From IMG/VR virus record IMGVR_UViG_2529292985_000023: a stretch of 6,296 nt of DNA. The stretch is one strand, 5' to 3'. Below, piece after piece: positions 1-6,296 of the stretch. The first letter of the stretch is position 1, and the number at the start of each line of letters is the position of its first letter. The position numbers were made by a program, and so were the translations under genes. This stretch comes from a virus (lineage: Duplodnaviria > Heunggongvirae > Uroviricota > Caudoviricetes). A model generated the notes under the pieces. That model saw nothing but the letters and a program-made list of their open reading frames with translations. It had not been told where the DNA came from and did no database searches.

Positions 1-1
1 A

Positions 2-82
2 TGCCGGGCAACTGCACGCATTATGGGCGTTAGCCTCAACACGATTTTACGTCACTTAAAAAACTCAGGCCGCAGTCGGTAA
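2..82 (+). CDS. insA: IS1 InsA, C-terminal 26 codons only (5' end outside window); stop TAA at 80-82
   Basis: Frame 2 translates to [26 protein letters not shown], matching the InsA C-terminus with one substitution (GVG to GVS). Confidence 0.7.
58..64 (+). promoter_or_regulatory. IS1 programmed -1 ribosomal frameshift motif AAAAAAC (A6C) at the insA/insB overlap
   Basis: TTAAAAAACTC is present 16 nt upstream of the insA stop, as in canonical IS1. Confidence 0.7.
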
Positions 83-504
83 CCTCGCGCATACAGCCGG
101 GCAGTGACGTCATCGTCTGCGCGGAAATGGACGAACAGTGGGGATACGTCGGGGCTAAATCGCGCCAGCGCTGGCTGTTTTACGCGTATGACAGGCTCCG
201 GAAGACGGTTGTTGCGCACGTATTCGGTGAACGCACTATGGCGACGCTGGGGCGTCTTATGAGCTTGCTGTCACCCTTTGACGTGGTGATATGGATGACG
301 GATGGCTGGCCACTGTATGAATCCCGCCTGAAGGGAAAGCTGCACGTAATCAGCAAGCGATATACGCAGCGAATTGAGCGGCATAACCTGAATCTGAGGC
401 AGCACCTGGCACGGCTGGGACGGAAGTCGCTGTCGTTCTCAAAATCGGTGGAGCTGCATGACAAAGTCATCGGGCATTATCTGAACATAAAACACTATCA
501 ATAA
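58..504 (+). CDS. insB: IS1 transposase InsB reading frame, normally expressed as the InsAB' fusion by -1 frameshifting; the first in-frame ATG is at 127
   Basis: Track ORF 127-504 ([22 protein letters not shown]...HYLNIKHYQ) is IS1 InsB. The same frame is open from 34 after a TAG at 31-33. Confidence 0.85.
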
Positions 505-558
505 GTTGGAGTCATTACCCCCCGTGATTACATGGCCTGATTTTTCATACTGAAGTGG

Positions 559-1727
<1,169 letters not shown>

Positions 1728-1799
1728 TGGAGCACCTGTGTTGTTCTGAGGTGAGCATATCACCTCTGTTCAGGTGGCCAAATTCAGTGTGCCACTTCA

Positions 1800-2362
1800 G
1801 AACCAGACGTTCGCTCCTACAGCACCAAATCAGGTCTGGGTGGCGGACCTGACGTATGTTGCCACACAGGAGGGATGGTTGTACCTCGCTGGCATCAAAG
1901 ATGTTTATACGTGCGAAATTGTCGGCTACGCCATGGGAGAGCGCATGACAAAAGAGCTGACAGGTAAAGCCCTGTTTATGGCGCTCAGGAGCCAGCGCCC
2001 ACCTGCCGGGCTAATCCACCACTCTGATCGAGGTTCACAGTACTGCGCATACGATTACCGGGTCATACAGGAGCAGTCTGGTCTGAAAACATCAATGTCG
2101 CGTAAAGGTCACTGTTACGACAACGCTCCGATGGAAAGCTTCTGGGGAACGCTGAAAAATGAGAGCCTGAGCCACTATCGTTTTAATAACCGGGATGAAG
2201 CCATCTCAGTAATACGGGAATACATTGAGATTTTCTACAATCGTCAGCGTCGTCACTCTCGTCTGGGGAATATCTCCCCGGCAGCCTTCAGGGAAAAATA
2301 TCATCAGATGGCTGCTTAAAAAAAGAACAAATGGTAGTGTCCGCTATTGCCAGTACACCTCA
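1800..2362 (+). mobile_element. 3' remnant of a second IS3-family element (IS3 group, possibly IS600-like), truncated on its left by the IS911 insertion
   Basis: Contains an OrfB C-terminal half followed by a plausible terminal IR ending ...GGTAGTGTCCGCTATTGCCAGTACACCTCA at 2362. The IS600 attribution is from memory only. Confidence 0.6.
1801..2319 (+). pseudogene. IS3-family transposase OrfB, C-terminal fragment (catalytic domain); the first 9 codons of the track ORF are read out of the IS911 IR
   Basis: Translation ...PNQVWVADLTYVATQEGWLYLAGIKD...HHSDRGSQYCAYDY...SMSRKGHCYDNAPMESFWGTLKNE...[18 protein letters not shown] aligns by eye with IS3 InsF. No orfA or N-terminal part is present. 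Confidence 0.75.
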
Positions 2363-2834
2363 CCGGGTGGCATGGATAAACCCGGAAGAGAGTAAATCAA
2401 ACCGCGCAATTGGCGTTGCGCTGAATGATACTGCATGTCGCGTATTGAAAAAACAAATCGGGAATCATCACCGTTGGGTATTTGTGTATAAGGAAAGCTG
2501 TACCAAACCAGACGGAACGAAAGCGCCAACAGTCAGGAAGATGCGGTATGACGCAAACACAGCCTGGAAAGCGGCGCTGAGACGAGCAGGTATTGATGAT
2601 TTCAGATTTCACGACTTGAGACACACCTGGGCAAGTTGGCTGGTTCAAGCCGGAGTCCCGTTATCAGTGTTACAGGAAATGGGAGGCTGGGAGTCTATCG
2701 AAATGGTTCGTCGATATGCTCACCTCGCACCTAATCACCTTACCGAACACGCACGGCAAATAGACTCGATTCTGAACCCATCGGTCCCAAATTTGTCCCA
2801 GTCAAGAAATAAGGAACGTACTAATGATGTGTAA
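2363..2834 (+). pseudogene. Tyrosine recombinase (phage/P4-like integrase) C-terminal catalytic fragment, N-terminally truncated by the IS3-family insertion
   Basis: Track ORF 2331-2834 carries the box II motif [10 protein letters not shown] and the catalytic tyrosine region [13 protein letters not shown]. Only about 157 codons remain and the upstream Arg box I region is missing. Confidence 0.8.
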
Positions 2835-3062
2835 CTTATTGATTTAAATGGGATAATAGGAGCAATACACATAGGCGATAAGCTTTGTTTTTGTTGCCTT
2901 TTTTATTGTTCATTTTTTATAGATACCCCCAAAAGTACCCCCATATCTTTTTCCGCCCCTGAAATTTGGTTGTTATTCATACAGCATATCAGGCGGTAAC
3001 GCTCTCCCTTTAACCCACTTATTGTATGATAGTGCTATCCCACAATAAGGAATCAGCCAGCC

Positions 3063-3422
3063 ATGAGAATGACCAGTCGCAAAAAAGAGATACTTAGCTA
3101 CTTTGAACCGGATAACCTCGAATGGGTGACTGGTGAGATTGGTGCGCCGCCGTTCGATGTGTCGGGTGTGGCCTACCTGCTTCATGGCATGGTGTCGTTC
3201 GATAAGCGTCACCAGCTCGAATCAACCCGGCGCACACTGGAAAGCATGGTTGCTGGTGGACTGCTTGAGCGGGTGACAGTGTATGAATCGCGCCAGATAC
3301 GGCGCGGCGGTGATACTAACGCAACGGTCGTGCGCTACGGTTTACCCGGTCAGTGCGCTGTTATGCGCGATACTGGCGGCGCTGACAACGCAATATCAGG
3401 TGAATACATGCGGGTCAGTTAA
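3063..3422 (+). CDS. Hypothetical protein, 119 aa, no family recognised
   Basis: ORF with AAGGA 11 nt upstream of the ATG and an in-frame TAG 33 nt upstream; protein-like composition. 3' end overlaps the convergent gene by 8 bp. Confidence 0.5.
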   Translation: MRMTSRKKEILSYFEPDNLEWVTGEIGAPPFDVSGVAYLLHGMVSFDKRHQLESTRRTLESMVAGGLLERVTVYESRQIRRGGDTNATVVRYGLPGQCAVMRDTGGADNAISGEYMRVS

Positions 3423-3957
3423 TAGCCTGCAATCTGTCGTTGATGCGGCTCAGGTCGTAAACCCGGCGTTCAATATCCAGCATCAGGAAATTGTGGATCT
3501 CGGCCTGCTCAGGATTATCAGACTCTCTGGCCTGTAATAGCAATTCATTGTAACCATGCAAGCCGCCTGAGTTTTCCGCCGGGGTGGTGCCTTTCCCACG
3601 CAGGCAGCTAATGGGCTGATTACTCGTATCGTGTGTTTGCTTCTCCAGCACAATGACGCAATCCCACCAGTCGCCAAAGTCATACGTGTAAACCAGCTTG
3701 TCACCCTCATTCTGGAGCGCCGCCCATAGTGGCGTGATTGCCGCGTTACCCATGCTTTCATCCTCACCCCATACGCGATACTCGCTACCTGGATCACCTT
3801 TACGCCCTTTCTCGAACATATACAGGTGTTCGTCATTCCAGCCAAAAGCTAACTGGATCAAGGCATGAAGTTTACTAAAGGGGATTTGCTCTGGAACCAG
3901 CACACGCCGCCATATAGGTGGTTTGCTGTCTCGGATGGTTATCTTTAGCTGGTACAT
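3415..3957 (-). CDS. Plasmid pRiA4b ORF-3 family protein (PF07929-like; the family also annotated as IS1096 passenger TnpR), 180 aa
   Basis: N-terminus MYQLKITIRDSKPPIWRRVLVP...LHALIQLAFGW and the internal YDFGDWWD signature are as I recall for this family. AGGA lies 6 nt upstream of the ATG. Confidence 0.7.
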   Translation of the reverse strand: MYQLKITIRDSKPPIWRRVLVPEQIPFSKLHALIQLAFGWNDEHLYMFEKGRKGDPGSEYRVWGEDESMGNAAITPLWAALQNEGDKLVYTYDFGDWWDCVIVLEKQTHDTSNQPISCLRGKGTTPAENSGGLHGYNELLLQARESDNPEQAEIHNFLMLDIERRVYDLSRINDRLQAIN

Positions 3958-4077
3958 GCAAATCCTGAATAAATGCGAATCGGAAGGATAACGATACTGA
4001 CGTACTCACAATTCTGTAAAGGTGAATAAAGGAAATTTGCTTAATACGCATAAGTTACATGTGGAATAATCCCATAT

Positions 4078-4263
4078 CTACCTGCGCGGCGCTGGCTTCT
4101 TCCACTGGTAGGCAGGTGCTCGCATCATTTCGCGGAACCTGTCGCGCCGGGCTATATCGGCATTAACTGATCGTTCTATCTCCCGTTGATCTGCCTGTGT
4201 AAGCTGGTGGCCTCCGTGCTCAAGTTTGGCGATGGTCAATAAGGCTATTTCGCGTGGTGTCAT
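4078..4263 (-). CDS. Small hypothetical protein, 61 aa, basic C-terminus
   Basis: ORF with GAGGA 8 nt upstream of the ATG; same strand as the PerC-like and pRiA4b ORF-3 genes. No family recognised. Confidence 0.45.
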   Translation of the reverse strand: MTPREIALLTIAKLEHGGHQLTQADQREIERSVNADIARRDRFREMMRAPAYQWKKPAPRR

Positions 4264-4560
4264 ACGTCATATCCTCTGGAAGGATGAAACACGCCCGGAT
4301 TAAATTTCATTTTTCGCGGGTATAAAAAAACGATGGGGCGGGCAGTCCCGGATAGTCAGGGCTGTAGAGATTTGACTACCCCCTCCCCACTGTATTCAGG
4401 TTACTGCTATTCCGTTAAGCGCTGCTTACGGGGATAGCTGCGTTGTGATTTTGACCATTCAGGTCGCCGCTATTTCCTCACCGATTGGGTGCTACGCGCG
4501 CGCGTACTTGTCCCGAAATACCAGAAACCGCCAGCCAGAGGATGATTTCCCTCTGGTGGT

Positions 4561-4842
4561 CTACCTTTGCCTCTTGCCGCCATTTAACCGGAAGGCGTTA
4601 CCGTTCGGTTGCGCTATCCCCATGCGGTGTTGCGTTTCGGTAACAGCTTTATGCAGGTCGCCAAATTCCTCAACCTTCACGGGCGGGCGCTTCACGTTCT
4701 CCAGACACGTTTCACGGCGGCGCTTTATCCATTCCCGATCATCGTCCTCGGAGCATAACAGCATGACTTCCATCCATCGTGCGGCAGCTCTCCGGTATAG
4801 CCCTTTTGACTCCAGCTCTTCAGCTTTCCTGTCCCTTATCAT
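4561..4842 (-). CDS. PerC-family transcriptional activator homologue (PerC/Pch-like), 93 aa
   Basis: Translation MIRDRKAEELESKGLYRRAAARWMEVM...DDDREWIKRRRETCLENV fits the E-LE-GxxRRAAxRW-V...REWI-RR-C pattern I recall for PerC/Pch proteins. GAGAGG lies 6 nt upstream of the ATG. Confidence 0.6.
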   Translation of the reverse strand: MIRDRKAEELESKGLYRRAAARWMEVMLLCSEDDDREWIKRRRETCLENVKRPPVKVEEFGDLHKAVTETQHRMGIAQPNGNAFRLNGGKRQR

Positions 4843-4877
4843 TTCTGCCTCTCAGATTATATAGATAAGCAAAAAGG

Positions 4878-4992
4878 TGTTGGTTCAGTTGGTTCAATTT
4901 GTAAAGATCGTTGTTTTTATTATGTTTTTTTCTAAAATATTGAACCAACATCAACTCATTTTGAACCAACACAGCCCAGCTCTGAACCAACA
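4878..4992. repeat. Array of five copies of the 9-bp motif TGAACCAAC: two tandem inverted copies (GTTGGTTCA at 4879-4887 and 4888-4896) and three direct copies (4941-4949, 4962-4970, 4983-4991) phased at exactly 21 bp, separated by a 44-bp AT-rich spacer
   Basis: Read directly from the sequence; all five 9-mers are perfect matches. The array lies in the divergent intergenic region between the PerC-like gene and the RHH-like gene. Confidence 0.75.
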
Positions 4993-5057
4993 ACACAGCG
5001 ATAGCTTTGTGATTGGTCCGTTATTTTCTGGCTGATATTTGAGCGTATAACAGTGTT

Positions 5058-5076
5058 ATACAGTGGTATACTGTAT
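5058..5076. promoter_or_regulatory. Operator-like palindrome ATACAGT-GGTAT-ACTGTAT (7-5-7), preceded by tandem 10-bp units TATAACAGTG and TTATACAGTG (5046-5065); overlaps a -10-like TATACT at 5067-5072
   Basis: Perfect 7-bp inverted arms read from the sequence, 18 bp upstream of the ATG at 5094 on the plus-strand gene side. Confidence 0.4.
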
Positions 5077-5147
5077 GGATATTACTCACTGATATGGTCT
5101 TTGCAATGAGCAAATCTAATCTGATCGCGTTCCGCATCCCATCTTAA

Positions 5148-5549
5148 TTGCAGGATGAGTTTAATCGGTCTGTTCTCGCTTCTGGAGGGGATAAAACCTC
5201 CTGGCTTGTTGATGCGATTCGCATGAAGCTGGGACAGCCGGAAAAGTCTATTGATTCACGAATGCTTGGGCTGGTGGAGCGCATGGAAAAAGCCGCTGCG
5301 TCGCTTATTGCCGGAAAGCCGAACATCCCACCAAAGCCATATAACGAAACGGCAGTTATAAAGATCATTGCCGATACCATCCAACAGGGATTTGATAATG
5401 GGCGTGTGATAGCTGAACGGATCAATGAAGCAGGCTATCAAACAAAAGCTGGTAAAGCGTGGGATAAAGATATTTACAGCGCGTGGAAGCGTCAGGGAAG
5501 CAATGCTGAAAATTTAAAAGCGGTGATTGATTGTAAGGTCAGCGTATAA
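5148..5549 (+). CDS. Hypothetical protein, 133 aa from a TTG start; probably the downstream part of a ribbon-helix-helix-like regulator whose frame begins at ATG 5094 and is interrupted by TAA at 5145-5147
   Basis: Track ORF; no Shine-Dalgarno before the TTG. The same frame upstream reads MVFAMSKSNLIAFRIPS*, giving a beta-strand/helix/GG-turn/helix layout typical of Arc/CopG-type RHH domains across the stop. Confidence 0.5.
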   Translation: MQDEFNRSVLASGGDKTSWLVDAIRMKLGQPEKSIDSRMLGLVERMEKAAASLIAGKPNIPPKPYNETAVIKIIADTIQQGFDNGRVIAERINEAGYQTKAGKAWDKDIYSAWKRQGSNAENLKAVIDCKVSV

Positions 5550-5640
5550 ACATGAGTGCCCATTGGAAAGTAAGCGTACAGCCTGAACCGTCTGGTCAGA
5601 ATCTGACGAATTAGACAAAGTGGTGTCCACCAAATAAGTA

Positions 5641-6042
5641 GTGGGAACCAAAGTGTCAGATATGCAGAAAAATGTGAATCCCGGCAGGCGAAAAGGCTGC
5701 CCTAATTATCCTCCCGAATTTAAACAGCAGCTCGTTGCTGCCTCCTGTGAACCCGGGATATCCATCTCAAAACTTGCTCTTGAAAATGGCATTAACGCCA
5801 ATCTGTTGTTCAAATGGCGACAACAATGGCGCGAGGGAAAGCTGCTATTACCTTCTTCAGAGAGCCCCCAGCTACTTCCTGTGACTCTCGATGCAGCTGC
5901 CGAACAGCCAGAATCGCTCGCAGAGGATCCGGAAACCCTCAGTATCAGCTGTGAGGTAACGTTCCGGCACGGGACGCTCCGCTTCAATGGCAATGTCAGC
6001 GAAAAGCTCCTGACTCTGCTGATACAGGAACTGAAGCGATGA
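5641..6042 (+). CDS. tnpA: IS66-family accessory protein TnpA (orf1); GTG start at 5641, alternative ATG at 5662
   Basis: Translation ...PEFKQQLVAASCEPGISISKLALENGINANLLFKWRQQWREGKL is characteristic of IS66 orf1 proteins. Confidence 0.85.
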   Translation: MGTKVSDMQKNVNPGRRKGCPNYPPEFKQQLVAASCEPGISISKLALENGINANLLFKWRQQWREGKLLLPSSESPQLLPVTLDAAAEQPESLAEDPETLSISCEVTFRHGTLRFNGNVSEKLLTLLIQELKR

Positions 6043-6296
6043 TCCCGTTACCTTCCGGGACCAAAATTTGGCTGGTTGCCGGTATCACCGATATGAGAAA
6101 TGGCTTCAACGGCCTGGCGGCAAAGGTGCAGACGACGCTGAAAGACGCTCCGATGTCAGGTCACGTTTTTATCTTCCGTGGGCGTAATGGCAGTCAGGTA
6201 AAGCTCCTCTGGTCTACCGGCGATGGACTGTGTCTGCTGACCAAACGGCTGGAGCGCGGCCGCTTCGCCTGGGCCGTCAGCCCGGGATGGCAAAGT
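6039..6296 (+). CDS. tnpB: IS66-family TnpB (orf2), N-terminal 86 codons; 3' end outside the window
   Basis: ATG at 6039 overlaps the tnpA stop (ATGA). My translation MIPLPSGTKIWLVAGITDMRNGFNGLAAKVQ...GRFAWAVSPGWQS matches the IS66 TnpB family; it is absent from the ORF track because no stop falls in the window. Confidence 0.85.
   Translation, partial: MIPLPSGTKIWLVAGITDMRNGFNGLAAKVQTTLKDAPMSGHVFIFRGRNGSQVKLLWSTGDGLCLLTKRLERGRFAWAVSPGWQS

Follow-up and report, generated by a model that had tools for sequence, protein, structure and literature searches.

The window analysed here, a stretch of 6,296 nucleotides, contains two small genes that converge on one another and share 8 bp at their 3' ends. 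One encodes a 119-aa protein (p119) and the other, on the opposite strand, a 180-aa protein (p180); these and the neighbouring features are listed in Table 1. The coordinates, the convergent arrangement and the extent of the overlap given in the initial annotation agree exactly with the ORF list and the sequence. Both ORFs are genuine genes and both are under purifying selection, pairwise dN/dS being 0.06-0.19 for p119 and p180 alike. Since the stop positions can be read directly, the shared segment, TCAGTTAA, resolves into two stop codons plus two sense bases (3418-3419), and this geometry is identical in all 59 enterobacterial p180-clade loci with enough flanking DNA.

Table 1. Features at and around the p119-p180 locus, in window coordinates.
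Feature	Position	Strand	Basis or remark
Tyrosine integrase C-terminal fragment, 167 aa; neighbouring element, not part of the pair	2331-2834	+	Phage_integrase E=5.6e-32, profile positions 52-171 only
Core att, GATAATAGGA, reverse complement of TCCTATTATC; copy of the thrW 3' end; integrase-distal PICI end	2852-2861	.	Match to the tRNA-Thr 3' end of L001
Near-perfect palindrome of 32 bp, CTTATTGTATGATAG-TG-CTATCCCACAATAAG; candidate operator/promoter	3018-3049	.	Directly 5' of the p119 ribosome-binding site and running into it
p119, 119 aa; predicted winged helix plus low-confidence C-terminal tail	3063-3422	+	Structure prediction
Overlap of p119 and p180, TCAGTTAA	3415-3422	both	TAA at 3420-3422 ends p119; TCA at 3415-3417 (TGA on -) ends p180
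p180, 180 aa; pRiA4b ORF-3 / MM3350-like (PF07929); optional single-gene cargo	3415-3957	-	Pfam
Region upstream of p180, 120 bp; travels with p180	3958-4077	-	Homology breakpoints
p61, 61 aa; conserved backbone gene	4078-4263	-	43 cluster members in fetched loci; phrog_7271 E=2e-6
PerC/ANR-family regulator; homologue of EcCIMP1_025; backbone	4561-4842	-	Pfam PerC E=1.2e-30

The initial annotation placed the locus on an island, and that island proves to be of a type already described. In E. coli MP1, EcCIMP1 is an experimentally verified phage-inducible chromosomal island (PICI) that lies at thrW and is excised and mobilised by the helper phage Kapi1 (PMC11773190; Pick, Stadel & Raivio, ISME J 2025). 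Its ends (3,565,708-3,585,670) were set by sequencing the circularisation junction, with TCCTATTATC as the core att site; excision and circularisation depend on int and alpA, with another AlpA-like gene serving as an accessory excisionase (PMC11773190). The segment 3018-3422 of the window is 99.8% identical to MP1, and in the MP1 record p119 (3,565,919-3,566,278) and p180 (3,566,271-3,566,813) both lie inside the published boundaries. The order after p119-p180 in MP1 is p61, the PerC-like EcCIMP1_025, alpA_1, phage-derived genes, primase, alpA, int and thrW, with p119 and alpA_1 as the sole CDSs on p119's strand of the island. The p180 and p61 products of two copies of the block with 99.7-99.8% DNA identity (L001 and L002) carry the accessions annotated in MP1. 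The PerC-family regulator of the window shares 98.9% identity with its counterpart in NC101 and O111, whose accession, WP_000617443.1, likewise appears in the MP1 annotation. The block 2850-4300 is found in 384 of 5,426 complete E. coli genomes, chromosomal every time, and its islands sit at tRNA-Thr (thrW) between proA and yagU/ykgL. No complete E. coli genome contained the window in full.

Gene order is alike in the window and in EcCIMP1, and the att core is present in both, but the island in the window is decayed. On its left, the att core comes just after a foreign integrase fragment that is truncated by IS insertions, with IS-derived ORFs immediately upstream; on its right, a gene for a protein that we call p133, which is not in MP1, closes the island stretch and is followed by an IS66-family tnpA. 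The integrase, AlpA and primase genes of the island were not found within the 6.3-kb window. The identity to MP1, the position and the att core together show that these two genes close a satellite of the EcCIMP1 type at its integrase-distal end. A circular K. pneumoniae record of 22,859 bp (L251), which has the appearance of an excised island of this type, brings the two ends together: p180 and p119 converge, the palindrome follows p119's start and, 443 bp further on, come the integrase gene, pointing away, an AlpA-like gene, an antirepressor and Icd. In this record p119 and int diverge across the junction.

As the initial annotation had noted, p119 has no recognisable family. It gave no match in Pfam, NCBIfam, PHROGs or PADLOC, by Pfam and NCBIfam it is not a member of MarR, ArsR, BlaI, PadR or any other named family, and its profile found only noise (E=0.6) among PDB sequences. 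Run exhaustively with HMMER against 1.84 billion representatives, the p119 profile returned 93 proteins, many of them fragments and none named or annotated. The predicted structure is that of a winged helix, with a helix-turn-helix core followed by a beta-hairpin wing; a fold search of BFVD returned generic HTH proteins and one unnamed homologue. From the winged-helix regulators of the MarR, ArsR and BlaI/MecI families p119 differs in lying outside them by sequence and, in the model, in its additional N-terminal helices and a low-confidence tail of 25 residues.

Homologues of p119 fall into 542 clusters, of which every named one comes from Enterobacterales; many residues are invariant, and the family is nearly missing from sequenced phages (one weak match in 50,697 genomes). 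In many PICI-like elements of Enterobacterales p119 is the terminal gene, and it is kept under purifying selection in loci that have no p180. In the PICI-like island of O157:H7 between yicC and dinD, for example, p119 converges directly on PerC.

Of 55 distinct regions upstream of p119, all except two have the palindrome, even when everything beyond -45 is unrelated, and it is kept where p119 identity is only 55-60%. Both exceptions carry model-based gene starts that were mis-set; the motif lies further 5' in one (L235) and was not seen in the other (L030). Blocks of homology between loci start exactly at 3018, the first base of the palindrome, which occurs once in the window and once in EcCIMP1, at p119 only. 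A reading of the palindrome as an RNA hairpin was considered and rejected: although 90% of cells pair, covariation is no better than in shuffles (49/500 reach the observed score), and the single variable position is unpaired in 13/37 sequences. Given this lack of compensatory covariation, a protein-binding DNA site is preferred. The palindrome contains a -10-like TATGAT and is plausibly p119's own operator, overlapping that element. From the predicted fold and the conservation of the palindrome we infer that p119 is a DNA-binding protein. A p119 family with a conserved palindrome marking the ends of many enterobacterial satellites appears to be undescribed in the databases and literature searched.

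The position of p119 raises the question of whether it might be a recombination directionality or integration-control factor, acting at the att-proximal end and beside the integrase gene in the circular form, with p180 as unrelated cargo. Excisionases are commonly small winged-helix proteins. The gene is always the terminal att-proximal one, its start being 211 bp inside the sequenced EcCIMP1 boundary in MP1 and 330-820 bp from the host gene fis in other loci, and in the circular K. pneumoniae record it is divergent from int. However, EcCIMP1 already has int, alpA and the accessory AlpA-like excisionase (PMC11773190), which leaves no such role unfilled, and the palindrome is not at the att core but about 170 bp away. 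We therefore regard a directionality function for p119 as very unlikely.

The assignment of p180 to the pRiA4b ORF-3 family, made in the initial annotation, is borne out by a match to PF07929 with E=3e-42 and 144.7 bits (cut-off 26.6), in which residues 2-170 align to profile positions 3-167 of 173. The protein also matches PDB entry 2I1S (MM3350, annotated as hypothetical) with E=4e-21, and its fold is beta-grasp-like, of the MM3350 type, and none of the known toxin folds. A search of PADLOC-DB 2.0 at E<=1 gave no match for p119, p180, p61, PerC or p133. The enterobacterial p180 clade is narrow, with about 25 clusters at 57-97% identity and then a gap down to <=45%.

Genes of the PF07929 family were said to recur on mobile elements, and this also holds: they are passengers of ISAzba1-group Mutator-like transposons (PMC3942029), and a paralogue with 23% identity lies between serine recombinases, beside ISKpn19 near qnrS1, on plasmids. 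Thousands of plasmids, transposons and islands have a PF07929 gene; 2,690 plasmid records matched in this analysis, and the ISKpn19/qnrS1 paralogue explains the majority of them. The enterobacterial p180 clade differs in residing on PICI-type satellites, whereas other PF07929 genes are found on ISAzba1/ISKra4-type transposons and repABC plasmids.

Comparison with a locus without p180 (L010) delimits what p180 brings with it. Homology ends at 3415 and restarts at 4078, the stop of p61, and p180 with its 120 bp of upstream DNA is thus a discrete cassette of 662 bp (3416-4077). A sigma-70-like site upstream of p180 (4020 to 3991, TTTACA-18-TATCGT) is weak, and such sites are not above chance in the region. 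With its own promoter-like site being weak, p180 could be the last gene of a leftward PerC-p61 transcript, a possibility that counts against its independence.

The cassette occupies a variable slot. Measured from the p119 stop, the next backbone gene (p61, p133 or PerC) lies anywhere between -3 and about 3,400 bp away, depending on the locus, and in relatives the slot is empty or holds p180 or other genes, some of them unidentified. One occupant is toxin-antitoxin-like and accompanies p180 in L007: a gene with a SocA/Panacea domain, paired with a gene for a 145-aa protein. Others are a toxin of the PemK/MazF kind, a membrane protein combined with an IrrE/M78 peptidase similar to PADLOC capP/RmrA, and IS elements of the Mutator and DDE types. 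The EcCIMP1 island, the PF07929 family and cargo slots at PICI ends are already known; p180 as one of the alternative occupants beside p119 appears not to have been described in the databases and literature searched.

On either strand of the p119/p180 junction no intrinsic-terminator-like site was found, and hairpin stability was not above that of shuffled controls. The remark in the initial annotation that there is no room for a terminator is therefore right, as far as can be read from the DNA. An Rfam search of the whole window gave no match. Close junctions are not peculiar to p180. When p180 is missing, p61 is the usual convergent neighbour of p119, with a 4-bp overlap of the two genes in L210-L219 and gaps of 17-27 bp in L010, L019 and L022.

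These features could point to coupling at the RNA level, in which terminator-less convergent transcription sets p119 against the leftward operon (PerC-p61-p180) and so produces a switch between a quiescent state, with p119 on, and an induced state, with the leftward genes on; p180 would merely be the last gene. Such antagonism would fit a junction that is close whatever the partner and free of terminator-like sites, as well as an island in which, in MP1, p119 and alpA_1 are alone on their strand. On the other hand, in many loci hundreds to thousands of bases follow p119 before the next gene, so the tight junction is not universal, and short stop-codon overlaps of convergent genes are a common outcome of genome compaction. 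We consider a switch of this kind unlikely. If it did operate, it would not be specific to p180.

To examine the co-occurrence of the two genes, loci were fetched with the p119 profile (one genome per species; IMG/VR) and with the p180 profile (metagenomes; IMG/VR), and both proteins were scored by HMMs on the six-frame ORFs of the fetched loci. The result is one-sided. Among species loci having a full-length p119 and room downstream, p180 was present in 8/27 and missing from 19/27; on viral contigs bearing p119, the figures were 10/50 and 40/50. In the other direction, p119 stood beside p180 in 59/59 enterobacterial p180-clade loci with room, mostly near-identical E. coli-like sequences, and independent observations are few for that reason. 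The one exception in the enterobacterial clade is a p180 from Serratia (L039, 76% identity), which lies beside a Phd-Fic pair and has no p119. No p119 relative was found beside distant PF07929 genes (<=45% identity) in 72 loci.

The deepest pair, L014/L087, has 71-74% amino-acid identity and a dS of about 1.7 for both genes, and retains the identical overlap. This divergence, together with the constant geometry, indicates long co-inheritance, and p180 may depend functionally on p119. An apparently more distant pair (P0146/L040, 61%) turned out to be a frameshifted close relative and was left out of the deep evidence. When p119 sequences are arranged in a neighbour-joining tree, loci with p180 fall into two patches: L010 and L011, which have no p180, are nested in the main one, and L210-L219, likewise without p180, are sister to the second. 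The patchy distribution implies that p180 has been gained or lost while p119 remains.

The initial annotation had raised the possibility that such a tight pair is an addiction or defence module, adding that the sequence does not establish it. In its strict form this would be a functional system (toxin-antitoxin, abortive infection or defence) in which p180 is the effector and p119 its neutraliser or transcriptional controller. Several observations are consistent with it. The geometry is constant in the p180 clade, where the genes of the deepest pair have diverged to a similar extent; the predicted DNA-binding type of fold of p119 is typical of antitoxins and regulators; the same slot carries bona fide toxin-antitoxin-like cargo in relatives; and EcCIMP1 plays a part in immunity to superinfection by Kapi1, while its authors found no system with PADLOC and DefenseFinder (PMC11773190). 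As in type II toxin-antitoxin systems, two small genes adjoin on a mobile element and one of them has a predicted DNA-binding fold.

The genes are, however, convergent and not co-directional, and so form no operon. Each is found without the other, p119 mostly so and yet under purifying selection, and the p119-p61 junction can be just as tight. The sole p119 palindrome is at p119 itself, with none at p180; p180 has no known toxin fold, and neither protein matches PADLOC. Taken with the 0/72 result for distant PF07929 genes and the discrete cassette, this tells against a tight module, and we judge a two-gene system to be quite unlikely. The toxin-antitoxin part of the earlier proposal is poorly supported, the genes being convergent and their co-occurrence not obligate. 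A defence role may still apply to p180 alone, given its slot position and the superinfection-immunity phenotype of EcCIMP1.

We conclude that the two genes probably belong to independent modules, neighbours at the integrase-distal end of a PICI of the EcCIMP1 type, and that they do not make up an obligate two-gene system. The first module (3018-3422), palindrome plus p119, would be self-contained. p119 may bind the palindrome at its own gene and so regulate its own expression. As the last gene of the element, it would be read from the att end towards the interior; in the excised, circular island the integrase gene and p119 would point away from each other across the att junction. The second module (3416-4077), p180 with its own upstream region, would be a single-gene cargo placed between p119 and the p61/PerC backbone, and p180 would act on its own.

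The 8-bp overlap may then be a by-product of the cassette's joining the p119 end, together with compaction, and may have been inherited since. In a locus without p180 (L196), p119 natively ends in TCAGTTAA; in Serratia, the native end of p180 reads TTAGTTAAG on the window's strand. Because the native 3' ends of the two genes are alike, joining at this short stretch of similarity (T-A-GTTAA) could account for the overlap. We also considered whether GAGCCTGTA, nine nucleotides that follow the p119 stop in L013 and L029 and resemble the p180 3' end, could be a deletion scar; it is too short to be taken as one.

Immune systems are carried by PICIs at either end, 5' or 3', according to a statement in PMC11364771 that cites Fillol-Salom et al. 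2022. Set against that statement, p180 likewise has its place in a slot of variable content at the 3' (integrase-distal) end, one that holds toxin-antitoxin- or defence-like genes in relatives; it differs in that neither p180 nor p119 has a PADLOC match, so that an anti-phage role is only a candidate. Accessory (immune) hot spots in satellites were reportedly also described by Rousset and colleagues in 2022. Judging from its position, p180 most likely has an accessory role in the conflict between phage, satellite and host. There is a small chance that p180, alone or with p119, lies behind the EcCIMP1-dependent superinfection immunity against Kapi1. Similarly modest odds attach to the proposition that either p180, with or without p119, confers this immunity or the palindrome and p119 constitute a new end-regulator of satellites that reads the integrated versus the circular state.

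For annotation, the locus carries a caution: genes that form a tight, overlapping pair on an island do not necessarily make up a module. In this case the tightness is mostly explained as adjacency, a backbone gene lying beside an accessory slot. In the backbone, the PerC-type regulator EcCIMP1_025 silences LEE1 in C. rodentium, as experiments have shown (PMC11773190). Both p119 and p180 sit in a genetically tractable and demonstrably mobile island, EcCIMP1 with its helper Kapi1, that has an unexplained immunity phenotype. If p180 does have a role in that immunity, it would provide the first assigned function, that of a satellite-borne anti-phage gene, for PF07929, whose members travel widely as passengers of mobile elements.

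Directly in front of p119, the predicted winged-helix gene that ends islands of the EcCIMP1 type, lies a near-perfect palindrome of 32 bp, which occurs only once within the island and is kept in nearly all distinct p119 loci, also where their flanks are unrelated. The blocks of homology shared between loci have their 5' edge exactly at the palindrome start, position 3018. RNA-type covariation was sought in the palindrome across the p119 loci and none was seen. In one comparison locus (L027), a tandem second p119 leader motif (cttaatgtaggatagaagatgcctacaataagg) is found ~60-110 bp 5' of p119. There is no ORF behind this extra motif, which may be what is left of a p119 module that was duplicated or replaced.

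Coordinates of features in the window and in comparison loci
Feature	Position	Strand	Remark
IS1 InsB-like ORF	127-504
IS3-family element orfB	559-1398	-
IS3-family element orfA	1425-1763	-
IS3-family integrase-core fragment, additional	1774-2319
Foreign integrase fragment	2331-2834
Core att, GATAATAGGA	2852-2861		Reverse complement of published EcCIMP1 core att (copy of thrW 3' end)
Near-perfect palindrome, 32 bp	3018-3049		Directly 5' of p119
p61, conserved unnamed island backbone gene	4078-4263		Match to phrog_7271
p133, conserved unnamed island backbone gene	5148-5549
IS66-family TnpA-like ORF	5641-6042
SocA/Panacea pair	L007, 938-2067 after p119 start
Mutator-family (IS256-like) transposase gene	L014, 1114-2367 after p119 start		Directly beyond p180
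Region of PF07929 paralogue WP_012477564.1	L250 (NZ_LC483179.1), 3946-7722		23% identity

The att core comes right behind the stop codon that ends a foreign integrase fragment; the arrangement suggests that two tandem elements are present here, the left one wrecked by IS insertions. IS density is high at 127-2319 and at 5641-6042, and none of the complete E. coli genomes searched contains the whole window, so the DNA may come from a relative rich in IS elements, such as Shigella. Among the fetched loci, the backbone genes p61 and p133 have 43 and 23 members, respectively; neither matched a Pfam family. O111:H8 carries p133; MP1 lacks it.

The accessory slot that p180, the convergent PF07929 gene, occupies is filled in L007, L196 and L210-L219 by a SocA/Panacea-domain gene (PF13274) and a 145-aa partner upstream of it; in L007, the pair and p180 are both in the slot. 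The partner showed no match to a known family, and the two genes together resemble a toxin-antitoxin pair of the PanA type whose toxin has not been described before.

The p119/p180 pair is also found on a 22,859-bp K. pneumoniae record (NZ_CP033626.1, 'plasmid unnamed1'), deposited as a circular non-mobilizable plasmid, together with an integrase, an AlpA-like HTH gene, an antirepressor, Icd and a tape-measure gene. Rather than a plasmid, this record probably represents a satellite or phage-like element that had excised and was assembled in circular form.

A PF07929 paralogue, WP_012477564.1, is flanked in L250 by two serine recombinase genes and adjoins ISKpn19 and qnrS1. Among the matches sampled, the same 22.8%-identical match is repeated on enterobacterial plasmids of many sizes, and it probably lies behind most of the 2,690 matching plasmid records. 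L014, which holds the most divergent p119/p180 pair, has a Mutator-family transposase gene next to p180. Mutator-like transposons are known to carry PF07929 genes as passengers (PMC3942029), so this transposase could hint at how the p180 cassette first came in.

Follow-up and report, generated by a model that had tools for sequence, protein, structure and literature searches.

The closest described system to the locus analyzed here is EcCIMP1, a PICI of the commensal Escherichia coli MP1, located between proA/thrW and yagU and mobilized by the helper phage Kapi1, its helper dependence having been demonstrated (Pick, Stadel & Raivio, ISME J 2025, PMC11773190). When one of its genes, EcCIMP1_025, is expressed from pTrc99a in Citrobacter rodentium, a LEE1-lux fusion is silenced in both LB and DMEM, and the silencing is strengthened by IPTG in a dose-dependent manner, whereas perC of EPEC activates LEE1-lux in the same assay; those authors proposed that EcCIMP1_025 is an ANR-type (AraC negative regulator) repressor (PMC11773190). 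PerC variants had been noted earlier in Gram-negative PICIs by Fillol-Salom et al. in 2018 (PMC6092414), including those of EcCICFT073 and EcCIEDL933 (O-island 51), and PerC is also listed among the accessory genes in a 2026 survey of Enterobacter satellites. Beyond the satellites, three groups of small regulators are worth comparing with the protein described below. PerC (BfpW) of EPEC, which activates LEE1, is an 89-residue protein encoded in the perABC operon of the plasmid pMAR2/pEAF. PchA/B/C of EHEC O157:H7 are horizontally acquired small regulators of the same family that are encoded in lambdoid prophages (prophage Sp4, late region) and act as DNA-associating, anti-H-NS de-silencers (PMC4764244). 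The ANR family includes Aar of EAEC and Rnr of C. rodentium/EPEC, the EPEC rnr gene residing in a Mu-like prophage.

The window, that is, the whole stretch of 6,296 nucleotides of viral DNA that was analyzed, contains on its minus strand a gene for a 93-residue protein (Table 1), which is carried by a satellite, in contrast to the plasmid-borne perC of EPEC and the prophage-borne Rnr. The earlier note had recognized a PerC-family homologue here, and this identification, together with the Pfam accession given for it, proved correct. The protein matches Pfam PerC (PF06069) with 106.1 bits and E = 1.2e-30 against a cut-off of 22.6, over residues 1–85 and positions 1–85 of the 90 in the model, and it matches PHROG 994 end to end with 130 bits. 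In alignments it shows 39% identity over 75 residues (E = 3e-21) to PerC of EPEC pMAR2 and 35% identity to PchA of EHEC O157:H7 Sakai, sharing with PerC the N-terminal KGxYRRAA.RW core and C46, and retaining the KGLYRRAA..W..C core in register with both PerC and PchA. Residues L10, E11, Y16, R17, R18, A19, and C46 are invariant across 41–42 homologues; in the C-terminal half, the MGIAQPNGxAFRL motif is conserved and a basic tail is present. Because dN/dS is 0.10–0.24 when measured against homologues from other genera, this minus-strand frame is under purifying selection as a real gene, and by all sequence criteria, a small, all-helical build (about 90–105 residues in the family) among them, the protein is assigned to the PerC family. 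The same gene is named "PerC family transcriptional regulator" in RefSeq on hundreds of E. coli chromosomes; the allele is carried by 334 of 5426 complete E. coli genomes, and the exact 93-residue protein is recorded in 2435 blocks of the assembly collection. Coverage of window positions 2300–5700 stays at or below 85% in every complete E. coli genome.

Table 1 Features of the PerC-family gene and its surroundings in the window.
Feature	Coordinates	Strand	Description
SfII/SfV-type integrase, 3' part, with attP arm	2363–2851	+	Profile match and 97% identity
att core GATAATAGGA	2852–2861		3' end of tRNA-Thr thrW; recurs as TGGTGC(C)GATAATAGGA
119-aa ORF	3063–3422	+	Convergent with the pRiA4b gene, 8-bp overlap
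pRiA4b ORF-3 family protein, 180 aa	3415–3957	-	PF07929, E = 3e-42; conserved synteny
61-aa ORF	4078–4263	-	PHROG 7271
Hairpin CCAGAGG / CCTCTGG	4531–4559	-	Directly after the PerC stop codon
PerC-family gene, 93 aa	4561–4842	-	ATG 4842–4840, TAG 4563–4561; ORF list and profile match
Shine–Dalgarno sequence GAGAGG	4853–4848	-	5 nt ahead of the ATG; read from the sequence
Candidate -10 hexamer, perfect TATAAT	4861–4856	-	Read from the sequence
Iteron array	4879–4991		GTTGGTTCA x2 (4879, 4888; 9-bp spacing) and TGAACCAAC x3 (4941, 4962, 4983; 21-bp spacing)
Divergent 147-aa gene	5107–5549	+	Nonsense change GAA to TAA at codon 14 (5146–5148)
IS66-family element	5571–6296	+	End GTAAGCG..., tnpA 5641–6042

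The protein of the window is nearly identical to that of EcCIMP1. WP_000617443.1 (L023:9535–9816) is identical to it in 92 of 93 residues and is the only PerC-family CDS annotated within the interval published for EcCIMP1 in E. coli MP1; since the interval annotates no other, we take EcCIMP1_025 to be WP_000617443.1. The sole difference, T31 in MP1 versus S31 in the window, falls between helices 2 and 3, at a loop position that is highly variable among homologues. Positions 2849–4971 of the window are 98.4% identical in DNA to the MP1 satellite, and the flanks are the same, consisting of the 61-aa ORF, the pRiA4b ORF-3 gene, the 119-aa ORF, and attR at thrW. The two loci diverge to the right of 4971, inside the iteron array, where MP1 has a small alpA-like gene and the window the 147-aa gene; the satellite of the window is moreover truncated by an IS66-family element, unlike that of MP1, and the tandem neighbour is a vat/MarR island in MP1 but an SfII-type int remnant in the window. 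The gene studied here is already annotated, a 99%-identical form of it has already been characterized, and the presence of such genes on PICIs is already known.

This comparison bears directly on the activator reading of the earlier note. A PerC/Pch-type activator, which would associate with promoter DNA silenced by H-NS, relieve the silencing, and thereby switch on ler/LEE1 or the genes of its own module, is suggested by the full-length membership in the PerC family, the identity to PerC and PchA with conservation of their common core, the anti-H-NS action of Pch, and the AT-rich upstream region (35–38% GC). However, in the only published test, the EcCIMP1 protein (99% identical) had a repressive effect on LEE1-lux where perC activates it, a result obtained by plasmid overexpression of the T31 allele in a heterologous host, the window allele being S31; the PerC-like genes of EcCICFT073 and EcCIEDL933, about 40% identical, reportedly leave LEE1 fusions unaffected (PMC11773190, citing Porter et al. 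2005); and the coding parts of the module, at about 50–56% GC, are not typical H-NS targets. The description of the window protein as an "activator" is not supported, because its near-identical relative acts as a repressor, and for LEE1 this reading is largely refuted; overall, we regard it as quite improbable. The accompanying suggestion of cross-talk with chromosomal virulence genes has fared better, being backed by the LEE1-lux experiment, although with the opposite sign, repression.

A likeness to the ANR family offers a way to understand the negative sign, which is also that of Rnr. The N-terminal part of the protein (residues 5–50) matches the NCBIfam model ANR_neg_reg (NF033650) with 31.1 bits and E = 1.6e-7, 0.9 bit under the cut-off of 32. 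On the same model, Rnr of EPEC, a true ANR that represses the LEE, scores 56.9 bits, whereas EPEC PerC and PchA, both activating the LEE, score 18.2 and 13.6 bits, respectively; a close homologue of the window protein (P0017), which NCBI names ANR, scores 32.5 bits. The ANR signature is distributed over three helices and consists of A10, E14, A22, W26, A29, W43, and R47 (PMC4983702). Six of these seven residues are found in register in the window protein, as A7, E11, A19, W23, W38, and R42, along with a cysteine and three predicted helices, the deviations being V26 where the signature has A29 and a loop shorter by two residues. The second conserved tryptophan of the signature (W43) corresponds to W38 in the window protein and W52 in Rnr; this position is occupied by Leu in EPEC PerC and Val in PchA, and the tryptophan is found in 25 of 41 close homologues. 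In Aar, a change of W45, which is listed among the residues corresponding to the signature, abolished activity (PMC4983702), and we read that list as making W45 the equivalent of W43. The graded ANR scores place the satellite protein between the true ANRs and the proven activators, and W38 is a candidate for the residue that discriminates repressors from activators.

The likeness does not extend over the whole protein. In an AlphaFold2 model built from 41 homologues, four helices are predicted (residues 5–12, 16–29, 33–51, and 61–73), with pLDDT values of about 90 over the first 50 residues and 50–78 in the C-terminal part. Residues 50–93, including the fourth helix, are PerC-like and missing from Rnr, so that, against a yardstick of about 57 residues for the ANR signature, 54 positions for the NCBIfam model, and 77 residues for Rnr, the protein of 93 residues has an extra PerC-type half of some 40 residues added to the three-helix unit. 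Judged by score and architecture, it narrowly falls outside the ANR family while sharing the ANR core. Rnr, for its part, gives no match to Pfam PerC, and a profile–profile comparison of the PerC alignment with the Rnr alignment (eight close sequences, shallow) found the right region but weakly (E = 0.021); protein searches seeded with EPEC PerC (three close relatives) and Rnr (13) did not bridge the two families. A sequence search of the solved structures with the 93-residue protein gave no match (best E = 0.5), and a Foldseek search of the PDB with the predicted model gave none at E ≤ 0.001, the top, non-significant matches being MIT-type three-helix bundles. No gene for an AraC-family partner is found in the window or in the related satellite loci.

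Two molecular modes of repression have to be weighed against each other on this evidence. ANRs bind AraC-family proteins as well as H-NS and Ler (PMC10148876), and for this reason an ANR-like antagonism between proteins is favoured. On the other hand, Pch associates with DNA at many chromosomal loci in ChIP experiments and displaces H-NS at LEE1, without binding to, or co-precipitating with, H-NS or Ler (PMC4764244), from which it follows that a protein–protein mode is not the default of the PerC family. Taken together with the PerC-specific C-terminal half that the window protein retains, with its conserved motif and basic tail, the DNA mode of Pch makes a negative mechanism at the DNA level a live rival, in which a Pch-like remodeller would bind nucleoid-associated regions of DNA and, with no protein partner, stabilize an H-NS complex instead of loosening it, or occlude a promoter or activator site. 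The protein nevertheless has no recognizable DNA-binding fold and no significant structural match, the model is of low confidence in the very half concerned, and the score on the ANR model is far above that of Pch; we therefore consider such a remodeller unlikely.

The leftward string of the PerC gene, the 61-aa ORF, and the pRiA4b ORF-3 gene adjoining a motif array, which the earlier note described, is indeed present, and its order is conserved; the 61-aa, pRiA4b ORF-3, and 119-aa genes make up a block that is conserved at the right end of the satellite. In all related elements, the 119-aa ORF, for which profile searches gave no family match, is the last gene ahead of attR. What the note called a module corresponds to the 2.7 kb next to attR in an EcCIMP1-like satellite (window about 2852–5570) amid IS debris, the DNA common to the related loci and the window being limited to about 2831/2852–5570. 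The PICI hallmarks contained in the window are the attR core, an iteron array of the origin type, and the end genes, whereas int, alpA, and the primase gene are absent owing to the cut at 5570; complete relatives (L009 and L023) carry these three genes and both att sites.

The other two attributes given to the module, integrase-associated and IS-bounded, need to be revised. The association with an integrase is coincidental. The ORF containing the fragment (2331–2834, its first ~33 nt IS-derived) belongs to a sequence 97% identical to int and attP of the Shigella phages SfII, SfIV, SfI, and SfV, serotype-converting phages that integrate at thrW, and the fragment stops 17 bp short of the thrW att core. 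This identity marks it as the IS-cut remnant of a tandem prophage rather than a part of the PerC-bearing element, and the att core serves as attR for the satellite and, simultaneously, as the att site of the neighbouring prophage remnant. A place for the integrase among the module genes was accordingly rejected, since it is an int of the SfII/SfV type with attP and its 3' end faces the att core, an orientation known from lambdoid prophages. As for the boundaries, transposase genes of IS1, IS3-family, and IS66-family elements do flank the region physically, the left side being a stack of IS fragments, but these elements are later insertions and the bounding is secondary: the natural right end is attR, and the other limit was set by the IS66-family insertion at 5570/5571, 21 bp past the stop codon of the 147-aa gene, which truncated the satellite. 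The exact 39-nt satellite/IS66 junction is absent from species-representative genomes. The 147-aa gene is inactivated here by its nonsense codon and has no family match in profile searches; judged by eye, the N-terminus of the intact protein (MSKSNLVAFRIPSELQDEFNRSV...) resembles a ribbon–helix–helix DNA-binding domain. The possibility that the neighbours constitute a defence system was also considered and rejected, as PADLOC returned no hits for the PerC, 61-aa, pRiA4b ORF-3, 119-aa, and 147/151-aa proteins or the PanA-like pair.

The replication origin of a PICI is an iteron array adjoining the replication gene. Gram-positive and Gram-negative PICIs share a distinctive organization of the replication origin (Fillol-Salom et al., PMC6092414). 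The array upstream of the PerC gene, over which five exact copies of TGAACCAAC are counted, has its GTTGGTTCA and TGAACCAAC groups separated by an AT-rich stretch of about 44 bp; in related elements, the array consists of three GTTGGTTCA units, about 45 AT-rich bases, and three TGAACCAAC units. Wherever it is present in those elements, from E. coli to Lonsdalea, the array lies directly 3' of the primase gene, and the 147/151-aa gene has beside it a second copy in inverted orientation, as at the far end of the Salmonella elements. In the lineage of the window, this second copy is now located upstream of the PerC gene and has lost one GTTGGTTCA unit. From the location 3' of the primase gene, and from the second copy being placed with the 147-aa gene, the repeats are interpreted as origin-type iterons and not as PerC-specific operators, and the array of the window as the second, inverted copy of the origin-type set of the satellite. 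An operator set belonging to PerC itself was entertained as well and is unsupported, the same array being found 3' of the primase gene in every related element.

Whether the gene is still expressed in so decayed an element is a separate question. The -10 hexamer upstream of the start codon has no recognizable -35 element, two tandem iterons occupying the corresponding position, and no promoter upstream of the PerC gene emerged from a sigma-70 consensus scan. The hexamer is very near the Shine–Dalgarno sequence, and transcription starting about 7 nt past it would leave almost no leader. At the other end, the hairpin after the stop codon, which opens a gap of 297 nt between the PerC gene and the next gene, is not significantly more stable than shuffled sequences (z = -0.70) and is at most a weak terminator candidate. 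With no complete promoter called, with the IS66-family cut on one side and the stack of IS fragments on the other, and with the nonsense codon in the divergent neighbour, the gene could be a silent relic, intact but no longer expressed. Its reading frame is, however, unbroken and only one conservative residue away from that of the tested protein, the exact protein recurs in the 2435 blocks mentioned above, and both the Shine–Dalgarno sequence and a perfect -10 hexamer are still in place; we give a silent relic only a small chance.

The position of the PerC gene in intact satellites is informative about its native role. In E. coli, the order from the left is int, alpA, antA, DUF4222, ash, small ORFs, and the primase gene (Zn-ribbon/Toprim/DUF927), followed by genes for P22-type ejection proteins gp7/gp20/gp16 and, in some copies, sieA, then by two small leftward genes, the array, the PerC gene, and the 61-aa ORF, and at the right end by an optional Panacea-domain pair, the pRiA4b ORF-3 gene, the 119-aa ORF, and attR. 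A wider order of int, alpA, antA, primase, optionally SSB/ProQ, PerC, variable genes, orf61, PRiA4, orf119, and attR is seen in Shimwellia, Kluyvera, Enterobacter, Atlantibacter, Lonsdalea, Leclercia, Pantoea, Erwinia, Salmonella, and E. albertii, where the PerC gene comes right after the primase gene, or after a gene for SSB and/or a ProQ/FinO-like protein, on the same strand. This placement following the primase/origin/SSB (or ProQ) block is kept in at least eight genera, and in the simplest elements, origin-type iterons lie immediately upstream of PerC. Between the PerC gene and the right-end block, 0.3 to 6 kb of genes differ from element to element; the large ones among them that were scanned are tape-measure-like, encode lytic transglycosylases, or have no family match, and those downstream of PerC in the other genera matched no known defence model in PADLOC. 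Throughout this satellite lineage, plant-associated genera included, PerC is conserved in its syntenic position, and on account of this synteny its native role is unlikely to be the control of the LEE. That it is a dedicated activator of its own module is likewise unlikely, the gene lying, in other genera, in the primase/SSB operon of the satellite and being followed by gaps that hold differing genes in different elements.

It may then be asked whether the protein serves the life cycle of the satellite within the PICI–helper system, the effect on the LEE being a side effect of overexpression. The conserved position, kept even in the plant-associated Lonsdalea, Pantoea, and Erwinia, the purifying selection on the gene, and the iterons directly upstream of it in the simplest elements are all in line with such a role, as is the superinfection immunity conferred by EcCIMP1 (PMC11773190). 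Against it, the same report describes no deletion phenotype for the gene in the sections consulted, and it treats the gene as an accessory gene of variable presence among EcCIMP1-like elements (PMC11773190). A life-cycle role of this kind thus seems possible but doubtful. Examples would be the control of virion-protein or accessory genes, replication from the adjacent origin, or immunity against superinfection by the helper. Such a role is also compatible with an ANR-like mode of action.

Weighing these readings, we consider it fairly probable that the ORF encodes a PerC/ANR-like regulator of an EcCIMP1-type PICI at thrW, which acts as an ANR-type adaptor and whose effect on the LEE is cross-talk. 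In the predicted mechanism, the N-terminal three-helix bundle displaying A7, E11, A19, W23, W38, R42, and C46 would bind and block another transcription regulator, candidate targets being activators of the AraC/XylS family (for instance RegA) or members of the H-NS family (H-NS or Ler); RegA or H-NS/Ler would be plausible ones in the C. rodentium assay. The native job of the adaptor would have to do with the satellite, or with the nucleoid of the host, rather than with the LEE. We further speculate, as an idea that is rather unlikely to hold, that PerC is not an accessory virulence gene but a conserved core gene following the primase/origin/SSB block and an intermediate between ANR and PerC proteins, in which the ANR-type tryptophan of helix 3 (W38) helps to set whether the protein is a silencer or a de-silencer. 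If this were true, EcCIMP1_025 and Rnr would be anti-activators or silencers, while PerC and Pch, with Leu or Val at the W38 position, would be de-silencers; satellites, Mu-like prophages, and lambdoid prophages would carry a single superfamily of small adaptors, which would reprogramme host genes controlled by H-NS or AraC-family proteins during the activity of the element.

The present analysis corrects the picture of the module, which consists of the right end of a satellite, the remnant of an unrelated SfII-type integrase, and later IS insertions, and it adds to the published accounts the synteny of PerC with the replication module across many genera of the Enterobacterales. It also calls for caution in annotation, since "PerC transcriptional activator" as a family name suggests that the protein turns the LEE on, whereas in the one experiment on a near-identical protein the effect was the opposite. 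As the allele is common, a satellite gene that is borne by commensal strains and dampens attaching-and-effacing virulence could bear on colonization resistance, an argument already made by Pick et al. (PMC11773190).

The array of TGAACCAAC/GTTGGTTCA motifs next to PerC is laid out in related satellites as three units, an AT-rich stretch and three further units. It is an origin-type iteron set and, from E. coli through Lonsdalea, lies directly 3' of the satellite primase; in each E. coli and Salmonella element a second, inverted copy adjoins the 147- or 151-aa gene, and the array of the window is that second copy, minus one unit. Similarity to MP1 and to three other compared loci (L009, L011, and L013) ends at window position 4971, inside the array, and mosaic breakpoints are located within it. 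One E. coli genome (L006:1-8855) has a lambdoid prophage early region, comprising cI, cro, cII-like, replication, YfdN-like PerC, and Dam genes, fused directly to 73-aa and 151-aa genes, the array, and PerC, and looks like a prophage–satellite recombinant.

The 147-aa gene, which travels as a pair with the second iteron array, carries a nonsense mutation in the window at codon 14 (GAA to TAA, 5146-5148) and has no family match; judged by eye, the intact protein appears to have a ribbon-helix-helix DNA-binding domain at its N-terminus. Operator-like palindromes are also seen between the array and this gene (window 5045-5075): GTATAACA/TGTTATAC, 1 nt apart, and ACAGT-N5-ACTGT, contained in the repeats ACAGTGTTAT/ACAGTGGTAT.

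Toward attR, most E. coli copies have a SocA/Panacea-domain gene (151 aa) and a 144-aa gene, together resembling a PanA-type toxin-antitoxin system, inserted between the 61-aa ORF and the pRiA4b ORF-3 gene. The pair is absent from the window, MP1, L009, and L011, and window 3958-4077 is therefore the empty insertion site. The final gene ahead of attR, a 119-aa ORF convergent with the pRiA4b gene and overlapping its 3' end by 8 bp, is conserved in that position in every related satellite, with 67–96% identity across genera, and gave zero matches in Pfam, NCBIfam, PHROGs, and PADLOC.

Beyond attR, window 2331-2862 holds an integrase 3' fragment and attP arm of the SfII/SfIV/SfI/SfV phage type (97% identity), and the fragment stops 17 bp short of the thrW att core. 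It is the remnant of a serotype-converting-type prophage formerly in tandem with the satellite and later truncated by an IS3-family element. The left side of the window (1-2363) consists of stacked IS sequences and an IS66-family element occupies the right; this IS load, together with the Sf-type integrase, suggests a Shigella-like source or a heavily IS-laden E. coli.

Coordinates of the features in the window and in compared loci (L numbers)
Feature	Position	Strand
IS1 transposase fragment	window 127-504	
IS3-family orfA/orfB pair, complete-looking	window 1763-559	-
Second IS3-family orfB fragment	window 1774-2319	
119-aa ORF	window 3063-3422	+
Iteron array	window 4879-4991	
Divergent 147-aa gene	window 5107-5549	+
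IS66-family element, right side	window 5571-6296 (tnpA 5641-6042)	
Iteron arrays	L004:3553-3664 and L004:9844-9965	
Iteron arrays	L014:7332-7443 and L014:14020-14141	
Iteron array	L034:9851-9962	
SocA/Panacea-domain and 144-aa pair	L004:11087-11979; equivalent position in L005-L008, L010, L012, L013, L030	
Virion internal protein regions	L031:9984-12983; L036:11557-14697; L032:11133-12920; L005:4258-7829	

The EPEC ANR gene rnr (L024:3131-3364, E. coli E2348/69 chromosome) is an early-region gene of a Mu-like prophage, downstream of transposase, AAA ATPase, and DUF3164 genes, and YfdN-type PerC-domain proteins are encoded in lambdoid replication/nin regions (L006:7176-7670); thus, both small-protein branches occur on mobile elements. 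The satellites (L031, L032, L036, and L005) encode helper-type virion internal proteins, namely P22-like ejection proteins gp7/gp20/gp16 in the E. coli elements and, in other genera, proteins of ~1000 aa, tape-measure-like (TMP_2/TMP_3) or with an SLT domain, whose genes lie downstream of PerC. The type of virion internal protein carried may vary with helper-phage morphotype.

Follow-up and report, generated by a model that had tools for sequence, protein, structure and literature searches.

Satellite P4 has two sites in cis, ori and crr, with the same short repeats, which its primase-helicase recognises at both. This arrangement is also summarised in PMC6092414. The origins of phage-inducible chromosomal islands (PICIs) and SaPIs share a layout in which two iteron sets flank an AT-rich region, with at least two oppositely pointing iterons on each side (PMC6092414, PMC9371898). 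In the SaPIs, the C-terminal winged-helix domain of Rep reads iterons located downstream of rep (Qiao et al. 2022, PMC9371898), and the initiator is assumed to be loaded as two hexamers on either side of the AT-rich centre (PMC9371898). EcCICFT073's pri-rep-ori segment supports plasmid maintenance (Fillol-Salom et al. 2018, PMC6092414). Our direct reading of the EcCICFT073 origin placed it 3′ of the primase and revealed 9-mers of the form (C)TGTCTACC, set in tandem at 9 bp and also inverted, around AT-rich DNA. EcCIMP1 is a mobilisable 20-kb PICI of E. coli MP1, integrated at tRNA-Thr (Pick et al. 2025, PMC11773190). It is mobilised by the P22-like phage Kapi1, and its PerC-like protein EcCIMP1_025 repressed LEE1 in Citrobacter rodentium (PMC11773190). 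The description of EcCIMP1 (PMC11773190) names neither an origin nor iterons.

The stretch of DNA analysed here, 6,296 nt in length and referred to below as the window, represents the right end of a PICI of the EcCIMP1 family that has been cut by an IS66-family element. Positions 2849–4971 are 98.4% identical (blastn) to positions 8706–10836 of L028, a 30-kb region (NZ_CP139039 3557000–3587000) that carries EcCIMP1. This segment corresponds to the right-hand end of EcCIMP1 and takes in its PerC-like gene, EcCIMP1_025, along with the greater part of the repeat array described below, and on the basis of this identity the array was assigned to the EcCIMP1 island family. The window and EcCIMP1 agree in their gene order (hyp, PRiA4_ORF3, hyp, PerC). 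The two differ in that an RHH-like module replaces alpA_1 in the window island and in the truncation by the IS66-family element. The homology to EcCIMP1-family islands stops at 5570, where the IS66-family element begins; mobile DNA then spans 5571–6296, with an IS66-family tnpA gene at 5641–6042. On the other side, a mosaic of IS1- and IS3-type pieces occupies positions 1–2320 and is followed by a tyrosine integrase gene of which only the C-terminal fragment is present (2331–2834). The full set of island functions (int, alpA, primase-helicase, and transfer module) is not found in the window, and neither the open reading frames nor a domain search revealed a primase-helicase gene within the 6,296 nt. 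With the island interrupted after 5570 by the IS66-family element and a primase-helicase gene missing from the window, the array found here is probably an orphan without its cognate initiator gene. When the whole window was searched against the complete E. coli genomes in the collection, the same IS-disrupted arrangement was not found. In E. coli AR_0069 (L006 4022–4914), a pair of Panacea-domain genes is located between the PRiA4_ORF3 gene and the small PerC-adjacent gene, which suggests that the right end of the island is a variable cargo spot.

The array lies between a PerC-family gene on the minus strand (4561–4842; Pfam PF06069, E = 1.2e-30) and an RHH-like gene on the plus strand (5106–5549). 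The first-pass annotation had described an AT-rich intergenic region of about 250 bp; its composition was described correctly (35% G+C, compared with 50% for the window), while its extent has to be revised to 4843–5105, or 263 bp. An exact search identified five perfect copies of the 9-mer TGAACCAAC in the window, two on the minus strand (4879–4887 and 4888–4896) and three on the plus strand (starting at 4941, 4962, and 4983). The expected count was 0.07 and none of 200 dinucleotide-preserving shuffles gave five copies; a separate search of the window tolerated one mismatch. The five-repeat feature is real and strongly non-random. The two minus-strand copies form a PerC-proximal set (4879–4896) of tandem repeats with a 9-bp period, 37–54 bp from the PerC-like ATG at 4842. 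The distal set (4941–4991) consists of three TGAACCAAC(A) copies on the plus strand, oriented opposite to the tandem pair, and the repeat finder returned periods of 21 and 21 bp for these direct copies. Between the sets lies a spacer of 44 nt (4897–4940) with 15.9% G+C (84% A+T), the lowest G+C content of the region. The spacer starts with ATTTGTAAAGA, like that of the primase-proximal array of EcCIMP1, and by analogy with known origins it is a putative DNA-unwinding element. The inner iterons are 53 bp apart from start to start in the window and 52 bp apart in the relatives read closely, the difference being due to one extra T in a T-run; in several arrays of the protein-based IMG/VR scan described below, the distance is approximately 61–63 bp. 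Since the phased copies are one or two helical turns apart, they lie on the same face of the DNA. The minus strand reads TATAAT at 4856–4861 and a good −35 element is absent; a consensus scan of positions 4700–5250 detected neither a sigma-70-like site nor a terminator. The number, spacing, and orientation of the repeats, their distance from the PerC-like ATG, the same-face phasing (with steps of 11 or 21 bp and an inner distance of 52 bp in relatives), and the TATAAT hexamer all agree with what had been noted in the first-pass annotation.

We consider it likely that the repeats form an iteron field of the replication-origin type, belonging to an EcCIMP1-family PICI, and that TGAACCAAC is the iteron recognised by the primase-helicase of the island. 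This reading is based in part on the layout of the array, which agrees with that of the EcCICFT073 and SaPI origins, and in part on the genes next to which the repeats are found in relatives. In related islands, the first gene after the array is PerC, and the adjacency of PerC and the array is shared with loci of Enterobacter, Lonsdalea, Pantoea, Chimaeribacter, and Erwinia. The six PerC loci of other species that contain TGAACCAAC belong to Enterobacter adelaidei, Lonsdalea, two Pantoea, Chimaeribacter, and an Erwinia MAG, and their PerC proteins are 48–55% identical to that of the window in five cases and approximately 79% identical in E. adelaidei. In all six, the array fills the gap between PerC and the stop codon of a protein of 929–937 amino acids that combines a primase zinc ribbon with a Toprim domain and DUF927. 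Scanning IMG/VR for two tandem TGAACCAAC copies yielded 120 loci, among which were 87 arrays that have three or more copies on both strands. The great majority of these arrays (74 out of 87) are located 27–89 bp past the C-terminus of a DUF927 homologue with 64–100% identity. Seven arrays are PerC-proximal and six have neither neighbour, several of the latter lying near the end of the available DNA. None of the 48 isolated TGAACCAAC matches in IMG/VR adjoins a DUF927 gene or PerC.

An independent scan of IMG/VR, for which the query was the C-terminal stretch of 292 residues from the EcCIMP1 protein, yielded 80 loci with 78–100% identity. In 77 of these 80 helicase homologues, an array begins 24–38 bp after the stop codon, and in those 77 loci TGAACCAAC is confined to the array (approximately 3.8 kb per locus). 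A 78th locus, L214, has the same kind of array and falls outside the 77 because the position of its stop codon was wrongly assigned in the count. By comparison, many array-bearing loci lack a close homologue of the N-terminal primase part, and the same holds, taken one by one, for the upstream protein of approximately 200 amino acids, AlpA, the integrase, PerC, and the RHH-like protein.

Other co-occurring partners were also considered. Four of them were discarded because they do not track the array: AlpA, the integrase, the ejection protein, and the ~200-aa protein whose gene lies upstream of that of the primase. The N-terminal domain of the primase was rejected as the reader of the repeats because many array loci lack a close N-terminal homologue. 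It is also contradicted by the islands with a DUF5906-type protein, which share that domain and have iterons of their own. In the SEC470-type islands, the helicase part has been exchanged for the DUF5906 type and the N-terminal 350 residues alone are shared; the N-terminal primase domain is 68–72% identical between the DUF927 and DUF5906 proteins. The iterons of SEC470 (L001) read GGTA(C/T)AGGT and form two arrays approximately 1 kb apart (19556–19660 and 18446–18550). One of these arrays is found directly 3′ of the DUF5906 gene, with copies in tandem at 9 bp and inverted around AT-rich DNA.

The iteron sequence co-varies with the C-terminal tail of the putative initiator. A nearly invariant tail segment, SGRGYQRKSPRI, lies within MLTPPxSGRG(Y/F)QRKSPRIxGRQ in the other homologues, and this canonical tail is paired with TGAACCAAC in 77 loci. 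Two variant lineages, on which the covariation rests, have switched both. In L181, all ten copies of the array read TGAACCACC and the tail reads PSADGKKFQRKSPRI; in L204, all ten copies read TGAGACAAC and the tail reads SGRGYQGRV-REGGRQ. The respective counterparts of the tail segment SGRGYQRKSPRI are ADGKKFQRKSPRI and SGRGYQGRV-RE. The architecture is kept in both switched arrays, which are situated about 25–330 bp after the stop codon of the primase-helicase gene. Judged by their sequences, L181 and L204 are candidate natural specificity variants. A homologue with conservative tail changes (QKKGPRI, L225) retains TGAACCAAC, a point that counts against the origin-iteron reading.

The EcCIMP1 protein was compared with solved structures. 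Its residues 402–813 match PDB entry 8tch_A, annotated as 'Pathogenicity island protein', with an E-value of 9.8e-12 and, more weakly, 5dgk_A, annotated as 'Active helicase', the SCCmec Cch protein, with an E-value of 0.0066. We take 8tch to be a SaPI Rep-type helicase and, by way of this match, the helicase part of the Toprim/DUF927 protein is taken to be homologous to the SaPI Rep initiator. A self-loading helicase of this type would be provided by the protein of the relatives and not by the window. The last 150 amino acids of the initiator had no match in a profile search against PDB sequences, and for this reason a winged-helix reader is proposed for the DUF927 protein by analogy only.

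Most likely, TGAACCAAC is read by this fused zinc-ribbon/Toprim/DUF927 protein, acting as a self-loading initiator-helicase, and not by the products of the two neighbouring genes. By analogy with the SaPIs and EcCICFT073, the C-terminal region of the initiator would bind both oppositely oriented iteron sets. The initiator would then melt the AT-rich spacer between the sets, and the helicase would be loaded on either side of the opened spacer; binding, melting, and origin firing are all modelled on these known systems. The proposal of the first-pass annotation that the repeats could be origin iterons beside an AT-rich unwinding region is in this way well supported, as the array follows the DUF927 stop codon and co-varies with the tail of the DUF927 protein. 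Weighing against an origin function is the fact that the window copy does not lie immediately 3′ of pri-rep, in a window that has no primase-helicase gene; its sister copies in EcCIMP1, B1, and PKF4 do occupy that position. This kind of origin is already known, while the iteron sequence is previously undescribed for the EcCIMP1 family. In the running text of the searchable literature, as distinct from figures such as Figure 2a of PMC6092414, in which iteron sequences are listed, there was no mention of TGAACCAAC as an iteron.

The relationship between the window copy and these sister copies became apparent from EcCIMP1, which has two arrays. The primase-proximal array (L028 19276–19396) ends 25 nt from the TOPRIM/DUF927 stop codon. 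The second array (L028 10736–10856) lies just upstream of PerC, 8.5 kb away and inverted with respect to the first, and the DNA-ejection/transfer module sits between the two. E. coli B1 and PKF4 show the same two-array arrangement as EcCIMP1, and in L028, L029, L030, and L128 the arrays are 6.4–8.5 kb apart. A single plan underlies both arrays: a tandem set of two or three copies is followed by an AT-rich spacer of 43 nt, which starts with ATTTGTAAAGA, and then by copies at 11- or 21-bp steps. The second array shares this full plan, is inverted, and lies beside PerC; therefore, the array of the window is the PerC-proximal copy. When arrays next to an RHH-type gene (as in the window) were compared with those next to an AlpA-type gene (as in EcCIMP1), the three phased 9-mers were identical at 27 of 27 positions, and the two 12-nt spacers between them at 10 of 24, a difference that favours the iteron reading.

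The second copy may fire, may control the copy number, or may only persist. We put forward tentatively, as a possibility that falls well short of being probable, that EcCIMP1-type islands use a two-site replication system in which a second complete origin-like array is inverted 6.4–8.5 kb from the first. The second array would then either fire or pair with the first in the style of P4 crr or P1 incA, thereby setting the copy number, and such pairing would couple replication to PerC expression. The two arrays are located roughly opposite each other on the excised 20-kb circle. A two-site system is previously undescribed for PICIs, whose origin is held to be single and 3′ of rep.

Alternatively, the PerC-proximal array could be a non-firing auxiliary iteron cluster bound by the same initiator, which we regard as possible and yet rather unlikely. 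Such a cluster could act in cis like P4 crr, could act negatively like P1 incA by titration of the initiator or by pairing with the true origin, or could tune the putative PerC promoter that it overlaps. The presence of two inverted arrays per island at this distance, and the location of the tandem set so close to the PerC ATG, are consistent with this explanation, as is the finding that the DUF5906-type islands likewise hold two arrays of their own iterons. Many relatives instead have a single composite field of 10–12 copies, which points in the same direction. On the other hand, the second copy retains the whole origin layout, including the AT-rich spacer and the 52-bp inner distance, none of which would be needed by a mere titration site. 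It is also possible that the second array has simply been kept by a recent rearrangement. SEC470 and FORC_031 have a TGAACCAAC array beside PerC together with a DUF5906 primase and no DUF927 gene, so the array can persist without its presumed cognate protein; the co-existence of TGAACCAAC with a primase that has different iterons counts against the origin reading.

The composite fields (L016 3676–3934, L162–L173, and others) are situated between pri-rep and PerC and contain 10–12 iterons each. In these fields, the PerC-proximal tandem triplet is set off by a stretch that is G+C-rich and not AT-rich. As composite fields occur in many relatives, two units may be the ancestral state.

Quite improbable, in our judgement, is the explanation that the repeats serve the two divergent genes, PerC-like and RHH-like, as a transcriptional operator or activator array to which either of their products, or AlpA, would bind. 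It would account for the intergenic position of the array and for the TATAAT hexamer without a good −35 element in DNA where no consensus promoter was found, and Pch/PerC proteins have been reported in the literature to bind AT-rich DNA, while no Pch recognition consensus is reported in the literature searched. The distribution of the repeats argues against it. Among the E. coli relatives, a constant PerC side and array are accompanied by a changing rightward gene: this gene is RHH-like in SEC470, FORC_031, B1, and PKF4 and AlpA-like in strains 32-4, AR_0069, and MP1, and the rightward genes of A29 are unrelated. Listed by locus, the array is kept next to a different rightward gene in L005, L006, L007, and EcCIMP1. 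Of the 120 array-bearing loci, just a few have an RHH-like homologue, and at most such loci the homologues of the RHH-like protein and of AlpA are missing or variable; the RHH-like gene belongs to a variable module that is unlinked to the repeats. As for PerC, it is not adjacent in the 74 of the 87 IMG/VR arrays that abut a DUF927 gene, and TGAACCAAC is missing from 12 of the 18 PerC loci of other species. The suggestion of the first-pass annotation that a regulator encoded by one of the two neighbours binds the array is accordingly not upheld, since the array persists with other rightward genes and PerC is absent at most loci. Against the NCBIfam ANR (AraC negative regulator) model, the PerC-like protein of the window reaches 31.1 bits, slightly below the cut-off of 32, and this near-threshold score fits the published repression of LEE1 by the near-identical EcCIMP1_025.

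The rightward gene was found to start at 5106, where an RHH-like gene had been annotated; it is, however, not intact. Its codon 14 is TAA in the window (5145–5147) and GAA in SEC470, FORC_031, and B1, and we list it as a pseudogene. To the eye, its product looks like an RHH protein. No family was assigned to it in Pfam, PHROGs, or NCBIfam, apart from a weak match to a PHROG of unknown function. Just upstream of this gene, positions 5045–5078 contain ACAGTG(T/G)TAT as two direct units of 10 bp, together with the inverted repeat ATACAGT-N5-ACTGTAT; three of the direct units are present in PKF4 (L004). From their sequence and position, these repeats are probably the RHH-like gene's own operator and unrelated to TGAACCAAC, and the existence of a separate repeat and palindrome for this gene also argues against the operator explanation for the array.

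That the repeats are arm-type sites of the integrase, or some other signal for recombination or packaging, is extremely improbable: att regions do contain short direct and inverted repeats and the array lies within the last 2 kb of the island, but it is still approximately 2 kb from the island end, it tracks the helicase gene, and the integrases of array loci are 25–87% identical to that of EcCIMP1 or were not detected.

With an origin-type iteron field as the preferred reading, the EcCIMP1 satellite family gains a candidate origin, a candidate iteron, TGAACCAAC, and a candidate segment for the specificity of the initiator tail, SGRGYQRKSPRI. The iteron and tail variants with TGAACCACC and TGAGACAAC would offer a natural system for the evolution of origin specificity and incompatibility in satellites. 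A repeat array beside a virulence-regulator-like gene such as PerC need not be the operator of that gene, which is of relevance to the annotation of motifs near pch and perC. The split or duplicated array raises a modest question on the organisation of PICI origins.

Compared with the described systems, the array of the window shares with the SaPI origins the opposed sets of short iterons and the AT-rich centre that they flank. In the EcCIMP1 family, the likeness to the SaPIs extends to iterons directly downstream of rep and to an initiator that is taken to be a helicase. The SaPI iterons are 5–6 nt in length, as opposed to 9 nt here, and the present host is Gram-negative; a winged-helix reader is a feature of SaPI Rep and is putative for the DUF927 protein. 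P4 is similar in that the same repeats occur at two sites several kb apart in a satellite of approximately 10–20 kb. Two such clusters of one repeat, kb apart, are present in L028, L029, L030, and L128, while the window has one cluster only. The P4 alpha protein belongs to a different helicase family from the Rep-like DUF927 protein, and the P4 repeats are octamers of another sequence. In P4, the second site has to be present in cis for replication. EcCICFT073 and the EcCIMP1 family are alike in being integrative phage satellites and in having int, alpA, primase, and PerC genes. The origin of EcCICFT073 differs from the array studied here in the iteron, TGTCTACC instead of TGAACCAAC, and in the initiator, a primase-family protein of 584 amino acids instead of the 918-aa Toprim/DUF927 protein of EcCIMP1. 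It is found 3′ of its initiator gene, whereas the window copy is upstream of PerC, and, unlike EcCICFT073, the EcCIMP1-type islands have two separated arrays. What the EcCICFT073 origin and the array of the window have in common are 9-mers, some of them in tandem at 9 bp, arranged as two opposed sets around AT-rich DNA.

Follow-up and report, generated by a model that had tools for sequence, protein, structure and literature searches.

EcCIMP1 is a phage-inducible chromosomal island of E. coli MP1 that is mobilised by the P22-like phage Kapi1, helper-dependent mobility having been shown for EcCIMP1 only (Pick et al. 2025, PMC11773190). The stretch analysed here, 6,296 nt of viral DNA from IMG/VR record IMGVR_UViG_2529292985_000023 (hereafter the window), represents the right end of an EcCIMP1-like island that was broken by IS elements, and it keeps only right-end island genes. 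Its 119-aa, PRiA4b-ORF3, 61-aa and PerC genes match the right end of EcCIMP1: the island carries a homologue of the 119-aa gene of the same length and in the same position, and the PRiA4b-ORF3, 61-aa and PerC proteins of EcCIMP1 (locus L119) are identical to those of related loci. A complete relative of about 20 kb, contained in a 36-kb region (L118), is inserted at tRNA-Thr, with proA and yagU on either side. It encodes an integrase, an AlpA-like HTH protein, an antirepressor, Ash, a TOPRIM/DUF927 primase and homologues of P22-like ejection proteins, together with a SieA-like gene, a gene of 73 codons (orf73), a 147-aa gene, PerC and the PRiA4b-ORF3 gene. Relatives of this type share with EcCIMP1 the tRNA-Thr site and the genes from integrase to ejection-protein homologues. 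At the position where the cassette of the 147-aa regulator sits here, EcCIMP1 has alpA_1, a Xis-like HTH gene, and neither the regulator nor its operator figures in the EcCIMP1 description (PMC11773190). The analysis below annotates regulatory DNA beside the variable defence-gene slot of EcCIMP1-like satellites, an end of these elements at which regulation was previously unstudied.

Ribbon-helix-helix (RHH) repressors that control their own genes from an operator over the promoter are textbook examples of gene control, and the mechanism proposed for this locus is in that respect not surprising. MetJ on its met-boxes, the omega protein on its heptads, CopG and ParG are all RHH regulators whose binding sites are short repeats in tandem or inverted order. 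The present locus likewise has short boxes in variable number (two to three), direct in one operator type (type B) and inverted in the other (type A), as expected for two-fold symmetric dimers on pseudo-palindromic boxes. It differs from these systems in its period, which is 10 bp (a 7-bp box plus a 3-bp spacer) rather than 7 or 8 bp, and no co-repressor or partition function is indicated here.

The likeness to P22 Mnt is in architecture. Both proteins have an N-terminal RHH domain, here a predicted one, and an extra C-terminal region, and both systems have an operator of about 17 bp with two-fold symmetry, half-sites approximately one helical turn apart and an overlap with a promoter. The N-terminal strands align in register (F-R-x-P) with marginal similarity (hhalign probability 31%), whereas the C-terminal regions are of different kinds, a coiled-coil tail in Mnt and a folded HTH-like domain in the 147-aa protein. 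E. coli loci place the gene beside SieA-like and P22 gp16/gp20-like ejection genes, an order of neighbours that resembles the P22 order 16 - sieA - mnt; this P22-like synteny is not kept outside E. coli. The Mnt operator lies at the divergent ant promoter, whereas the operator here lies at the gene's own promoter and no second operator was found. This single site is about 200 bp from a divergent PerC gene which is not itself a conserved neighbour, and the Mnt-type arrangement with a divergent antirepressor promoter, where binding represses ant and favours mnt, is not reproduced. As in the P22 Arc/Pant system, dimers would bind cooperatively to adjacent subsites overlapping the core promoter, and residues 6, 8 and 10 of the 147-aa protein align with the base-contacting Gln9, Asn11 and Arg13 of Arc. 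Arc differs in having 53 aa without extra domains, against 147 aa here, the hhalign probability is only 17%, and its box, TAGA, is unrelated to the GTATAAC of this locus.

Against this background, we read positions 5045-5076 of the window as the probable operator and promoter of an autoregulated Arc/Mnt-like RHH repressor gene, with two boxes as the core of the operator, a reading drawn from sequence comparison to which we assign a probability of roughly two in three. The positions lie in a divergent intergenic region of 263 bp (35% GC) that is bordered on its left by a PerC-family gene on the minus strand (4561-4842; Pfam PerC, E = 1e-30) and on its right by a rightward gene that ends at 5549. 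The original prediction had described here a palindromic operator-like element, and the parts that it named are present in the DNA. A perfect 7-5-7 inverted repeat, ATACAGT-GGTAT-ACTGTAT, occupies 5058-5076 (no strand assigned); two tandem 10-bp units, ACAGTGTTAT and ACAGTGGTAT, are 90% identical and 10 bp apart; the -10-like TATACT lies at 5067-5072, where the palindrome overlaps it; and an in-frame ATG is found at 5094-5096, 17 nt past the palindrome. A second perfect palindrome, of the 8-1-8 form GTATAACA g TGTTATAC, had been overlooked at 5045-5061. It includes two plus-strand boxes of 7 bp that both have the form GTnnnAC: box 1, GTATAAC, at 5045-5051, and box 2, GTTATAC, at 5055-5061. The two boxes are reverse complements of each other, which makes 5045-5061 a 17-bp two-fold symmetric site, and the centres of the boxes are 10 bp, or one helical turn, apart. 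The 7-5-7 repeat is composed of the 3' part of box 2 and the spacer on one side and the -10 element and discriminator on the other. By our own reading of the alignment, a further box-3-like sequence on the plus strand, GTATACT at 5066-5072, matches box 1 at five of seven positions and overlaps the -10 hexamer.

The density of repeats was compared with 2000 dinucleotide-preserving shuffles of the 263-bp intergenic region. Three inverted repeats with 7-bp arms and a spacer of 0-8 nt were observed, two of them nested inside the 8-1-8 palindrome, against a mean of 0.22 in the shuffles; the fraction of shuffles with at least three such repeats was 0.0095, and a repeat with 8-bp arms was present in 4.4%. 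This enrichment is unusual and, taken alone, not overwhelming, and the case for function is made by comparative data.

Approximately 190 related loci (191 in the linkage count) were collected from Enterobacterales genomes, IMG/VR viral contigs and metagenomes, and these gave 99 unique combinations of upstream region and N-terminus. Two operator types were found, always at the same place upstream of the gene. Type A, GTATAAC-N3-GTTATAC, occurs in E. coli, Klebsiella, Pluralibacter, Serratia fonticola and Buttiauxella izardii and also in Providencia, Morganella, Proteus, Photorhabdus and Xenorhabdus. Type B, GTCTTAC-N3-GTCTTAC, occurs in Pantoea, Erwinia, Tatumella, Rosenbergiella, Mixta, Cedecea, Chimaeribacter and Buttiauxella noackiae. 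Information content is close to its maximum in the boxes of each type, including box 1 of all type-A loci, while the 2-3 nt between the boxes vary freely; conserved boxes around a free spacer are the pattern expected of a protein-binding site. The number of boxes is variable as well. Type-B loci have two to three tandem boxes with a 10-bp period, three in several of them, and an E. coli variant (L143) is shorter by exactly one 10-bp unit, which brings box 2 into its extended -10 element. In three loci (L114, L198 and L199) box 1 is lost and box 2 and the palindrome are kept. The variable box number would fit repeat-wise binding. On our reading the -10 region follows the box type. Type-A loci have GTATA(A/C)T there, to be compared with GTATAAC of box 1, and type-B loci have GTAAAAT, which is similar to GTAAGAC, their box read in inverse; this box-like character suggests a putative third, weaker site over the -10 element.

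These comparisons shifted the predicted operator. The overlap of the site with the rightward promoter stands as originally proposed, but the family-wide core is the pair of boxes at 5045-5061, the region first described as two tandem units, and not the 7-5-7 palindrome. One outlier (L095) has the strand N-L-K-E and no recognisable boxes. A third operator type was sought in it and rejected, as no repeat or palindrome occurs at the equivalent position and a single sequence is involved; this locus is neutral toward the model. The full operator is present in one copy in the window and one in the 36-kb L118 region, where no second operator or regulon member with up to three mismatches was found except for one chance-level match outside the island. 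A search of 50,697 phage records with the full operator region returned no match other than two chance 19-nt matches in Vibrio phages. Among the matches listed in a scan of IMG/VR for GTATAAC-N3-GTTATAC were known loci and chance matches in unrelated contigs.

A scan for a standard two-hexamer sigma-70 promoter was empty here because there is no -35 element: nothing upstream of 5064-5072 matched one. The promoter was read instead as an extended -10 element, TGGTATACT (5064-5072, plus strand), since TATACT (5067-5072) is preceded by TGG, with TG at -15/-14. The -10 call of the original prediction was borne out by the alignment: 95 unique upstream regions were compared, and TAnnnT stood in this register in 92 of them and was accompanied by TG in 81. 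From the start of box 2 to the start of the hexamer the distance is exactly 12 nt in both operator types. Transcription, judged from the -10 position alone, would begin at the A at 5079 on the plus strand, 7 nt past the hexamer, and would yield a leader of 27 nt. With a start near 5079, box 1 would lie at about -34 to -28 and box 2 at about -24 to -18; the boxes would thus span -34 to -18, fill the space of -35 contacts and abut the TG motif. Further downstream, the plus-strand motif CACTGATATGG (5087-5097) is kept in the enteric subclade, and the flanking leader positions vary.

The gene that follows, a putative RHH regulator gene of 147 aa at 5106-5549 on the plus strand, is a pseudogene in the window, with a TAA at 5145-5147 in codon 14. 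Intact alleles have GAA in this codon; of the 48 E. coli-type alleles in the collected loci, 2 carry the nonsense codon, as does the window. With this codon in the regulator gene, the site in the window is left without its regulator, unless the protein comes from a further copy of the gene in that genome. The originally proposed start at the ATG at 5094 did not hold up. Only the E. coli lineage has that ATG in frame, the equivalent ATG of Klebsiella being out of frame, and the N-terminus M-S-K-S, which begins at the ATG at 5106, is kept across genera; both observations place the start at 5106. Intact E. coli homologues are annotated as a hypothetical gene of 444 bp that starts at the ATG matching position 5106, which lies 29 nt past the end of the palindrome. 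Homologues with 59-80% identity are widespread in Enterobacterales, and tblastn with the regulator protein gave no match in the 50,697 phage records. This uncharacterised protein family, missed by Pfam and NCBIfam, now has a proposed function and a precise candidate operator.

Protein and operator covary. Type A sites are paired with a strand of the form x-L/I-(I/V)-A-F-R in 62 of 62 cases and type B sites with (L/I/M)-S-V-T-F-R in 35 of 35. When 117 distinct proteins (80 type A, 37 type B) were compared column by column, the two types had disjoint residue sets in only four of 142 columns (5, 6, 8 and 16), and 40 genome loci gave the same separating columns. Columns 5, 6 and 8 fall inside the predicted DNA-reading strand; by our own hypergeometric estimate, the chance that three of four separating columns would fall in a strand of eight residues is about 4e-4. 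The C-terminal domains of some type-A pairs are only 51% identical, whereas those of some A/B pairs reach 89%, which indicates that the pairing of strand and operator was held over a deeper divergence than the switch between types. The A/B covariation may nevertheless count as roughly one event, perhaps a single evolutionary switch. It points, indirectly, to alternate residues of the N-terminal strand that would read bases and set operator specificity. The family thus offers a clean natural specificity switch, in which three strand residues change with the central bases of a 7-bp box; the switch is testable by residue swaps and could yield orthogonal repressor/operator pairs.

The identification of the protein as an RHH regulator, also part of the original prediction, was supported in some respects and not in others. 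No curated RHH profile recognised it. Pfam gave no RHH match to the full protein; only one of 17 N-terminal domains touched RHH_1 (E = 0.22); NCBIfam gave no match for the regulator protein; a profile search against PDB sequences returned no RHH protein and nothing significant; and PHROGs and PADLOC made no RHH call, with no match to a toxin-antitoxin profile. The sole family matches were phrog_30270 (unknown function, E = 8e-4) and a sub-threshold match to HTH_62 in the C-terminal domain. Fold searches likewise returned weak HTH-like matches only, all of them to this compact, helical and highly conserved domain.

Support came from weak, in-register hhalign matches, the predicted secondary structure and the covariation. 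The N-terminal domain was aligned by hhalign to P22 Mnt over 40 columns (residues 7-46 to Mnt 8-47, probability 31%) and to Arc over residues 1-29 (Arc 4-32, probability 17%), and both alignments keep the canonical F-R-x-P register. Residues 8 and 10 are paired with Mnt Asn8 and Arg10, and residue 6 falls on Mnt His6 once the gapless alignment is extended by one residue; these three Mnt residues we take to be the base-contacting residues of its strand. In the Arc alignment residues 6, 8 and 10 correspond to Gln9, Asn11 and Arg13, which contact bases (PMC12645479). The AlphaFold monomer has helices at 13-25 and 30-41, a long helix at 49-68 and a compact C-terminal domain with pLDDT >90. Residues 1-13 have pLDDT <50 and the beta-strand is unmodelled, as expected for an obligate dimer. 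In the turn between the helices, G27-x-D29-K30-T31, residues G27, D29 and K30 are invariant and are followed by T or S at 31, and hhalign pairs G27 with the Gly of Mnt N-G-R-S, again at the low probability of 31%. The modelled order of helices after an unstructured N-terminus is compatible with the RHH layout, a strand-helix-turn-helix of some 45 residues with a glycine in the turn before helix B; RHH proteins are intertwined homodimers that form a two-stranded antiparallel sheet. Membership of the RHH superfamily is therefore likely, although it is not formally established by curated profiles.

On the two-box reading, the 147-aa product would begin with an Arc/Mnt-like RHH domain, continue in a long helix and end in a helical domain. 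Each box would be bound by one RHH dimer through its beta-ribbon, and the two dimers would sit on the same face of the DNA as a dimer of dimers. A weaker third box-like site, GTATACT at 5066-5072 over the -10 element, would create the 7-5-7 palindrome in the E. coli-type subclade. The bound protein would keep RNA polymerase off the promoter and so cause negative autoregulation, with repression as the direction of regulation being read from the position of the operator alone. The operator was linked only to the 147-aa gene, and the boxes accompany this gene in every genus examined. PerC, orf73 and the SieA-like gene are linked to the regulator mainly in E. coli-type loci: in the 161 loci below 90% identity, orf73 was a neighbour in none, PerC in 17 and the SieA-like gene in 3, and orf73 homologues occur in 17 of 191 loci overall, all of E. 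coli type. That the boxes follow the gene and the neighbours do not supports autoregulation and argues against a toxin-antitoxin pair and against PerC as the binder. The autoregulated Arc/Mnt-type repressor that was originally proposed is accordingly favoured in so far as the operator follows the gene across genera and covaries with the strand, while DNA binding by the 147-aa protein and repression, together with stoichiometry and co-transcription of downstream cargo, are matters that we infer.

The 7-5-7 palindrome could itself be the operator, a symmetric site over the -10 element that a single dimer or tetramer would occupy, with the upstream units as accessories. In the enteric type-A subclade (E. 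coli, Klebsiella, Enterobacter-like, Pluralibacter and S. fonticola) we counted it in about 26 of 32 unique upstream blocks, with conserved arms and a spacer that varies at its first bases (GG, GA, GT, TG or AG). It also persists with box 2 in the three loci that have lost box 1, and its single copy in the 36-kb L118 region compares with 0.03 matches expected. Set against this, the palindrome is absent from the type-A loci of Providencia, Morganella, Photorhabdus and Xenorhabdus and from all type-B loci, where boxes and promoter register persist. Its arms overlap elements that are under constraints of their own, namely box 2, the -10 hexamer and the start region. The 10-bp tandem repeat also accounts for much of the symmetry, ACAGT and ACTGT being a direct repeat at four of five positions as well as a perfect inverted repeat. 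The alignment held no compensatory changes, and two loci (L069 and L147) break the symmetry uncompensated. We consider it unlikely that the palindrome is the operator, and treat it as a probable composite of box 2 and a lineage-specific box 3 over the -10 element rather than the primary operator. A control that acts on RNA, through a hairpin in the 5' leader that affects stability or translation, would be another use for the same symmetry, and the minimum-free-energy fold of 5040-5110 does pair the palindrome arms (-17.8 kcal/mol). This fold is no better than those of shuffled sequences (z-score only -1.41; 14 of 200 shuffles fold as well), the conserved extended -10 element lies inside the palindrome, and its transcript would start downstream of both arms. 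Rfam matched no family here, its only hit being a chance miRNA match in the iteron region, and with compensatory substitutions absent as well we give the hairpin hardly any credence.

The boxes might also be read by a different protein, such as the divergent PerC/ANR-like protein, AlpA, a helper-phage factor or a host regulator, and accompany the 147-aa gene through shared inheritance only. Consistent with this, curated profiles do not recognise the 147-aa protein as a member of a DNA-binding family, and the A/B split could be one phylogenetic event. We nevertheless find another binder decidedly improbable, since the separating columns are so few and three of the four lie in the predicted DNA-reading strand, PerC is unlinked to the gene in most loci outside E. 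coli, and the operator region has neither a match in the phage records nor a LexA box. For the latter, the palindrome arms are similar to LexA half-sites, but an SOS site CTGT-N8-ACAG was absent from the window even with one mismatch allowed, the half-sites being everted (ACAG-N7-CTGT). RHH antitoxins typically autoregulate through palindromes that overlap their own promoters, and in E. coli loci a small gene follows at a distance of 80 nt; the 147-aa protein could on these grounds be the RHH antitoxin of a type II system, with the 73-aa downstream gene as its partner and conditional cooperative autoregulation. This possibility was rejected for want of a conserved partner gene, given the distribution of orf73 described above. 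Downstream genes are convergent in Klebsiella, neither PADLOC nor a toxin-antitoxin profile matched, and the C-terminal half is well folded and conserved instead of being a disordered toxin-binding tail. The toxin-antitoxin reading is thus very improbable, and autoregulation by the 147-aa protein at the two boxes is the reading that we retain.

An extension of the autoregulation reading concerns the cargo at the right end of the island. The combinations L6/A8 with GTATAAC and S6/T8 with GTCTTAC might be orthogonal 'immunity' specificities, and the previously undescribed two-domain regulator might gate right-end defence cargo, its nearly invariant, HTH-like C-terminal domain sensing a signal from the helper phage or the host. 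We regard this as a long shot. If it were true, a phage-responsive defence switch carried by the satellite would be controlled from this operator, in place of simple housekeeping autoregulation. The defence cargo beside the regulator was variable among the loci, with a SieA-like gene in E. coli and Shosta in Klebsiella.

The window forms the right end of a phage-inducible chromosomal island that resembles EcCIMP1 (PMC11773190). The regions concerned are 3063-4842 in the window, 8037-10677 in EcCIMP1 (L119) and 2009-5939 in L118, a 36-kb region with a complete island of about 20 kb. The slot to the right of the PerC-family gene was variable: EcCIMP1 carries alpA_1 there, whereas relatives of the window carry the 147-aa regulator gene, orf73 and a SieA-like gene. 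The PerC-family gene itself lies on the minus strand (window 4561-4842), and its product scored 31.1 bits against the NCBIfam model ANR_neg_reg, slightly below the cut-off of 32. The identical EcCIMP1_025 has been suggested to be an ANR-like repressor of LEE (Pick et al., PMC11773190), and the sub-cut-off score agrees with that proposal.

Anti-phage cargo was located directly downstream of the regulator gene (10434-11980 in locus L053; 5325-5939 in L118). The Klebsiella cargo was a convergent Shosta system, with E-values of 2e-48 for ShosT and 2e-101 for ShosA, and the E. coli cargo was a SieA-like superinfection-exclusion gene that gave a weak match (phrog_7745, E = 4e-4). The occurrence of Shosta in Klebsiella and of a SieA-like gene in E. 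coli beside the regulator suggests a defence hotspot at this island end. P22-type ejection/injection homologues and a DUF2824 protein were encoded 3' of the primase gene (L118 5958-10616; EcCIMP1 12598-17766). Despite these homologues, capsid and tail genes were absent from the island, and the ejection/injection homologues and DUF2824 protein have been put forward as candidates for packaging or hijacking roles (Pick et al., PMC11773190).

An iteron-like module was found at 4877-4995 in the window and at 3825-3946 and 11264-11354 in L118. One copy, between the PerC-family gene and the operator, consisted of two to five tandem GTTGGTTCA units followed by about 45 bp of AT-rich sequence and three inverted TGAACCAAC units spaced 21 bp. 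A second copy, directly 3' of the TOPRIM/DUF927 primase gene, had three units in tandem at 9 bp. Eleven iteron-like sites were observed in L118, against about one expected by chance. The module was kept across several genera and was also found in islands without the 147-aa gene. The two copies look like paired replication sites of the ori/crr type; P4 has such a pair, and the island would resemble it in this respect.

The island remnant in the window was strongly disrupted (1-2834 and 5570-6296). IS1-like and IS3-family transposase ORFs occupied 127-2319, followed by a C-terminal integrase fragment at 2331-2834. The end of a multicopy element from about 5570, with a transposase-like ORF behind it (5641-6042), was read as a putative IS66-family insertion, which takes the place of the genes found after the regulator where the island is intact. 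The regulator of the window is itself inactivated by a TAA at codon 14 (5145-5147). A 133-aa ORF lacking the predicted DNA-binding strand begins with the TTG at 5148. In the loci collected, the nonsense allele was rare, being carried by L061 and L304.

The number of 10-bp operator units differed between loci. The E. coli-type metagenome contig L143 had exactly one unit fewer, which makes box 2 a part of the extended -10, and several type-B loci (L016, L175, L185 and L188) had three tandem boxes. This variation is consistent with repeat slippage altering operator strength. Recognisable boxes were absent at L095, where an outlier of the 147-aa family (2523-2990) has the strand N-L-K-E. The outliers L114, L198 and L199, with residues P4, M6 and A7, had lost box 1 and retained box 2 and the palindrome. 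These two outlier variants may represent further specificities or decaying copies.

The E. coli 147-aa gene had no obvious Shine-Dalgarno sequence. Its leader contained CACTGATATGG (window 5087-5097), which was kept in the enteric subclade while adjoining leader positions varied, and which is similar to the right arm of the palindrome, ACTGTATGG, plus a 1-nt insertion.

Follow-up and report, generated by a model that had tools for sequence, protein, structure and literature searches.

The window, by which we mean the whole stretch of 6,296 nucleotides that was analysed, is identical in sequence to contig AERM01000230.1 of assembly GCA_000193895.2 from Shigella dysenteriae CDC 74-1112, and is a decayed, IS-riddled fragment of an integrative or satellite-type mobile element. 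From left to right it carries an IS1, an IS3-family copy, an IS3-family fragment, the C-terminal 167 aa of a tyrosine integrase, a 119-aa ORF, a gene of the pRiA4b-ORF3 family, a 61-aa ORF, a PerC-family gene, the regulator gene studied here and an IS66-family element. The integrase is of the P4 type and only its C-terminal 167 aa are left (2331-2834, plus strand); it is abutted by the stack of insertion sequences at 1-2319, made up of IS1, the complete IS3-family element (559-1763, minus strand) and the IS3-family transposase fragment (1774-2319). The element is no longer able to excise by itself. At the other end, the IS66-family insertion, with TnpA, TnpB and TnpC, starts about 21 bp past the regulator stop codon and replaces the sequence found downstream in E. 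coli. Rfam and tRNA scans of the window returned nothing. The features around the regulator are as follows.

4078-4263, minus strand: companion gene, 61 aa (phrog_7271; 40% identity, E 1e-11, to a 63-aa neighbour in Salmonella)
4561-4842, minus strand: PerC-family regulator gene, intact, 93 aa, divergent from the regulator
4879-4991, no strand assigned: iteron cassette, with two tandem copies of GTTGGTTCA (4879-4896), an A/T-rich spacer and three copies of TGAACCAAC
5045-5061, no strand assigned: candidate operator GTATAAC-AGT-GTTATAC, a conserved 17-bp palindrome, one per locus
5064-5072, plus strand: candidate extended -10, TG-G-TATACT (at the same position TGaTATAAT in Morganellaceae and TGgTAAAAT in class 2, defined below)
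5094-5105, plus strand: upstream in-frame ATG and three further codons (MVFA), ahead of the MSKS with which family N-termini begin
5106-5549, plus strand: pseudogene of a 147-aa two-domain DNA-binding regulator, with intact copies in E. coli and relatives in many genera of Enterobacterales
5145-5147, plus strand: premature TAA, Glu14 to stop, a G-to-T transversion at 5145 relative to the GAA of intact copies
5148-5549, plus strand: residual ORFs of 133 aa from TTG 5148 and 108 aa from ATG 5223, taken from the ORF list and both deposited as S. dysenteriae proteins
5570-6296, plus strand: left end of the IS66-family element, placed where similarity to intact E. coli loci ends (5570)

The first-pass annotation had described a frame from 5094 to 5549 that is open apart from one TAA at 5145-5147, and translation bears this out: the plus strand reads MVFAMSKSNLIAFRIPS, the single internal stop, then LQDEF and onwards to CKVSV and the terminal stop. 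The interruption is as described, but its numbering as codon 18 of a 151-aa product does not hold. Homologues begin at MSKS, and conservation of the MVFA extension from ATG 5094 does not reach beyond Escherichia, with no conserved upstream frame in other genera; the true start is thus ATG 5106, and the lesion changes Glu14 of a 147-aa protein. As judged from the family alignment, the start codon is that of MSKS, a position occupied by GTG in Salmonella and Serratia, and the MVFA segment is probably 5' UTR. Intact orthologues in RefSeq are likewise 147 aa long and named 'hypothetical protein' (WP_001428518.1, WP_001344215.1). Database searches gave 365 matches to regulator relatives, from Escherichia, Salmonella, Klebsiella, Enterobacter, Serratia, Pantoea, Erwinia and others, nearly all of them 141-147 aa long and devoid of a precomputed Pfam domain; a tblastn search of 50,697 deposited phage records found no homologue. 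In an alignment of 36 sequences the N-terminus, MSKSxxVxFRxPxEL, is strongly conserved, with F9, R10 and P12 invariant, so that homologues keep the segment upstream of the stop and do not begin at what corresponds to 5148. Conservation within the family is highest in the C-terminal domain. Its motif DNGRIIAERxNEAGYQTKxGKAWDKDIYSAWKR (residues ~95-130 of 147 aa) is near-invariant from Escherichia to Providencia, in contrast with the N-terminal DNA-reading region, which switches class, and this constancy in sequence would imply a conserved partner or target of that domain.

Alignment with three intact E. coli copies shows that the TAA arose from GAA through one G-to-T change at 5145, GAA being one of the two sense codons that had been proposed for this position, and residue 14 is E or D in 35 of the 36 aligned homologues. 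A comparison of the window with E. coli O111:H8 strain 8E across 2.7 kb reveals 7 SNPs and 2 indels, and the sole substitution within the gene is the nonsense change. Five other S. dysenteriae assemblies share the identical 67-nt stretch with this TAA, making six concordant assemblies in all; three of the five have it on contigs of 4.7, 4.3 and 3.3 Mb, large and complete chromosomes among them. It is absent from 5,426 complete E. coli genomes: searched with a 60-nt probe centred near the stop, these gave 358 records matching the TAA version, none at 100%, and 360 matching the version with the G restored, 354 of them at 100%. The locus thus shows what characterizes a nonsense pseudogene, namely a sense codon in intact orthologues, a conserved coding N-terminus and a stop reproducible in six assemblies. 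On these sequence comparisons, we regard the stop as a real, lineage-fixed G-to-T mutation in S. dysenteriae, and the description of a gene interrupted by a nonsense codon was correct.

Two shorter frames are left after the stop. One opens with TTG 5148, immediately after the TAA (TAATTG), the other with ATG 5223, the first in-frame ATG to follow; no Shine-Dalgarno sequence precedes either. The 133-aa ORF has been deposited as 'hypothetical protein [Shigella dysenteriae]', indexed in 33 blocks and found on 17 contigs, and the 108-aa ORF is the original annotation SDB_04477 of CDC 74-1112, also labelled 'integrase'. N-terminally shortened 108-aa forms that start with MKLGQPEK (P0171, P0096, P0178) are deposited under the same label from S. 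dysenteriae, E. coli and Salmonella, and this label is a propagated misannotation. Further disrupted alleles occur in E. coli, as frameshifts (P0060, P0068) and fusions (P0002, P0004, P0006). The predicted DNA-reading strand is missing from both residual products of the Shigella allele, and the 108-aa one has lost the two predicted RHH helices as well.

The proposal that the intact protein has a ribbon-helix-helix (RHH) fold found support through a broadened profile and remote relatives, but not through any direct Pfam, NCBIfam or PDB match of the repaired protein. When the stop-repaired protein was searched against RHH families as had been suggested, neither Pfam nor NCBIfam gave an RHH match: no RHH family in Pfam was hit by the protein or by 35 homologues, even at E<=10, the only Pfam match of the repaired protein itself being HTH_62 at E 0.2, the gathering thresholds of Arc (PF03869) and RHH_1 were not reached and NCBIfam yielded noise only. 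PADLOC returned nothing, and PHROGs gave one unnamed family at E 8e-4. Searches of the PDB by hmmsearch with full-length and narrow N-terminal profiles produced only chance matches (L7Ae, a designed repeat protein), only truncated fragments of the regulator family were recovered from the word index with the N-terminal profile, and the narrow family-only profile reached just 22-27% in hhalign.

A wider search, with an N-terminal fragment profile against 1.84 billion representative proteins, yielded 64 proteins, of which 24 are remote. Pfam matches among these 24 comprised 12 to RHH_1 (best E 8.2e-6), 7 to NikA-like, 7 to TacA1, 2 to HicB and 1 to Arc (E 8.6e-4), all of them RHH families; five remote relatives carry a C-terminal Recombinase match, and relatives of the same architecture score 13-19 bits on the RHH model, for a cut-off of 20.5. 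Once the sequences of remote relatives were included, the broadened N-terminal profile (A7) matched only RHH proteins in the PDB, led by the CopG-family regulator 7AK7 (E 0.0012) and followed by MazE6, VapB26 and DUF1778. An hhalign comparison paired it with P22 Mnt across 42 columns in the expected register, with a probability of 82% (P 1.1e-5), and with CopG at 53%, the Mnt and CopG query sequences being identical to PDB 1MNT and 1B01. Within the Mnt alignment P12-S13-E14-L15 pairs with P-M-E-V, which places the stop at the start of helix A, in agreement with the earlier view that it falls between the strand and helix A. An AF2 monomer model (P0001) is all-helical with pLDDT >90 over about the last 70 residues (~80-150) and poor over residues 1-75 (pLDDT about 50), drawing residues 8-13 as a low-confidence helix, not a strand; a low N-terminal pLDDT in such a model would be expected for an obligate-dimer domain, yet is no evidence of one. 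This convergent, indirect evidence supports the reading as an RHH regulator, and the intact protein is most likely an Arc/Mnt-like repressor.

For the C-terminus, HTH_62 (PF20552) gave weak matches in 29 of 35 members and Recombinase (PF07508) in 15 of 35; neither reached its gathering threshold over this domain, and one remote relative of the same architecture passes that of PF07508 (26.8 versus 21.1 bits). The family shares the motif L-N-x-x-G-Y-x-T-x-x-G-K-x-W with the Recombinase/HTH_62 domains of large serine recombinases, and on the structural model the C-terminus can with confidence be described as a helical recombinase-like HTH domain. We infer for the intact form of the pseudogene a layout with an N-terminal RHH-like domain, a central helix and this C-terminal domain.

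Comparison with characterized RHH proteins places the family near known regulators. As in P22 Mnt (PDB 1MNT), an N-terminal F-R-x-P-x-E strand, helix A, a turn at G and helix B can be followed through the 42 aligned columns, and a C-terminal extension follows the RHH domain. L6, A8 and R10 of the regulator pair with Mnt His6, Asn8 and Arg10, the residues that Mnt/Arc genetics has established as contacting the operator, and positions 6 and 8 belong to the set that changes with operator class. The P22 immI region is located beside ejection genes, and the regulator is likewise found on mobile elements, sometimes beside P22-type ejection genes. Unlike Mnt, it has a recombinase-like HTH C-terminus of ~70 residues instead of a tetramerisation coiled coil, and no ant/arc-type target genes. 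CopG/RHH_1 (PF01402; 2CPG, 7AK7), MazE6, VapB26 and TacA provide the best PDB matches of the broadened N-terminal profile. CopG autoregulates through a site overlapping its own promoter, and a CopG-like autoregulation at its own promoter is what we propose for the regulator. It differs from RHH antitoxins in having no partner toxin gene, and its own matches lie below or near threshold; we know of no extra C-terminal DNA-binding domain in CopG/RHH_1 or the RHH antitoxin families.

A candidate target lies directly upstream of the gene. We took the upstream 90 nt from 42 loci of GTDB species representatives, together with loci fetched earlier, and found a candidate operator of two TGTnnnAC-type 8-mers 10 bp apart, always 45-70 nt upstream of the regulator start and 3-4 nt upstream of a candidate -10. 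Two classes exist. Class 1 proteins, with S-N-L-V/I-A-F-R at residues 4-10, occur in Escherichia/Shigella, Salmonella, Klebsiella, Serratia, Proteus, Providencia, Morganella, Photorhabdus and Xenorhabdus; their operator, (T)GTATAAC-N3-GTTATAC(A), was present in all 21 species representatives, with TATACT or TATAAT 3-4 nt further on and a TG in front of it. Class 2 proteins, with S-L-S-V-T-F-R, occur in Erwinia, Pantoea, Rosenbergiella, Tatumella, Mixta, Cedecea and Pectobacterium-like taxa, and there TGTCTTAC-N2-TGTCTTAC followed by GTG-x-TAAAAT was found in 20 of 20 representatives. In both types the paired 8-mers abut an extended -10, and the operator class tracks strand residues 5, 6 and 8 in 41 of 41 representatives, with just two classes among them. 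The sole exception to the operator rule is a copy in Serratia sp. L9 (L066, NZ_CP192591.1, 4001-4283), which has neither operator type upstream; this copy is divergent (42% identity over the match, with a class-1-like N-terminus) and may be relocated or decaying.

The pairing of operator class with strand variant suggests an autorepressor whose N-terminal strand sets specificity. Because the classes number just two and differ in helix A as well, the association is consistent with read-out by the strand, not proof of it, and may reflect one evolutionary switch. From its conserved position, 5064-5072 would be the -10 of the regulator's own promoter; a promoter/terminator consensus scan, which needs a -35, returned no site. 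In about 70 loci, a search of the 4-8 kb on either side turned up no further copy of the operator. The suggestion that the lesion derepresses an adjacent module is therefore unsupported, because the only recognisable target is the regulator's own promoter, and the IS66-family element lies immediately downstream.

The iteron cassette between the PerC-family gene and the operator has TGAACCAAC copies at 4941, 4962 and 4983, a period of 21 bp. Such iterons adjoin the regulator in about half of the loci and are absent there in all Morganellaceae loci. The same 9-mer forms larger clusters just beyond the 3' end of DUF927/primase genes in Serratia, Erwinia and Klebsiella phage P12620-1 (L070, PQ569648.1). 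With 6-16 copies of TGAACCAAC and GTTGGTTCA in both orientations, these clusters are located at 9498-9786 of L016, 7884-7987 of L014 and 3980-4270 of L070, in each case adjoining a DUF927 or Toprim-DUF927 primase-helicase gene on its 3' side. From their placement these clusters look like the replication origin of a P4-like satellite family and, if they are origins, the cassette beside the regulator would be a second, crr-like site; by analogy with the P4 ori/crr iterons, they probably belong to the element's replicon (ori/crr-type), not to the regulator. As an operator of the regulator the TGAACCAAC iterons were considered and rejected, given their absence beside the gene in Morganellaceae and their clustering at DUF927 replicase genes. 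Within the cassette the number of tandem GTTGGTTCA copies varies, from two in the Shigella window to three in E. coli TW10598 and Salmonella and four in E. coli O111:H8 8E (arrays compared at L001 6030-6065, L002 and L004 5690-5716), so that in sequence the array behaves like a small VNTR. A literature search on the iteron sequences and accessions gave nothing relevant.

In other genera the regulator is found in P4-like satellite or island settings (AlpA, DUF4222, Bro-N/Ash, DUF927-Toprim primase) or beside P22-type ejection genes, followed by variable cargo such as Abi_2, PemK and ImmA/IrrE. Its only conserved neighbour is the companion gene, whose 61-63-aa product ends in ...APAYQWKKPA..RR and has no Pfam match; it lies convergent and directly downstream in most genera, and upstream, beyond PerC, in Escherichia and Shigella, with further homologues at L004 6480-6671, L016 6511-6699, L017 6440-6631 and in L032. 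PerC is adjacent to the regulator only in Escherichia and Shigella, being absent from this position in Salmonella, Serratia, Klebsiella, Erwinia and Pantoea; it was rejected as a co-regulated partner, as it is not a conserved neighbour. One Pantoea coffeiphila locus (L032, NZ_JAFBFW010000002.1, 3712-6305) contains a 1,251-bp unit of iterons, operator, regulator gene and convergent 62-aa gene in two identical tandem copies, with a third iteron set, adjoining a 514-aa large serine recombinase (6350-7894, minus strand); the tandem units could be a real amplification or an assembly artefact.

Taken together, we consider it likely that the locus is a lineage-specific pseudogene, in which Glu14 of an Arc/Mnt-like RHH autorepressor of a decayed element has become TAA and regulator function has been lost. 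The intact protein would comprise a DNA-reading strand (residues 5-11), helix A (~13-25), a G-x-D/K turn, helix B (~30-42), a central helix with a possible role in oligomerisation and the C-terminal recombinase-like HTH, and would bind the two 8-bp sites (TGTnnnAC, 10 bp apart) over the -35/spacer of its own extended -10 promoter, thereby repressing itself. A single G-to-T change in the S. dysenteriae lineage that includes CDC 74-1112 would then leave a 13-residue peptide from ATG 5106, and any 133-aa or 108-aa product made by re-initiation, being without the strand, would be unable to read the operator. We would predict that the regulator no longer functions and that, at most, its own transcript, by now of no use, is derepressed. 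Shigella is a lineage known for pseudogene accumulation, and the lesion follows the same pattern as its other pseudogenes formed by point mutation or insertion sequences, a lineage-fixed nonsense SNP in an element truncated by IS1, IS3-family and IS66-family copies, with nothing to set it apart. Because it is one nonsense change among seven SNPs in such a lineage, the event fits an ordinary pseudogene arising through gene decay by drift.

Several other explanations were weighed against this pseudogene reading. That the base at 5145 is a sequencing or assembly error and the gene intact with GAA might be suspected from a short draft contig of 6,296 bp in which a single-base difference is the only lesion, but the same TAA in five further assemblies, on megabase-scale contigs among them, and the repeated indexing of the 133-aa product make the chance of such an error negligible, and we discard this earlier alternative. 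A strand-less product re-initiated at TTG 5148 or ATG 5223 could instead still work, as a new or dominant-negative factor: the TAATTG geometry permits termination-reinitiation, the ORF shows no further decay beyond the stop, public annotations list both products, and the C-terminal HTH is the most conserved part and in the model folds confidently alone. We think this unlikely, given that no Shine-Dalgarno sequence precedes either start, that an absence of further decay is uninformative at a background divergence of 0.25% and that the element itself is degraded, with its integrase truncated, an IS66-family element 21 bp downstream and the remainder missing; a dominant-negative product would also find no intact partner, as there is one copy per S. 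dysenteriae locus examined. Adaptive (pathoadaptive) loss, in which removal of the repressor was selected through derepression of neighbours such as the divergent PerC-family gene, draws on the fixation of the allele, on the 264 bp that separate the two genes and on general precedent, Shigella being known to fix losses of anti-virulence genes. Yet the operator sits at the regulator's -10, ~200 bp from the PerC start, and nowhere else in the flanks of ~70 loci, PerC is not a neighbour in other genera, and one nonsense change among 7 neutral-looking SNPs per 2.7 kb of an IS- and pseudogene-rich genome points to drift; we hold this explanation to be very improbable.

Other doubts concern the function of the intact protein, which might not be an autoregulator but an RHH antitoxin, or an accessory factor of replication, partition or recombination acting on the TGAACCAAC iterons. 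Remote relatives do match the antitoxin RHH families TacA1, HicB, MazE6 and VapB, about half of the loci have the cassette next to the gene, the C-terminal domain is similar to the recombinase domain of serine integrases and one module adjoins a large serine recombinase. An antitoxin role is opposed by the lack of a co-directional downstream toxin gene, the conserved neighbour being a convergent 62-aa gene, and a toxin-antitoxin pair was rejected as downstream neighbours are convergent or variable and neither PADLOC nor NCBIfam gave a match. An accessory role is opposed by Morganellaceae loci that have no adjacent iterons and yet an invariant C-terminal domain, by iterons that track DUF927 replicase genes and by the specificity-linked site at the regulator's own promoter, so that either departure from autoregulation seems quite unlikely. 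Still more speculative, and in our view distinctly improbable, is a combination in which the gene, its 62-aa companion and the TGAACCAAC cassette form a ~1.25 kb portable control module of P4-like satellites and integrative islands, coupling self-repression through the N-terminal domain, whose specificity can switch, to replication or recombination at the iterons through the invariant C-terminal domain, the strand-less Shigella protein keeping the latter function.

For the window itself the finding carries little weight, as it adds one more point-mutation pseudogene to Shigella, and the 133-aa and 108-aa 'proteins' now in the databases should become one pseudogene. Of modest wider use is a description, as RHH-type regulators with a C-terminal recombinase-like HTH, for an unnamed family that is widespread in Enterobacterales and lacks any Pfam, NCBIfam, PHROG-function or PADLOC assignment. 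The indirect evidence would place this undescribed family among the RHH autoregulators, a known kind of regulator, its C-terminal domain being unusual. Its predicted operator, in two specificity classes, would offer a cheap test system for how RHH strands recognise their operators, and the gene may be used as a marker for this family of satellite and island elements.
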